DNA of 64,000 nt, taken from the NCBI GenBank assembly GCA_050246315.1, contig JBFWWG010000001.1, positions 256,001 to 320,000 of the forward strand, in the 5' to 3' direction. Below, piece after piece: positions 1 to 64,000 of this stretch; position 1 is the stretch's first letter; every line of letters begins with the position of its first letter. The notes under the pieces are model-generated. The model did no database searches. It had not been told where the DNA came from and saw nothing but the letters and a program-made list of their open reading frames with translations. The DNA comes from Nitrospiraceae bacterium. Lineage in GTDB: Bacteria > Nitrospirota > Nitrospiria > Nitrospirales > Nitrospiraceae. Made by a program: the position numbers and the translations under genes.

Positions 1-2
1 TC

Positions 3-2450
3 CAAGGTGGCGTTCAAGGAGTGTGTGGAGTTCGTCGCCGCGCCCGGCGCCATTTTCAGCTCGGACATGGGTACAAACAGATCGGTCCCGGCCGTCAGGA
101 TCACGGCCCGCTCGATAAAGTTTTCCAGCTCCCGAATGTTGCCCGGCCACGAATAGCTCTGCAGAGCCTTCATCGCCTGAGACGGAATCGTCTCGATGCG
201 TTTCTTCATTCGCCCGGCGAACTTTTGGACGAAGTGGCGGATCAGCATGGGAATATCCTCGGGACGTTCCCGTAGCGGCGGCACCAGGATTGGAAACACT
301 TTGAGCCGATAGTACAGGTCGCTCCGGAACCGTTGCTCATCCACGAGTTGCGCGAGGTCGCGATTCGTCGCGGCGATGACACGGACGTTTACGCGCATGG
401 TGCGGGTGCCGCCTAATCGTTCGAACTCCTGTTCCTGTAGCACGCGCAGCAGCTTGACTTGCAGCTCCAGCGGAATTTCCCCCACCTCGTCGAGGAAAAT
501 GGTCCCGCGATCCGCCAGCTCGAAGCGGCCGACCTTGGTGGCGATGGCGCCGGTAAAGGCTCCCTTTTCGTGACCAAACAGCTCGCTTTCCAGAAGGCCG
601 GTCGGAATCGCCGCGCAATTGAGCTTGACGAAGGTCCGGTCCCGACGCTCACTGAGATTGTGCAATGCGCGGGCGATCAGCTCCTTACCGCTGCCGGTTT
701 CTCCGAGAATCAACACGGTCGAATCGGTCCGGGCGACGGTCTCGACGTCCTTCAGGACACGCCGGAGAGGTGGACTCTCGCCGACGATCTCTTCGAAATT
801 GTAGTCGGTCTGAATTTCCCGTTCGAGATACAACTTTTCCTTGCTGAGTTTCTCCTTGAGTTCGGCGATTTCTTGATAGGCCAATGCATTCTCGACCGCG
901 ATCGCGATCTGTTGCGCCACCTGGCTGAGCAGCTCGACATCCTCCGCCGTGAAGCCGTCATCCTGTCGGCGGCCGACGTTCAGCGCGCCGAGCGTGCGTT
1001 GATGCGCCAGAAGCGGGAGGGAGCAGAACGATTTGACGCCGCGGTCCAGGAGGTCCTGAGCGCAAGGCGAGGACCTGGCCATTTCTTTCAGATCCTGTTC
1101 CCTGAACAATGCGGCTTTGCCCGTGTTAATGGCGAGACAAGACGGGGACTGCGGCGTCTCCTCAATTCGCCCTTCTTCAACGAAACTTTCATTCCTCTGA
1201 AAATCCAACACGTGAATGCGCCATTGCCCGGTTTCGGGATCAAAGAGGAGGAGGCTGGAACCGTCGTGTTGGATGACTGTTCGCAAGCAGGCGCTGACCG
1301 CGGTGAAGAGATCGTCCAGATTCAAATGCGCCACGACCGCATTGTTGATCTCCAACAGCAATCGCTGGCGGTCGCGCTCCCGAGCCAATTGCCGCTGATA
1401 GGCCAGCGAGGCCTCGGCATTGAGCGCGTTATCGACGGCCACCGCCACCTGCTTCGCCACTTCCTGCATGAAGCGGATCTCCGTGTCTTGATAGACCCGC
1501 CGGTGCAGGCTCCCAAATCCCATGGCCCCGAGCGGGCGTTGCGCGGTCGTGAGGGGCACTGCGCAAAAGGACTGCACTCCGTTCTCGCGCAGCATCGCCA
1601 TCAGTTTCGGGAAGCGATGCTCCCGTGTGATATCGTTGACCGTCAGCGGCTGCTGAGTTTTCCAGACGAGTCCGCCGGGCGACTCCTCCACCGCCGTTTC
1701 CAGGCCTGGGCTGATGGTGGTGGGCTCCGAGGTCACAAGCAGCCAGAGTCGCATCACCTGACGGGACGCATCGTGCAAGACGACGTTGATGTAATCGAAC
1801 GGGACGATCTGGGGAAGGCGCTGCGCCAGATCATGAAACAGCTCGGTCAAGTCTCGGTGCGAGGCAATGGACTCGGAGACCTCCAGCAGCAGCCGCAACC
1901 GATCCCGCTCGTGGCTGAGGTCCTGGTGATGGAGGACATTATCGACGGCCACGGCGACCTGCTTCCCAACGTGTTGGAGAAAGGCCAGATCCGCCTTCCC
2001 GTAGGCTTCCCGCTGCAGGCTCGCATATCCGATCGTGCCGAGCCGCCGCATCGCCGTAGTCAGGGGCACGATGCAAAAGGATCTCGTGCCGTCCGCTTTC
2101 ATCCGATCAAGGACCTTCGGCCAGCGCCCTTCTGCGTCCAGGTCCGGCACAATGAGCGGCTGTTGCGTGCGCCAGACGAGCCCGGCGGGAGTATCGTCCA
2201 CCGCTTCCACGTGGCCGCCGATGAGATCGGCCGGCACATTCGCTTGGATCGTCTGCAAGCGCATCACATCCTGCACCGGATCATGCAGGGACAGCGCGAC
2301 AAAATTGACCGGCACCACCTGAGGGAGACGCTGAGCGAGATCACGAAACAGTTCCGGCAGGTCGCGGTGCGCAGCAATCGCCTCCGTGACTTCGAGCAAG
2401 GCACGGTATTCGTGCGTAAGTTCAGGGCAACGGAGTTCCGTCTGATCCAT
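3..2450 (-). CDS. FhlA-like sigma-54 dependent activator (about 3 GAF domains + AAA+), 3' end runs off the window
   Basis: Manual minus-strand translation from ATG 2450 ([31 protein letters not shown]) through [22 protein letters not shown] and WPGNIREL; absent from the ORF track because it is open to the window edge; paralog of 51852-53918. Confidence 0.9.
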
Positions 2451-2698
2451 CAGCATAGTATGGCCTGAGAATGGCGGCGACTACAAGATGGGCAGGGGCC
2501 AGGGCAGGGACATCTGAAAAGACGGAGTATGGGGGACAGGTGATAGATGACGTTACAAGGGGAGCGCAGGCAGTTTCACAGAGAAAGAGCGGGCCTCTAG
2601 CCCAGGAAGCCTGGTCGATCTGTCGTTGTCTCTCATCCAGACTATTGGCTGACATACACGACGAGCGAAGTCTCCCGATCCACTCTCCCCCCCAAACC

Positions 2699-4408
2699 TC
2701 AGGCAAAATCCGAGCGCCAAAGATGAATCGCGCGTCGCGCCAGTTTACGCTGCCGCTCATTTAGTAACTCCAGCGTCCACTGCTCTGGGGCCATTTCTGC
2801 TATACGACGAGACAAGGTGTAGGCGCTTTGTCCGTACGCTGCTAGCTTGCTTGAGTAGGACAAATTTCCCACCTCGCGGTTCAAGGAAGGCTCGAGCATG
2901 GTGAGATTGCCTAGTCTGTATACGGCTGTCTCCCAATGGGATCGAGGGAAATGCTCATTCCAGTCTTCAAGTGGATTCTCTGGAAGAACATGTTCAATAG
3001 TTGCCGGATCGGTATCTGGATCGCATGCGCGGCCAGATATGTCCTGTTCAAGTCGTGCAAGCATGTATTTAGCCAGTTTCTTTCGCTGCCCACCGGTCTC
3101 TAGTGAAAGCATGGCAAAGTCTTGTTCGAACTTGCCATCTTCAACATAAATCGACTTGAGTTGTTCAAATACATGTGCCGGGTTGACAGCGGTTCTATCA
3201 ATTACTGCCTTGGCCGCTCTATGATACACCGGTTCCAGCGCATTCGTGTTAAGACTACTTACAACCGAATAGCGAAACGATATAACACTCACCAGCTTGA
3301 CGAGGCGCGCGAAGTCTGCTCTTGAGAAGTTTTCCCACGCTGCAAATAGAAGTGGCGTCATCTGTCGCACACGGAAAAGGTTTAGCTCGCGAACAAACGG
3401 CCTAGCATCTGACAACTCAGCCCAGTAGCCATGATTAGGGTCGGAAAGAGCGGCAAAGAGCTCGGCTCTCGTCTCCAATGCGTTTAGTAGCCCGAAGACG
3501 TCATGCGGTGTTCTTGCACGTTCTCGCACAATCTTAAAAAGCCTCTCACTTCGTATCTTCGGATGCTCGCAGAGCAAATGATACCGGAGAAATTCTGGGA
3601 AACGCTCTTGCCGTATGGTGGCCACCAGTGAGCGCCAGCGCCGTTGCAAAGTTTGGAGATCCGCTTCAACCTGGATGCGTGAGAACAGATAGTTTTTGAG
3701 CAGGTCAGTGGTGGTGAGTTCGAGGCCTCTCGCATTCAGAGTCTCGAATACGGTGTAGGCGTTTATCTGATCCTCGACCGTGATCAGAATGAACATCAAT
3801 TGTCTGGCAATCGTCTCAGATAACAGTTCAGCAAGAGCCGCTCCATCGGTTTGAAATACTTCTATATCCCCCAAACGTTTCTTGAAATACTCGAAACATT
3901 CCCAGAGGAGGCGGTTAGACCTCGCCAAGCCCCTCGGATTCAATGGAGCCCGGATCTGCACAAGGTAATCCTGATAAAATGGGTTATCAGTCTCATTAAG
4001 AAACAGTTTGCTGCTTTCAACTAAAGAAGCGGGGTCCTTTTCGCCTATGAATCGACTCCGTAAACCAGCGGCTCGTTCGAGATTCGCAGTGGGGTCTGTA
4101 CCGCTCTGGGCAATTTCCTGAAGTTTGGCGATTACCGCCAATGACAATACACTCAAAGTTGCCAGTCTCTGTTGGCCATCTATGATTAGGAACTCACGAT
4201 CACTCTTGCCTTCCACAACTAGAGCGCCCATGTAATGACGCTCGTCATCCCGGTTACGCAAATCCAGGATGTCATTCCAAAGGTCCTCCCAATGCTCCTC
4301 TTCCCATGAGTAATCACGCTGGTATGGAGGGACGCGGTAGATGCGGCCATTCCCGAGTAGTTCGAGCAGGTTGGCTGTCCGAGTATTGAGCAAACTTGTC
4401 CTGGCCAC
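2699..4408 (-). CDS. GmrSD-type (DUF262 + DUF1524/HNH) type IV restriction endonuclease
   Basis: YRVPPYQRDYSW, IIDGQQRL, FETLNARG, TIEHVLP and LGNLTML motifs; GTG start at 4408 after a G/A-rich RBS; visibly more AT-rich than flanks. Confidence 0.9.
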   Translation of the reverse strand: MARTSLLNTRTANLLELLGNGRIYRVPPYQRDYSWEEEHWEDLWNDILDLRNRDDERHYMGALVVEGKSDREFLIIDGQQRLATLSVLSLAVIAKLQEIAQSGTDPTANLERAAGLRSRFIGEKDPASLVESSKLFLNETDNPFYQDYLVQIRAPLNPRGLARSNRLLWECFEYFKKRLGDIEVFQTDGAALAELLSETIARQLMFILITVEDQINAYTVFETLNARGLELTTTDLLKNYLFSRIQVEADLQTLQRRWRSLVATIRQERFPEFLRYHLLCEHPKIRSERLFKIVRERARTPHDVFGLLNALETRAELFAALSDPNHGYWAELSDARPFVRELNLFRVRQMTPLLFAAWENFSRADFARLVKLVSVISFRYSVVSSLNTNALEPVYHRAAKAVIDRTAVNPAHVFEQLKSIYVEDGKFEQDFAMLSLETGGQRKKLAKYMLARLEQDISGRACDPDTDPATIEHVLPENPLEDWNEHFPRSHWETAVYRLGNLTMLEPSLNREVGNLSYSSKLAAYGQSAYTLSRRIAEMAPEQWTLELLNERQRKLARRAIHLWRSDFA

Positions 4409-4679
4409 TTGGATGCCCTTTCCCCTCAAGGTTACGGTCTTGCGAAGCAGGTCGGCTGAATATTCGAGCACATTCTTGAATGGCAAGACCCTTTACGTCA
4501 AACGTATCCTCTCGGTTGCCGAGGGATCACTTTCCTCACGCGCTTAGTTGGGGACAGCGAATGGAAGCACGTCGTAGGTGTGTCCAGGACCCTGGAAGTC
4601 TCTCCTCATGTAGGTGATGACCGTGCACTGATTTTGAGAGACCTTACGACAGAATCAGAAAGCCATCCATCATCACCCA

Positions 4680-5030
4680 TCAACTGAGCTGCACCGATCC
4701 TTCCTTCTTGTTCCAGGCGTCGATCTCGTCCGAAGGCCGTTTCTTGGCATGCTGGCCGATCCAGGCTGCCACCTCGTCATCGGTTGCGCCCGTCGCCACA
4801 AATGACTTGAACTCCTTGTAGTCGATCTCTGCGAACCTCAGCCATCGCTGGTCGAGTGGGCAATTGGAGAGATATTCGCCCTGCCAACCCACGAGAGTGG
4901 CCCGGCACTTGTCCAAGGCGCGCGCCGCCAGGGCATAGCCTGCCAGCTTCTCGCGCGGGCTTCGAGGGGCCTCCTTATCGTCCCGAAGATCGCGCGCCTG
5001 CTTCTTCACTTTATCGAGGTCTTCTTTCAT
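4680..5030 (-). CDS. DUF5069 family protein
   Basis: PRSPREKLAGY..AR..DKCRA..GEY..NCPLD pattern. Confidence 0.75.
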   Translation of the reverse strand: MKEDLDKVKKQARDLRDDKEAPRSPREKLAGYALAARALDKCRATLVGWQGEYLSNCPLDQRWLRFAEIDYKEFKSFVATGATDDEVAAWIGQHAKKRPSDEIDAWNKKEGSVQLS

Positions 5031-5093
5031 GGCGGCTCCTTGTTCATCCTCTCCACAAGACAGCGCGGCACGAGATGATAATGACGCTGGCGC

Positions 5094-5777
5094 TCACCCG
5101 GCGCGCGCTGCGGTGAGCACCATCTCTCGATCGACCTTCAGCAGTTCGCCGATGCGCTCGATCGTCAGGTCGGCGGGAGGGCACGCGCGCAAGGTCTCCG
5201 GATCTTTCGCATAGTGCCCCTGCCGCGGGAACACGGTCGTCACCCGGGAGCCCCACCGTTGTTTCACCGCTGTCAGAATCCGCAGTTTATCGTCCACTAA
5301 GACATAGTGGTCGGCGGGATAGCGCCGTTCCACGTCGTCCAGCTCATGCTCCTTGTGAATATAGATGAGCACGTGGCCTTCGACCGCTTCGAAGATCCCG
5401 GATCGTTCGATCTTGCGGGGCTGGAACACCACGTCACCATCAGACAAGATAGCGGCCGTACCCCAGACCTTCACGTGTTGCACGACCTCCAGAGCATGTG
5501 GAAACAGCCGGTCGGCGAAGGGATAGTTTACGAGAAAGCGGGAGACCGTCAGTAGATGCGGATCGCGCGGGTGTTCCAGGCGATAACGTTGCAACGCGCC
5601 CAGGTAGTCCGCATAGCCCAACTCGTGACGCAATTGCTCGAAAATCGTCCAATAGAGAGCTTCCCGTTGTGGGCCGACCTCTTGCAACAGGTGTTGTTTG
5701 AGGTCGGCCGTAACGCGGTCGTTGTCCAGCAACGTATTATCGACGTCGAAGAGCACGACCATTCTTGGCGTCTTCAT
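5094..5777 (-). CDS. HAD-superfamily hydrolase
   Basis: LFDVDNTLLD motif I, ILSDGD, VLVDDK. Confidence 0.85.
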   Translation of the reverse strand: MKTPRMVVLFDVDNTLLDNDRVTADLKQHLLQEVGPQREALYWTIFEQLRHELGYADYLGALQRYRLEHPRDPHLLTVSRFLVNYPFADRLFPHALEVVQHVKVWGTAAILSDGDVVFQPRKIERSGIFEAVEGHVLIYIHKEHELDDVERRYPADHYVLVDDKLRILTAVKQRWGSRVTTVFPRQGHYAKDPETLRACPPADLTIERIGELLKVDREMVLTAARAG

Positions 5778-5824
5778 AGCCACGCCTGTCAACTCCTGCC
5801 GCTCCGTTCCTGATTCTGAATCTC

Positions 5825-5928
5825 TATCCCGTGTTATTCATGAACGCTTCTTCTACAACCTCCGTGCGACCCATTGCCACCAAGAGCAACGAGTGGCATG
5901 CGACGTACCGTCATGAACATGCGGGCCG
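5825..5928. mobile_element. Degenerate family-A MITE-like element
   Basis: Ends TATCCCGTGTTATTCATGA / TCATGAACATGCGGGC resemble the family-A TIR. Confidence 0.5.
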
Positions 5929-5979
5929 GTACGGAGGCACAGGGCTTCCGGCATGGTCGCGCTCGGTCACGATACGGAC

Positions 5980-6591
5980 TCATGCGCTCGGTTCATCTGT
6001 CCGACCCCGACCCCGTCTTCTCAAGACGACCAGCCCCACGGCGAGCATGAGTCCCAGGGCCAGGCCGAAGAACATGAGCGAACGGTGCAGGGTCGGCGAG
6101 AGACGATTCCATTCCTCGCCGAACCAATACCCAACCATGATGAAGACGCTGGACCAGAGCAGCGCGCCTGCATACGCAAACAGCGCAAAGGCCGTGATCG
6201 GCATCTTCGCGGCCCCGCTCATCAGCGCGGCAACATGCCTCACTCCCGGCACGAAATACGCGATCAACAGCGTATACTTCCCCCATCGCTGAATCCATTG
6301 CTGCGTCCTGGCGAGATGTTCCGGATTTACGTGAAACCGACCGCTGAGTGTCGTAACCACCGCGGGTCCCGCGAGGTACCCCAGCGCGTAGCTGATGCTA
6401 ATGCCACAGGCGCTGCCGAGAAACGCGGATGCCACAGCAGGCGCCAGCTTGAGATCTCCGCGAAAGCTCAGATACCCGACGAACGTCAGCAGCGTTTCAT
6501 CCGGCACGGGCAGTCCCACGATTCCCAATACCAGCAACCCAAAGATGGCTGCGTAGCCATAGGATGCAATCCAGGTGAACGCCGGTTCCAT
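5980..6591 (-). CDS. DedA family membrane protein
   Basis: GLPVPDE motif, YFVPGVRH, hydrophobic helices. Confidence 0.9.
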   Translation of the reverse strand: MEPAFTWIASYGYAAIFGLLVLGIVGLPVPDETLLTFVGYLSFRGDLKLAPAVASAFLGSACGISISYALGYLAGPAVVTTLSGRFHVNPEHLARTQQWIQRWGKYTLLIAYFVPGVRHVAALMSGAAKMPITAFALFAYAGALLWSSVFIMVGYWFGEEWNRLSPTLHRSLMFFGLALGLMLAVGLVVLRRRGRGRTDEPSA

Positions 6592-6932
6592 AGTAAGAGA
6601 GCACCGGTGGGAATTCGGATAGACCGCTAACCTTCTCACCGTTAGGGTCCGTGATTCAAGAGCTGTGGCGCGAGGGGCCGTGAGAGGATCGGTCGTGACG
6701 TGACCGCATCAGCCTGGGCTTGATGGCCATCAGGATCGAAGAGCAGCCGTTCGTTCCGATTTGACAGCCGAGACCATCAGAACGTGACACCAGCAAGGAC
6801 GTGGCAGCGGCGTATCGACAGTTGCGGTAGAAACGGTCATGAAAAATGCGGGCTAGAGTACAAACTGATCGTTCGTCAGCCGTGCATTCCGACGGCAGGC
6901 CGGTACAACCAGTCTGTACTCCCCCGCACAGC

Positions 6933-7688
6933 TCAGCGGGTCGTATACCCTCCGTTGGCAAAGATGGTCTGTCCGGTAATCCACCATCCCTCGGTGACCA
7001 GGAATCTAACGATCGGCACGATGTCCTGAATGTCCGTCAATTTTCCGTTCATACTCTGCGATTTATGGTAGGCCACGGCTTCAGGCGATTCGGCAGGATA
7101 GAAAAACGGCGTGTCCATCGGACCAGGCGCCACATTGGTCACCGAAATTCCGCGCGAGCCGAATTCCTTGGCTGCCGCTCGGGTGAAGTGCTCAACCGAA
7201 GCCTTGCTGCCTGCATAGGTGGCGTAGAGTCCGGTGAACGCCGCCAGGAGCGACGTGAGAATGGTCACGATCTTGCCGCCCTCGTTCATGCGCTTGCCGG
7301 CCTCCTGCATGAAGAAATACGCCGCCTTGGCATTGATGGCGAACATGTCGTCGTATTCCTTCTCGCTCGTCTCGACAAACGGTTTCTTGAGCACCTTGCC
7401 GACCGTATTGACGGCAATATCGAGTCGGCCGTACCGCTTGATCGTCTCGTCGAACAGCTTGACCACGTTGTCGACTTTCGTGAGGTCGCCTTGCACCGCA
7501 AAGCCTTTGCCCCCCGCCGCCTCGACCGCCCGCACGGTGTCTTCCGCTGCCGTTTTTGACGCCGCACTGTGGTAGTGCACGACCACCCAGGCGCCATCCG
7601 CACCGAAGGTTCGGCTGAGGAGTCCTCCCAGATTCTTGGCGCCCGCCCCAACCACGACGACTTTTCCTGTGAGCTTCCGATCGGCCAT
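6933..7688 (-). CDS. Short-chain dehydrogenase/reductase
   Basis: GAGAKNLG nucleotide-binding loop, YAGSK catalytic motif, WITGQTIFANGG. Confidence 0.92.
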   Translation of the reverse strand: MADRKLTGKVVVVGAGAKNLGGLLSRTFGADGAWVVVHYHSAASKTAAEDTVRAVEAAGGKGFAVQGDLTKVDNVVKLFDETIKRYGRLDIAVNTVGKVLKKPFVETSEKEYDDMFAINAKAAYFFMQEAGKRMNEGGKIVTILTSLLAAFTGLYATYAGSKASVEHFTRAAAKEFGSRGISVTNVAPGPMDTPFFYPAESPEAVAYHKSQSMNGKLTDIQDIVPIVRFLVTEGWWITGQTIFANGGYTTR

Positions 7689-7832
7689 ATCTTCCTCCCT
7701 TCAATAAACCCTACAGGACGAACAACCTGCGCTCCATCCAGCGCAACCGATCCACACCATAAGCGGCGGGAAGAGCTGCGATCTTGAACGAAATGACTCG
7801 GGTTGGAAGGTTCGAATGGTTTAGGTGAAAGC

Positions 7833-8741
7833 TCAGATACTGCGTACTTGGCGAGGGGTGAGACCCGTGTGACGCCGCATGAGCCTGGTCATGTGGCTCT
7901 GGTCGGCGAACCCGGTCTGCGCGGCGATGTCGGCGATGGGCAACTTGGTCTGGGTCAGCAGGGTTTTGGCTTTCTCGATCCGCTTCTCGATCAAGAACTG
8001 ATGAGGCGCCCGGCCGGTCGAGCGCTTGAACAGCGTCAGGAAATACGACGGGCTCATCTCTGCCGTATCCGCGAGATGTCTCAGGGCAAGATCATCGCTC
8101 AAATGACTCTCGATAAACTCGACGACCCGCGCGAGCTTGCGCTGAGGCAGCCCCTGTCCGGCCGCGCGAGATCGAAGACGTGTTCCCGAATACTTCTTGA
8201 GCAGGTGCACAATCAAGGTGTGCGTCAACGAATCGGCATAGACCCGATCGGGAGGCGACGCCTGCTCGAATTCCGCAATTAAGGTTCGCACCAACTGTTC
8301 GAGCAAGGCATCGCGGAAGTGGAAGCGCGGGATCAACTCCACCGGCCCGCCCGCGCCCATGTCCTCCGCGATCCGGTTGACGAATCCCGGCTCGATCGCC
8401 ATCAAGAGCAACTCGACCGTCGCACTCCACCGTGGGGCCACAAACAGCCCGGCCGGGTTGATGATGGCTTCTCCACCTGAGAAGAAGGCCTCGTGGCGTT
8501 GCCCGTTCATCCGCCATTCCAAGACAGCAGGATGATCGACATGCAGCACGACCACGTGTTTCGGCGCCTGTCCCGTTGGGCGATAGATGCCGGAATGCGG
8601 CTGTTCTACATTCCGTTCGACGATGACGCCGTCCAGTCTCATCCCACTGCCCGAAAGGTGCTTGAGATGAGGCTTGATCAGCGAACGGCCACGGTCCGCC
8701 GTTATGGACGGGTCGCGGGTGTCTAGCCTGGGAGATGGCAC
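7833..8741 (-). CDS. AraC family transcriptional regulator
   Basis: C-terminal double HTH (SPSYFLTLFKRSTG..., IAAQTGFADQSH). Confidence 0.92.
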   Translation of the reverse strand: MPSPRLDTRDPSITADRGRSLIKPHLKHLSGSGMRLDGVIVERNVEQPHSGIYRPTGQAPKHVVVLHVDHPAVLEWRMNGQRHEAFFSGGEAIINPAGLFVAPRWSATVELLLMAIEPGFVNRIAEDMGAGGPVELIPRFHFRDALLEQLVRTLIAEFEQASPPDRVYADSLTHTLIVHLLKKYSGTRLRSRAAGQGLPQRKLARVVEFIESHLSDDLALRHLADTAEMSPSYFLTLFKRSTGRAPHQFLIEKRIEKAKTLLTQTKLPIADIAAQTGFADQSHMTRLMRRHTGLTPRQVRSI

Positions 8742-8779
8742 GGATGGCTCGCTCCAATTGGGTTCCGCTTAGTCGCTCT

Positions 8780-8994
8780 TAGCCCGCATTATTCACGATG
8801 ACTTCTACTGCAACCGCCGATATGCCGCTGCGACAAGGTTAGCTGCTCCTGAAGGGCAGTCAACCGGGCGGGCTCGCCGCTTACCCCCTCGACATACTGT
8901 TGCAAGTATGCCTCGGGGCCTCGCGACGCCGCACGCCCGTCTCGCGTGGCATCTCCACGGTTTCGTCGCGAACTCCCGTGAATAATGCGGATTA
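8780..8994. mobile_element. Family-A MITE-like element
   Basis: TIR TAGCCCGCATTATTCACG ... CGTGAATAATGCGGATTA, no transposase. Confidence 0.75.
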
Positions 8995-9079
8995 GAAGGA
9001 CACCGGCCGATCGGTCAAGAATTATATATTTGTCGGAGGGAGCAAAAGCAACCGGTGGACGAGGTTCCACAGCCACCGA

Positions 9080-10501
<1,422 letters not shown>

Positions 10502-10640
10502 TCAGTAAAGACGGAAAGGGGGAGCGGCGCGCGGCACCGCAACCATTCCGTCAGAATATCATTCCGACCCTTTACTTGATTCCTTTACTTGATTCCTGAG
10601 AACTATCGCGGTGCTTCAAGCGCGGCTCGCAGCCACCTGG

Positions 10641-10991
10641 TCAACGCGTCATTTTACCTGCCGCCACTTGCCTGGCGATTCCTTCCAACCGAGTCGGGCC
10701 GGACAAACGGTTCACGCCGTTGACATGCCGAGAGACCAGCGCGGCCAATACTGCTGTGCGTTTGTTGTCATCCATGAAGGGGTGGTCCTGCGCGAGGTGG
10801 AAGAGATAGGCGGCCGCCATGGCCGGCAGATCGGTGTGGAGATACTCGTCGCTGAACTGCTGATGCGACATGGCAACGGCGGCATCAAGCAACCCATGAC
10901 CGCGCACGCCGGGCGAATCGCCGTCGAGTTCGATGGTATCCGAGTGGAGCAGTTGGACATCGTCCAAGCCCAAGAACAGAATATCCTCCAC
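10641..10991 (-). pseudogene. Decayed Doc (Fic-family) toxin, with an antitoxin C-terminal remnant upstream
   Basis: HPFMDDNKRT instead of HPFxDGNKRT; C-terminus appears frameshifted (DALTRWLRAAL continues in another frame); upstream fragment ...GPMLKRLAD*. Confidence 0.7.
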
Positions 10992-11137
10992 CAGGCTAAT
11001 CCGCGAGCCGCTTCAACATCGGCCCATCGCGCTTCCTCGCCATGATCCGGCCCTACGCCATAGATCGAACAGAGGTCGTTCAAATCAAGTAAGGAGGGAG
11101 GAAACCGGACCGCGACACGTCGCGCCAGAATGGCCAA

Positions 11138-11692
11138 TCAGGACCGGGGAGTTGTCCTGCGTTGCTCCAGAACGACCTCGTGAACTGGACCTGTCCTTCT
11201 GTTCCTCCAATACGGGCGTGACAGGTACCACGCATAGAGGAGCGACAGAAGCACGAAGTTGGGTATGAGGATGGTCGGCGTCATCCATGGCCAGCCGTTG
11301 AACTTCCAATCGATGAAAGGCCACAGGACAGGCGTCGGGAAGAATGCGTGCGAATGCGTGGGCACGTCGACCAACACATGCAGGCCCCAGGCGGCGAGTT
11401 CCCACAGCGGCCGTTTCAGGATGAACCAGACGACGAGAAACACCGCGAGGAACACGATGACACTATGTGTGACATCGTACAGGTGATGCACATAGAGCGG
11501 GATGGAAGATTCGAGGGGAGTGCCCTGACTGAAATCGGGTTTGTCTTCAAGGCCGATCATGGCCGCCATCCAGAGAATTCCGAACGACAGGAGATCCGGC
11601 GCCAGGCCGATCACGAACGCAAGCCAAAAACTCGATCGACTTTTTCGCCCAAACGCAATCGCACCCCAGAGCCCGTGTGAGACAATATCCAT
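11138..11692 (-). CDS. Membrane-bound metal-dependent hydrolase-like protein (YdjM-like)
   Basis: SHGLWG, APDL, THS, LHVLVDVPTH motifs with TM helices. Confidence 0.7.
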   Translation of the reverse strand: MDIVSHGLWGAIAFGRKSRSSFWLAFVIGLAPDLLSFGILWMAAMIGLEDKPDFSQGTPLESSIPLYVHHLYDVTHSVIVFLAVFLVVWFILKRPLWELAAWGLHVLVDVPTHSHAFFPTPVLWPFIDWKFNGWPWMTPTILIPNFVLLSLLYAWYLSRPYWRNRRTGPVHEVVLEQRRTTPRS

Positions 11693-11816
11693 CAGTTCTT
11701 CAGTCGAATGATGATGGCACGAATAAATGCTCGGGCTCGTCCCGAGCCACGAGATAGGTTCGGGGCTCCGAGGCCCCTGCGGTGGAGGCAGTCAGTTGGG
11801 GGCGAGGTGACGTGCG

Positions 11817-12290
11817 TTACGCAAACCGCAATTGCGCCAATGAGGCGGGCGCATTCCCTCCACTGATGTCCGGAATGATGCTCAATTCGAGCACCGTGAC
11901 CGCCGGAAGTTCGACATGATGATCTTCCGTCTCGTTCGTTGCGCCCCGTGGACTGAAGTTCCACTGCTGCCGCACGATTTCCTTAAAGGACTTCCCATGA
12001 TCCGGCGACCAACGCAAGGCATACTCTTGCGTACGCTCGGCTTCGGGCTCCACGAAATTCATCCAGATCCGCCGTAGTCGTTGCGGGTGGGTGAAAAGAA
12101 GCCGGATCGTCTGTTTTCCTGGCCCTGCAGCACGCCACCCCGAATCCCGACCGGGCAGCAACGCGGACTCAATGGGATGAGCGACGTCCTCTGAGGTGAT
12201 TTCCACCTCTGCGAGCCCCTCCACATTCAACCACTCCTGTTCAGACGATCTCATTGCTTTCTCGATTTGAGCTATGATTCGCTTACGCAT
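11817..12290 (-). CDS. Conserved protein with a putative galactose-binding-like (carbohydrate-binding) fold
   Basis: EITSED..HPIESAL..GWRAA.PG.QTIRL.F, RTQEY.LRWS, VRQQWNFSP. Confidence 0.65.
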   Translation of the reverse strand: MRKRIIAQIEKAMRSSEQEWLNVEGLAEVEITSEDVAHPIESALLPGRDSGWRAAGPGKQTIRLLFTHPQRLRRIWMNFVEPEAERTQEYALRWSPDHGKSFKEIVRQQWNFSPRGATNETEDHHVELPAVTVLELSIIPDISGGNAPASLAQLRFA

Positions 12291-12688
12291 CGGTGCCTCC
12301 TGATTTCACGCCGGAGACATTTCTCGCTCCTGACCTGTCAGCCTCCTCCGCCCAGTCTACTGCAAAGCCGAAGCCGTATCCATCACTCACCCAGAGGTAC
12401 AGGAGGCTTCGAATCAGAGCGTGGTTTTTCTGGATCGTGCTCGCGCGCGAGATGCAGTGGATTGTCCCAGGAGGGAAGAAACAAACATGGCGATCGCCGT
12501 GAAATAGATCCGTATTCCGATGTGATGCATGAATACGCTCCTTCGTGTCTTGAGTGAAGCCGGTCCGGATTAACCGGGTATTCGGCCAATTTAGAAAGAG
12601 CTCACCAGCCGCATGTGTAGACCCGCCATGCCGCACGATTCCATCACGAAACGCCTCCGGAATCTTGTCCGGTTCGAGGAAAGCGCCT

Positions 12689-13936
<1,248 letters not shown>

Positions 13937-14114
13937 CTAGAGAATGTGCGTTGCCCAACCGCGTTCTGATGAAACGGCATGTCCAACTGGTGATCTGAAC
14001 ATTCACATACGACATCATGGCACCTCTTCGAAGAGATGCGTCCGGGAAGCGGACGCCAAAAATGATAGCGGCTGAGTCATACCACCCAGCGACGCAGGTT
14101 CAATCATCTGTAGG

Positions 14115-14249
14115 GGCAAGTCTCCTGCACTGTCGGAGGCGCATCCATCACCGATGAGAAAACCTGGAGGGTTGTCTGAGGGAAGCTACAGGGGCGTGGC
14201 GCCTCCGGACCAATGAGGGATCACGAATGGCGAAGCAGGCTGGACCGCC
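14115..14249. repeat. 135-bp dispersed intergenic repeat, copy 1
   Basis: Colinear with 16712-16846 (GGCAAGTCT..GGAGGGTTGTCTGAGGG..TCCGGACCAATGAG..GAATGGCGAAGCAGGCTGGACCGCC). Confidence 0.85.
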
Positions 14250-14342
14250 ACACGCTGCTCCATGTGTGATTGCAAGACCTGACTCTGCTTCATTATGATG
14301 CCGCTCGACAGGCTCGATCGTCACGTGTCAATAGGATGTAAG

Positions 14343-14978
14343 ATGGACCCAAGTTTTTGGCACCAACGGTGGGAGAACAATGAAATCGCTTTTCACGAAA
14401 GTAAGGCGAACCCACTACTGGTCGAGCACTTCCACGAGCTTGGTTTAGCCAAAGGCAGTCGGATTTTTGTCCCACTGTGCGGGAAGACGCTTGATATTTC
14501 TTGGCTGCGTTCCCATGGCTATCGGGTGGCGGGAGCTGAATTGAGTCAACGAGCCATTGAGCAGCTATTCTTGGGACTTGGCGAACAGCCAGCCATATCA
14601 GCGATCGGCCAAGTCGAGCAGTGGAGCGCACCGCATCTTGACGTATTCGTTGGCGACATCTTTGTGCTGTCCGGAGAGATGCTAGGTCCGGTGGATGCTG
14701 TCTATGATCGGGCAGCCTTGGTGGCCTTCCCCGCAGAAATGCGACATCGCTATACCGCGCACCTGATGGAGATGACGGGCAAGGCTCCTCAGTTGCTGAT
14801 TTGCTATGAGTACGACCAACGCGTGATGGACGGTCCTCCGTTTTCAGTGAACAATGAGGAAGTCGCGAGACATTATGCCGCGCATCATGATGTCACGCTC
14901 CTCGCGAGCACAGAGGTATCCGGTGGATTGAAGGGCAAATGTCCCGCCAAAGAAAATGTGTGGCTGCTAGATAGATGA
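14343..14978 (+). CDS. tpm: Thiopurine S-methyltransferase
   Basis: FWHQRW, IFVPLCGKTLD, YDRAALVA, GPPFSV. Confidence 0.92.
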   Translation: MDPSFWHQRWENNEIAFHESKANPLLVEHFHELGLAKGSRIFVPLCGKTLDISWLRSHGYRVAGAELSQRAIEQLFLGLGEQPAISAIGQVEQWSAPHLDVFVGDIFVLSGEMLGPVDAVYDRAALVAFPAEMRHRYTAHLMEMTGKAPQLLICYEYDQRVMDGPPFSVNNEEVARHYAAHHDVTLLASTEVSGGLKGKCPAKENVWLLDR

Positions 14979-15117
14979 GTCATACCTATGCATTTCCAGC
15001 GATCTCTCGTCACGCCTGACAAGTCCACGGGCCGAATACCATCCCTCACTCACATCCAGACTGAAGCCCTGCGCTCCGCCGCGCCGACACCGTTTCTTCC
15101 GAAGGACCTTCGTAGAG

Positions 15118-15741
15118 TCAGCGGATCGGCATGGGTGCGGTCTGGCCTGTGGTGCACATCAGACTCCCGGGAATATCCAGTTGGCCGGAGGGGCGGAATC
15201 CCCACGCGGTGGCGAGGGCCTGGCAGGTCAGGTTCCGTAATGTCTCGTCGCTGAGATCGACACAGTGCGGGTAATGGGCGCTGCCTTGGAGTGCGGTGTC
15301 ACCGCTGGCCACCGACAGGCCTCGAACGTTCACACTGACCGAGAAGAGCGGACCGCAGTGTGCTTCGATCAACGCCCCTTCCTTACTTTCTTCCCGTTCA
15401 ACGAAGAGCACGAACTCCGCGTTCATCTTCTCCGCGACAGCAAGAGCGGCCTTGCGATCTGAGGATATGGGCGACGTCTGAGGAGGCCGACGTGGAGGTA
15501 TCAGAAGACTCGTATAGTGATGGGACGAGAGCCATTCTGCGGCAACGGCGAGCAGGGGAGGATCTCCCCAGATCAGAATTCGCTGATGGGTGCTTGGCAG
15601 GCTGGTATGGGAACCGCTTGTGATGGGAAATCGCACGCCGGCGGGGGGAGGCTTAGCGAGGCATCCTTGTAAAAGGAGCACGACCGAGAGAAGACACAGC
15701 ACCTGTACAGCCAGACTCGCGTACTGCCGTATGGTGCGCAT
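15118..15741 (-). CDS. Hypothetical lipoprotein
   Basis: Signal peptide ending in LQGC lipobox; start codon uncertain. Confidence 0.65.
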   Translation of the reverse strand: MRTIRQYASLAVQVLCLLSVVLLLQGCLAKPPPAGVRFPITSGSHTSLPSTHQRILIWGDPPLLAVAAEWLSSHHYTSLLIPPRRPPQTSPISSDRKAALAVAEKMNAEFVLFVEREESKEGALIEAHCGPLFSVSVNVRGLSVASGDTALQGSAHYPHCVDLSDETLRNLTCQALATAWGFRPSGQLDIPGSLMCTTGQTAPMPIR

Positions 15742-15983
15742 CGCAAGGATGCTATTCCTCGCGCTTCCATCAAGAACCAGGGCTGCTGCACAGATCCGGA
15801 CGGACTTTGTGGAAGCCATTTGAACCTCGTTGCCGCCTTCCAAGGCCCGACCGCCACGCGCCACCCAATGGGGGATTGCAAGACCTGAGGTGACCCTGCC
15901 CGCCTGACCCGCGCGGTGGAGGAGGCAAAGAGGCCGAGCGTCACCGTTGGACCACGGTAATCCGAATGACGACGTGTCGGTTC

Positions 15984-16358
15984 TCAGGAGTCAGAAAGTG
16001 AAAACGAGCAGTGAAGTTTCCTTGCAGCCCGTTGGAGTGGGCCTTCCATCATCCAAAAGGTGACATCCGAAAGGAGTGTTGAGACCAGCAGGTGGACGTC
16101 AATCCAGCCCAGGCCCTGCCCGAACAATTTGTGGGACTCGAGAAACGCCAAGATTTCCTCAAATTCGAGAGCAGGGGCTTGGGGTAGGGTTGCCAGCGAT
16201 CCCAGCACTTCAGCGCGATGTTTGAGTTGTCCGCACGCCAACTCTCCAATAACAAGAGGGTGGCATACCGCAAGATCCTGTTCGAGCAAGCGATGAAGGC
16301 CCGGCAAGTCGGCCCGAAAATGCTGAATCCACACGGAGGTATCGATCAACGTGGGCAT
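15984..16358 (-). CDS. vapC: VapC PIN-domain toxin
   Basis: LIDTSVWI, VIGELACG, GWIDVHL. Confidence 0.85.
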   Translation of the reverse strand: MPTLIDTSVWIQHFRADLPGLHRLLEQDLAVCHPLVIGELACGQLKHRAEVLGSLATLPQAPALEFEEILAFLESHKLFGQGLGWIDVHLLVSTLLSDVTFWMMEGPLQRAARKLHCSFSLSDS

Positions 16359-16360
16359 CG

Positions 16361-16552
16361 TCAGGCGGATCGGCGCCGGCAGACGGCCTTCAAGTGCGGA
16401 TCGCTACCACCCAGCTTAGCAAGCCGTTTGGCGGCTTCGCGGGAGATCAGGGCTTCCAATCCCAGGCGCACAAGGTGAGTTTTTTCGTGCACCCCGGTGA
16501 GCTGTGCCGCCCGCTTCATGAGCTCGTCGTTGATATTCAGCGTGGTACGCAT
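16361..16552 (-). CDS. vapB: VapB antitoxin
   Basis: MRTTLNINDEL...EKT.LVR.GLEALI, immediately upstream of vapC. Confidence 0.85.
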   Translation of the reverse strand: MRTTLNINDELMKRAAQLTGVHEKTHLVRLGLEALISREAAKRLAKLGGSDPHLKAVCRRRSA

Positions 16553-16711
16553 ATGCATGAATCTGCACGACCACGGCATCTGAGTCAAGGTTCTCTAGGG
16601 AGCGTTTTCCGGTGTGTTATTCGACTGCGCCCAGACCATTCCCGCATTCACCATGACCACAAGGACGAGGACTAACCCACAGCGTTCGACCGGCGACGTC
16701 TCCATAGTCGT

Positions 16712-16846
16712 GGCAAGTCTACTGCAAAGTTGGAGGCGGATTCATCACTACTGAGAAGAGTTGGAGGGTTGTCTGAGGGGAGTCAAGGGAGCGTGGTCTC
16801 TCCGGACCAATGAGCTATCATGAATGGCGAAGCAGGCTGGACCGCC
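16712..16846. repeat. 135-bp dispersed intergenic repeat, copy 2
   Basis: Same length as and colinear with 14115-14249. Confidence 0.85.
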
Positions 16847-17085
16847 CCCTCTGCGGACCAAAGCGTAGCCTAACAGCGACTCTTCGACAAGCGGGAGATG
16901 CCGGCTTCGGTGCCCTGTCTATTTCGGCTGGCGGCGTTACTGTGGAAATGATTGGGAAATAGGATGGGTTCTGAAGAGGAGGGAATGCTTCTCGACTGGC
17001 GCTGCTACCTTGGCCGGGCCGTCAGCGAGCCACGGGCCGCGCCACTTGTTGTGGCGCGGCCCGAGCGCGGACAACTCTCAAGCCG

Positions 17086-18045
17086 TTACGATCCGGCTTT
17101 CCAGATATCCGTGACCGCTCCGCTTTCGTTCAGCTCGATCGTGACGCGGCTGCCTTCCTCGATCGGCTTGGCCTTGACCTCGATCCGTTCGAGCGGAAAC
17201 ACTTTCTCGCCTTCGGGCGTCCAGAGCTTGATCTCGTTCTTCATCTTACCGACGTAGATCAGCTTGCCCGTGACCAGCCGATGGGCCTTCTCATGCCCCT
17301 TCTGGTGATGGTCCACCACGATGTTCTCTTCATTCACCCAGAGCGTGATCTCGTCGCCGGGCTTGATGTCCTTGGGCAGGGTTTTGGCGTTAAGCCAGTA
17401 GTCTCCACCCGGCGCCTTGACGGCGACCGTCGGACCTTGAATCTTGTCGACCACGCCGTGCACGGTTATATGGTAGCCGGGCTTGGTCTTTGGATGTTCG
17501 TCAAAGGTCATCTCAACATGCATCTTATGGATGTCGATGACCTTTCCAGCTTCGTTCAGTTCGATGGTGACGGGCGACCCTTCGGCAATACCGGACAACT
17601 GTGACCGGCCGGTTTGGACGTCGAAGCTTTGCTCACCCTCCGGGGTCCAGAGCTTGATCTCCCTCCGATCGCTCGATGCATAGGCGAGTTTGCCCGTGAC
17701 AAAGCGGTGCTTATGCGCCGGATCGCCCTTGCGGTGCAGATCGATCACGGCGTTGTTCTCGTTCACGGTCATCACGACTTCTTCTCCCACCTCGAGATTC
17801 TTGGGAGCCGTATTGGAGGCCACTCGCATTTGACCCCAAGGAGTCTTGATCGTGATGAGGCCGGACTGAATAGCCGTCACCTCTCCGCTAACCTTCATGT
17901 GGGTGCCGGGACCATGGCTGTGTTTGCCGCCTTCGTCAGCCAGGACCGGCGATGCGGCCAGCAGCAGGCTCAGCATCATCGCCCCGGTGATCGACCCGAT
18001 CGGCGTTCTGCTTGGATTCTCTTCTCTTACCTTCACACGCATCAT
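17086..18045 (-). CDS. Secreted His-rich protein with internal repeats (OB-fold-like)
   Basis: Signal peptide ending VLA; duplicated unit HR.VTGKL.Y....EIKLWTPEGE..F......IEEG/AEGS.VTIELNE.G.V.DI. Confidence 0.7.
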   Translation of the reverse strand: MMRVKVREENPSRTPIGSITGAMMLSLLLAASPVLADEGGKHSHGPGTHMKVSGEVTAIQSGLITIKTPWGQMRVASNTAPKNLEVGEEVVMTVNENNAVIDLHRKGDPAHKHRFVTGKLAYASSDRREIKLWTPEGEQSFDVQTGRSQLSGIAEGSPVTIELNEAGKVIDIHKMHVEMTFDEHPKTKPGYHITVHGVVDKIQGPTVAVKAPGGDYWLNAKTLPKDIKPGDEITLWVNEENIVVDHHQKGHEKAHRLVTGKLIYVGKMKNEIKLWTPEGEKVFPLERIEVKAKPIEEGSRVTIELNESGAVTDIWKAGS

Positions 18046-18088
18046 CTCCTATCCTCCTTACTGTAAGTGCGAACGGTCGTCATGACCG

Positions 18089-18589
18089 TCAGCCGATGAG
18101 GTGATGGGCCTCGCGGAGCGGCCGTGAGGCATAGCCACGCTCGGGGCCGAACCATCGCGCGATGACTCGGTCGAGGGACCAGGCGCCTCCTCCGGTCAAT
18201 ACCAGCCCGGCGCTCATCCCGATCACCAGCAGGTGGTATTCAATCCCTTCACCCTGCTGCTGGCCGAACCAGTTCATGAAGAAACCCTGCGGCCAGTGGA
18301 CCGTGACAATTGCGCCCAGCATAATAACGATAAAGCTCGCCGAAGTGAAGCGCGTCAACAGGCCGGCCGCCAGCGCCAGACTGCCGAGCGACTCGCCGAT
18401 GATCACGAGAAACGCCACGATCCACGGCAAGCCCATCTGCTGAGTAAAGAACCCCAGCGTCCCTTCGAATCCATGGCCGCCGAACCAGCCGAGTAATTTC
18501 TGCGCGCCATGTGGAAACATGACGGCCGCCAACATGACCCGAAGCACTACCGGAGACCAGGACTCATCCGTCTTGAACAACGCCTGCAT
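18089..18589 (-). CDS. DoxX family membrane protein
   Basis: FPHGAQKLLGWFGG.G, GFFMNWFG..GEGIEYHLL. Confidence 0.9.
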   Translation of the reverse strand: MQALFKTDESWSPVVLRVMLAAVMFPHGAQKLLGWFGGHGFEGTLGFFTQQMGLPWIVAFLVIIGESLGSLALAAGLLTRFTSASFIVIMLGAIVTVHWPQGFFMNWFGQQQGEGIEYHLLVIGMSAGLVLTGGGAWSLDRVIARWFGPERGYASRPLREAHHLIG

Positions 18590-18654
18590 GTCACACCTCC
18601 TTGTTCGCTCAGTTCGCTTGTGACTGGAGTTCATGATCGACACTCGTGCTTATC

Positions 18655-18815
18655 AGCAATGGCCGTTCCACGCCCGATGCCGGCATGGATCAAGACTCCA
18701 ACTCATTGATCACACAGACACTTTCTCGCCATGTTCCTCGCCACTCTGTTTGAGAAAACGAGCGGTGCCGAGCGTCGGTCAGCCGTCCATTCGGCAAGTG
18801 CCGACATATCGGCAC
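18655..18815 (-). promoter_or_regulatory. Sigma-54 promoter with upstream palindromic enhancer-like sites
   Basis: TGGAACGGCCATTGCT (GG-N10-GC) at 18670-18655; palindrome GTGCCGAcataTCGGCAC at 18798-18815 plus two degenerate copies from 18766. Confidence 0.7.
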
Positions 18816-18828
18816 GCTGCATTTGACC

Positions 18829-21231
18829 CTAGCGGATTGCGGCTCGTTGCAGGCGCAGGCTGTTGGCCACGACGCTGACGGAGCTGAACGCCATCGCGGC
18901 GCTCGCGAGAATCGGGCTCAGCAAAATCCCGAAGGACGGGTAGAGGATGCCGGCCGCCACCGGTATGCCGACCACGTTGTAGGCGAAGGCCCAGAACAAG
19001 TTCTGTTTCATGGTCGTCATCGTCCGTCTGGACAATTCGATGGCTGCGACCGCGCTCCGCAGATCCGACCGCATCAACGTGACGTCACTTGCTTCGATCG
19101 CGATGTCCGTACCGGTGCCGACGGCCAGTCCGACATCCGCCTGTGCCAAGGCCGGCGCGTCGTTTATTCCATCGCCCACCATTGCCACGGTCTCTCCCGC
19201 CTCCTGCAAGCGCCTGATCTCGGCCAACTTGCCTTCGGGCGAGACGCGAGCGACGACACGTTCGATCCCGGCTTCCCGAGCGACGGCCTCCGCAGTGCTC
19301 CGGTGATCGCCTGTGAGCATCGTGATGTGAAGCCCCAGCCGCCTCATCTGTTCCACGGCCATCCTCGAACTCGCCTTGATCCGGTCGGCGACCGCCATGA
19401 GGCCGGCCAACCGCCCGTCGATCGCAAGAAACATCGGCGTCTTGCCTTCATTCGCTAGACGCTCGGCCTCCTTCCGCAGTTCGTCGATCGCAACACCGGA
19501 GGCCGCCATCAAGGCTTCGTTGCCGACCAGGACGCTCAGGCCGTCGATCCTGCCCTTCGCACCCTGACCGGTTACCGCCTGGAACTCTTCGGCTCGCGTC
19601 AATTCAAGCGACTGCTCCTGGGCGTACCGGACGATCGCCTCGGCCACGGGATGCTCCGATGATCGCTCCAGTGACGCGACTAGGCGAAGCACCTCACGAT
19701 CCGACCGGGACGCGGCCTTGCTGCTCACGTAATCGGTGAGAGCCGGTTGCCCTTCCGTGATCGTGCCGGTCTTGTCCAACACCACGGTCGTCACTCCGCC
19801 GATCCGCTGCAAGGCCTCGCCCCCTTTGATCAGGATTCCGAGTTCGGCGCCTTTCCCGGTCGCCACCATGACCGCGGTCGGCACGGCGAGTCCCATCGCG
19901 CAAGGGCAGGCGATGATCAACACGGCCACGGAAGCCGCGAAGGCCCTCACCCCCGGGGCCGCCTCCGCCGCGACGAACCAGACGACGAAGGTGGCGACAG
20001 CGAGCGACAGCACCACCGGCACAAAGATCGCGCTGACGCGATCGGCCAGCTTCTGAATCGGCGCGCGCGAACTCTGCGCGTCGCGCATGACGGTGACGAT
20101 CCGGGAGAGGACGCTCGCACCGCCGACCGTCGTCGCCTGATACTGAAAGGCGCCGGTCTTGTTGATCGTCCCGCCGATCACCGCATCGCCGGCATGCTTG
20201 TCGATCGGCAGCGATTCGCCGGTGAGCATCGATTCGTCCACGGTGCTCGTCCCGGCGACGATCGTTCCGTCCACCGGAATCCGTTCGCCGGGCCGCACGA
20301 CCACCAGATCTCCGGTTTCGACCGTCTCGACCGGCACGGCCTGTTCCACCCCGTCGCGCAGGACCAGCGCGGTCTTCGGTTGCAAGGCGACCAACCGTCG
20401 GAGTGCGGCGGAGGTTTGGCGTTTCGCCCGAGCCTCCATCATATTGCCGGTCAGAATCAGCGCGATGATGAGGATCACGGCCTCGTAGTACACATCCGGG
20501 GCCACGCCGCGTTCGATGAAGAAACCCGGCGCCAGCGTCGCGCTCGCGCTGTACAGAAAGGCCCCGCCGGTGCCGACGGCGATCAACGTATTCATGTCCG
20601 CCGAATGGTGGCGGAACGCCGTCCAGGCTCGGACATAAAATTGCCGTCCCGCCCACACCATGACTCCCAGCGTCATACCGAGCAGCGCGAAGGAGAGGAC
20701 TGGCGGTTCGATGCCGTAGAGCCAGGGTATCGCCGCCCCGAGTCCCGGCGTCAGACTCTCCATGACCCATCGCATGAACGGGTCCGCAACCGGACCATGC
20801 TGGTCTGCGCCGGCCATCAAGGGCATGGACAGCACCATCGCTACCACACCGGCCAGTCCGCTCCAGATCGCCTTCCGTTTGAGCGAAACGAACTCGTCCA
20901 CCTGCGCGGAATCCCGCGCCTGCTGCTCATCCACTACCGTCAGGTCGGGCCGCGGCAGGGACGCCTGGTATCCGGTTTCATTGATTGCGGCGACGAGATC
21001 ATCCGGCGACGCGGCGGCCGGATCGAACCGGACCGCCGCGCTCTTCATCATCAGGTTGACGGAGGCCTCGATCACCCCCGGTTGTCGTTCGAGCACACGC
21101 TGCACCCTCGCTTGGCAGGCGGCGCAGGTCATGCCATCGATCGAAATCGTGATCGTTTGATGGGCCGCCGTTCCACCTTCGGAGCCGGGTTCCCTGATCT
21201 CAATCGAATGGTCCTTCAGCGCCGTTTCCAT
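18829..21231 (-). CDS. copA: Cu(I)-translocating P1B-type ATPase
   Basis: GMTCAAC HMA domain, [40 protein letters not shown]. Confidence 0.96.
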
Positions 21232-21347
21232 GAGGAGACCTCCTTGGTGAGATCGATCCTTCGGCCCTGGGCCAGGAAGAAGTACCAGTTGATCCAAGCG
21301 ATGGCGGCAACCCCGCCGATGACGACGAGCCATTCGATCGCGCTCAT
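21216..21347 (-). CDS. 43-aa membrane peptide, probably a truncated anchor of a cupredoxin-domain protein
   Basis: [24 protein letters not shown]; start overlaps the copZ stop. Confidence 0.55.
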
Positions 21348-21562
21348 GCGACCCTCCCTGCGGGACAGACTTCGTAGCCCGCTTCCTTTACGACTTCGAC
21401 GATGTCCTTCGGTTCGATCGCACTCGGATCGTAGGTCACCCGAGCCTGTCCGACCGTCACCTCGCATACGGACAGACCCTCTAGCCGGGCTAAGGCCCTC
21501 TGGACCTGCCCCACGCAATGGCCGCAACTCATCCCCTCGATCTGAAACGTGGTCTCGATCAT
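21344..21562 (-). CDS. copZ: Copper chaperone (HMA domain)
   Basis: GMSCGHC. Confidence 0.92.
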
Positions 21563-21829
21563 GACGTTCCTCCTTCTGTTGTTGGTCGGCTGCCTGTCTG
21601 ATGACAGGCACTGTCACCACTACAGACGGAAGAGGGTGCGGATTATTACAGTCGGGAGGGCCTCCCCCCTAGGGGTGCCCCTCCCTGGTTAGACGGGGAT
21701 GAGGGTTGGAGCCATGTGTAGATTCGATTCAGATTCGAGTCAGTCCCCGCCAAGCAGAGCCCGCGTCACAACATGTCCGATAACGAACATCGCCACGAGG
21801 ATCAGTCCGGCTGGATGCATGAGCAGAGT

Positions 21830-22105
21830 TAGCCCGCATCATGCATGGCGGTTCGTGACGAATTAGCGGAGTCGCGTCGCGAGACGGGAGCGTGGAGCCG
21901 CGAGGGAGGAAGGCGTACTTGAAACAGTATGTCGACCGACCGAGCGGCGAGCCCGCCCGCTATACCGCACTTCGTGCGAACCGGCGGCGCGTCGGGCAAC
22001 GCCCCTCTTCATTGTCGCCGCCGGAGAAACACCTTCGATTGTCAAAGCTTGTCGCAGCAGCGAATCCGCAATTGCAGTAGAACTGTTCATGAATAATGCG
22101 GGCTA
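21830..22105. mobile_element. Family-A MITE-like element
   Basis: TIR TAGCCCGCATCATGCATG ... CATGAATAATGCGGGCTA; right end overlaps the TAG stop of the protease gene. Confidence 0.75.
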
Positions 22106-23278
22106 GTAGTTGGCCCCTCTTTCCCATCTCCACCTGGGCCTAACCGGTGTGGCGGTATCAGTAAGCGGCAGGCCTGTGTGCAACTGCGACGTCACGGTGG
22201 GGATCGGACGTTCTCGCAACGTGATCGACGTGTGATGGAGTTTTCCGGCTCGCAGGAACTCGACCTCAACCTTGTCCCCGACCCGCAAGGCTTTGATCGC
22301 GTGGCTGAATTCTTCCGGCGACCGCACGAGTTTGTTCTCTATGGAAAGGACGATATCCCCGCCTAAGATCCAGGGCGTCCCCTCCACAACAATGTGCAGC
22401 CCACCACCCTGGAGCCCCGCCTCCGCCGCCGGGCTCCCCTCCTCCACCCGTTCGATGAGCCATCCCTTGCTCATGGGGAGAGAAAAGAGCGTCACCACCT
22501 GATCCGTCGGGAAGGTGCCGGTCACTCCCAACCAGGGACGTGAAACATGCCCGTTCGTCTTGAGTTCGTCGAGGACAGCTTTGGCCCGATTGATCGGGAT
22601 CGCGAATCCGATATTCTGGGCGCCTGCGATGATGGCCGTCGTGATGCCGATGACGTCGCCGTGCGAGTTCATCACCGGCCCTCCGCTGTTGCCGGGATTG
22701 ATCGGCGCCGTTGTCTGGATCATCCCGTCATTCGGTCCCGTTTTTTGTATCCCCGGGCCTCCCCATCCGCTGATGATGCCGTTTGTCAAGGTGAACCCCA
22801 GGCCGAAGGGACTGCCCACGACGAGCACCTTCTGGCCCACCTTGACTCCATCTGAATCGCCCAGGCGCACCGTAGCAAGTTGGCCCTTGACTGAGTCCAA
22901 CTTCACCACTGCCACGTCCGTTTGGGGATCAATCCCCACAAGCTCCGCGGCCACCTTCCGCCCGTCATAGAGCGTCGCGATTATGGTCGTGGCCCCGGCG
23001 ACCACATGGGCATTGGTCAACACCGTCCCCTCTCCATCCAGGATGAAGCCTGCACCGAACCCCACCCCGGAGGAACCTGTGACTCCATTCAACCCTGTCG
23101 ACGCCGTAAACAGGGACACGGTCGCAGGGGCGACCCGCTCATACAGTCGAACGGTTTGATCCTCTTCTGATAAGGCCGCCAGGATGGACGAGGGCTGGCT
23201 CGACATGATCAGGATCGTGCAGACGAGGACGCTTCGCACGGCACAGCGCCACCCGGCCGTATATGAGACTCGTGTCAT
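22103..23278 (-). CDS. HtrA/DegP-like serine protease with one PDZ domain
   Basis: LTNAHVV, DVAVV, INPGNSGGP, C-terminal PDZ. Confidence 0.92.
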   Translation of the reverse strand: MTRVSYTAGWRCAVRSVLVCTILIMSSQPSSILAALSEEDQTVRLYERVAPATVSLFTASTGLNGVTGSSGVGFGAGFILDGEGTVLTNAHVVAGATTIIATLYDGRKVAAELVGIDPQTDVAVVKLDSVKGQLATVRLGDSDGVKVGQKVLVVGSPFGLGFTLTNGIISGWGGPGIQKTGPNDGMIQTTAPINPGNSGGPVMNSHGDVIGITTAIIAGAQNIGFAIPINRAKAVLDELKTNGHVSRPWLGVTGTFPTDQVVTLFSLPMSKGWLIERVEEGSPAAEAGLQGGGLHIVVEGTPWILGGDIVLSIENKLVRSPEEFSHAIKALRVGDKVEVEFLRAGKLHHTSITLRERPIPTVTSQLHTGLPLTDTATPVRPRWRWERGANY

Positions 23279-23360
23279 TGGATTCTCCCCTCGCGCCGTC
23301 TCGCGAACAGGCCTCCGTCGGTCGGACGGCCGTCGAGAGACTTCCCTGGATTCGAACCGT

Positions 23361-23765
23361 TCATGCCATGCCGCCGACCGGCAGCGGCTCTCGTTGTCCC
23401 ACGGTCGCTGCGGAATAGACGAGGTCAAGAAACAGAAGACGGCTCAGCGGCTTGGTCAACCAGGCATAGGCGCCCAACTCCACCGCGCGCATGGACAGAT
23501 CCGTCTCAAGTCCCGAAACGATAATGACGGGCATGTGGTGGTCCTGCTCATGTACACGAGCCATCACCTCCAGGCCGTTGACACCCGGCATCTGAAAGTC
23601 GGTGACGACCACATCGAACGGTTCGGCCTTGATCCGCTTCAGTGCCTCTTCTCCGTCACAAGCCTCGCCGACGACATAGCCCTCGCCGGCAAGAAGAACT
23701 GCCATCAGTGCTCTGACATCTTCGTTGTCGTCTACGACCAAGATTCGCCTGCCTCGGTGATCCAT
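23361..23765 (-). CDS. Single-domain response regulator (CheY-like)
   Basis: ILVVDD, TDFQMPGVNG, LTKP. Confidence 0.88.
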   Translation of the reverse strand: MDHRGRRILVVDDNEDVRALMAVLLAGEGYVVGEACDGEEALKRIKAEPFDVVVTDFQMPGVNGLEVMARVHEQDHHMPVIIVSGLETDLSMRAVELGAYAWLTKPLSRLLFLDLVYSAATVGQREPLPVGGMA

Positions 23766-24099
23766 GCCGGCCTCCCATGAATGGGGCCTCGCTCAACAGT
23801 CAACACGAGGCCCTGTTGAAAAATAGTTGGACCGTTAACCTCCCATGCGGAGTTGGTCGCCCAACCTTCCGGTTCAAAGACACCTGCCCAATCTCCAGAA
23901 CGAGGTGCGTGCCTCAAGGCACATGCGGACTCACTGTCCTTGCCTGTCCATCAGGGCGTCACAACCTGGCCCGACCGTCTCGCCCATGTGAAGCCTTACG
24001 CTGGCTGCACCGTGCGCGGGTCACAGGGCTGGCCGGACTTCAGCACCCCGTAGGCCAATGAAAGGAGGCCCAATTCATAGAATCTCCTTGTTTACTCAT

Positions 24100-24969
24100 T
24101 TCGCTTGTGACTGGAGCTCATGATCCACACTCGTGCTTATCAGCAATGGCCGTTCCACGCGCGATGCCGACAGGGATCATGACTCCAACCCATTGATCAT
24201 CCGGACCATTTATCGCCATGCTTCTCGCCACTCTGTTTGAGATAAGGAGCAGTGCCGAACGTCGGCCAGCCGTTCATTCGGCAATCGCCGACATATCGGC
24301 ACACTGCGTTTGACCCTAGCGGATTGCGGCTCGTTGCAGGCGCAGGCTGTCGGCCACGACGCTGACGGAGCTGAACGCCATCGCGGCGCTCGCGAGAACC
24401 GGGCTCGGCAAAATCCCGAAGGACGGGTAGAGGATGCCGGCCGCCACCGGTATGCCGGCCAGGTTGTAGGCGAAGGCCCAGAACAAGTTCTGTTTCACGA
24501 TCGTCATCGTCCGCCTGGACAACTCGATCGCGTTGGCTGTGCTCCGAAGGTCCGAGCGCATCAGCGTGACATCGCTCGCCTCGATCGCGATATCGCTGCC
24601 GGTGCTGACGGCGATCAACGTATTCCTGTCCGCCGAATGGTGGCGGAGGCCGACCATTCCCGAAGGTGGAACTGCCGCCCGGCCCAGACCATCACACCGG
24701 CTGTCATGCCCAGCAGTGCGAATGAGAGGACTCGCGGTTCGATCGCGTAGAGCCAGGGCGCGGTAGCCCGTAGCCCCGGCGCCAGGCTCTCCATGACCCA
24801 TCGCATCAACGGAGGGGTGCCCCTCCCTGGTCAGACGGGGATAGGGGTTGGAGCCATGTGTAGATTCGATTCAGATTCGAGTCAGTCCCCGCCAAGCAGA
24901 GCCCGCGTCACAACATGTCCGATAACGAACATCGCCACGAGGATCAGTCCGGCTGGATGCATGAGCAGA
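24100..24969. repeat. Deleted duplicate of the 18613-21827 segment
   Basis: 24100-24612 matches 18613-19125; 24599-24811 matches 20567-20780; 24813-24969 matches 21671-21827; includes a second sigma-54 box at 24142-24157. Confidence 0.9.
24316..24811 (-). pseudogene. copA: Internally deleted copA remnant
   Basis: N-terminal TM segment (NTLIAV) fused to the C-terminus (DIAIEASD...RLQRAAIR); additional frameshift. Confidence 0.9.
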
Positions 24970-24983
24970 CTCAGGATGAACAT
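24882..24983 (-). CDS. 33-aa small membrane protein
   Basis: MFILSLLMHPAGLILVAMFVIGHVVTRALLGGD; RBS AAAGGAGGAG; downstream of promoter P1. Confidence 0.65.
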   Translation of the reverse strand: MFILSLLMHPAGLILVAMFVIGHVVTRALLGGD

Positions 24984-25018
24984 CTCTGTCTCCTCCTTTC
25001 GCTTGTCCTTGCATCTCA

Positions 25019-25063
25019 AAGGTACGCGACCGGGATGAAAACCCGGTGAAGACCCGGTGAAGG
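25019..25063 (-). promoter_or_regulatory. P1: triple direct-repeat box promoter
   Basis: CCTTCAC-N4-TCTTCAC-N4-TTTTCAT-N10-TACCTT. Confidence 0.75.
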
Positions 25064-25075
25064 TGTTCCCGCCAA

Positions 25076-25120
25076 TCTTCATCGGTTCTTCACGAATTCT
25101 TCATCCGTGCCGGCTAACCT
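25076..25120 (+). promoter_or_regulatory. P2: triple direct-repeat box promoter
   Basis: TCTTCAT-N4-TCTTCAC-N4-TCTTCAT-N10-TAACCT. Confidence 0.78.
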
Positions 25121-25211
25121 GCGCGCAGGCTCAACGAGAGCCCCAGCGGAGCCATGTTGGTACAGGCCCTTGAACCTGGGAACAGGAACCCGACAAGGAG
25201 ACAACGGCACG

Positions 25212-25307
25212 ATGTTCGTCCTTCTGCTTGCCCTGATCGGACTGTTTCTGCTCCTCGCATGCATGGTGGGAGTCGCGCTGTATACGGAGAACCGCAAACA
25301 ACGATGA
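25212..25307 (+). CDS. 31-aa small membrane protein
   Basis: MFVLLLALIGLFLLLACMVGVALYTENRKQR; RBS AAGGAGA. Confidence 0.65.
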   Translation: MFVLLLALIGLFLLLACMVGVALYTENRKQR

Positions 25308-25724
25308 CTACCGGTCATAATCGCCGGCCGCCTCCGGCTGATAGAGGATTTCCTCGATCCTCACCTTTTTCACCCCCGCCGGAACCTGCCATTCGATGGT
25401 ATCTCCGACTCGGTACCCCAACATGGCGGTGCCGATCGGGGCGAGCACGGAAATCTTGCTCTCCTCGATCTTGGCCTGGCTGGGAAACACCAGGGTGTAA
25501 ACCCGCTCATCTCCCGTATCGAGATCGAGCAGGCGGACCTGCGAGTTCATCGTCACCACGTCTTGTGGAATCGCTTTCGGATCCACCACGTGCGCCCGAT
25601 CGAGTTCCCGCTCCAGGCTCTGGAGATACTCGCTATTTTTCCCTTTGAACACGATCCCGACCTGCAAGAGTTCCGACAGTCGTTCAAGGTCAAAGGCGGT
25701 GATATAGATGTCTCGATGTTCCAT
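25308..25724 (-). CDS. rnk: Nucleoside diphosphate kinase regulator (GreA/GreB family)
   Basis: DVVTMNS, YTLVFP, ISVLAPIGTAMLGY, ILYQPEAAG. Confidence 0.93.
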   Translation of the reverse strand: MEHRDIYITAFDLERLSELLQVGIVFKGKNSEYLQSLERELDRAHVVDPKAIPQDVVTMNSQVRLLDLDTGDERVYTLVFPSQAKIEESKISVLAPIGTAMLGYRVGDTIEWQVPAGVKKVRIEEILYQPEAAGDYDR

Positions 25725-25816
25725 GGTGTCACACTCCTTGTTTGACGGATGAGAGAACGCGATTTCCGACTGTACGGTGTAAGGCCGGTCCTGGCCGAGC
25801 AGCCCAAAAATTGATC

Positions 25817-25999
25817 TTACGGTCGTGAAGGGGCTTCTGGAGGGGAGTGCCTGCGACGGAGATAGGGAGAGACGTCCCCCGTGACGTTCACGGATTTCCC
25901 GACGGACGCGTGCCTCGACGACCAGATCATCCAGACCGCCGCCATGGGCAGCATCGTCGTTCCGAGAGCAGAGAGCACAATGATGGCCGACAGGGGCAT
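25817..25999 (-). CDS. 60-aa small protein with an N-terminal TM helix
   Basis: MPLSAIIVLSALGTTMLPMAAVWMIW...; RBS AAAGGGAG; downstream of P3. Confidence 0.6.
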   Translation of the reverse strand: MPLSAIIVLSALGTTMLPMAAVWMIWSSRHASVGKSVNVTGDVSPYLRRRHSPPEAPSRP

Positions 26000-26021
26000 G
26001 ACGTCTCCCTTTCCTCAGTCA

Positions 26022-26066
26022 ACGATACGACCGCCGGATGAAGATTGCATGAAGAACGGATGAAGA
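26022..26066 (-). promoter_or_regulatory. P3: triple direct-repeat box promoter
   Basis: TCTTCAT-N4-TCTTCAT-N4-TCTTCAT-N10-TATCGT. Confidence 0.8.
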
Positions 26067-26178
26067 CTCTCTCAGGTTGCCTCGTTGATAGGTCTTGCTG
26101 CGTCATTCGTCATTCGTCCTTTATATATGTCTCGCGTTCCTCCTTTCGCATTGGCGCCCCACTCAGAAGATGAACCAT

Positions 26179-26223
26179 TCTTCACGATCGGTTCACCCCT
26201 TCTTCATGCTGCACTGGTACCCT
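26179..26223 (+). promoter_or_regulatory. P4: triple direct-repeat box promoter, probable autoregulatory promoter of the two-component operon
   Basis: TCTTCAC-N4-GGTTCAC-N4-TCTTCAT-N10-TACCCT. Confidence 0.75.
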
Positions 26224-26287
26224 TTGCCTCATCAGATGACGGGCTCCATGCGATGTCCACTCCCACACAGGCCATGAGGTGAATGCG

Positions 26288-26380
26288 ATGTCCGAAACCA
26301 TCAGCTCTGGGGTCATGCTTACGCTTCTGTTGGTCGCGATGACGGTGCTGATCCTATGGGGCATGTCTCTATTGGCATAA
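26288..26380 (+). CDS. 30-aa small membrane protein A
   Basis: MSETISSGVMLTLLLVAMTVLILWGMSLLA; RBS GAGGTG; below the ORF-track cutoff. Confidence 0.65.
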   Translation: MSETISSGVMLTLLLVAMTVLILWGMSLLA

Positions 26381-26435
26381 ACAACCGACTCGCGCGCATA
26401 AGGGGATTCGCGATAGATCAAGAGAGGAGGTTCGA

Positions 26436-26528
26436 ATGATGTCAGAACTCTTAGCCAGTCTCATGCTGATCGTGACGGTGGGAGGAATGGCGCTGCTCGT
26501 CATGTGGGGCCTGTCCATCATCGTGTAG
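26436..26528 (+). CDS. 30-aa small membrane protein B (paralog of A)
   Basis: MMSELLASLMLIVTVGGMALLVMWGLSIIV; RBS GAGGAGG. Confidence 0.7.
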   Translation: MMSELLASLMLIVTVGGMALLVMWGLSIIV

Positions 26529-26662
26529 TCGGCTCAGGAACGGCTCGAACAGTCGTCGATATGACCAGCCCCGTGGCATTTCATGGGCCGGCAGGAGCAC
26601 AATAGGGCGGAGCGCCAGTCGAAAAGTTCGACTGGCGCTCCGCCGGCCCGGACATCACCGCC

Positions 26663-27343
26663 ATGCGCATCCTCCTCGTCGAAGACGATACCAATCTCGC
26701 CCAGTTCGTGCAGAAGGGTCTCCGCGAGGAACGTTACGCCGTCGATTGGGCGGCCGACGGCGAAGCGGGGCTCGACCTTGCCGGCCACAATGAGTACGAC
26801 CTCCTCATTGTGGACATTCTCCTACCCAAGTTGGACGGATTGACGCTCTGCCGCCGACTCCGATCCAGCGGAGGACGGACGCCGATCCTTCTGTTGACGG
26901 CACAGGACTCCGTTCAAGACAAGGTGGCGGGGCTCGACAGCGGCGCCGACGACTACCTGACCAAGCCTTTCGCCTTCGCGGAACTCCTGGCCCGCGTGCG
27001 GGCCCTCCTTCGTCGAGGCGGCCCCCACACGCCCACGCGCTTCAAGGCGGCGGACTTGGAGCTCGATCCCGCCTCCCACCGAGTTTGGCGAGCCGGCAAG
27101 GAGATTGCGCTGACGAACAAGGAATACGCGATTCTGGACTTTCTCCTTCGGAACAAGAACCGCGTTCTGACCCGGACTGCGATCATCGAACATGTGTGGG
27201 ATATCAGCTACGATCCCATGACCAACATCGTGGACGCGCATATCCGGTCACTCCGCGTGAAGATCGATCGCGACTTTTCGCCGCAACTCATCACGACCGT
27301 GCGAGGAGCCGGCTACATGCTGGAAGCACCGGAGGATGCATGA
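26663..27343 (+). CDS. OmpR/PhoB-family response regulator (CusR/CzcR-like)
   Basis: ILLVEDD, GADDYLTKPF, winged helix with TVRGAGY. Confidence 0.95.
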   Translation: MRILLVEDDTNLAQFVQKGLREERYAVDWAADGEAGLDLAGHNEYDLLIVDILLPKLDGLTLCRRLRSSGGRTPILLLTAQDSVQDKVAGLDSGADDYLTKPFAFAELLARVRALLRRGGPHTPTRFKAADLELDPASHRVWRAGKEIALTNKEYAILDFLLRNKNRVLTRTAIIEHVWDISYDPMTNIVDAHIRSLRVKIDRDFSPQLITTVRGAGYMLEAPEDA

Positions 27344-28767
27344 CGTTCTTCCGGAACCTGATCCGTGCTTGGGCCTTGGCGCTGATTCTCGTGGTCCTGG
27401 CTATCTTCAGCGCGCTGCTCTATGGAGGGTTTGAGGTTCTGCTTCAGCGCTATGCCGACGCCAGGTTGCTGGGGCTCGCACAGACGCTGGCTGCCATTAT
27501 CGAGCAACGGCCGGATCTCCTGAGCGGCAGTCGAGAACAAGAGATCGTTCCGCTTCAGGAGACGGACACGGACGAAGCGCAGCACGAATTGCGCGAAGCG
27601 GCACACTCGATCGTCGTCCTCACCCCAGACGGTCGGATCGTCTGGCAAGGTTCCAATGTCGTGCCCCGTCCGCCGGTGAGCAGCGAGCTGCTCGAAACGA
27701 TCCGGAGCGGAAATCCCCTCTACGACACGGTTTCCACCGTCAACGGGTCGCCGGTGCGACGCCTGTCGCTCCCGATCCCTGCTCGGGGAGAGGTCCGGTA
27801 CATTCTCCAGGCCGAGGCTTCGCTCGGATTTGCGGAGCGGGCCCTCCGCAATCTCTTGGGTTTGCTCGCGATCGTGTCCGCTGCCATGATGGCCGTGGCC
27901 TGGTTGGGCAGCGGCTGGCTGGCGCGAAAGGTCTTAGGACCGATCGACGTCTTGAGCGCCACGGCGGAGACCGTCTCCGGCTCGGCGCTCGAAACCAGGT
28001 TGAACGTGGATGCTCCCTATCGGGAGTTCCATCGGTTGGCGCAGGCCTTCAATGCCATGCTGGACCGATTGCAGAAGGTTTTCGAGGGCCAGCGGCGTTT
28101 TGTGGACCATGCGGCGCATGAAATGCAAACACCTCTGACGGTCTTGCAGGGGAACATCGAGGTGGCGCTCCAGAAGGCGCGCACGGCAGAGGAATACCGC
28201 GAGGCCTTGCTGAATAACTGGGAAGAGGTCCAGCGGTTGGTCAGCCTGACTCGGTCGCTCTTGACCCTGGCCCGATTGAGCGGGGATCACTCACCCGTGC
28301 AGCCTACTTCGCTCGCGCTTGAACCGCTGCTCCGGGAACTGGTCGAGGAGCTGATGGTCCTGGCCGAAGATTACAAGCTCCAGTTGAGGCTTCAGGCTGA
28401 TCCGGTGCCTTCCATCCAAGGCGACGCCCGGTGGCTCAAGCAGGCGGTGATTAACCTCTTGCACAACGCGCTCCGCTACACGGAACCGGGCGGGCGCGTT
28501 ACGGTAAGCCTCGGGGTCCTGGGCAATGAGATCCGTATCGCGGTCGAAGATACGGGTCAGGGGATCGAATCCGATCAGTTGCCGCACCTCTTCGAGCGAT
28601 TTTATCGCACCGACCGGGCGAGGGCGCGAGATTCCGGCGGCACCGGCCTGGGCCTGCCGATCGTGAAAGAAATCATTGAGGCGCACGGCGGCCGCATCAC
28701 GGTGGAGAGCCAGGTCGGGATCGGCTCAATCTTCACGCTCTGGCTACCGGTTCCTCATCCACATTAG
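27340..28767 (+). CDS. Sensor histidine kinase (2 TM, HAMP, HisKA, HATPase)
   Basis: AAHEMQTPL, NLLHNALRY, DTGQGI, GGTGLGL; ATGA overlap with the regulator. Confidence 0.95.
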   Translation: MTFFRNLIRAWALALILVVLAIFSALLYGGFEVLLQRYADARLLGLAQTLAAIIEQRPDLLSGSREQEIVPLQETDTDEAQHELREAAHSIVVLTPDGRIVWQGSNVVPRPPVSSELLETIRSGNPLYDTVSTVNGSPVRRLSLPIPARGEVRYILQAEASLGFAERALRNLLGLLAIVSAAMMAVAWLGSGWLARKVLGPIDVLSATAETVSGSALETRLNVDAPYREFHRLAQAFNAMLDRLQKVFEGQRRFVDHAAHEMQTPLTVLQGNIEVALQKARTAEEYREALLNNWEEVQRLVSLTRSLLTLARLSGDHSPVQPTSLALEPLLRELVEELMVLAEDYKLQLRLQADPVPSIQGDARWLKQAVINLLHNALRYTEPGGRVTVSLGVLGNEIRIAVEDTGQGIESDQLPHLFERFYRTDRARARDSGGTGLGLPIVKEIIEAHGGRITVESQVGIGSIFTLWLPVPHPH

Positions 28768-28857
28768 ACATGACGGCTCATGACGTTCCACCTGTTGCCT
28801 GAATTGTCAAAATCAAGACATGACCCCAATCACAATCAGATGTGGCGGGCTCGTCAT

Positions 28858-29850
28858 TCAGCCCGCGTTCCTTGCCGCTCGAAGATTTGGAAAGCGCTCG
28901 CTCGCGAACAACAACACCCATGTGACGAGCACGAAGGGAAGCGTCAGCGCGGGCATGCCAAGCGGCTGCAGTGCAGCGGACACTGCCGCGAACACGAAGG
29001 GAGTGGCGATCGTGGCCACCAGCGCATAGGCCACCGATACGCTTCCCGGCATAAAAAAGACAGTACCCATGGCGACTGCGACAAGCACGCTGTTGAATCC
29101 GAACGCACCCGAGCGGATCGCAGGTTCAGCGGCGCCCATACCCCAAGCCACGAGCACCCCGCTCAGCGACCCCAACAGCGCCGCAGCACCGGCCGCCCTT
29201 GACCCGATGAACAGCCCAGCCACGAATAGAATGCCGGTAACCATGCTTTCTTGAAAGAAGACCTGAGCAATACCGTTGAAGAGGCCTTCGACGACCGACG
29301 AAGCGGTTACGACTCCCTCCACTGCCACTGTCTTGGGCAGGCCGGCGGTCGGTAGGAGACCCGTGGTCTGGAGTCGCCCAAAACGCGCCGTCGCCAGGAA
29401 GAAACACAGGGAGATGAAGACAAATGGCGCTGTGAGTGCGGGCATTTTCCAGCCCTCCAGCAGAGAAAGCATTGCCGCCATGGCGATTGTCGAGCACGCC
29501 GCCGCGAAACCGACGCACCCCCAGGTCAACGCATTCGGTTGCAGGAAGAAGAGCAAGGCGATGCCCACGAGCCCGCCATTGAAGCCGAAGAGCCCTGCCC
29601 GGACCAGCGTGCGATCGACGCCCAACAACAACGCGGTGGCCGTGCTCACCGCACCGCCGAGCAGGAGGGCGGTCCCGAACAGCAGGGAGCTGTAACACAC
29701 CCCCATGACGAAGAGCAGACCGGTATAGCTGTTGTTCTGGAGCATCACTTGGCCGATGCCGCGCAGTACGGAATCAAGAAAATCCAACAGCGAATGCGAA
29801 ACACCCTGGCCTTCTACGACGAGACCCGTCGAGGAGAATCGCGCGGCCAT
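28858..29850 (-). CDS. Urea transporter (UT/Yut family)
   Basis: LRGIGQVMLQNN, GLFGFNG, PALTAPF, GIAQVFFQ, PALTLPF. Confidence 0.9.
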   Translation of the reverse strand: MAARFSSTGLVVEGQGVSHSLLDFLDSVLRGIGQVMLQNNSYTGLLFVMGVCYSSLLFGTALLLGGAVSTATALLLGVDRTLVRAGLFGFNGGLVGIALLFFLQPNALTWGCVGFAAACSTIAMAAMLSLLEGWKMPALTAPFVFISLCFFLATARFGRLQTTGLLPTAGLPKTVAVEGVVTASSVVEGLFNGIAQVFFQESMVTGILFVAGLFIGSRAAGAAALLGSLSGVLVAWGMGAAEPAIRSGAFGFNSVLVAVAMGTVFFMPGSVSVAYALVATIATPFVFAAVSAALQPLGMPALTLPFVLVTWVLLFASERFPNLRAARNAG

Positions 29851-30055
29851 AACGTCAGAATCCCCCGTGGCCGATCTGCGCATCCGGTATGTGATGCCCA
29901 AGAGACATGCCGGTGACCTTCACGCAGTGGGATGCGAGCATGCGATTCTCCTCCATAATCAAGCTGTCAGCTCTCCGCCTAAAATCGTTGCGGCGATCAC
30001 CTACCACATCGCTTTTTTCGCGCACTGGGTGAGACTTGGACTTTCCTTGCCGGCG

Positions 30056-30219
30056 ATGACGGCGAACGACTGAGGAGCCGCCGAGGCACTGGCCGTTCCA
30101 GCGAGCTCTCTCGTGCGGGTCCTCATCGCGAAACGCGCACAATCTGCCGGATTGTCTTGGAAACACGAGGGGGTGTCAACGTGGGCCCTGCCGGAGAACC
30201 CCGTCATCCCGGCGACCTA
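30056..30219 (-). repeat. ~165-bp promoter-bearing repeat, copy 1
   Basis: Colinear with 32192-32356; TTGACA(30179-30174)-N17-GACAAT(30156-30151). Confidence 0.8.
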
Positions 30220-30401
30220 GCCCACATTATTCATGAACGTTCGTGACGTTCCACCCGTTGCTTGGGGCCCATTGCCATTGGCGTTGCAATGGGCGCCCCG
30301 ATCAACGGGTACTGGAAGACGCCGGGCGTTGGCCCCACTGCATGGAGAGGAGCAACGGATCGCACGACGGCTGCAATAGAAGTCATCGTGAATAATGCGG
30401 G

Positions 30402-30404
<3 letters not shown>
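30218..30404. mobile_element. Family-A MITE-like element
   Basis: TIR TAGCCCACATTATTCATGA ... TCGTGAATAATGCGGGCTA; overlaps the antitoxin TAG stop. Confidence 0.78.
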
Positions 30405-30924
<520 letters not shown>

Positions 30925-30956
30925 TCAACGATCCCGGTTTCCCGCAAGCGCTCGGC

Positions 30957-31020
30957 GTCTTACGCCCCGGCTCAGCGGCGGACCGCGCAGCGAACCGTCC
31001 GCCGCAACCGGCTATCAACC
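30957..31020 (-). other. Degenerate attC-like site
   Basis: CCGGTTGCGGCGGAC..GTCCGCCGCTGAGCCGGGGCGTAAGAC hairpin ending in a near-GTTRRRY. Confidence 0.55.
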
Positions 31021-31038
31021 TGAGACACATGAGATTCT

Positions 31039-31151
31039 TAGCCCACATTATGCATGACGGTTCGTGAGGTTCCACCCGTTGCATATGCAGGCAATAGCTG
31101 CCCCAGCGTATCGGCGGTTGCAGTAGAAGCGTTCATGAATAATGTGGGTTA
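31039..31151. mobile_element. Family-A MITE-like element (113 bp)
   Basis: TIR TAGCCCACATTATGCATGA ... TCATGAATAATGTGGGTTA; overlaps the TAA stop of the DUF1801 gene. Confidence 0.78.
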
Positions 31152-31505
31152 GCGCGACTGCGTCGCCTGCCGGAGGAGTGCCGCAAACGCCCGTTCGTCG
31201 ATCGCAGAACGGTGACGGACCTTGATGTGCCGCACGTACTTCCCCTTGCCCTCAAGCAACCCTCTCGGATCCTTGAGGGATGATCCGTTCAAGAAACCGA
31301 ACTGCACGTACCCCGCATCGGAGTACACGTAGGCGACGGGTCCGTCAATGCCGACCCAGCACCCGTTTCCCCACTTCACGGCTTCGCTGAGCCTGGGCTC
31401 AACGCGTTTCACAAACTTCCGAAGCGCACGAATGATCGCCTGATTCTTCGGATTCTGGGCCTTCAGGTAATGATCGAAGCTCGCATACGCCTTCATGGTC
31501 TTCAT
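31149..31505 (-). CDS. DUF1801 (YdhG-like) protein
   Basis: EAVKWG, VQFGF..G..L.DP.GLLEG.GK..RHIK. Confidence 0.85.
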   Translation of the reverse strand: MKTMKAYASFDHYLKAQNPKNQAIIRALRKFVKRVEPRLSEAVKWGNGCWVGIDGPVAYVYSDAGYVQFGFLNGSSLKDPRGLLEGKGKYVRHIKVRHRSAIDERAFAALLRQATQSR

Positions 31506-31533
31506 CGCAGGTTCCTCAATGGAACAAGCAGGT

Positions 31534-31617
31534 CCCTAACTATTGCGTTCAGCCGCCCCGAGCGGAGTGAGGGAATCGCCGCTAATCGGCAGCGTCGGCT
31601 GGCACGCGTTGTTGGCC
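31534..31617 (-). other. attC site (integron cassette recombination site)
   Basis: GGCCAAC...CAGCCG...CGGCTGAACGCAATA-GTTAGGG, 84 bp, 7 bp after a stop codon and ~30 bp before the next ATG. Confidence 0.7.
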
Positions 31618-31624
31618 GGCATGC

Positions 31625-32188
31625 TCATAGCTTGCCCGCTACCTCGAAGCCGTAAACTCGCAATTGTTGGTGTACCGGGTGTACGAGATTCTTTTGCAGT
31701 TCTTCAACGCGCTCCCCGAGCCTCACTTTCATGATGTTCTTAGCGAGCACTTCAAAGCTGGCGATCGCTTGTTCAAGGTGCACTTGGGGAGGGTTGTGTT
31801 CGTATCCGAATATTAGGATGGCCTTTCGTTCATATAAGGCGCACTCCAAGAGCTTTATGCAGTCGCCGAGTGAGCTCGTGTTTCCTGGATACGGATGGAG
31901 AACGTTCTCAGACCAATGCTCCGCCGGCTTTCCGTTGTCTCCAAAGGGTCTGACAATCTTCAATTCGAGAGCCCAATGGCCGAGGATCAGGATATCAGGT
32001 AGACGCTTCGTCGCCGCTCGCGCATAGAGTTCAGGCTTTTTCGTTTTCATTTGCTTCAAAGCGGCAGAGACTGCTTGGGCTTCGCCGTACGGTCCGATGC
32101 CTGGATGGAATTCCTTGTGGGGCGTACGCGTGCTATCGACAGCAACTAGCCCATCGGCAAAATCAGCGACCAACTCGACCAATGTCAT
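31625..32188 (-). CDS. Hypothetical protein, putative PD-(D/E)xK nuclease fold
   Basis: GE...LPDILILGHWALELK pattern; lower GC; flanked by cassette-like ends. Confidence 0.6.
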   Translation of the reverse strand: MTLVELVADFADGLVAVDSTRTPHKEFHPGIGPYGEAQAVSAALKQMKTKKPELYARAATKRLPDILILGHWALELKIVRPFGDNGKPAEHWSENVLHPYPGNTSSLGDCIKLLECALYERKAILIFGYEHNPPQVHLEQAIASFEVLAKNIMKVRLGERVEELQKNLVHPVHQQLRVYGFEVAGKL

Positions 32189-32191
32189 TTC

Positions 32192-32356
32192 ATGACGGCC
32201 AGCTGTAGGCGAGCCGCCGAGGCACTGCGCCTTCTGGCGGCCTAATCTCGTGTGGTCCTCGGTCAGAACCCCTCAAAAATCTGCCGGATTGTCTGAGAAA
32301 CACAAGAAGGTGTCAACGTGGTCCTTGCTGGAGAACCCCGCCACTACGGCGGCCTA
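32192..32356 (-). repeat. ~165-bp promoter-bearing repeat, copy 2
   Basis: TTGACA(32316-32311)-N17-GACAAT(32293-32288). Confidence 0.8.
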
Positions 32357-32669
32357 TCGGGGGTTGTAGCAGAAATCCCCTCGGACCCCGGTGACCGTGC
32401 GTTTCGGCTTCGCTCACCACAGGCGGCTCGACGGGCTCACCACAGGCGGTTCGACCGGCTCACCACAGGCTTCGACAAGCCTGTCCTGAGCCAGTCGAAG
32501 GGCCTGTCCTGGGAAAACCAACCGTCTCCTTCGAGAGCCTCAGGACGAACGGTTGGTTTATCGAAGGGCTCAGCACGACTGGAGAAACATCCTGGTTTCA
32601 TGGACAGATCCGTTCGCCCTGAGCCCGTCGAAGGGCTCACCACGAACGAGTTTCTGGAACAGGACGCTA
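32357..32669. repeat. Cluster of REP-like palindromes
   Basis: Repeated (C)TTCGAC..GCTCA / CCTGAG..GTCGAAGGG units, also seen at 56330-56415. Confidence 0.7.
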
Positions 32670-33809
32670 ATCCAGCGTCTGCCTGTACCGTTTCACGCCG
32701 ATCATCAGGGCGACCGCAGCGAAGAGCGCAATCTGCCAAAGTTGAAGCGAGACCTCCTCGATGCCGTTGCCCTTTAAGAGAATCCCCCGCACGATGCGCA
32801 GAAAGTGCGTGAGCGGGAACACTTCACCCAGGGCCTGCGCCCACTGCGGCATGCCGCGGAACGGGAACATGAAGCCGGACAGCAAGAGTGACGGCAGGAA
32901 GAAAAAGAAGGTCATCTGCACCGCCTGGAGTTGGTTCTGCGCCAACGTGGAAAAGGTGATGCCCACCGCCAAGTTGGCGGCGATGAACACCAGGGTCACG
33001 GCGAGCAGCAGCAAAATGTTCCCGACCATCGGCACGTGGAAGAGAAAGGAGGCGGCCAGGAGGATCAACCCGACCTGCACGTAGCCGACGACAATGTAGG
33101 GGAGGATCTTGCCGCTCATGACCTCGAAGGGGCGGGTGGGCATCGAAAGCAGATTCTCCATAGTGCCGCGCTCGCGTTCGCGCGTAATAGCCAGGCCGGT
33201 GATCATGATCATGGTCATCGTGAGGACGACACCCATCAGGCCCGGCACGATGTTGTAATGGGTGATGGCTTCCGGGTTGTACCGCGGATGGATGCGCAGG
33301 TCGATCGCGCCGTCGTCCGCGGCGAGAAAGGCGAGGGGCCCCTTGAAGTCTTCCCGCAGCGCGGTGTTTATCACCGTGCGAAGAGACCCCATCGCGTTGC
33401 TCGTGGCGGCAGGGTCGGTCGCATCGGCTTCAAGCAGCACGGCGGGTCTATCACCACGAAGCAGGTCTCGCGTGAAATTCTCAGGAATGTTGACGACGAA
33501 CTGGACCTCGCCTCGCGCCAGCGCCTCCTGCGCTTCGGCTTCGGTCTGCACCTGACGGACGAATTCGAAATAGCCGCTGTTCCGGATTCCATAAAGCAAC
33601 GAACGGCCTTGCGGTCCCTGATCGGCGAGAAGCACGGCGGTGGGCAACTGCTTCGGGTCGGAATTGATCGCAAACCCGAACAGCGTGAGCTGGATCAGCG
33701 GCACCCCGACCATCATCCCGAACGTCAGGCGGTCCCGTCGCATCTGGATGAACTCCTTCACCACGATCGCCCAAAACCGCGCAGGAGAGAATTCGTATCG
33801 CTTCCTCAT
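32667..33809 (-). CDS. ABC-2 type transporter permease (YbhR/S-like)
   Basis: KEFIQMRRD, RERERGTME.LL, LLSGFMFP, PLTHF. Confidence 0.92.
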   Translation of the reverse strand: MRKRYEFSPARFWAIVVKEFIQMRRDRLTFGMMVGVPLIQLTLFGFAINSDPKQLPTAVLLADQGPQGRSLLYGIRNSGYFEFVRQVQTEAEAQEALARGEVQFVVNIPENFTRDLLRGDRPAVLLEADATDPAATSNAMGSLRTVINTALREDFKGPLAFLAADDGAIDLRIHPRYNPEAITHYNIVPGLMGVVLTMTMIMITGLAITRERERGTMENLLSMPTRPFEVMSGKILPYIVVGYVQVGLILLAASFLFHVPMVGNILLLLAVTLVFIAANLAVGITFSTLAQNQLQAVQMTFFFFLPSLLLSGFMFPFRGMPQWAQALGEVFPLTHFLRIVRGILLKGNGIEEVSLQLWQIALFAAVALMIGVKRYRQTLD

Positions 33810-34744
33810 CCCGAAACCTTCTCCGAGACCCGTTCCGGCGCATTGTCCATCAGATGAATGAACACGTCCTCCAACCCCGTTTCAATCCGCCGCCATTCAT
33901 AGGGCGTGGTTCGAAACGGCGCAATGGCCTGGTCGAGTGCCGCCGCGTCGTCTCCGCTGACGTGGAGCATGGTGCCGAACGCCACGGCCTGTTGGACGCC
34001 CGGCGCTTCCCTGAGTCGCTGCGCCAGTTCGAGCAGATCAGGTCCGCCGACCGACCAGGTCGTGAGGCGCGAGTGCTCGATCACTTCCGCGACCGTGCCA
34101 TGGGTGAGCAGCTTGCCGGTGGTGATATAGGCCAGTCGATGGCATCGTTCGGCCTCATCCATGTAGTGCGTGGTGATCAGAAACGTCAGTCCTTGCGCGG
34201 CCAGCTCATGGATCTGCTCCCAGAATTCGCGGCGTGCCTTGGGATCGACCCCGGCGGTCGGCTCGTCGAGGAGAAGCAACTTGGGGTCGTGAATCATACA
34301 GGCCGCGAGGGCGAGGCGCTGTTTCCATCCGCCGGATAACTGGCCCGCCAATTGCTGTTTCCGCGCGGACAGGCCGAGCCGGTCTAGGCTGGCACGGACC
34401 GCATCACGGCGGTTCGGAACCGCATACATCCGGGCCACGAAATCCAGATTTTCCGCGATGCTCAAGTCCTCGTAGAAACTGAACCGTTGTGTCATGTAGC
34501 CGACCTGGCGTTTGATGGTCTCGCTCTCGGTAATGACATTGTGACCCAGGCAGGTGCCGCGGCCTTCGTCCGGGCGGAGGAGCCCGCAGAGCATGCGAAT
34601 GAACGTCGTCTTCCCGCTCCCGTTCGGGCCGAGAAACCCGCAGATTTCGCCCCGGCGAACATCCAGATCGATATGGTCCACGGCCGTCAACGCACCGAAC
34701 CGCTTCGTCATCCCGCGCACGCTGATAGCCAGGTCGTTCGTCAT
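33806..34744 (-). CDS. ABC transporter ATP-binding protein
   Basis: GPNGSGKTT, LSGGWKQR, LLLDEPT. Confidence 0.95.
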   Translation of the reverse strand: MTNDLAISVRGMTKRFGALTAVDHIDLDVRRGEICGFLGPNGSGKTTFIRMLCGLLRPDEGRGTCLGHNVITESETIKRQVGYMTQRFSFYEDLSIAENLDFVARMYAVPNRRDAVRASLDRLGLSARKQQLAGQLSGGWKQRLALAACMIHDPKLLLLDEPTAGVDPKARREFWEQIHELAAQGLTFLITTHYMDEAERCHRLAYITTGKLLTHGTVAEVIEHSRLTTWSVGGPDLLELAQRLREAPGVQQAVAFGTMLHVSGDDAAALDQAIAPFRTTPYEWRRIETGLEDVFIHLMDNAPERVSEKVSG

Positions 34745-34916
34745 GGTCGGCGTCCTTCACGCTCAGGCGCAGGGATATTTCTGACGCGTCACGCGTCACG
34801 CGTATCGGAGCGAGTCATCGCATCGTGTCCCCGTCCTCACTCCTCGATTGGCGGATGACGTTTGACGCATGACGACGGTTCAAAGCGTCGCGATCACCAG
34901 CCAAGAGGGTACTCGG

Positions 34917-35927
34917 CTAGCGGGCTTCTTCAACATGCTGCGTGATTCCAACACGCACATCCACCGGCTGGCCCGGATGCAGATTGGCCGCGACCTGTGG
35001 CTCGAACGTCGCTTCGATCATGAACACCAGCTTGTCCCGACTCTCCCGGCTATAGATGACCGGCGGGGTGTACTCGACTCGCGGCGAAATAAAGCTCACG
35101 GTGCCGACAAACGGCTGGGCCACGCTGTCCATGCTGACCGCCACCTGCTCGCCGAGATGAATTGTTCCGATCCTGGCCTGCGGCACAAACGCGCGAACCT
35201 TGACGTTTTGCGGCGGCAGCAACGCAACGACCGGCCGGCCCGCCGCCACCCATTCGCCTTCGCGATACAGCGTGTCGAACACCAGCCCTCCCTTCGGCGC
35301 GCTTTGCCGCTTCTGCGAGAGATCCCATTCCGCCTTGGCCAGCGCCGCTTCCCGCGCCCGGACTTCGGCTTCTGCCGCGATAACCTGATCGCTGCGCGAG
35401 CCGAGCTGTGCCGTCGTCAGGTCGGCTTCGAGTTGCGCCACCCGCTGCCGTTGCTGGTCTCGTCCGGCACGGGCCCGGTCGAACTCCAGCTCCGCCGTCG
35501 CACCTGGCACGCTCATCAACGCTTCGTGCCGCGCGAACTCGCTCTCTGCCAGTTTCAGCGCCGCCCGCGCTTGCTTGAGCTGCGCCTTGACGGCTTCAAT
35601 CTCCGTCGGCCGCTTGCCCTTCCTGACATCCGCCAGCGTCGCCCGAGCCTGCGCGAGCCTCCGCTCCGCCTCGTCTCTACCGGCCTGTTCCGCCGCGCTG
35701 TCCAGTGCAAACAACGGATCGCCTTCCTTCACCTGTGTCCCGCGTCGGACCGACAAGGATTCCAGCGCGCCCGGGAGCGGCGAGGCCACATAGACATACT
35801 CGCCTTCGACATACCCCTGGACCAGGTTGGGGTCCGAGTTGGTGCACCCGGCCGCAACCGCCATCCATGCCAGCGGAACCACCATGCCACGGACGATGCG
35901 CCGAAATAATGGATCACGACCGGTCAT
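34917..35927 (-). CDS. HlyD-family membrane fusion protein (YbhG-like)
   Basis: QGYVEGEYVYVA, coiled coil, FISPRVEYTPP, LHPGQPV. Confidence 0.9.
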   Translation of the reverse strand: MTGRDPLFRRIVRGMVVPLAWMAVAAGCTNSDPNLVQGYVEGEYVYVASPLPGALESLSVRRGTQVKEGDPLFALDSAAEQAGRDEAERRLAQARATLADVRKGKRPTEIEAVKAQLKQARAALKLAESEFARHEALMSVPGATAELEFDRARAGRDQQRQRVAQLEADLTTAQLGSRSDQVIAAEAEVRAREAALAKAEWDLSQKRQSAPKGGLVFDTLYREGEWVAAGRPVVALLPPQNVKVRAFVPQARIGTIHLGEQVAVSMDSVAQPFVGTVSFISPRVEYTPPVIYSRESRDKLVFMIEATFEPQVAANLHPGQPVDVRVGITQHVEEAR

Positions 35928-36546
35928 GACTTGACCTTCCCGTCTCGGTCATCACGCCTTCCAGGACGACCTTCATGATGGCGGCATAGCCGGTCTTCGG
36001 GCTGAGCGCGAGTTCGGCCATCTTCGGGGGATTCATGACGGCCTGCACGGCGCCGAGCAGAATCTCCATGATCAGGGTGGCCGGGATGTCCTTTCTGATC
36101 ATGCCGGCCCTGCGCCCTTCGCCGAGGATCTTGCCGAAATGGCGTTGAATCACGTCCCGCCGCCGAGTTTCCACGATCTTGAACAACTCCGGCGACTCCC
36201 GGCGCATGTCGCGTACAAACGGCGGTTGAATCTCTTCCGTGTGATGCTGCATGCAGGCCAAAAGCCGGTGCAGGGCATTGAGGACGTCGGAGGAGCAGGC
36301 GGCCGTGATCCCGTCGAGATCCGCCTCGACGCTCCGGAACTTGTCCAAGAGCACGGCCTCCAGGAGCGCGACTTTGCTCGGGAAGCAGGCGTACAGCGTT
36401 TTTTTACTCATGCCGAGCTCCGCCGCGAGATCGTCCATCGTGACGTGGCGAAACCCATGGCGCATGAATTGATGCCGGGCGGCCGTGACCACGCGTTGGG
36501 TGACGGACAGACCGGACGACACGATGGAGGCTCGGTGGGATCGCAT
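35914..36546 (-). CDS. TetR/AcrR family regulator
   Basis: GFRHVTMDDLAAELGMSKKTLY HTH. Confidence 0.9.
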   Translation of the reverse strand: MRSHRASIVSSGLSVTQRVVTAARHQFMRHGFRHVTMDDLAAELGMSKKTLYACFPSKVALLEAVLLDKFRSVEADLDGITAACSSDVLNALHRLLACMQHHTEEIQPPFVRDMRRESPELFKIVETRRRDVIQRHFGKILGEGRRAGMIRKDIPATLIMEILLGAVQAVMNPPKMAELALSPKTGYAAIMKVVLEGVMTETGRSSHDRS

Positions 36547-36559
36547 AGCCGACAGGCTA

Positions 36560-36594
36560 ATCCTAAGGAAACTCAAATCGTATTGCAAGTTTCC
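36560..36594 (-). promoter_or_regulatory. Sigma-70 promoter with overlapping putative TetR operator
   Basis: TTGCAA-N17-TAGGAT; inverted repeat GGAAACT(36567-73)/AGTTTCC(36588-94). Confidence 0.6.
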
Positions 36595-36652
36595 ATTTAG
36601 CGCGCGAGGCCACGTGGGGTATCGCAGGGCCGCGCATCCCATCATGAGGACA

Positions 36653-36697
36653 TCTTCATGGTCCCTTCATCGCCTTCTCATCTTCCGACCGTACAGT
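36653..36697 (+). promoter_or_regulatory. P5: triple direct-repeat box promoter
   Basis: TCTTCAT-N4-CCTTCAT-N4-TTCTCAT-N10-TACAGT. Confidence 0.72.
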
Positions 36698-36748
36698 CCT
36701 TCCAAGAACTGACACGGTCGGGAACTGGACGCTCGAAGGGAGGAACCC

Positions 36749-37690
36749 ATGGCACGAGGGCACTTGTGGTCGATTGTGTTGGCGGGAGGAGACGGAGTTC
36801 GGGCGAGGGCCTTCATTCGTCAGTGGCTGGGATCGGCTAGCCCGAAACAGTACTGCGCCTTCGTCGGGACCCGCTCCATGTTCCAACACACGCTCGACCG
36901 TGCGGCCCTCCTCACGCCTTGGGAGCGTATCGTCGTGGTGGCCGCACGGCACCATCAGCCGGAGGTGTGGCATCAGCTCCACCGGAGGCCCGCAGGCCTG
37001 GTGCTCTTGCAGCCCGAGAATCGAGACACGGCGGCCGGAGTGTTTCTTCCGCTGACCTATATCCTCGCGCGCGATCCCGGCGCGAGCGTCGTGGTCTATC
37101 CATCGGATCACTTCATCTATCCGGAAGACCGGTTTGTCTCGGCGGTGGACCATGCAGTGCGGGGAAGCAACCTGCTGGGGGGACGGCCCGTCCTCCTGGC
37201 CGCAAGGCCGGATTTCCCTGAATTGGAGTACGGATGGATTCATCCCGGCCGGTTTCTCGGCTGGACGGGCGATGCCCCCGTCTTGGCGGTGGACAGCTTC
37301 ATCGAGAAACCGGAGGCGGCGGCCGCACGACTAGCCAAAGATCGCGGCGGTCTGTGGAATACGATGGTCCTGGCGGCGGGAGGCAAGCAGCTCTGGGATC
37401 TCGGGCTGGACTGCGTCCCGGAGATGATGGCCCTCTTCGACCGGTTGAGACGCGCCATCGATACGACGGACGAGCCGAAGGTCCTCTCTGCGATCTATGA
37501 CACCATGCCGCGGAGGAGCTTCTCATCGCATCTGCTGCAGCGCAGGCCGGACCGGCTGGGGGTCATGGAGATGCGCGAGGTTCTGTGGAGCGACTGGGGG
37601 AACCCTGCGCGAATCACGGAGACCCTCGACAGGATCGGGAAGCAACCGGCTTTCGCGGAGGAAACGCGCGAACTGCTTCCCACGGGGTGA
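36749..37690 (+). CDS. Sugar-phosphate nucleotidyltransferase (mannose-1-phosphate guanylyltransferase-like)
   Basis: VLAGGDG.R, PKQYC, QPENRDTA, PSDH, YGWI, FIEKP, WSDWG. Confidence 0.88.
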   Translation: MARGHLWSIVLAGGDGVRARAFIRQWLGSASPKQYCAFVGTRSMFQHTLDRAALLTPWERIVVVAARHHQPEVWHQLHRRPAGLVLLQPENRDTAAGVFLPLTYILARDPGASVVVYPSDHFIYPEDRFVSAVDHAVRGSNLLGGRPVLLAARPDFPELEYGWIHPGRFLGWTGDAPVLAVDSFIEKPEAAAARLAKDRGGLWNTMVLAAGGKQLWDLGLDCVPEMMALFDRLRRAIDTTDEPKVLSAIYDTMPRRSFSSHLLQRRPDRLGVMEMREVLWSDWGNPARITETLDRIGKQPAFAEETRELLPTG

Positions 37691-37794
37691 GGCACGCGAG
37701 AGAAGGCATTGCCGGGGAGCGGGCTGCGGTCAGAGACCGGCCACCTCACCCGGCTTGGACATTGAGGAATCGGACTTTCAAGAAGGAGGCAGTG

Positions 37795-38454
37795 ATGACG
37801 ATGGCGACGCTCCCTTATCAAGCGAAAACCTTCAATCTCAGCGGCCTCACCGGCATTTCTGACCGGACCGTCGAGCTGCATCTTTCGCTCTATCACGGGT
37901 ACGTTCGTGAGGCCAATCGCCTCAGCGAACGGATTCGCACCTTTCTGGCGGATGGGCCCGTCGATCAGGACGATATGCCGTTGTTTTCCGAACTGACCCG
38001 CCGGCTGGGGTTCGAATACAACGGTATGGTCCTGCACGAATATTATTTCGGCAACCTCATCCGGCACGGAGCAGGCGATCCCGGCCGTTCGTCATTGTTC
38101 ACGCGAGCGGCCGAGGGCAGCTTCGGGTCATACGACGTCTGGAAAACGGATTTTGTGGCCACGGCGTCGATGCGGGGGATCGGGTGGACCATCTGCTATT
38201 ACGATCCGATGACGGGTCGGTTGTCGAACCACTGGATCAGCTCGCATGAAGTTGGCGTCGTCGCCGGCTTCGTGCCGTTGCTCGTGCTCGATCTGTGGGA
38301 ACATGCGTACCTGCTCGACTACGCACCATCGGAACGGCAAACCTATGTTGAGGCCTTCTTCTCCAACATTCGTTGGGAGGCTGTGGACGAACGATTGAAC
38401 GAATGCGCAAGAACGCGCATGGAGCGGGTGCGACAAGAACTCTACGGGCCGTGA
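37795..38454 (+). CDS. Fe/Mn superoxide dismutase-like protein
   Basis: ELH..LY.GYV, NGMVLHEYYF, LDLWEHAY; all four metal ligands present. Confidence 0.88.
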   Translation: MTMATLPYQAKTFNLSGLTGISDRTVELHLSLYHGYVREANRLSERIRTFLADGPVDQDDMPLFSELTRRLGFEYNGMVLHEYYFGNLIRHGAGDPGRSSLFTRAAEGSFGSYDVWKTDFVATASMRGIGWTICYYDPMTGRLSNHWISSHEVGVVAGFVPLLVLDLWEHAYLLDYAPSERQTYVEAFFSNIRWEAVDERLNECARTRMERVRQELYGP

Positions 38455-38519
38455 CCGATCACGTTGGCGATCCATTGCCCAGCCTGGGAAGACCACCAAT
38501 GGAGGAAGGAGGCATTCGG

Positions 38520-38711
38520 ATGTCCGCGGCATTCGCGATTGTGTTGATATCGATGATCTTCGGCTGGGCTGTAGTCCTACGGGCGGCCTATCTTGACGAT
38601 CGGCCCGCTCCGCCTCCACGTGCCGGTGGAAAGAGGTCTTCGGTAACGTATGCGGGTATCCAATCCATCATCGGCAATTCCGGGCTGGCCGGCGCCCGTG
38701 GGGGTTCGTGA
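38520..38711 (+). CDS. 63-aa small protein with an N-terminal TM helix
   Basis: MSAAFAIVLISMIFGWAVVLRAAY; RBS GAAGGAGG. Confidence 0.55.
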   Translation: MSAAFAIVLISMIFGWAVVLRAAYLDDRPAPPPRAGGKRSSVTYAGIQSIIGNSGLAGARGGS

Positions 38712-38980
38712 GGGATCAGCCTTCTCTGCCCAGAAACCGGGGCACCCATGGCTCCATGGCATGCGATGCATCGAGACCACCGGACCCGTCGCCCTGCAGG
38801 CGACGGAATGCGCCGCGCGAGGTCGCCGCTGCCGATTCGGCGTTGCATTCATTATCGAATCGAGTAAGAATCACGCTCGAAGCACCGGGGAGCCATTTCC
38901 GCGATAGCGGGGAGTGTGCTTGCCGGGTCTGAGCCTGATGGTTCAACTGTTTCTGGAGAAGCAACACAAAGGAGGGCGGC

Positions 38981-39460
38981 ATGGCTGAAGCGAGGATCAG
39001 CGTCACGTTTGAGAAGGACCACGAGCGGCTGGATGCCCTGTTTCTCTCATTCCAGGAACAGAAGCGAACGGATTTCGCAAAGGCCAAGGACGCGTTCGTC
39101 GCATTCAAATTCGGCCTCCAGCGTCACATCGTGTGGGAGGAGGACATCCTTTTTCCGAAATGGGAAGAAAACGCGGGGATGGCGGAGGGCGGGCCGACGG
39201 CAGTGATGCGGACGGAACATCGGTTGATCGGCGATTGTCTGGAGGCCATCCATCAGAAAGTCCAGGAGCAGAATCCGGACAGCGACCGGGAGGAGCAGCG
39301 ATTGTTGGAATTGCTGAAGTCGCACAACATGAAAGAAGAACGCATTCTCTACCCCTCGATGGACCAGGTGATCAGCGAGGCGGAGTTGGCCGACATCTAC
39401 CAAGCCATGAAGGACCTTCCGGAGGAGCGATATCGTGTCTGTTGCGGGAGCGACAGGTAA
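38981..39460 (+). CDS. Hemerythrin-like (HHE) domain protein
   Basis: DHERL, RHIVWEE.ILFP, EH, HNMKEE.ILYP. Confidence 0.88.
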   Translation: MAEARISVTFEKDHERLDALFLSFQEQKRTDFAKAKDAFVAFKFGLQRHIVWEEDILFPKWEENAGMAEGGPTAVMRTEHRLIGDCLEAIHQKVQEQNPDSDREEQRLLELLKSHNMKEERILYPSMDQVISEAELADIYQAMKDLPEERYRVCCGSDR

Positions 39461-39602
39461 CGGAACCCTCCCGACCGACGCTCAGCCCAGGGAGTTGCAC
39501 CCCTTGAATTTTCCTCCGCTACGACAAAGGAGGGCGGCGGCGCGCCGCAATACTCTGGCGAGATGACACTTGCTCGACTCAGCACCAAGAAAGAGGACCG
39601 AG

Positions 39603-40331
39603 CTACAGAAAAAAGTCCTCACCTTTTGGTCGTAGCTCCAACTCGAAGGTCCAGGCCTCTGGCTTTTGCCTGGTCAACGTCCAATACATCTCGGCCATTT
39701 CCGCGGGATTCAGCATCGGCTCACCGATGGCACCAGGCATCTGCGCTCTCACCGCCTCCGTGTCGATGACACCATCGACGACAATGTGTGCAACATGGAT
39801 CCCCTGCGGCCACAATTCCCGCGCAAGGGAATCGGCCAGCCCTCGAACCGCGAACTTGGCACTGCTGAAGGCGGGCGCTCCCTTGCGCCCCCGGATCGAA
39901 GAAGTTGCGCCTGTAAATAGAATGCTGCCGCCTCCACGGACAAGCATGTCGGGGACAGTCTGCTTGCAGCATAGAAACGCCGCCAACGCGCAACTTTCCC
40001 ACGTCGATCTGAAGCTCTCCGCCGTCAATTCACTGAACCCACCCCAAACCCCACTACCCACATGATTGATCAGGACGGAGGCTGGCCCAAGCTCACTCCG
40101 CACCTGGACAAACGCCCGAGCCACGGCGTCGGCATCCGTCAGATCTGTCGGCACAGGGAGCGCTCGCACTCCAGACCGTCGCAGTTCCTCCGCTAGAGTA
40201 CGAAGAAAATCCGCGGAGCGGGCCAGCAGCGCGACTGCACAGCCTTCGCGGCCAAACTTGCGGGCTAAGGCCGCGCCCAATCCGGATCCCACGCCCGCAA
40301 TGAGGGCAATCTCTTGCTTCGGTGCGCTCAT
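39603..40331 (-). CDS. Short-chain dehydrogenase/reductase
   Basis: GVGSGLG, FTGATSS.RG, AKFAVRGLA, HVAHIVVDGVI. Confidence 0.9.
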   Translation of the reverse strand: MSAPKQEIALIAGVGSGLGAALARKFGREGCAVALLARSADFLRTLAEELRRSGVRALPVPTDLTDADAVARAFVQVRSELGPASVLINHVGSGVWGGFSELTAESFRSTWESCALAAFLCCKQTVPDMLVRGGGSILFTGATSSIRGRKGAPAFSSAKFAVRGLADSLARELWPQGIHVAHIVVDGVIDTEAVRAQMPGAIGEPMLNPAEMAEMYWTLTRQKPEAWTFELELRPKGEDFFL

Positions 40332-40666
40332 GATACTGTGCCTGAACCTTTCTCCCTACTTCCCGGCCTGCATTGCAGAATGGCCCGTAGAGGGACTCTG
40401 TGGCTCTCGCTATTATCCCGCGCTATCCTGCGATGGCCAATCTACATTGTTCCTGACGCGATTGGCGAGCGAGGCGTTGTCTGTTTTCAGCAGCAACATC
40501 ACCTTCTTATGCATTGGGACTTCCACCCCGCGAACCGTCTGGTGTTCGTTCCGCTTGCCTTCGTGGTCATCTTGAACATACGATTTCGTGACATATTCCA
40601 TCGCATGCCGCCTGTGCAACGCCTCCGACTGCGGCTTGTGTCGCGTCCACGAATGGGGAAGCACCT

Positions 40667-42871
40667 ATGTCTCTTCAACCCTGGATCACATGCCTTCAAA
40701 CCGGCATCATCATCCGCCATCTTGAGACTCGTTATCCTGAACAGGCTTGCAAGGTCGATTATCGACGCGTTCTGGCGGCGGCCGAATCGTTTCGTGAGAT
40801 CCAGGACACCCGTGCCTTTCTGATCGATTCGAGCAACTGGATTCCCCACTCGGCGTTCCGTGAACTGATCAAGAGCTGCGAGTTGGCAACCGGCGAGAAA
40901 GACTTCGCCTATCTGGCCGCCCTGGCCTACTACGACACCGTCAAGACTCAGCCCCCGACCCTTACCGAAACGATCGCCATTCTCCTCAACGACGTTGAAT
41001 CGGTCTTTCGCTCCATCTGCGACTGGGCCTTGGCCTATACGAACTACCTTCAGCTTCAGTCCTTCGTGCGTCCGGATGAAGCTCGGACAGTCCATATCCT
41101 CTCCCGCTACCACTCTGCCGTCGATCCGATCCTCGGAAACGCGCGTCTCCTGCAAGGCAACCTCGAAGGCATCACCAAACTTGATCCGACCGTTGAGACG
41201 GTCGACTGCGAGACGATCTATTCGCAAGTCCGCTTGGAAACACTGGTTGAGGAATTCGGCGATGCCTACTCTATGACGACAGACCGCGATCAGATCACGG
41301 TGGCCCGTCGCTCGACGGGCAAGGTCGTCATTATCGGACGGATGGTTCCGCTCATCCAATCTCCCATCTCGATCAAGCGAAGTTCCGCGCCCGTGCCACC
41401 GCCTCCAGCCGACCAAATCGTGGCGAACCAGGAGCCGGGTGATGTTCTCTCGCTCTGGACCCTCGACAGGGCTCATCGCTCCGGGAAACGCCCTTCCTCC
41501 ACAGCACGGGAGAGTTGCAGCGCCATCCGCATCGAACGAGGGGGGACCCTCACCCAGGGATCACTCAGCACGACCGTCAAAGCCGGAGCGATCTACAACG
41601 CGCCCTACACCCATTATAGACTCCGCTGGACCGCTCACTCTGGCCATGACATTGATCCGTCGGCCGTGGGCCGCGCTCACCTATTGACCGACCGCCGCGC
41701 TTTTGCCCATTTGCTCTTCACGCATTTGAAGAATCTTCAGGCCACCCATCGCCATACCCTCACCATGTTCCTGCGCAACGTTGAACTCACCCAGGAAAAC
41801 GTTCAACTGCGAGAGGAACTGGCGGCATCCCAAGCCACGGGCGGGATCACCGGAAAGAGTCGCGTCATAAAGGATCTTGTCGCCATCATACAGACGATTG
41901 CGCCCTCCGACACAACGGTGCTGATCACCGGAGAAACCGGCACCGGCAAGGAGTTGGCCGCCCGCTTGATCCATCAGTTGAGTCAGCGCAACGACCGCCG
42001 TTTCGTCGCCGTCAATTGCGGCGCGCTCCCCGAAACACTGCTGGAGAGCGAACTGTTCGGCCACGAAAAGGGCTCATTTACCGGCGCAGTCTCGCAGAAG
42101 AAAGGAAAGTTCGAACTCGCCGAGGGCGGCACCCTGTTTCTGGACGAGATCGGCGACATTTCCCCGGCCGTCCAGGTGAAATTGTTGCGAGCCTTACAAG
42201 AGAAAGAGTTTCAACGAGTGGGAGGCCATGCCGACCTCAAGGCGGATGTCCGTATTCTCGCCGCCACGAATCGAGATCTGGACGAGTTGATCGAACAAAA
42301 GCAGTTCCGGCGTGACCTCTATTATCGCCTCAACGTCATCCAGATCTATGTGCCCTCGTTGCGCGAGCGGACCGAGGACATCGCGGAGTTGGCCGATCAT
42401 TTCGCGAAACGATTTGCCGCGCGCGCCGGCAAGTCGCTCAAGGGACTGACCCCCGAAGCCTTACAGCTCTGCCTCGCTTATAAGTGGCCGGGCAATGTCC
42501 GGGAACTGGAGAACGTGATGGAACGAGCCGTGACTCTTGCACCGAAACAGACCCTGTGGATTATCCCGGACCTGCTCCCGGCAAGCATCCGGCAATCGGC
42601 TTCTCGCGAAGTGCCCACGATGGACGTGGCCGAGTTTGTGGATCGCCTCGAGTGGTCGGCGCTGTTGCATACCCTCAGGAAGCACGGGTCGCTGTCCGCT
42701 CTGCTGAACCAGGTCGAATGGGCCATCACTCGTCGCACGGTTGCCGAGTATGGCGGGAACAAGAGCCGCGCCGCGAAAGTGCTGGGACGGACCTATCGGT
42801 GGCTGCGGAAACTCGAGACCGCCATGGCTGATCGTGAATCGTCAGATCCTTCCCCGGAATCACGTCCCTAG
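40667..42871 (+). CDS. Sigma-54 dependent activator with an unrecognised ~380-aa N-terminal region
   Basis: GETGTGKE, GSFTGA, FLDEIGD, WPGNVREL, C-terminal HTH. Confidence 0.9.
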   Translation: MSLQPWITCLQTGIIIRHLETRYPEQACKVDYRRVLAAAESFREIQDTRAFLIDSSNWIPHSAFRELIKSCELATGEKDFAYLAALAYYDTVKTQPPTLTETIAILLNDVESVFRSICDWALAYTNYLQLQSFVRPDEARTVHILSRYHSAVDPILGNARLLQGNLEGITKLDPTVETVDCETIYSQVRLETLVEEFGDAYSMTTDRDQITVARRSTGKVVIIGRMVPLIQSPISIKRSSAPVPPPPADQIVANQEPGDVLSLWTLDRAHRSGKRPSSTARESCSAIRIERGGTLTQGSLSTTVKAGAIYNAPYTHYRLRWTAHSGHDIDPSAVGRAHLLTDRRAFAHLLFTHLKNLQATHRHTLTMFLRNVELTQENVQLREELAASQATGGITGKSRVIKDLVAIIQTIAPSDTTVLITGETGTGKELAARLIHQLSQRNDRRFVAVNCGALPETLLESELFGHEKGSFTGAVSQKKGKFELAEGGTLFLDEIGDISPAVQVKLLRALQEKEFQRVGGHADLKADVRILAATNRDLDELIEQKQFRRDLYYRLNVIQIYVPSLRERTEDIAELADHFAKRFAARAGKSLKGLTPEALQLCLAYKWPGNVRELENVMERAVTLAPKQTLWIIPDLLPASIRQSASREVPTMDVAEFVDRLEWSALLHTLRKHGSLSALLNQVEWAITRRTVAEYGGNKSRAAKVLGRTYRWLRKLETAMADRESSDPSPESRP

Positions 42872-43056
42872 GAGCCTGTCCGACATTGACCTTTCTACTG
42901 CGACAAACGATGCACCAGCATCTACGTCGTTCTCGGCGCAGAAAACTCCTCACCGTATTCCAGCGAATACGCTTCCAGTTTTTCCGCACCTGCGGCCTCG
43001 TATCTGCCGGCGCCTCATTCGTCTCATAACGAACGGCAATGTCGGACAGGCTCCTA
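42869..43056. mobile_element. Family-B MITE-like element
   Basis: Perfect 20-bp TIR TAGGAGCCTGTCCGACATTG / CAATGTCGGACAGGCTCCTA, CTAG at both ends. Confidence 0.8.
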
Positions 43057-43297
43057 GCCCACATTATTCATGATCGCTTCTCCTGCAATCGCCGACACGC
43101 CGCTGCGACCGGCTTGGATGCCGGTTTCCCGCATCCAGCGGGCAGGCTCGTCGCTCGGTCGGTCCACATACTGTTTCAGGTATGCCTCCCTTCCTCGCGA
43201 CTCCGCGCGAGGGTACCCGTTGCTCTTCCCATGCAATGGGTCCTCCGCCTGGGGTCTTGGCGGTTTCGTCACGAACCGTCATGAATAATGTGGGCAA
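43055..43297. mobile_element. Family-A MITE-like element
   Basis: TIR TAGCCCACATTATTCATGA ... TCATGAATAATGTGGGCAA. Confidence 0.78.
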
Positions 43298-43615
43298 GCC
43301 GTTTCATTGGCCCAACACCTCCCACTCAGCCGTTTCCTCCTCATGATGAACGGTCGTTCGTTCCCTCTGAACGGCCGTTCGCAAGATTTCTGAGACCGGT
43401 CCCCACTCTTTGCCGTTCTCTCTCCAACTCAGTGCCCCTGGGTGCTCCAAGATAGGACTCCTTCAGCCGCTCCACGGCGGCGATGCGAAACTGCCGCGGT
43501 TCCCGTCGCTGACGATAGCTGTCGGTGGCACGGGAGTTGATTGACTCGATCGCCGTCGGTGCGGTGATCCAGAACGATGCGCTCGATCTCACAGCTATCA
43601 CACAGGAGGTGCCCC

Positions 43616-44122
43616 ATGAGGAGGCAAGCGATATGGCTTCAAATCTTGCTGACGATGCTGTTCTCCCAAGGATGCAGCCTGTATCTGGCAGCCAGTCAAC
43701 CGCCCAAAGTCGACGTCGGCGCCTTCAGTGCCGGTGGAATGCCGCGGGATGCCGTGGTTGCCAAACTCGGCGCCCCAACGTCCTCGGTGAAACATGAGGA
43801 TGGAACACGCACCGAGCTGTACGAGTTTTACGAGGGGTCCGCGACAGGCTGGAAGGTAGGCCGTGCCACTTTCAACTTGATCGCTGACATCTTCACGCTC
43901 GGCTTATGGGAACTCATCGCTTCGCCGGCCGAGCTGATGATCAAAGGAGATAAGGTATCAGCCCGTGCTGAGTTCGATGATCGTGATCGGCTCACAGAGT
44001 TTGTGCCTTTAGGAGATGCGGATCGAGGCAGAATGGAAAGCAACGAAAAGACGCGCGCCGAGATGACGGAACAATCGCCGACGGTGGAGGTACGCGGTCC
44101 AGGAGACCAAGGGCCAAACTAG
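43616..44122 (+). CDS. Hypothetical lipoprotein
   Basis: SQGC lipobox, RBS AGGAGG, ADIFTLGLWELI motif. Confidence 0.75.
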   Translation: MRRQAIWLQILLTMLFSQGCSLYLAASQPPKVDVGAFSAGGMPRDAVVAKLGAPTSSVKHEDGTRTELYEFYEGSATGWKVGRATFNLIADIFTLGLWELIASPAELMIKGDKVSARAEFDDRDRLTEFVPLGDADRGRMESNEKTRAEMTEQSPTVEVRGPGDQGPN

Positions 44123-44391
44123 TTTGGACCTGCGATCGCTTGAAGCAAGAACGGCGGTTCGGCGACGCTGAACCGCCGTTCATAGCTTCAGCCCGAGCGG
44201 TCACGGCCCGAGGATTCCGGCTTCGACCTCCATCACACCCGCCATATTCTGCGCGTCTCTGCCGATTCAACAACTTCCACGTCAAAATCGAGACGACGCG
44301 CCATGAACCTCCTTTGTGAGCATGCCGGCATGCAACCTGCTGAAGCACGCGTTGACCAGGTTGCCGATGCATTCACTCCACAGGAGGCTCC

Positions 44392-45243
44392 ATGTTCACC
44401 ATGGGCTGTAAACCAACAAACGTGTTCCTGTCGGAACTGATGATGGTCGCCGGGCAGTCCGGTTGTGCGTTCACACATCAGAGGCCAACAGGTTCGGCAA
44501 CACCGGTGGATCAACCGGAAACCATCGGTCTGGTGCTGATCCTGGCTTCGGAGGAGAACAGCCTCTCCGTACCAGAGGTGAGGCAAACACAGGGTGCCGC
44601 AGTCAGAGGCATGGTACAGGGCTTTGGGCAGGGTTTGGTGTAGGGCTTGTGGTGCGGCCTCTATTTTTATGTTTGCTCACCGGCCCTTGCTGTCGGTGGT
44701 GCGGTCCTCGGCGGAGGCATCGGCTGGAGCTATGAGGCCTTGACGACAGAGCCGTCGGAGGCGGTGTCCGCACTGAACCGCGTGCTCGTCGACCTCAACG
44801 TTGATGAGGTTGTCCTGGATCATCTCAGCTCCCAGGCAAGAGGGCAGGGCTACTCACTCACTTCTCTCCCGCCTCAACCTGGACTTGCGTCAATCGACGT
44901 CTCCGAATATCGACCCCTGGCGAAACGGGGAATCGGTACGGTCCTTGAGGTATGCAGGCCGACGATTGAGCTCCAGAAAGGAGTCACACGCCGCCGACTG
45001 GTCATGTCCGTGAATATCAGGTTGATTCGCACAGCGGATGGCATGGTATTCGGTGTAAGCCGCCTCGCCGATGACGAAGGCGGGACGAGGACGCTCGCCG
45101 CCTGGGCCGACCACGATGCCGCTGCGTTTCGTGAGGAGATCAGCCGGGCCGCACGGCGCCTTGCGCAGCAAATCGTCAAAGAGGTTGGTGTCGAACGAAC
45201 ATTATCGCCGGTTCGGAGCTCCGAGGTAGCCAGTACCCGCTGA
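44392..45243 (+). pseudogene. Lipoprotein-like gene interrupted by an in-frame TAG
   Basis: ORFs 44392-44643 and 44647-45243 share a frame, separated only by TAG 44641-44643; RBS AGGAGG. Confidence 0.6.
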
Positions 45244-45566
45244 TTGAGATGGTTTTGGCCGTGGCGCCAAGCAGAGGATTCTCCTCGCAGCCGGATCAGA
45301 ATGGCCGAGGCTGAATGGGCGCGCCTTTCCATGACGGCCGGACAAAGGGACTGCCCCACCACAAGTCTCGCCACATTTTTCCCACTTCCCTGAACGAGAC
45401 GACTCTCCCTATGAATGACGGTTCATAGTTTCCTCAGACTTTATCGAGCATCTGTGCCATAACGGCGCCTCCCAACCTCCTCATCTTCCTCGCTGAGCCC
45501 GCTAAGGCACCGGACATGAAGCGGTCTGCCGGAACAGATTTCCGCTGATCAGCATCCCGTCCGACC

Positions 45567-45582
45567 GGGCACGGTGCTTGCC
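45567..45582 (+). promoter_or_regulatory. Sigma-54 promoter
   Basis: GGGCACGGTGCTTGCC (GG-N10-GC) ~40 bp before the ATG. Confidence 0.6.
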
Positions 45583-45623
45583 CATGTCCGTCGGCAGGCG
45601 ATGTCTCTCACCCAAGGGAGGAC

Positions 45624-47537
45624 ATGATGAAAAGGCACTGGCTGGCCACTCTCACATTCCTACTGGCAACCACCGCGGCGGTTCATCTTCTATCGGCCGC
45701 CGAACAAATCGAGCAGCATTGTTTGGGATTGCTATGGTGTACGGAACGGGCGGGTGAATCCGTGTCAACGGACGGGTTGCTCTGGCTTTATACGTCTGAA
45801 GAACGAGCCACCTACTCTCGATTGGCATTCCGTCCTCTCTATTCGATGGAGGAAGACCCGACCCGCGACCTTCTGCGTCGCAGCGTCTTGTGGCCGCTCG
45901 GCACGTACGAGCGCGACGGCGACCGCGTACGGTCCCATGTTTTTCCTCTTTTCTGGCACGCACAAGATGCTGGGACGACATTCACCTTCACCGTCCCGTT
46001 CTATCTCAAGGCGATCGACGGGGACAGTTCATGGCACCATCTGTTCCCCTTGTTCAGTCGCCACGTTGTCGGTGACTACTATGCGAGAAACTTCTGGCTC
46101 GGGCCTCTGTTGATGACGACCAGCGACACCCGTACCGACCTGTCGCGATGGGATTTCTTGTTCCCTCTCGGCCACCATAGTGAGGATCTTTCATTCTCCC
46201 AGACACGGTTTGCCCCGCTGTATTGGGCCGGCGAAGACCGGACGAACGGCGATTCCTATCGTTATGTGCTTCCGTTCTACGGTTCGTCGGAAAGCGAGAC
46301 ACAGCGATACCATTTCGTTTTTCCCTTCTACGGCAGGCTCGATGACTCGTCTGCTCAGGTCAACCGGTTCTCCCTGTTGGGCCTCCCGCCGATGAAGGGC
46401 TTCACTACGGCGCCTTCCCTATCGCTGGTCGAACATGCGACCACGGCCACCGGGACCAGTCATCGCATCTTCCCACTGTACCGCTATCTCGTGGAATCGA
46501 CTGACGACCGCACCTTCGATGTCCTTCTGCTGTACAGTCACCAGACCACCTCGTCCGCCAGCACCGATCGGTTCTTCCCGTTGTATCGTTATGAGCACAA
46601 TGGCGATGACCAAACTCATGAGTTCGGTCTGCTCGGCTATCGCGAGGCGTCTTGGTTTCGCTATCAGGACAGCCCGAGCGGGAATCAGCATCGACTCCTG
46701 GGCCTGTACAGTTACGACCGGAGCCGAGAAGACTCTTGGCAGTTCTCGCTACTAGGCTATCAAGCGGGATCTCTTTACATCCATCGCAGCCAGGCCGATC
46801 TCACCCAAGATCGACTGGTGCCGTTCCATGATTACGTCCGAACTGGTGAGACCAGTTCGCTTTCACTGCTGGGCATCTCCGAAGTCTCGCTCTATAGGAA
46901 CGAGTCCGGTCCTTCGCTCCGTCGTCATCGGCTCTTTCCTCTCTATACCTTCCATCATCACTCGTCCCTAGCGACCACTCGAGCGAGCGTCCTCTTCGCG
47001 TACCAACACGAGGAATCACCCGCTCAATACATCGACCGTTTGATCCCGCTTTGGCAATATGACCAGCGGTATGACCAAGACAAGGCCAGGCTGAATGCCC
47101 TGGGGATCGGACCCTTTTCCCTCTATGAACATGTCACCCAATCGTCGGGAACCTCTGACCGGTTCTTCCCTTTCTACAAGTACGTTTCGAACATCGAGAC
47201 CGATGACGTGGAATTGGCCATCCTTTGGCCATTGGCAGAGTATCGAAGCCGAGAGGACACCGTCACGTCGGCCAGTCTCTTATGGTGGCTGGCTTCATAT
47301 GAGCGTTCTGATGCGGAGCATGCTGATTTTCATCTGCTCGGCGGTCCGACAATGGCGCTGGTCCGCCGAGTGGTCTCTCCGCGCGAGTCGGTGTTCGAAT
47401 TGAATCCGGTCATTCCGCTGTACCGCTACCGACACGAAGCTGATGGAGATTCGTCATGGGACATCCTTGGCGGCGTCTTGGGGATGGAGACGACACCTCA
47501 AGAGACACGATTTGAACTCTTCTGGATGTCTCTCTAA
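45624..47537 (+). CDS. Secreted aromatic-rich repeat protein of unknown function
   Basis: Signal peptide; many (F/L)xP(L/F)(Y/F) repeats spaced ~15-20 aa. Confidence 0.75.
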   Translation: MMKRHWLATLTFLLATTAAVHLLSAAEQIEQHCLGLLWCTERAGESVSTDGLLWLYTSEERATYSRLAFRPLYSMEEDPTRDLLRRSVLWPLGTYERDGDRVRSHVFPLFWHAQDAGTTFTFTVPFYLKAIDGDSSWHHLFPLFSRHVVGDYYARNFWLGPLLMTTSDTRTDLSRWDFLFPLGHHSEDLSFSQTRFAPLYWAGEDRTNGDSYRYVLPFYGSSESETQRYHFVFPFYGRLDDSSAQVNRFSLLGLPPMKGFTTAPSLSLVEHATTATGTSHRIFPLYRYLVESTDDRTFDVLLLYSHQTTSSASTDRFFPLYRYEHNGDDQTHEFGLLGYREASWFRYQDSPSGNQHRLLGLYSYDRSREDSWQFSLLGYQAGSLYIHRSQADLTQDRLVPFHDYVRTGETSSLSLLGISEVSLYRNESGPSLRRHRLFPLYTFHHHSSLATTRASVLFAYQHEESPAQYIDRLIPLWQYDQRYDQDKARLNALGIGPFSLYEHVTQSSGTSDRFFPFYKYVSNIETDDVELAILWPLAEYRSREDTVTSASLLWWLASYERSDAEHADFHLLGGPTMALVRRVVSPRESVFELNPVIPLYRYRHEADGDSSWDILGGVLGMETTPQETRFELFWMSL

Positions 47538-47589
47538 GCAACCGCCGCCACAGTTCCGCTTGTCCGGTCCGACGCGATGGACGAGCTGT

Positions 47590-47745
47590 CTAGAGCCTCG
47601 CCCACTGCAGGAGAGTAATGGACACCCCGATTCGATGCCGGGCACCCAATGCGGTTTGCTCCAAGCCACGGGTCGAACATGCAATGGGTCCAACGCGCGG
47701 CATCTCAACGGTTTCGTCGCGCATTCTCGTGAATAATGCGGGCTA
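47590..47745. mobile_element. Truncated family-A element (right TIR only)
   Basis: TCGTGAATAATGCGGGCTA at 47727-47745; interior blocks shared with other copies. Confidence 0.55.
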
Positions 47746-47790
47746 GCAGTTTCGATCACGGGAACAGTTTCTGAGCTTGCCTAGTCCGTC

Positions 47791-48099
47791 CTACCGATTC
47801 TCGGGCGGAATCGTTCTGATCTTTGCTGAAAACTTCACGCGTTCCGCCGCGCCGACCGGCCTGTGTTTGACGGTTGTGCTTACCGGGTCCTTCCCAAGAT
47901 AGTTGTCACCCTTCCAGTTCTTTGACGGTCTGATAGGTCTAGGGACGAAGCCACCCCCACAGTTCGGGCAGACATTGCCCAGCACGTGATCGACACAGGC
48001 GGCGCAGAACGTACATTCATAAGAGCAGATTCTTGCCTCGGTCGAGTTGGGCGGCAGGGCCTTGTCGCAAGGCTCGCAAGTCGGTCTGAGGTCCAGCAC
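47791..48099 (-). CDS. DUF1272 family Cys-rich protein
   Basis: LRPTCE.C, ICSYECTFC..C, CPNCGG. Confidence 0.88.
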   Translation of the reverse strand: MLDLRPTCEPCDKALPPNSTEARICSYECTFCAACVDHVLGNVCPNCGGGFVPRPIRPSKNWKGDNYLGKDPVSTTVKHRPVGAAERVKFSAKIRTIPPENR

Positions 48100-48110
48100 G
48101 AGCTTTCCTT

Positions 48111-49118
48111 TTATCGTTTCGCCATATGGCGATCATTCGTCGATGCTCGGCTGCGAGCCGATTTTGATTGAGTGCGAAATCGAGCCGGCGGGAGGCCGAA
48201 CTCGCGTTTGAAGGCACGGTTGAAAGACGGCTCTGATTCATAGCCAACCTCAGCGGCGATCTCGTTCACGCCACGGCTCGTGGAGGTGAGCAGTTGCGCG
48301 CCAAGTCGGAGCCGCCATCCGGTGAGGTAGGCGATGGGCGTCTCCGAGAGATACCGTTGAAACCGCTCCGCCAAGACGGACCGTGAGATGCCGACCTCGT
48401 TCGCGAGTGAGGCAATCGTCCAGGGATGAGCGGGTTTCCGATGCAAGAGCGCCAGAGCTTTTCCGACTTCCGGGTCGCGAACACCGGCCAACCATCCGGT
48501 CTGTTCCTCCGGAAGCTGCGCGATATATCGTCGCAGCGCTTCGATGAACAAGGCTTCGGACAACTTGGCGAGCACGGCCTCGCCGCCAGGGCCGGAGACT
48601 CCGGGATGGTTGACCGAATAACGAAGGGTGTCTTCCAGCCATTGTCCCGATGCGTTGTCCCGGATATTGATCGTGACGATCGGAGGCAGCCCGGCCAAGA
48701 ACACTCGACTCAGTTGGGGGTCCAATGTCAGGTAGCCGCAGATCAGTTTCGTGAGTTCTCCGCCTCCGCCACATTGTGACAGCAACCGTCGATCGGCAAG
48801 GGCCAATTGGAGTTGCTTGGAGCTGTCGACCGGTGTCACTGGCGGACCATTCCCCATCAGATGCGCGTCACCGTGAGGAAACATGACGATGTCTCCGGCC
48901 ACCAGGGAGGTCGGACGACCATCCTGCCCGATGCGAGCATGGGCGCGCCCCTCGGTAATGAGATGAAAAATAATCACATGGCTGGAATGGGCGGACAGAT
49001 ATGACGCCATGGTAGGGGAGTCCGGTTCCTGCATGCACCATGGCGAGGAGTATTCGCCATTGAAGAACAGCGCCCCGTCGAGTTTCACGGCTTTCAACAC
49101 TTCCGAGAGCACATCCAT
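48111..49118 (-). CDS. AraC family regulator with N-terminal cupin
   Basis: MDVLSEVL, GDIVMFPHGDAH, WTIASLA, VGYESE.SFNRAFKR. Confidence 0.92.
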   Translation of the reverse strand: MDVLSEVLKAVKLDGALFFNGEYSSPWCMQEPDSPTMASYLSAHSSHVIIFHLITEGRAHARIGQDGRPTSLVAGDIVMFPHGDAHLMGNGPPVTPVDSSKQLQLALADRRLLSQCGGGGELTKLICGYLTLDPQLSRVFLAGLPPIVTINIRDNASGQWLEDTLRYSVNHPGVSGPGGEAVLAKLSEALFIEALRRYIAQLPEEQTGWLAGVRDPEVGKALALLHRKPAHPWTIASLANEVGISRSVLAERFQRYLSETPIAYLTGWRLRLGAQLLTSTSRGVNEIAAEVGYESEPSFNRAFKREFGLPPARFRTQSKSARSRASTNDRHMAKR

Positions 49119-49317
49119 CGCGGGCCCCTGGCAGGCAAGACACGTCTGCTAAACGATCCGGACGCTCGGCAAAACGATCACGTAGCTTAGCATCCTCCTG
49201 ATAAGAGAGCCAGACGCGCGGATAAGACGCCGGACGGTCGACTTCGTATAGTACACGCGGAAACGACGCGGCATACAGAGCCACGGTGTCAACCACCCAC
49301 TTCAAGGAGGCAGAGTT

Positions 49318-50139
49318 ATGGTTATCCAGGCGGCGCTCCCGGAAACGAACAGCCTCAAGGCTCGACTGAAACAGATCTGGACGGCCGGGGATTACGATCG
49401 GTTCTCGCGTTACCTCGAAGGCAGCGCCAGAGAATTTTATGAACGACTCGCCATTGCTCCCGGCTCCAGGTTGCTGGACATCGGTTGCGGCTCCGGTCAG
49501 CTCGCGCTCATGGCAGCCAAGGACGGGGTGGCCGTCACCGGCGTGGATATCGCCGGCAATTTGGTGGAGCGGGCAAGGGCGCGCGCAAGAGCCGAAGGAT
49601 TGACGGCTCACTTCGAAGAAGCCGATGCGGAGGCGCTCCCATTCGAGGACGCGAGCTTCGATGTCGTGGCGAGCCTCATCGGCGCCATGTTCGCGCCACG
49701 GCCTGAACTCGTCGCGAAGGAACTGCTGCGCGTCTGTGTGCCGGGTGGAACCATTGCGATGGCGAATTGGACGCCGCAGGGTTTCGTCGGCCAGATGTTC
49801 AAGGCCGTCTCGAAATTCATCGCGCCGTCCGGTATGCCGTCGCCCACTTTGTGGGGTGATCCGCACACGGTTCGAGAGCGACTCGGAAAGGGATTATCCG
49901 ACCTGCAGATGACCAGGCGGACCTACACGTTCAGCTATCCGTTTCCCCCCGCGGAAGTGGTCGAGCTCTTCCGCCTCTACTATGGACCGACCAACCAGGC
50001 CTTCGCCGAGATCGATGCCGACGATCAGGACCGGCTCCGCAGGGAACTGGTCGAACTCTGGGCTTCACAAAACCGGGGCGGACGCGACACGACGACGGTC
50101 TTCGCAGAATATCTCGAAGTGATCGGCATTCGGGCGTAA
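49318..50139 (+). CDS. Class I SAM-dependent methyltransferase
   Basis: LLDIGCGSG, DAEALPFEDASFD, GAMFAP. Confidence 0.92.
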   Translation: MVIQAALPETNSLKARLKQIWTAGDYDRFSRYLEGSAREFYERLAIAPGSRLLDIGCGSGQLALMAAKDGVAVTGVDIAGNLVERARARARAEGLTAHFEEADAEALPFEDASFDVVASLIGAMFAPRPELVAKELLRVCVPGGTIAMANWTPQGFVGQMFKAVSKFIAPSGMPSPTLWGDPHTVRERLGKGLSDLQMTRRTYTFSYPFPPAEVVELFRLYYGPTNQAFAEIDADDQDRLRRELVELWASQNRGGRDTTTVFAEYLEVIGIRA

Positions 50140-50178
50140 CCGACGCTGACAACAGCGCCGAACTAGAGGAGGGACACC

Positions 50179-51396
50179 ATGACACCATCGAATACACGGA
50201 TGAACGACGCCGGCATGCAGGAGAGAGCCGGTCTGTCCAGGCGGGACTTTCTCGTCAGAGGAGGCTCAGCGCTGGCCCTATTGGCGATGATCGATTCTCC
50301 ACTGTTTGCGCGGATGGCCGGTGCGGCGGATGACGGAGAAATCATCCCGTTTCTGGACCGGCCGCCCGCCCCGCCGGACGCGGCTGTCAAAGCGTACGGG
50401 GAACTGAACCGACTGGACTGGCAGCAGTTGACCCAGTGGATCACGCCGAATGATCAGTTCTTCACCGTGAGCCATTACAACCGTCCGGTGATCCGGCCGG
50501 AAGAGTACAAGCTCGAGCTGACCGGCCTGGTAAGAAATCCCAAGACCTTCTCCCTTGCTGAGTTGAAACGGCGTCCGCGGCAAGAAGTCGTCTTCACTCT
50601 CGAATGTGCAGGCAATCACGGATTCGAGTGGTTCACCGGCGGCATCGGCACCGCCAAATGGGCTGGGACGCCGCTTGCGCCGCTGCTGCAGGAGGCCGGT
50701 CTGAAGCCGGAGGGTCTGGAGGTCATCTTCTTCGGCGCGGATGCGGGAGAGGAGGAGGTGCGGAACGTCAAGATGCGCCAGGAGTTCAGCCGCAGCTTGT
50801 CGGTGCCTGACGCCCTGCGCCCAGACGTGCTGCTGTGTTACGAAATGAATGGCGAACCGCTGCCGCAAGAGCACGGTTTTCCGGTCCGGCTCATCGTGCC
50901 GGGCTGGTACGGAGTGGCGAACGTGAAGTGGCTGTCACGAGTCGAGGTCACGGACAGGCGGTGGGCCGGCCGGTTCATGACGCGCGACTATGTGACGATT
51001 CGTGAGGAGGGACGCCCCGACGGCAAAACGGTCTGGACGCAAAAAGTCGTGGGGCCGGCGCGCGTCAAGTCCGTGACGGCGCGGGTCGTCCTTCGAGGCG
51101 GCCATTATCAGATCGAGGGCGCGGCCTGGGGAGGACCGATCGACCGGGTCGAAGTCCGGGTGGATAACGGACCCTGGCTTCCCGCCACTATCACGCGCGG
51201 CAACGAGCAAGACTTCGCCTGGAAGTTTTGGACTCTCAACTGGACCGGCATCACTCATGGCGAACATACCATCACATCACGGGCTGTGGATCGGCTTGGC
51301 AACGTCCAGCCTGCCGCGGATGATCCGTACTTGAAGAAGAAACACACCTACTGGGAGAGCAACGGACAGATCACCAGGCGGATCCGGATCGCCTAA
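50179..51396 (+). CDS. Tat-exported sulfite oxidase-family molybdoenzyme
   Basis: SRRDFL Tat motif, LECAGN Mo-ligating Cys, HGFPVRL.VPGWYG..NVKWL, dimerisation domain. Confidence 0.9.
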   Translation: MTPSNTRMNDAGMQERAGLSRRDFLVRGGSALALLAMIDSPLFARMAGAADDGEIIPFLDRPPAPPDAAVKAYGELNRLDWQQLTQWITPNDQFFTVSHYNRPVIRPEEYKLELTGLVRNPKTFSLAELKRRPRQEVVFTLECAGNHGFEWFTGGIGTAKWAGTPLAPLLQEAGLKPEGLEVIFFGADAGEEEVRNVKMRQEFSRSLSVPDALRPDVLLCYEMNGEPLPQEHGFPVRLIVPGWYGVANVKWLSRVEVTDRRWAGRFMTRDYVTIREEGRPDGKTVWTQKVVGPARVKSVTARVVLRGGHYQIEGAAWGGPIDRVEVRVDNGPWLPATITRGNEQDFAWKFWTLNWTGITHGEHTITSRAVDRLGNVQPAADDPYLKKKHTYWESNGQITRRIRIA

Positions 51397-51493
51397 GAGG
51401 CGTGGAAGCGCGACAGGAAAGGAGCGCGGAACCTGGATTTCATTCCGACGTGGTTGAGGGCTGAAAAATGAAGAGGGTGTGGGTTCAAGGCGC

Positions 51494-51643
51494 GAGCCCG
51501 CAGTATTCATGACGGTTCGTCACGTTCCACCTGTCGCTTGGGCCCGTTGCAACTGGCCGAGCAGTGGGTGCCCCGCGGGGTATCGGCCTGCCTCTCGGCA
51601 GGCAGGCGGCTGCAGGAGCAGCGTTCATAAACAAGGTGGGTTG
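51494..51643. mobile_element. Degenerate family-A element
   Basis: GAGCCCGCAGTATTCATGACGGTTCGT ... TTCATAAACAAGGTGGGTT. Confidence 0.6.
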
Positions 51644-51851
51644 GGTCTGCTATGAAATTCGAACCCTGCCGTGCGAGCGACCAATGCGGCAGATTTTGGA
51701 GTGCTTGAAGAGGGAGGTGCAACCTCTCGCCGCCACTTCGGCTTGATGAACCTCAACACAACAAACAGGGTCCGATCCTGCTCAGCGCGCTCGGCTGCCT
51801 CCGCCCCATCGGTTTTGAGCAGTCAATTGAATGATTTAGAGGTTGACCCTG

Positions 51852-53918
51852 CTACCGCGGCCGCGTGATCCCCAGTCTCTGCATTTTGGATTGGAGGGTG
51901 GTGCGCTTCATGCCGAGGCGGGCCGCCGCGCCGGCCGCGCCGCCGATCGTCCAGTTCGTCTCGCGCAGGGCCTTGAGGATGTGGTCCCGTTCCGCCTCCT
52001 CCAGCGTGGTGGGGGCGCCGTTACCGGAGGCAGGCTGGTGGGGTTTCAATTCCGAGATGGGCACGAACAGGTCCGCTCCCGCGGTGAGAATGACGGCCCT
52101 CTCGATGAAATTCTCCAGCTCTCGGATGTTGCCGGGCCACGAATAGCGTTGAAGCGTCTTCATCGCCTCGGCTGGAATCGTCTCGATCCGCTTTTTCATC
52201 CTCATGCCGAACTTCTGGACGAAGTGGCGGACGAGTATGGGAATGTCCTCGACTCGCTCCCGGAGCGGCGGCACGGTGACCGGAAAGACGTTCAGCCGAT
52301 AGTAGAGATCGCTCCGAAACTGCTGCTCCTCGACCATCTTCGCCAGGTCGCGGTTGGTGGCGGCGACGACGCGCACATCCACTCTGATCGTCCGGGTGCT
52401 GCCCAGCCGCTCGAACTCCTGCTCCTGCAACACCCGCAAGAGTTTGACTTGCAGCTCCAGCGGGATTTCCCCCACCTCGTCGAGGAAGATCGTCCCACGG
52501 TCCGCCAGCTCGAAGCGCCCGATCTTGGTGCTGATGGCCCCGGTAAAGGCCCCCTTCTCGTGTCCGAACAGCTCGCTTTCCAAAAGACCGGTCGGGATGG
52601 CGGCGCAGTTGAGCTTGACGAAGGTCCGGTCCTTCCGTTCGCCGAGATTGTGCAGCGCGCGAGCAATCAGTTCCTTGCCGCTCCCGGTTTCGCCGAGAAT
52701 CAAGACCGTGGAATCGGTCGGCGCGACCGTTTGCACCTGCTTGAGCAGCCGTTTCAGGGGCTTGCTGTCACCGACGATCTCGTCGAAGTTGTAGGCGGTC
52801 TGAATTTCCTCTTCGAGATAGAGCTTCTCCTTCGCCAGCCGGTCCTTCAGTTTCGTGATCTCCTGATAGGCGAGGGCGTTCTCCACAGCCAGCGCAACCT
52901 GGCCGGCGACCTGACTGAGGAAGTCGACGTCGGGTTCGGAAAAGGCCTCTGCGCGGCGACTCGCCAGGTTCAGACACCCGATGGCGCGGTCCCGGGATAG
53001 AAGCGGAAGAGAGCAGATCGACTTGAAGCCCTTTCCGACGAGCAACCGGACCACGTCGTGTCCGAACGTCGCGAGCTTCTCCTCCCCTACGACCACAGGA
53101 CGCTTGGTGCGCAGGGCGACCGCGGCGGGCGAGCCGGTCGCGCCGGCTGTCAGGCCTTCGGCGAGCAGACCATCGTTGTCTGGAAAATCCAACGCGTGGA
53201 GGCGTAAGCGGTCCTGCTCCCCGTCGTAGAGCACCAGGCTCGCATACTCCTGCGGGACGATCTCGCGCAGGGAGAGACTCACCGCGCTGAACAGCTCGCG
53301 CAGCTCCAGTTTTGAGACCATCGCGTTGGTCATCCGGAGCAGGAGGCCGAACCGGTCTCGCTGCCGTTCGACATCAAGCCGGGACGCCGAGGCGGCCTCC
53401 CGGTTGAGCACGTTATCCACCGCCACGGCCACTTGCCGTGCCACCTGCTGCAAGAGGTCCAGATCGGTCTTTCCATAGGCGTCGGTCTGGAGACTGGCGA
53501 ACTCCAGCACGCCAAGCCTCCGTGTTGGGCTGGTCAACGGCAGGAGGCAGCAGGATCGTATGCCGTCTTCCTGCATGAGCGCGATGACCATCGGCCACCG
53601 GCGCTCGTCCGACAGCTCTCGAATGAACAGCGGCTGCTGCGTCTCCCAGACCAGTCCGGCCGGTGTCGCATCCAGTGTGTGCTCCTGCCCGCCGATGATG
53701 TCGGCCGGCACATTGGCCTCCAGACTATGGAGGCGCATCACCTCCCGCTCCGGATCGTAGAGCGACAATGCGACGAAATTCACCGGAATGATGCGGGGCA
53801 GGCGTTGCGCCAGATCCTTCAACAGCGCGGGGAGATCCGGATGGCGGGCGATCGCCTCGGACACCTCCAGGAGGGCCTGATACTGTTCGATTATGGGATG
53901 GGATTCCTGCATGGACAT
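51852..53918 (-). CDS. FhlA-like sigma-54 activator (2 GAF + AAA+ + HTH)
   Basis: [35 protein letters not shown]. Confidence 0.95.
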   Translation of the reverse strand: MSMQESHPIIEQYQALLEVSEAIARHPDLPALLKDLAQRLPRIIPVNFVALSLYDPEREVMRLHSLEANVPADIIGGQEHTLDATPAGLVWETQQPLFIRELSDERRWPMVIALMQEDGIRSCCLLPLTSPTRRLGVLEFASLQTDAYGKTDLDLLQQVARQVAVAVDNVLNREAASASRLDVERQRDRFGLLLRMTNAMVSKLELRELFSAVSLSLREIVPQEYASLVLYDGEQDRLRLHALDFPDNDGLLAEGLTAGATGSPAAVALRTKRPVVVGEEKLATFGHDVVRLLVGKGFKSICSLPLLSRDRAIGCLNLASRRAEAFSEPDVDFLSQVAGQVALAVENALAYQEITKLKDRLAKEKLYLEEEIQTAYNFDEIVGDSKPLKRLLKQVQTVAPTDSTVLILGETGSGKELIARALHNLGERKDRTFVKLNCAAIPTGLLESELFGHEKGAFTGAISTKIGRFELADRGTIFLDEVGEIPLELQVKLLRVLQEQEFERLGSTRTIRVDVRVVAATNRDLAKMVEEQQFRSDLYYRLNVFPVTVPPLRERVEDIPILVRHFVQKFGMRMKKRIETIPAEAMKTLQRYSWPGNIRELENFIERAVILTAGADLFVPISELKPHQPASGNGAPTTLEEAERDHILKALRETNWTIGGAAGAAARLGMKRTTLQSKMQRLGITRPR

Positions 53919-54119
53919 CGTGGCCGATGCACCACGTTGCGCGCCGACGCGATCGGCGCCGGCCCATTATAGGAGGAAGGGGCTTCTTGGCGCCACCGGG
54001 CGGCGCGCATGGTCTTGCGGGTGAGCCGGCGGAGTCTGAAGGTTGCCGGATGGAGAGCGTAAGGGGCGGTGACCCGGTGGACCCGTTTCCCCCGCATCGC
54101 GTGAAGCCTACATCTTCGA

Positions 54120-54602
54120 CTACTTGATTATCTGAATGGTCCCGCCAAGATGGACGATCCGAATCGTTCCGCCTGGATCACTGTCCCCTCGATGCAAGGG
54201 GCAGAAGAATCGAAACTCTGCTCCTTGTCCTAAAGGAACGACTTGGAATTGCTCCGTGCCGAGCACGACTCGAATGGTTTCCTCCGGGGCTATCGTGACC
54301 CGCAAGGGCCTCGCATCAACCGACCCATTCTCATGGACAATCTGTTCCTCAAGGCCCTCGACGAAAAACACGTGCGTACGAGCGGTGGGGTTCTCCAGGA
54401 TGAAGCTCACTCCTCCGTTCAAATCCGTGTCCCGGTGAATCACCACCTGTTCGGGAAGCCAGGCCGCAGTGTTGTCCGGCAAGTCCATAACCGTGAAGTG
54501 GAACTCCCCGCCACGGGCATCATGTGGGTCGGCAGCAAGGAACAGGCCTGCCCAGACGGTCAACGTCCCGAGCAAGGACCATCGCGCGACGAACGTTTTC
54601 AT
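54120..54602 (-). CDS. Exported cupredoxin-like protein (nitrosocyanin-like, variant site)
   Basis: Signal peptide; NPTARTHVF and FFCPLHRGDSDPGGTI. Confidence 0.7.
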   Translation of the reverse strand: MKTFVARWSLLGTLTVWAGLFLAADPHDARGGEFHFTVMDLPDNTAAWLPEQVVIHRDTDLNGGVSFILENPTARTHVFFVEGLEEQIVHENGSVDARPLRVTIAPEETIRVVLGTEQFQVVPLGQGAEFRFFCPLHRGDSDPGGTIRIVHLGGTIQIIK

Positions 54603-54673
54603 AAGCCGATTTGCTCCTTCTGTCGGCGTGAAGTCCGCTTACCTACCGACAAGCCAACGCCGGCGGTCAGCAA

Positions 54674-55147
54674 CTACGGAAGCACCCGGATCGTTCCCCC
54701 CAGGTGGGCATTTCCCTTATGGAGCGGACAAAAGAATGGGAACTGCTCCTCGCCTTTCAAGTCGTCGATCGCCCCTCCTAGCGTTGAAAACTGCACCGTG
54801 CTGATTTGTACCCTCACCGTATCTTCCGGTGTGACATTGACCCGCAACGGTTTCCTCGTAAGTTCTCCGCCCGCACCCATGACTTCTTCGAACAGTCCGT
54901 AGCCGGCAAACGCATGGGTGCGATCCGTCGGATTGTCCAGCACGAACACCAACCCGTCCTGCATCTCCGTGCTGCGGTGAATCACCACCTCCTGCGGCAC
55001 CCACAGGGCCCGCTTGTCGCCGATCTCCTGCACCACGAAGTGAAACTCCGCAGCCCAGGTCGGGCTCCAGAGAAGCAACACCCCGAACAGGGCTGTCGCC
55101 ACCCACCGATGCAGCAGCGGGTGTGGGCGTGGGCGCATCATGAGCAT
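54674..55147 (-). CDS. Exported nitrosocyanin-like cupredoxin
   Basis: Signal peptide; NPTDRTHAF and FFCPLHKGNAHLGGTI (C-x2-H-x4-H). Confidence 0.72.
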   Translation of the reverse strand: MLMMRPRPHPLLHRWVATALFGVLLLWSPTWAAEFHFVVQEIGDKRALWVPQEVVIHRSTEMQDGLVFVLDNPTDRTHAFAGYGLFEEVMGAGGELTRKPLRVNVTPEDTVRVQISTVQFSTLGGAIDDLKGEEQFPFFCPLHKGNAHLGGTIRVLP

Positions 55148-55541
55148 AACGCCCTCTCCATCTCCTCCTCGGCATCGCGGTGACGACACTGACCGGGGTT
55201 CTGTGCCCATAGGTTATGGTTAACCATTCGCCTCCCTCTGGACAATGAGATGAACACATCATTGCGTTGGTGAGTGATTCTCACCAACGCGCTCACGTCC
55301 AGGCTTTCCCATCGGATACCTCGACCTTGCGCACCTGCTTGATACGCCGTTGTCGTACCACTGCCCCGTGGGGCGGGTCAGCCACCGAGAGACATGCCCG
55401 GCACGTGGCGGACCGACTCCTTTCAGGATGGTTCAGATACGACAACCGCGACGGATGAACCGTTCTGTGGCGCACTGGAGTCGGACGGAGGGAATTTGGC
55501 TTTCGTCCTGCTCTCGCATTGTCAGGACCATTGGGCAATGC

Positions 55542-56246
55542 TTACCCTTGTGGTGCGGATCTACCAGGGGGAAACGCGATGGCGAGGGCCTGGAGACGGC
55601 TATGCGCTCCGAGTTTTTCGAGAATGTGCTGAATGTGGTTCCGTACGGTCACAGAACTGATATAGAGCGTGTCGGCAATTTCTTTGGATGTTTTCCCAAC
55701 CGCCAGGAGGCGCAGCACCTCCTTCTCTCGCTCACTCAACGGCAAGGCGCCTGAGACAGCCGGCAGTGCCTCGGCCTCCCGTGAAACAGGGCGTTTGTGT
55801 GTGGTTTCAGACACCGCCTTGGCCCCAGGCGTCGACAAGAGAGCATGGAGTTCCTCGGCCAGTCGCAGCACCTTGATTTGCTTGCTGATGTCTCGAAAGA
55901 GATGCATCGCCAGGAACCGACCCTTTTTTCGAGAGGGAACGGGAAGCGAACTGATGTTGATCCAGATGACACGGCCGGACTTTGCATGGGTCTGCATGTC
56001 ATAGTTTCGAACCCCGCCACCGCCGGCGAGCTTGCTGCCGATCGCGCAGGAGGGCGAACACAGCGGTTGGCCACCCAATGTTTCTCCGCACAGAACCTCA
56101 CGGCAGGGACGGCCGATCACGTCCTGAGCGCGAAATCCTAACAATCGCTCGGCGGCCTTGTTCCAGAGGATCACGTTGCCGTCTTCATCCACCAGCATGG
56201 CGCCGTCGGCGGTTCTCGACACCATCGTCATAACCGAGCGGTCCAT
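55542..56246 (-). CDS. PAS + LuxR-HTH transcriptional regulator
   Basis: WNKAAERLLG PAS; LSEREKEVL..GKTSKEIA..TVRNH. Confidence 0.9.
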   Translation of the reverse strand: MDRSVMTMVSRTADGAMLVDEDGNVILWNKAAERLLGFRAQDVIGRPCREVLCGETLGGQPLCSPSCAIGSKLAGGGGVRNYDMQTHAKSGRVIWINISSLPVPSRKKGRFLAMHLFRDISKQIKVLRLAEELHALLSTPGAKAVSETTHKRPVSREAEALPAVSGALPLSEREKEVLRLLAVGKTSKEIADTLYISSVTVRNHIQHILEKLGAHSRLQALAIAFPPGRSAPQG

Positions 56247-56302
56247 CCGTCCTCCCGGTGTCGCGTCCGGATTGTTGCCAGATTATACAGGAAAATACAT
56301 CC

Positions 56303-56438
56303 TAACAGGCTGCGGAAAACGCGATTTGTGTGCTTCGACAGGCTCAGCACGATCGGAAAACACCAGTATATTCAATGACTGCTCCGTTCGTCCTGAGGCT
56401 CTCGAAGGATGAACGGAGGGTTTTTCCGCAGCCTGCTA
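56303..56438. mobile_element. Family-C MITE-like element carrying REP-like palindromes
   Basis: TIR TAACAGGCTGCGGAAAA / TTTTCCGCAGCCTGCTA. Confidence 0.7.
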
Positions 56439-56852
56439 ATCGCCCGTGATCAGCCGTTCGCTGATCGTGGCCCTTCCTCGATCTCGGGAGCTGCCATCAG
56501 AACGATGCGGATCTCTGTCTCGGTATGCTTCTGCTGGCATCTTATCGCAACGCGCAATGCGTCCTGGTGTGGCCGACTCATTCAAAAAATGATGCGTCTG
56601 TCTCATTGCCGGGAGATGATCGTCCGACTATGCTTTGAGCATGGATCAACCGGCTTGTAGACGTGCTCGGACCTATCGAGCAGGGGAGAAAGGGGGAGCG
56701 GCGGCCAGGCGAAGTATTCGTCGTCGAGAAGGAGGTGAGGGATGGGGACGAGGAGTGCGGGAATGCATGGTTGAAGCAGCGAAGAAGGAACGCGAGAGTC
56801 GCTTGTACAATGAGCGGCTGCAGCGAGCATCCGGAGAGGAAGGAGAAGCCCC

Positions 56853-57362
56853 ATGAGAATGAGAGGATGCCATAAGGCCATGTTGGCGGTTCCCCTCGCG
56901 CTGGTTACCCTGTCGCTGTCGGGAATCGGAATCGGCAGTGCCAATGCCCAGGCGCCCGGGATGGCCCCTCCGGTCCCAGAGTTGACCATTGTGATTAAAG
57001 ACCGGGATCATGGGTATGAGCTGTTGAAGGGGACGGCGATGGCGGGGTCGCTGATGAAAATCACCGTTCGTAACGAGGACTCGGTCACGCATGGATTTGC
57101 GTCGCGTCTGTTCGAAGGCATCACGGTCAAGATGGAAGGGCAGGGCAAGGAGGTCACGGGAAAGAAGCTCAAGAGCTTTCACCTTGAGCCGGGACAGGTC
57201 ATGACGCTCACCTTCACCAAGACGTCGGCCATCGAGCCCGCAGGCTTGTACGGGGGAAACGAAGCCTATACGCAGTACCACACCATCTGGTGCGACATTC
57301 ACCCGGAGGTGCGGGGGGAGTTGCTGGTCGTTGAAACTTCTGGTGTGCCGGGAGCGGGATGA
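56853..57362 (+). CDS. Exported cupredoxin-like protein
   Basis: Signal peptide ending ANA; NEDSVTHGF and IWCDIHPEVRG. Confidence 0.75.
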   Translation: MRMRGCHKAMLAVPLALVTLSLSGIGIGSANAQAPGMAPPVPELTIVIKDRDHGYELLKGTAMAGSLMKITVRNEDSVTHGFASRLFEGITVKMEGQGKEVTGKKLKSFHLEPGQVMTLTFTKTSAIEPAGLYGGNEAYTQYHTIWCDIHPEVRGELLVVETSGVPGAG

Positions 57363-57620
57363 GTTCCGCGCGTGACATCCGTTGAGAAGCGTTGCGGCCC
57401 TGGTCGGCGCGTCGGCTACACGGCGCACGGCCGGGGCCGCGGCATGTCCTCCTCACGAGCGGGGAAGACGACAGGAGGGTGTGGGCCGCTCGTCGCTTAG
57501 CCTTGGTTATGGAGGGTGGAATCACTTCTCGACGAAGGGTGAGATCCGACGAGTCAGGGTGTCCGGTTTTTTCCGCCGATCCATACGCTTGAGGAGGTGC
57601 ACGTTATATAATGGACTGAG

Positions 57621-59216
57621 ATGCGCCTGGCTCCCTTCCTGTTCCAACGGCTCTTCGACCTCGGTGCCGCCCATGCGTTCGGCATCCCGGGTGATCACGT
57701 GCTCCCCCTGTATGAAGCGCTAGGAGACAGTCCTCTCCGCTCGATTCTGACCACACATGAACCCTCAGCCGGGTTTGCAGCCGATGCCTATGCGCGCCTT
57801 AAAGGGATCGGCGTGGCGATCGGCACCTATGGCGCCGGCGCCCTCAATATGGTGAATCCGATCGCGCAGGCCTATGCCGAGAAGTCGCCGGTCGTCGTAC
57901 TGAGCGGTGCGCCCGACATGGCGGGACGGGACCCGGACCTGTTGATTCATCATAAGGTCAAGACGTTCAACACGCATCTCCGCGTCTACCAAGAGGTGAC
58001 CGCGGCCAGCGCGGCTCTGGAAGATCCCACGACGGCCGCTCGCGAGATCACGCGTGTGCTCGATACGGTGCAGCACGAAAAGCAGCCGGGGTATTTGGAA
58101 ATCCCTCGTGACATGACCTGGGCCGACATCGACCCAACCGAGGCAGGGGTGCCCGTTGCACCACGGCCGGATCAGGCAGCCAGGGCGGAGGCCTTGCAGG
58201 AGATTGTCGCTCGCCTCAACCGGAGCCGGAGCCCCGTGATCCTGGCTGGCATCGAGGTCGTGCGACTGGGTCTTCGGAATCATCTGATTCGGCTCGCCGA
58301 GCGCTACAACCTGCCGGTCGCCACTTCGTTCACGGGGAAGGCGGTCTTTCCCGAGCATCATCCGAATTTCATCGGGACTTATATGGGCGCAGCCGGGCAT
58401 CCCTATGCGCGGCAGATGGTCGAAGCATCGGATTGTCTTCTCCTGTTGGGAGTCTGGTTGACCGACACGGAGACCGGACGATTCACCAGCCTGATCGCTC
58501 GTGACACCTTGGTCCAGGCGCTGGCTCACGAGGTTCGTATCAGCCGGCATCAGTATCGACATACTGGACTCGCCGAGGTCCTGCCATCCTTACTGGAATC
58601 TTCCGAGATCAAGCCGCGGGAATTTCGCAACGACTACGTACCGGAGCCGCTCGACACGAACGGCCGGTCCCTCGTGGCCTCGGTCTTCTCAGAATTGAGC
58701 CGCTTGGACGATCGTCGCTATATCTTCACGACGGACTCCGGCGATTGTTTGTTCGGGTCGGTCGCGTTGAATGCCGAAACGATCCTGAACCCGGGCTACT
58801 ACAGCAGTATGGGGTTCGGGGTGCCGGCTGCATTGGGTGCGGGGCTGGCGGTCCCGAACTGCCGGCCGGTGGCGCTGGTGGGAGACGGCGGGTTCCAGAT
58901 GACCGGCATGGAGCTTGGGACATTGGTTCGATATGGGGTCGATGCGATCATCATTGTGCTCAATAACGGAGGGTATCGATGTCTGGAGGCGTTGGGGGAG
59001 AGACGGGCTGCGTGGGATATCCATCCCTGGGATTACGTGGCTGTGGCCAGAGCCTTGGGAGCCGAGGGTACAAGGGTGCGCACATTCGACGAGTTCAGCC
59101 GTGCACTGCGGCGGGCCTGTGAAGGAACCGGCGTGTCGATGATTGAGGCCGTGCTCGGTCCTGAAGATATCTCACCCACACTCCGGAGGCTGAGCGGGAC
59201 GGCCGGCCCGTCATGA
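57621..59216 (+). CDS. ThDP-dependent alpha-keto acid decarboxylase (IpdC/Pdc-like)
   Basis: FGIPGD, HE..AGFAADAYAR, LIHH, GDGGFQMTG..LNNGGY. Confidence 0.9.
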   Translation: MRLAPFLFQRLFDLGAAHAFGIPGDHVLPLYEALGDSPLRSILTTHEPSAGFAADAYARLKGIGVAIGTYGAGALNMVNPIAQAYAEKSPVVVLSGAPDMAGRDPDLLIHHKVKTFNTHLRVYQEVTAASAALEDPTTAAREITRVLDTVQHEKQPGYLEIPRDMTWADIDPTEAGVPVAPRPDQAARAEALQEIVARLNRSRSPVILAGIEVVRLGLRNHLIRLAERYNLPVATSFTGKAVFPEHHPNFIGTYMGAAGHPYARQMVEASDCLLLLGVWLTDTETGRFTSLIARDTLVQALAHEVRISRHQYRHTGLAEVLPSLLESSEIKPREFRNDYVPEPLDTNGRSLVASVFSELSRLDDRRYIFTTDSGDCLFGSVALNAETILNPGYYSSMGFGVPAALGAGLAVPNCRPVALVGDGGFQMTGMELGTLVRYGVDAIIIVLNNGGYRCLEALGERRAAWDIHPWDYVAVARALGAEGTRVRTFDEFSRALRRACEGTGVSMIEAVLGPEDISPTLRRLSGTAGPS

Positions 59217-59247
59217 TGAGAGCGACGGCCCTTCGGTGGACAGGTCG

Positions 59248-60957
59248 ATGGCTGAAGCCTCGCAGATTCTTGAAGTAGACATCCTGTTCGTCGGCGGAGG
59301 CCCGGCCAACCTCTCGGGGGCGCTTCGCCTGACTCAGCTCATCGCGAAGCATAATGCTCGGGTTTCCGGCGGCGAGACATCCGGCGCTCGACTGGCCCCG
59401 CGCATCGCGCTGATCGAGAAGGGGCGCGATGTCGGCGCACATGCGATCTCGGGCGCCGTCTTCGATCCGATCGCGCTGGAAGAATTACTGCCGGATTACC
59501 GCGAACGCGACTTTCCTTTTTCGCTTCACGTGACTCAGCATAGCCTGCGGTATCTCACGACCGAAGGATCGGTTCGGCTTCCCGATGTCCTGATCCCACC
59601 GTCCTACCGGCAAGACCGCTGTTACCTCGGCTCCCTCCAAAAACTGAACCTTTGGCTTGCAGAGCAGGTCGAAGCCGCCGGCGTCTATCTCTTCGCCGAG
59701 ACCTGCGGGGTGCAGATTCTCTACGACGGCACGAAGGTCTGCGGGGTTCAAACCGGCGCCAAAGGGCTCGACGCCAGCGGCGGGAGAAAAGCCAATTACG
59801 AGCCGGGCACCGACATCCACGCCGCGATCACGGTGTTCGGCGAAGGCTCCTACGGGACGCTGGCTGAGGATCTGATCCAGCGGTTCAAGCTCCGCGAGGG
59901 TCGCCAGGCGCAAACCTACGCGTTGGGGGTCAAGGAGCTGATCCGAGTGAAGTCGGGAGGGACGCCGGGTCTCGCGATGCATACGATCGGCTATCCGCTT
60001 GGCTCCCGTGTCTTCGGTGGAGGCTTCTGCTATGGCCTCGACGAGAACCTGTTCGCGGTGGGCATGGTCTGCGGGCTGGATTGGGACGACCCGCAACTGG
60101 ATGTCCATGCCCAACTTCAGCGACTCAAGAAGCATCCTTCCATTCAGCGGTTGATCAAGGGCGGCGAGGTCATCGCCTATGGGGCCAAGACGCTCCCCGA
60201 GGGCGGCTACTTTGCCGTTCCTCGACCCTATGCCGACGGCGCGTTGCTCGTGGGCGATTCGGCCGCGTTGCTGAATGTGCCGTATCTGAAGGGCATCCAC
60301 TACGCGATGAAAAGCGGCATGTTGGCGGCCGACACGATATTCGACGCCTTGCTGCGCCACGACGCGTCCGCCTCCGTGCTTTCGTCCTATGAAGCCCGCT
60401 TGGACTCGTCCTACGTCATTCAAGATTTGTATCGAGCACGGCACTTCCGGCGAGCCTTTGCTTACGGTCGTCTGCCTGGCCTTCTCCTTGGAGGACTGAC
60501 GATGTGGACCGGACTCGGCCCATTCAGGCCCGCACCCGTCCGCGAGGACTTCAGGCATCTGCGCCCGCTCGACCAAGCGGTTCGGGGCCGTTGGACCTCT
60601 GAGCCGGCCCGATATGACGCCGGCGTGCTGGTTGACAAGCTGACCGACGTCTATCATTCTGGCACGCAACATCGAGAGGATCAGCCTTCGCACATCCGGA
60701 TCCTCGATCCCGCGCGGTGCCTGACCGACTGCATCGCTCGCTTTGGGGATGCGCCCTGTACGCATTTCTGTCCCGCCCGGGTCTATGAGTTGGTCGGCGA
60801 AGGGGCCGGACGGCGCATTCAGATCAACTTCTCCAACTGCGTGCACTGCAAGACCTGCGTGATCAAGGATCCCCTCGACGTCATCCCGGGAGATCATGTG
60901 CAGAACATCCTCTGGCGCGCTCCGGCGGAGGGAGGACCGCGGTATCAGGGGTTGTAG
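59248..60957 (+). CDS. Electron transfer flavoprotein:quinone oxidoreductase
   Basis: VGGGPA, SGAVFDP, YGAKTLPEGG, KGIHYAMKSG, C-terminal FCPA..NCVHCKTC. Confidence 0.92.
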   Translation: MAEASQILEVDILFVGGGPANLSGALRLTQLIAKHNARVSGGETSGARLAPRIALIEKGRDVGAHAISGAVFDPIALEELLPDYRERDFPFSLHVTQHSLRYLTTEGSVRLPDVLIPPSYRQDRCYLGSLQKLNLWLAEQVEAAGVYLFAETCGVQILYDGTKVCGVQTGAKGLDASGGRKANYEPGTDIHAAITVFGEGSYGTLAEDLIQRFKLREGRQAQTYALGVKELIRVKSGGTPGLAMHTIGYPLGSRVFGGGFCYGLDENLFAVGMVCGLDWDDPQLDVHAQLQRLKKHPSIQRLIKGGEVIAYGAKTLPEGGYFAVPRPYADGALLVGDSAALLNVPYLKGIHYAMKSGMLAADTIFDALLRHDASASVLSSYEARLDSSYVIQDLYRARHFRRAFAYGRLPGLLLGGLTMWTGLGPFRPAPVREDFRHLRPLDQAVRGRWTSEPARYDAGVLVDKLTDVYHSGTQHREDQPSHIRILDPARCLTDCIARFGDAPCTHFCPARVYELVGEGAGRRIQINFSNCVHCKTCVIKDPLDVIPGDHVQNILWRAPAEGGPRYQGL

Positions 60958-61046
60958 CGAGGTCGTAGACCATTATCCGTCTTCCGTTATCCGCCATCGG
61001 ATGACGGCCCGCAGCGCGCGGACTACGGACAACGGGGAACGGACCA

Positions 61047-61850
61047 ATGAAGATCATCATCTGCATCAAGCAAGTACCGGCCACCGATGCCAAGCTCGCC
61101 ATCAAAGCCGATGGAACGGATATCGAACGAGCAGGCCTCAGCTTGGTGATGAATCCTTATGATGAGTTCGCCGTTGAAGAGGCACTCCGGATCAGAGAGC
61201 GGTTCGGCGCCGGAGACGTAACCGTGCTGTCGCTGCGCCAGCACGCGGCTCAGAAGCCGGAGGAAGCCTTGCGGACTTGTCTGGCAATGGGTGCGGACAA
61301 GGCGATCGTGTTGAGCGATCCGAGCTTCGAGAGAGGCGACGGCTCTGCGACCGCGCTGGTGCTGGCCGCCGCGCTCGGACGTTTGCCGTTCGATCTCCTC
61401 CTCTTCGGCAGACAGGCGGTGGACGATGATGGCGGGGCAGTGGGTATCCAGGTCGCAGAGCTGCTTGGTCTTCCCCACGTTGCCGTGGTGAGCAAGCTGG
61501 AAGTCGATCCCCAGGCTCGTCGCCTTGTCGCCCATCGTCAAATCGAAGGCGGAACTGAAGTGGTCGAGGCCCCGCTCCCGGCATTGATTACCTGTCAAAA
61601 AGGCCTCAACGAACCGCGCTATCCTTCGCTTCCTGGAATCATGAAGGCCAAGCAGAAGCCGCTCGAGATTTGGAACCGAGAGACGATCGGAGTAGACCCC
61701 GGGACGGTTGGAGCCGCAGGAGCACGACTCAGCGTCGTTCGCTTGGAGCAGCCGCCGGCACGTCCAGCCGGTCGAATCATTCCCGGCGATGCCGCCGCGG
61801 CGGTCAAAGAACTCGTGCGACTGCTTCACGAGGAAGCACACGTCGTCTGA
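61047..61850 (+). CDS. etfB: Electron transfer flavoprotein beta subunit
   Basis: CIKQVP, NPYDEFAVEEAL, GRQAVD, NEPRYPSL. Confidence 0.95.
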   Translation: MKIIICIKQVPATDAKLAIKADGTDIERAGLSLVMNPYDEFAVEEALRIRERFGAGDVTVLSLRQHAAQKPEEALRTCLAMGADKAIVLSDPSFERGDGSATALVLAAALGRLPFDLLLFGRQAVDDDGGAVGIQVAELLGLPHVAVVSKLEVDPQARRLVAHRQIEGGTEVVEAPLPALITCQKGLNEPRYPSLPGIMKAKQKPLEIWNRETIGVDPGTVGAAGARLSVVRLEQPPARPAGRIIPGDAAAAVKELVRLLHEEAHVV

Positions 61851-61868
61851 TGAGTGAGAACGGAGACG

Positions 61869-62861
61869 ATGATGAATCCCATCCTAGTCTTCTGTGAGCA
61901 ACGTGACGGCCGGCTGAAGAAGGCTGGGCTGGAAGCGTTAGGCCAAGCCTGTCGCCTCGGCAAGGCGTCGGGCAGAGCCGTGGTCGCGCTGGTGGTCGGT
62001 TCCACAGTCCACTCCCTCGCACAGGAGCTCGCCGGTCATGGCGCCTCGCGAATCTTGGTCGCCGAGGACCCTGCGCTTCGATACTATTCGTCCGAATTCT
62101 TTGCGACGATTATGGCGGAGATCGCCGCTGAGCTTGAGCCGGTTGCGATCATGATGGGCGCGACCGCCATGGGCAGAGACCTCGCGCCAAAATTGGCGGC
62201 AAGGCTCAAGAGCGCGTTGATCCAGGACTGCGTCGCGCTGGAAATGGAACCCGATGGTTCGCTGATCGCCACCCGCCCGATCTATGGCGGGAAACTACGA
62301 GCCGTGGTGAAGCCGACGCATCCGTCCATGCAGATTGCGACGCTCCGCCCAAACGTCTTCTCGCCTGAGGAATCTCATGCAGCCCCGGATGTGATGGTTG
62401 AGAGACGCACGGTTTCGTTCGACAGGCCTCGCCCGATGGCGCACGTGCGCGAAGTACGCGAGACAGACGGAGGGAAGCACGAATTGACAGAGGCCTCGCT
62501 CATCGTTTCAGGAGGCCGAGGTCTCAAAGCACCGGAGCACTTCGCCCTGCTCGAAAAGCTCGCGGCAGCACTCGGAGCCGCCGTGGGAGCGTCTCGCGCG
62601 GCGGTCGATGCGGGCTGGAGACCGCATGGCGACCAAATAGGGCTCACCGGAAAGACCGTCTCACCGCAGCTCTATATCGCCTGTGGGATCTCAGGGGCGA
62701 TTCAACATCAAGCCGGAATGTCTTCCGCGCGGACGATCGTGGCGATCAACAATAATCCCAACGCGCCGATCTTCAAACTCGCCACCTACGGCATCGTCGG
62801 GGATCTCTTCGAGATTGTCCCGCTGCTGACCGAAGAAGTGAACAAACTACGGGCCGGATGA
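61869..62861 (+). CDS. etfA: Electron transfer flavoprotein alpha subunit
   Basis: VSGGRG, GASRAAVDAGW, QIGLTGK, GISGAIQH. Confidence 0.95.
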   Translation: MMNPILVFCEQRDGRLKKAGLEALGQACRLGKASGRAVVALVVGSTVHSLAQELAGHGASRILVAEDPALRYYSSEFFATIMAEIAAELEPVAIMMGATAMGRDLAPKLAARLKSALIQDCVALEMEPDGSLIATRPIYGGKLRAVVKPTHPSMQIATLRPNVFSPEESHAAPDVMVERRTVSFDRPRPMAHVREVRETDGGKHELTEASLIVSGGRGLKAPEHFALLEKLAAALGAAVGASRAAVDAGWRPHGDQIGLTGKTVSPQLYIACGISGAIQHQAGMSSARTIVAINNNPNAPIFKLATYGIVGDLFEIVPLLTEEVNKLRAG

Positions 62862-63066
62862 GGTCGCCCGGCGCCTCTCACCCTTCGAGAACCTCTACTC
62901 GCGCGGCTTCATTGGGATGGCTGCCCGCACCCCCGGCGTCGATGCCGCTCGGCCACAACCGATCCACCACGATCCGCTCCCCGTCGGCCTTGGCTGCCGC
63001 CTCATCGAGGTGCCTCACGCGGATCAGGTGTCATTCTGGTCCAGCAGCTCGCGGCATGCGCCTCGG

Positions 63067-64000
63067 CTAGACAAACGCTTTGATCCCGAGCAGATGCGAA
63101 CCAATCAACAGCTTCTGAATCTGCGAGGTGCCTTCATAGATCGTGGCCACTTTGGCATCACGATAGTAGCGCGCGACGGGTGCTTCTTCGGAGTACCCAT
63201 AGGCACCGAAAATTTGCACGGCATCGGTTGCCGCCCGCACCGCCGCTTCAGAAGCGAAGTACTTCGCCATGGAGGTTTCGAGCGTGTTGGGGAGACCTTG
63301 GTTCTTCAGGTGGCCGGCCCGAAGTACGAGCAGACGCGCGGCATCCAAGTCTACCGCCATGCGGGCGATCATGTCCTGTACCAGTTGAAAACTTCCGATG
63401 GGTCTGTCGAACTGCCGGCGCGTCTTGGCGTAGTCCATGCAGGCGTCGAGGCAGCCTTGGATGATCCCGACACAGCCGGCTGCCACGCTGAATCGCCCAT
63501 TGTCCAAGGCCGACATGGCGATCTTGAATCCTTGGCCGACCGATCCCAGCAACGCCGTCTCCGGCACCGAACAATCGTCGAAGATCAGTTCTCCCGTATC
63601 CGACGCGCGAAGGCCCAGCTTGTCGGTGATCGGCCTGGTTGAAAACCCCGGTAGGCCATGGTCTACGAGAAAGGCCGCGATGCCCTCATGGCCTTTGGCT
63701 TTGTCGGTTTGCGCGAAGATCAGCGCGACATCGGCCACCGTTCCGTTGGAGATCCAGGCCTTGGTTCCGTTGAGCACCCACACGGATCCACGCCTCACCG
63801 CCGTGGTTTCCATGGAGGCGGGGTCGCTCCCGGCGTTCGGCTCTGTGAGGCCAAAGCAGCCTAGCATTCGGCCGGTGCACAGGCCCGGTAGGTACCGACG
63901 CTTCTGTTCTTCCGTTCCCCATTTCAAGATCGTGAGCCCGACCAGCGACACTTGAACTGAGAGGGTGGTACGAAGCGAGGAGTCGACTCGTCCGATCTCC
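63067..64000 (-). CDS. Acyl-CoA dehydrogenase (5' end beyond the window)
   Basis: FGLTEPNAGSD, GTKAWISNG, KLGLRASDT, GAYGY, IYEGTSQIQ. Confidence 0.95.
   Translation of the reverse strand, partial: EIGRVDSSLRTTLSVQVSLVGLTILKWGTEEQKRRYLPGLCTGRMLGCFGLTEPNAGSDPASMETTAVRRGSVWVLNGTKAWISNGTVADVALIFAQTDKAKGHEGIAAFLVDHGLPGFSTRPITDKLGLRASDTGELIFDDCSVPETALLGSVGQGFKIAMSALDNGRFSVAAGCVGIIQGCLDACMDYAKTRRQFDRPIGSFQLVQDMIARMAVDLDAARLLVLRAGHLKNQGLPNTLETSMAKYFASEAAVRAATDAVQIFGAYGYSEEAPVARYYRDAKVATIYEGTSQIQKLLIGSHLLGIKAFV

Follow-up and report, generated by a model that had tools for sequence, protein, structure and literature searches.

A predicted regulon of triple direct-repeat promoters and small membrane-protein genes around an OmpR-type two-component system in a Nitrospiraceae bacterium

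The stretch of DNA analysed here (the window) comprises 64,000 nucleotides of the 4.39-Mb genome of a Nitrospiraceae bacterium (G000), a nitrite-oxidising Nitrospira, which was compared among others with its two sister species, G001 and G002. It holds a regulator-kinase gene pair together with five short ORFs (s1 to s4b), five promoter-like elements (P1 to P5) and further genes under or near them, as follows.

18829-21231, minus strand: copA, last gene of a copZ-ORF-copA cluster
21216-21347, minus strand: 43-aa membrane ORF between copZ and copA
21344-21562, minus strand: copZ, part of the 18829-21562 cluster
21743-21832: partial copy of s1, just outside the insert below
21828-24813, minus strand: insert of ~3 kb, as compared with G002, that separates s1 from copZ, its genes all minus-strand
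22103-23428, minus strand: HtrA-like protease, inside the insert
23361-23765, minus strand: receiver-only regulator, inside the insert
24316-24801, minus strand: copA 3' fragment, inside the insert
24882-24983, minus strand: s1, 33 aa, single helix, LMHPAG motif, predicted first cistron of P1
25019-25063, minus strand: P1, three TTCAY boxes at 25035-25061, -10 TACCTT at 25019-25024, predicted start ~25012, matrix score 16.4
25076-25120, plus strand: P2, triple box, -10 TAACCT, predicted start ~25127, matrix score 30.3
25212-25307, plus strand: s2, 31-aa micropeptide ORF after P2, convergent with rnk
25308-25724, minus strand: rnk, Rnk_N and GreA/GreB C-terminal domain (Pfam), predicted second cistron of P3
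25817-25999, minus strand: s3, 60 aa, N-terminal helix, predicted first cistron of P3
26022-26066, minus strand: P3, triple box, -10 TATCGT, predicted start ~26015, matrix score 25.3
26179-26223, plus strand: P4, triple box, -10 TACCCT, predicted start ~26230, matrix score 42.9
26288-26380, plus strand: s4a, 30 aa, "MWGMS" family, dN/dS 0.09 against G001
26436-26528, plus strand: s4b, 30-aa paralog of s4a, dN/dS 0.28 against G001
26606-26644, plus strand: perfect 18-bp hairpin in the s4b-regulator interval, not followed by a T-run
26663-27343, plus strand: OmpR-family response regulator, receiver domain and winged helix (Pfam)
27340-28767, plus strand: sensor histidine kinase, TM helix, periplasmic PAS-like (PDC) domain, TM helix, HAMP, HisKA, HATPase (Pfam, model and fold matches)
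36653-36697, plus strand: P5, triple box, -10 TACAGT, predicted start ~36704, matrix score 44.6
36749-37690, plus strand: nucleotidyl-transferase gene behind P5 (Pfam PF00483)
37795-38454, plus strand: Fe/Mn-SOD-like gene ~100 nt past the P5 gene, Sod_Fe_C 79.6 bits, N-terminal domain below cut-off

The regulator has the OmpR/PhoB-type architecture, with PF00072 at 102.1 bits and PF00486 (Trans_reg_C) at 91.0 bits, and aligns over its full length to solved OmpR-family regulators, best to 1kgs_A (E 6.3e-60). Its best NCBIfam model is TIGR01387 (CusR, CopR, CzcR, SilR) with 265.2 bits, under the curated cut-off of 279.2, and that of the kinase is TIGR01386 (CusS, CopS, CzcS) with 279.3 bits, under the curated cut-off of 292.55; for both proteins the heavy-metal CusRS/CopRS subfamily is the closest, although each falls just short of its NCBIfam cut-off. 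An assignment of the regulator as PhoB was rejected, TIGR02154 giving 190.1 bits against an equivalog cut-off of 296.2. The sequence of the sensor domain matches no solved chain at E up to 10, and its model (pLDDT 72.7) is PAS-like (PDC) with fold matches to KinD, WalK and CitA, CusS being absent from the top 50. An alignment of 77 orthologs shows no Cys or Met kept in the sensor domain and only a single His present in at least 80% of them; this residue pattern, like the position of CusS outside the top 50, speaks against copper as the signal. The hairpin in front of the regulator gene is also found in G002 and is not conserved in G001.

P1 to P5 share one geometry, namely three TTCAY boxes at an 11-bp period followed by 10 bp and a TAnnnT hexamer, and all five lie where the preliminary description had placed them and are built as it had reported. 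P1 and P2 are arranged back to back, the third box of P5 is TTCTCAT with one mismatch, P1 is conserved in G002 and G001, and the P5 box is also present in G001, G002 and G003. When the pattern TTCAY-N6-TTCAY-N6-TTCAY was searched with at most one mismatch, 5 matches were found in the window as against a mean of 0.05 and a maximum of 1 in 100 shuffles of it, none of which reached 5, and the whole genome contains 8 matches, which are P1-P5 and three that lack TAnnnT at +10. The genome scan with a weight matrix that the preliminary description had proposed likewise recovers only P1-P5, since a matrix trained on 112 sites of other Nitrospira, with the window and G002 left out and the training sites picked with the same pattern as the one tested, exceeds 12 bits at exactly these five among 8,767,554 genome positions, P5 having the top score of the whole genome. 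All five sites thus lie inside the window that bears the regulator, P1-P4 being upstream of the regulator gene, and the best explanation of these searches is that the regulon in this genome would consist of exactly five promoters.

The boxes are found well beyond this genome. Triple boxes occur at 7 of 7 fetched orthologous loci, and at all but one of these (L034) a TAnnnT hexamer stands 10 bp beyond the third box. A set of 80 Nitrospira loci (1.03 Mb) contains 146 pattern matches spread over 71 loci, 110 of them with TAnnnT exactly 10 bp past the third box; since the compared loci share kinship, such counts over loci overstate independence. The sites are on the same strand as the regulator in 135 of 144 cases, and they occur no more than 900 nt downstream of the kinase gene in 58 of 67 loci and no more than 650 nt upstream of the regulator gene in 19 of 72. 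Among 41 genomes searched, all nine that carry an ortholog of the regulator (66-98% identity) have the full box pattern in 1-7 copies each, or 8 of 8 if the unpublished G009 is not counted, and 29 of the 32 genomes that lack the ortholog have no box pattern, while a reversed control pattern gave no match in any of the 41.

It could be argued that the boxes belong to another OmpR-family regulator, such as PhoB or a ~52%-identical paralog (G000:C1:50179-50844) that occurs throughout the order, with the neighbouring regulator a bystander, the more so as 11-bp-period TTCAY repeats are similar to what PhoB- and PhoP-type regulators bind. This is nonetheless very improbable, since those 29 of 32 genomes without boxes do have the paralog, since the sites cluster at the regulator-kinase genes, and since the only five sites of the genome are all in the window holding the regulator. 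The earlier proposal that the adjacent regulator controls the boxes hence receives strong comparative support from ortholog co-occurrence, site position and matrix uniqueness, and P1-P5 are in all likelihood targets of this regulator.

As for the mode of control, no sigma-70 promoter with both -35 and -10 is found in 24200-29000, where 1.3 are expected. Pho boxes are direct repeats of 11-bp period that end 10 bp upstream of the -10 and replace the -35 element, and direct-repeat sites are also known for Streptomyces PhoP and cyanobacterial SphR, some such systems using three or more repeats. The repeat period, the 10-bp spacing and the replacement of the -35 are alike in P1-P5, which have the class II layout of pho-box-type promoters and are on that ground predicted to be activated; the present system differs from PhoB in that the regulator is not PhoB by score and in that its five sites in this genome are not accompanied by phosphate-uptake genes. 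The boxes do however overlap the core promoter, and the sign of regulation is not readable from sequence alone, so that the regulator might instead cover the -35/-25 region as a repressor and keep the promoters off until the signal frees them. We regard this as improbable, since the lack of a -35 at any of the promoters is a hallmark of activator-dependent promoters, and since a 10-bp spacing to the -10 fixed in most sites is the geometry expected for RNA polymerase contact.

The explanation we favor, at a probability of roughly 0.7, is an OmpR-family system under positive autoregulation, with PhoB-like promoters devoid of a -35 and with micropeptides as outputs. The kinase would sense an extracytoplasmic signal and phosphorylate the regulator, which would bind head to tail on the three TTCAY repeats, one helical turn apart, at approximately -49/-45, -38/-34 and -27/-23 in place of the missing -35 element, and recruit RNA polymerase to the TAnnnT -10 by class II activation, in the manner of PhoB at pho boxes. 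P4 is best read as the autoregulatory promoter of the regulator-kinase pair, predicted to drive s4a, s4b, regulator and kinase in a positive feedback. P1 would transcribe s1, and in the sister species onward copZ, the small membrane ORF and copA, while P2 would serve s2 only, P3 s3 and rnk, and P5 the nucleotidyl-transferase gene and perhaps also the SOD-like gene.

The five small ORFs are present as previously described, each with a Shine-Dalgarno-like motif and one hydrophobic stretch, and they behave as conserved coding genes when compared with G001 (dN/dS 0.09-0.68) and by their recurrence after boxes. All five keep length and frame without indels against G001, although the regional DNA is only 72% identical. 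Amino acid identity is 67% for s1 (equal length, dN/dS 0.40), 65% for s2 (dN/dS 0.55) and, over 54 aligned residues, 54% for s3 (equal length, dN/dS 0.68). The coding evidence for s3, which is present only in G000, G001 and G002, is the weakest of the five, and both s3 and s2 are under weak constraint only. The LMHPAG motif of s1 recurs downstream of a box promoter in L042, W24 is invariant in the s4 family alignment, and relatives of s4a, like certain 27-aa peptides, stand behind boxes in many loci. s2 is possibly related to these 27-aa peptides, which occur behind boxes in 15 other loci, at identities of 15-41% that make homology uncertain; it has a terminator-like hairpin nearby (25344-25362) and is apparently transcribed alone. 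A ribosome binding site and a small hydrophobic ORF follow 48 of 108 Nitrospira box promoters, as compared with 181 of 20,000 random positions (0.9%), a ~49-fold enrichment, and pN/pS is 0.36 and 0.57 within the two recurrent peptide families, the s4 type and the 27-aa type. RNA-library contigs from 4 studies cover s2, s3, s4a, s4b, rnk, regulator and kinase, one of them spanning the whole locus, with DNA carry-over being possible.

Since s1, s3 and s4a/s4b do stand before longer genes, since dN/dS is as high as 0.68 and 0.55 for s3 and s2, and since none of the five matches a Pfam family, it might be held that they are leader ORFs that tune the genes behind them, or ORFs present by chance in 5' leaders. 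This is quite unlikely in view of the enrichment and of the strong constraint on s4a, and motifs are moreover kept across genera (W24 and MWGMS in s4, LMHPAG in s1). Furthermore, s2 converges on rnk and so has no gene behind it, and several 27-aa peptides elsewhere are without any ORF of at least 90 aa within 700 nt. The small ORFs are thus best explained as genuine single-helix membrane micropeptides that would be translated as the primary outputs of the system.

The notion that standard annotation misses these peptides holds for naming, there being no name for any of the five in any source, but not for calling, as gene callers list them on public assemblies. Two-component systems are known to induce small membrane proteins, among them MgrB, MgtS and PmrR (PhoPQ) and SafA (EvgAS), and the peptides described here are likewise ~30-60-aa single-helix peptides placed, by inference, under two-component promoters, with several unrelated ones per regulon. 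They differ in having no sequence similarity to these proteins (Pfam) and in being usually encoded after the kinase gene, not scattered over the chromosome. The suggestion that they modulate the kinase in the manner of MgrB or SafA has so far found no support, a small membrane ORF being situated just upstream of the regulator in only 8 of 72 loci.

With regard to the other genes, rnk (NCBIfam NF004396, 142.7 bits against a cut-off of 109) is found in 6 of 83 related loci and the nucleotidyl-transferase gene in 13 of 83, a homolog of the latter lying behind a triple box directly after the kinase gene in G004. The SOD-like gene is possibly co-transcribed with the P5 gene. The copZ-copA cluster directly follows P1-s1 in G002 and G001, and from this comparison copZ-ORF-copA (18829-21562) is taken to have formed the tail of the P1 operon in its ancestral form. 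In other genera the outputs may also include uncharacterised periplasmic His-rich lipoproteins and Cys-rich small proteins.

The families of CusRS, CopRS and AgrRS score best with both proteins and share their domain order, and P1 leads to copZ-copA in this genus, to which the cop linkage is limited. The nearest characterised regulators, AgrR, CopR and PcoR, bind an inverted repeat, ATKACANNNNTGTMAT, and AgrR is likewise reported to activate its own expression from a class II site (PMC7380067). The inverted ATKACANNNNTGTMAT box differs from the three direct repeats predicted here; with at most 2 mismatches the box so defined is found 3 times in the window (3.06 expected), never at P1-P5 or upstream of copZ.

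For this genus copper is the most plausible guess, given that P1-s1 continues into copZ-copA in G001 and G002 alike, which also fits the cation or envelope stress suspected in the preliminary description. Copper or another soft metal may be considered a possible though doubtful signal; against it, just 1 of 83 loci from other species has copA and copZ close to the system. What is seen in other genera suggests a wider stress set (Usp, hibernation-factor-like, CBS, LexA-like, rnk), and a broader envelope, oxidative or dormancy stress has close to an even chance of being what the kinase senses, while something else altogether is unlikely. We can further envisage, more speculatively, a Nitrospira-specific circuit in which a regulator derived from the copper type now uses a PhoB-like triple direct-repeat operator, with at least four unrelated micropeptide families as main output and a dormancy-like programme elsewhere, as a stress master switch. 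If so, the system would govern the entry of nitrifiers into stress, and their survival of it, in wastewater plants and soils.

Nitrite oxidation in soils, waters and treatment plants is carried out mainly by Nitrospira, some of which are complete nitrifiers, and to our knowledge almost nothing is known of their gene regulation, since they are hard to grow and lack genetics. The regulator-operator pair predicted here is unusually clean, with five sites and no other full match in 4.4 Mb, and the conservation of the operator across genera puts a testable regulon at hand and a promoter usable as a reporter. It also draws attention to several conserved micropeptide families without a name in any database, and would provide an example of a CopR-like protein apparently reading direct instead of inverted repeats. 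In a few species, extra copies of amoC or nxrA carry the boxes as well.

In the window (contig positions 256001-320000), the preliminary description had proposed five promoters, P1 to P5, each with three TCTTCAY-like boxes at an 11-bp period followed after 10 bp by a TAnnnT hexamer as the -10 element, and five small ORFs 3' of P1 to P4. On reading 24700-29000 and 36560-36820 all five promoters are found exactly as described, and all five ORFs are present, each preceded by a purine-rich ribosome-binding site and containing a single hydrophobic stretch. The features are as follows.

24882-24983, minus strand: s1, small ORF 3' of P1
25019-25063, minus strand: P1, CCTTCAC-cggg-TCTTCAC-cggg-TTTTCAT, 10 bp, TACCTT
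25076-25120, plus strand: P2, TCTTCAT-cggt-TCTTCAC-gaat-TCTTCAT, 10 bp, TAACCT
25212-25307, plus strand: s2, small ORF 3' of P2
25308-25724: rnk (142.7 bits, cut-off 109)
25817-25999, minus strand: s3, small ORF 3' of P3
26022-26066, minus strand: P3, TCTTCAT-ccgt-TCTTCAT-gcaa-TCTTCAT, 10 bp, TATCGT
26179-26223, plus strand: P4, TCTTCAC-gatc-GGTTCAC-ccct-TCTTCAT, 10 bp, TACCCT
26288-26380 and 26436-26528, plus strand: s4a and s4b, small ORFs 3' of P4
26663-27343, plus strand: OmpR-family response regulator, phospho-acceptor aspartate predicted to be D51
27340-28767, plus strand: membrane histidine kinase with HAMP, HisKA and HATPase domains
36653-36697, plus strand: P5, TCTTCAT-ggtc-CCTTCAT-cgcc-TTCTCAT, 10 bp, TACAGT

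With at most one mismatch, the core box pattern has five matches in the window against a mean of 0.05 in shuffled sequence, none of 100 shuffles reaching five, and on both strands of the whole genome (4.39 Mb, 59.7% G+C) it is matched eight times, the three matches outside the window being without TAnnnT at +10. No sigma-70 promoter with both hexamers was found in 24200-29000, against 1.3 expected. A weight-matrix scan, of the kind that had been suggested as a check, returned more than 12 bits at five of 8,767,554 positions of the genome only, and these are the five promoters (scores of 44.6 for P5, 42.9 for P4, 30.3 for P2, 25.3 for P3 and 16.4 for P1); the training set was 112 sites from other Nitrospira and excluded both the window and its near-twin G002, and these sites were chosen with the same pattern.

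The boxes furthermore accompany the regulator across genomes. Among the 41 related genomes, orthologs with 66-98% identity occur in G001, G002, G004, G006, G008, G009, G023 and G026, the best match in every other genome having at most 55% identity, and triple boxes are found in all seven of the orthologous loci fetched, with TAnnnT 10 bp past the third box in all except L034. The full pattern including the -10 is present in one to seven copies in all nine ortholog-bearing genomes, that of the window among them (8/8 without the unpublished G009), compared with 3 of the 32 that lack the ortholog, namely G003, which is of the same genus and 90% complete, G039, and G028, where the single match is mismatched; a reversed control pattern had no match in any of the 41 genomes. 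In 80 Nitrospira loci (1,026,538 bases scanned), which are related to one another, there are 146 pattern matches, spread over 71 loci and followed by TAnnnT at exactly 10 bp in 110 cases, the background for comparison being three matches in the 4.39 Mb of the window's genome. Sites mostly lie on the same strand as the regulator (135/144), at most 900 nt 3' of the kinase gene in 58 of 67 loci and at most 650 nt 5' of the regulator gene in 19 of 72, and the positions of the boxes around the regulator-kinase genes are thus not random.

Were the -10 hexamers to occupy -12 to -7, the boxes would fall at -49/-45, -38/-34 and -27/-23, on a single face of the DNA at intervals of one helical turn and over the position of the missing -35. 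The predicted transcription starts are near 25012 (minus strand, P1), 25127 (plus, P2), 26015 (minus, P3), 26230 (plus, P4) and 36704 (plus, P5). Such an arrangement is that of the pho box, and by analogy the regulator most likely activates at the boxes by recruiting RNA polymerase, in which case P4 would confer positive autoregulation on the system. In sequence the regulator is closer to other families, its best NCBIfam match being the heavy-metal subfamily TIGR01387 (265.2 bits, below the curated cut-off of 279.2) and that of the kinase the heavy-metal subfamily TIGR01386 (279.3 bits, below 292.55), while the PhoB family gives the regulator 190.1 bits against a cut-off of 296.2. Its putative operator of PhoB-like direct repeats is unlike that of CopR-type relatives, since AgrR, CopR and PcoR are described in PMC7380067 as using an inverted 6-4-6 repeat, to which a further direct half-site is sometimes added; the regulator would therefore either have changed its binding mode or belong to a sister group with PhoB-like binding. 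The whole is reminiscent of the PhoPQ regulon, where an OmpR-family two-component system, direct-repeat class II promoters and induced small membrane proteins, here putative, are likewise combined. The overall kind of system is well known, and what is unusual is the pairing of a CopR-like protein with an operator of PhoB type and the predominance of micropeptides in the putative regulon. A full-text literature search returned no description of this system, its boxes or its peptides in Nitrospira.

Two features flank the regulator-kinase genes. At 26606-26644, 19 nt 5' of the regulator start codon, lies a hairpin with a perfect stem of 18 bp and a loop of 3 nt. No T-run follows it, the z-score of the surrounding 137 nt is -4.96, and it is present in G002; as a conserved attenuator it was rejected, because it is not kept in G001. 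The slot directly after the kinase gene, filled by box-driven target genes in most other Nitrospira, is in the window taken by a urea-transporter-like gene (28858-29901, minus strand; TIGR03441, 254.5 bits, below the cut-off of 274.6).

Whether the small ORFs are genes can be judged from G001, the closest informative relative, which has 72% DNA identity over 1741 of 1791 bases compared. All five ORFs are found there in the same place and at the same length with no indels, with 54-68% amino-acid identity and dN/dS values of 0.40 (s1), 0.55 (s2), 0.68 (s3), 0.09 (s4a) and 0.28 (s4b). The case is weakest for s3, which shows the least constraint of the five and occurs in no genome but that of the window, G001 and G002. 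The family of s4a and s4b, the 'MWGMS' micropeptides, is also found 3' of triple boxes across many further Nitrospira, with an invariant Trp, the consensus MGDTxxLAxYFPLxIVGMVLVIMWGMSAAG and a pN/pS within the family of 0.36. In 15 further loci a family of 27-aa peptides (e.g. MMTIFFALLALTAVLGVMYKAVYLDRE; pN/pS 0.57) comes after boxes, about 30 nt past the -10, and a kinship of s2 with it is plausible but not secure; the s1 motif LMHPAG is seen again after a box promoter in locus L042. More generally, a ribosome-binding site and a hydrophobic ORF of 20-90 aa are found 10-150 nt 3' of 48 of 108 box promoters, compared with 181 of 20,000 random positions in the same loci. A role as leader peptide does not apply to s2, since it converges on rnk and no gene comes after it; a terminator-like hairpin lies by s2 at 25344-25362, 3.1 such hairpins being expected by chance in the region. 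The idea that a small membrane ORF immediately 5' of the regulator gene is a universal feature was considered and rejected, such an ORF being present in 8 of 72 loci.

Homology searches gave the peptides no name. No Pfam family matched any of the five small ORFs, all five sequences are in a large protein collection where any visible name is 'hypothetical protein' only, and an atlas search for look-alikes of an s4-type peptide gave a best score of 0.86, all of them 'hypothetical'. Run against 200 other genomes of the phylum, a profile of the s4 family found only weak matches (E 2.7e-4 to 0.0097), six genomes giving one, and none in the 28 sampled members of the bacterial family, which come from five genera; this null result has little weight because in the two of these genera that were also searched for the regulator ortholog (g10 and g19) none turned up in that search.

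As to the targets, P5 is followed by a nucleotidyl-transferase gene and then by an Fe/Mn-SOD-like gene (37795-38454), in which the C-terminal domain reaches 79.6 bits and the N-terminal domain stays under the cut-off; PMC8115632, a paper on N. marina, gives N. defluvii in its introduction as being without SOD. In other genera the most frequent target is an uncharacterised His-rich lipoprotein, family A (25 sites), ahead of a Cys-rich protein of about 110 aa, family B (19 sites), and the regulator gene (17 sites), further targets being a protein with a LexA-like HTH and an S24 peptidase, a nucleotidyl transferase and rnk. Family A (L084:10890-11528 and 19 aligned relatives, alignment A3) is about 215 aa long with invariant H50, H162, H165, H166 and H191, its gene is often preceded by an s4-type micropeptide, and it is confidently modelled as a helical bundle (pLDDT 89.1). 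Foldseek gave no hit for it at E<=0.001, the best VIA-align Z was 8.6 to generic helical proteins, Pfam held nothing for family A or B, and family A was not found in the window's genome. In G004 (L036:2026-5359) one box leads into a same-strand run of LexA-like, CBS, S30AE/hibernation-factor-like and tandem Usp genes and lastly rnk, a set that looks like a dormancy programme. In single species of other Nitrospira, five tandem boxes precede nxrA (L053:10214-10262), and boxes likewise precede amoC in L083:3041-3067 and, at two sites, in L091:10273-10848, which suggests that the system extends to core nitrification genes in some of them.

A response to copper is favoured by the heavy-metal families nearest to regulator and kinase and by the fact that in G002 and G001 P1 and s1 are directly followed by copZ, a 43-aa membrane ORF and copA. 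The same set is intact in the window at 21562-18829. Compared with the sister species G002, however, s1 and copZ are here separated by an insertion of about 3 kb (21828-24813), whose minus strand encodes a diverged 3' fragment of copA (24084-24612; 88.7% identity with copA of G002), a response regulator with a receiver domain only and an HtrA-like protease that has a PDZ domain. The s1 segment is doubled at the borders of the insert: 156 bp of the G002 sequence align with 21672-21827 as well as with 24814-24969, and the two window copies are 100% identical over a stretch of 100 nt. An RNA-library contig (run X4, 24463-24977) bridges the right-hand junction with no differences. Against copper, copA and copZ lie near the system in just 1 of 83 loci of other species, namely that of G001, the canonical cop box was sought and is absent from the promoters, and in the sensor domain no Cys or Met is conserved among 77 orthologs, one His only being conserved in at least 80%. 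The sensor sequence matched no solved chain, and its model (pLDDT 72.7) shows a generic PAS-like (PDC) domain similar to those of KinD, WalK and CitA. Taken together, the targets in other genera and the copper evidence fit better with a programme for stress or dormancy to which the export of copper has been wired in one genus. As the signal, a broader envelope, oxidative or dormancy stress is thus slightly favoured over copper or another soft metal, neither being more likely than not, and something else is less likely.

RNA-library contigs from four studies of wastewater and sludge cover s2, s3, s4a, s4b, rnk, regulator and kinase, one run matching with zero differences and one contig spanning the whole locus; giving no transcript start, strand or level, they show only that the locus sequence occurs in RNA libraries. 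Run X1 leaves the intergenic bins of P3-P4 and P1-P2 uncovered while covering their flanks, and in runs X4 and X6 contigs extend across the P3-P4 spacer. Further along the window, two small overlapping minus-strand ORFs of 87 and 63 aa (30402-30846) appear in the ORF list, which by eye we take to resemble an antitoxin-toxin pair of the BrnA/BrnT type.
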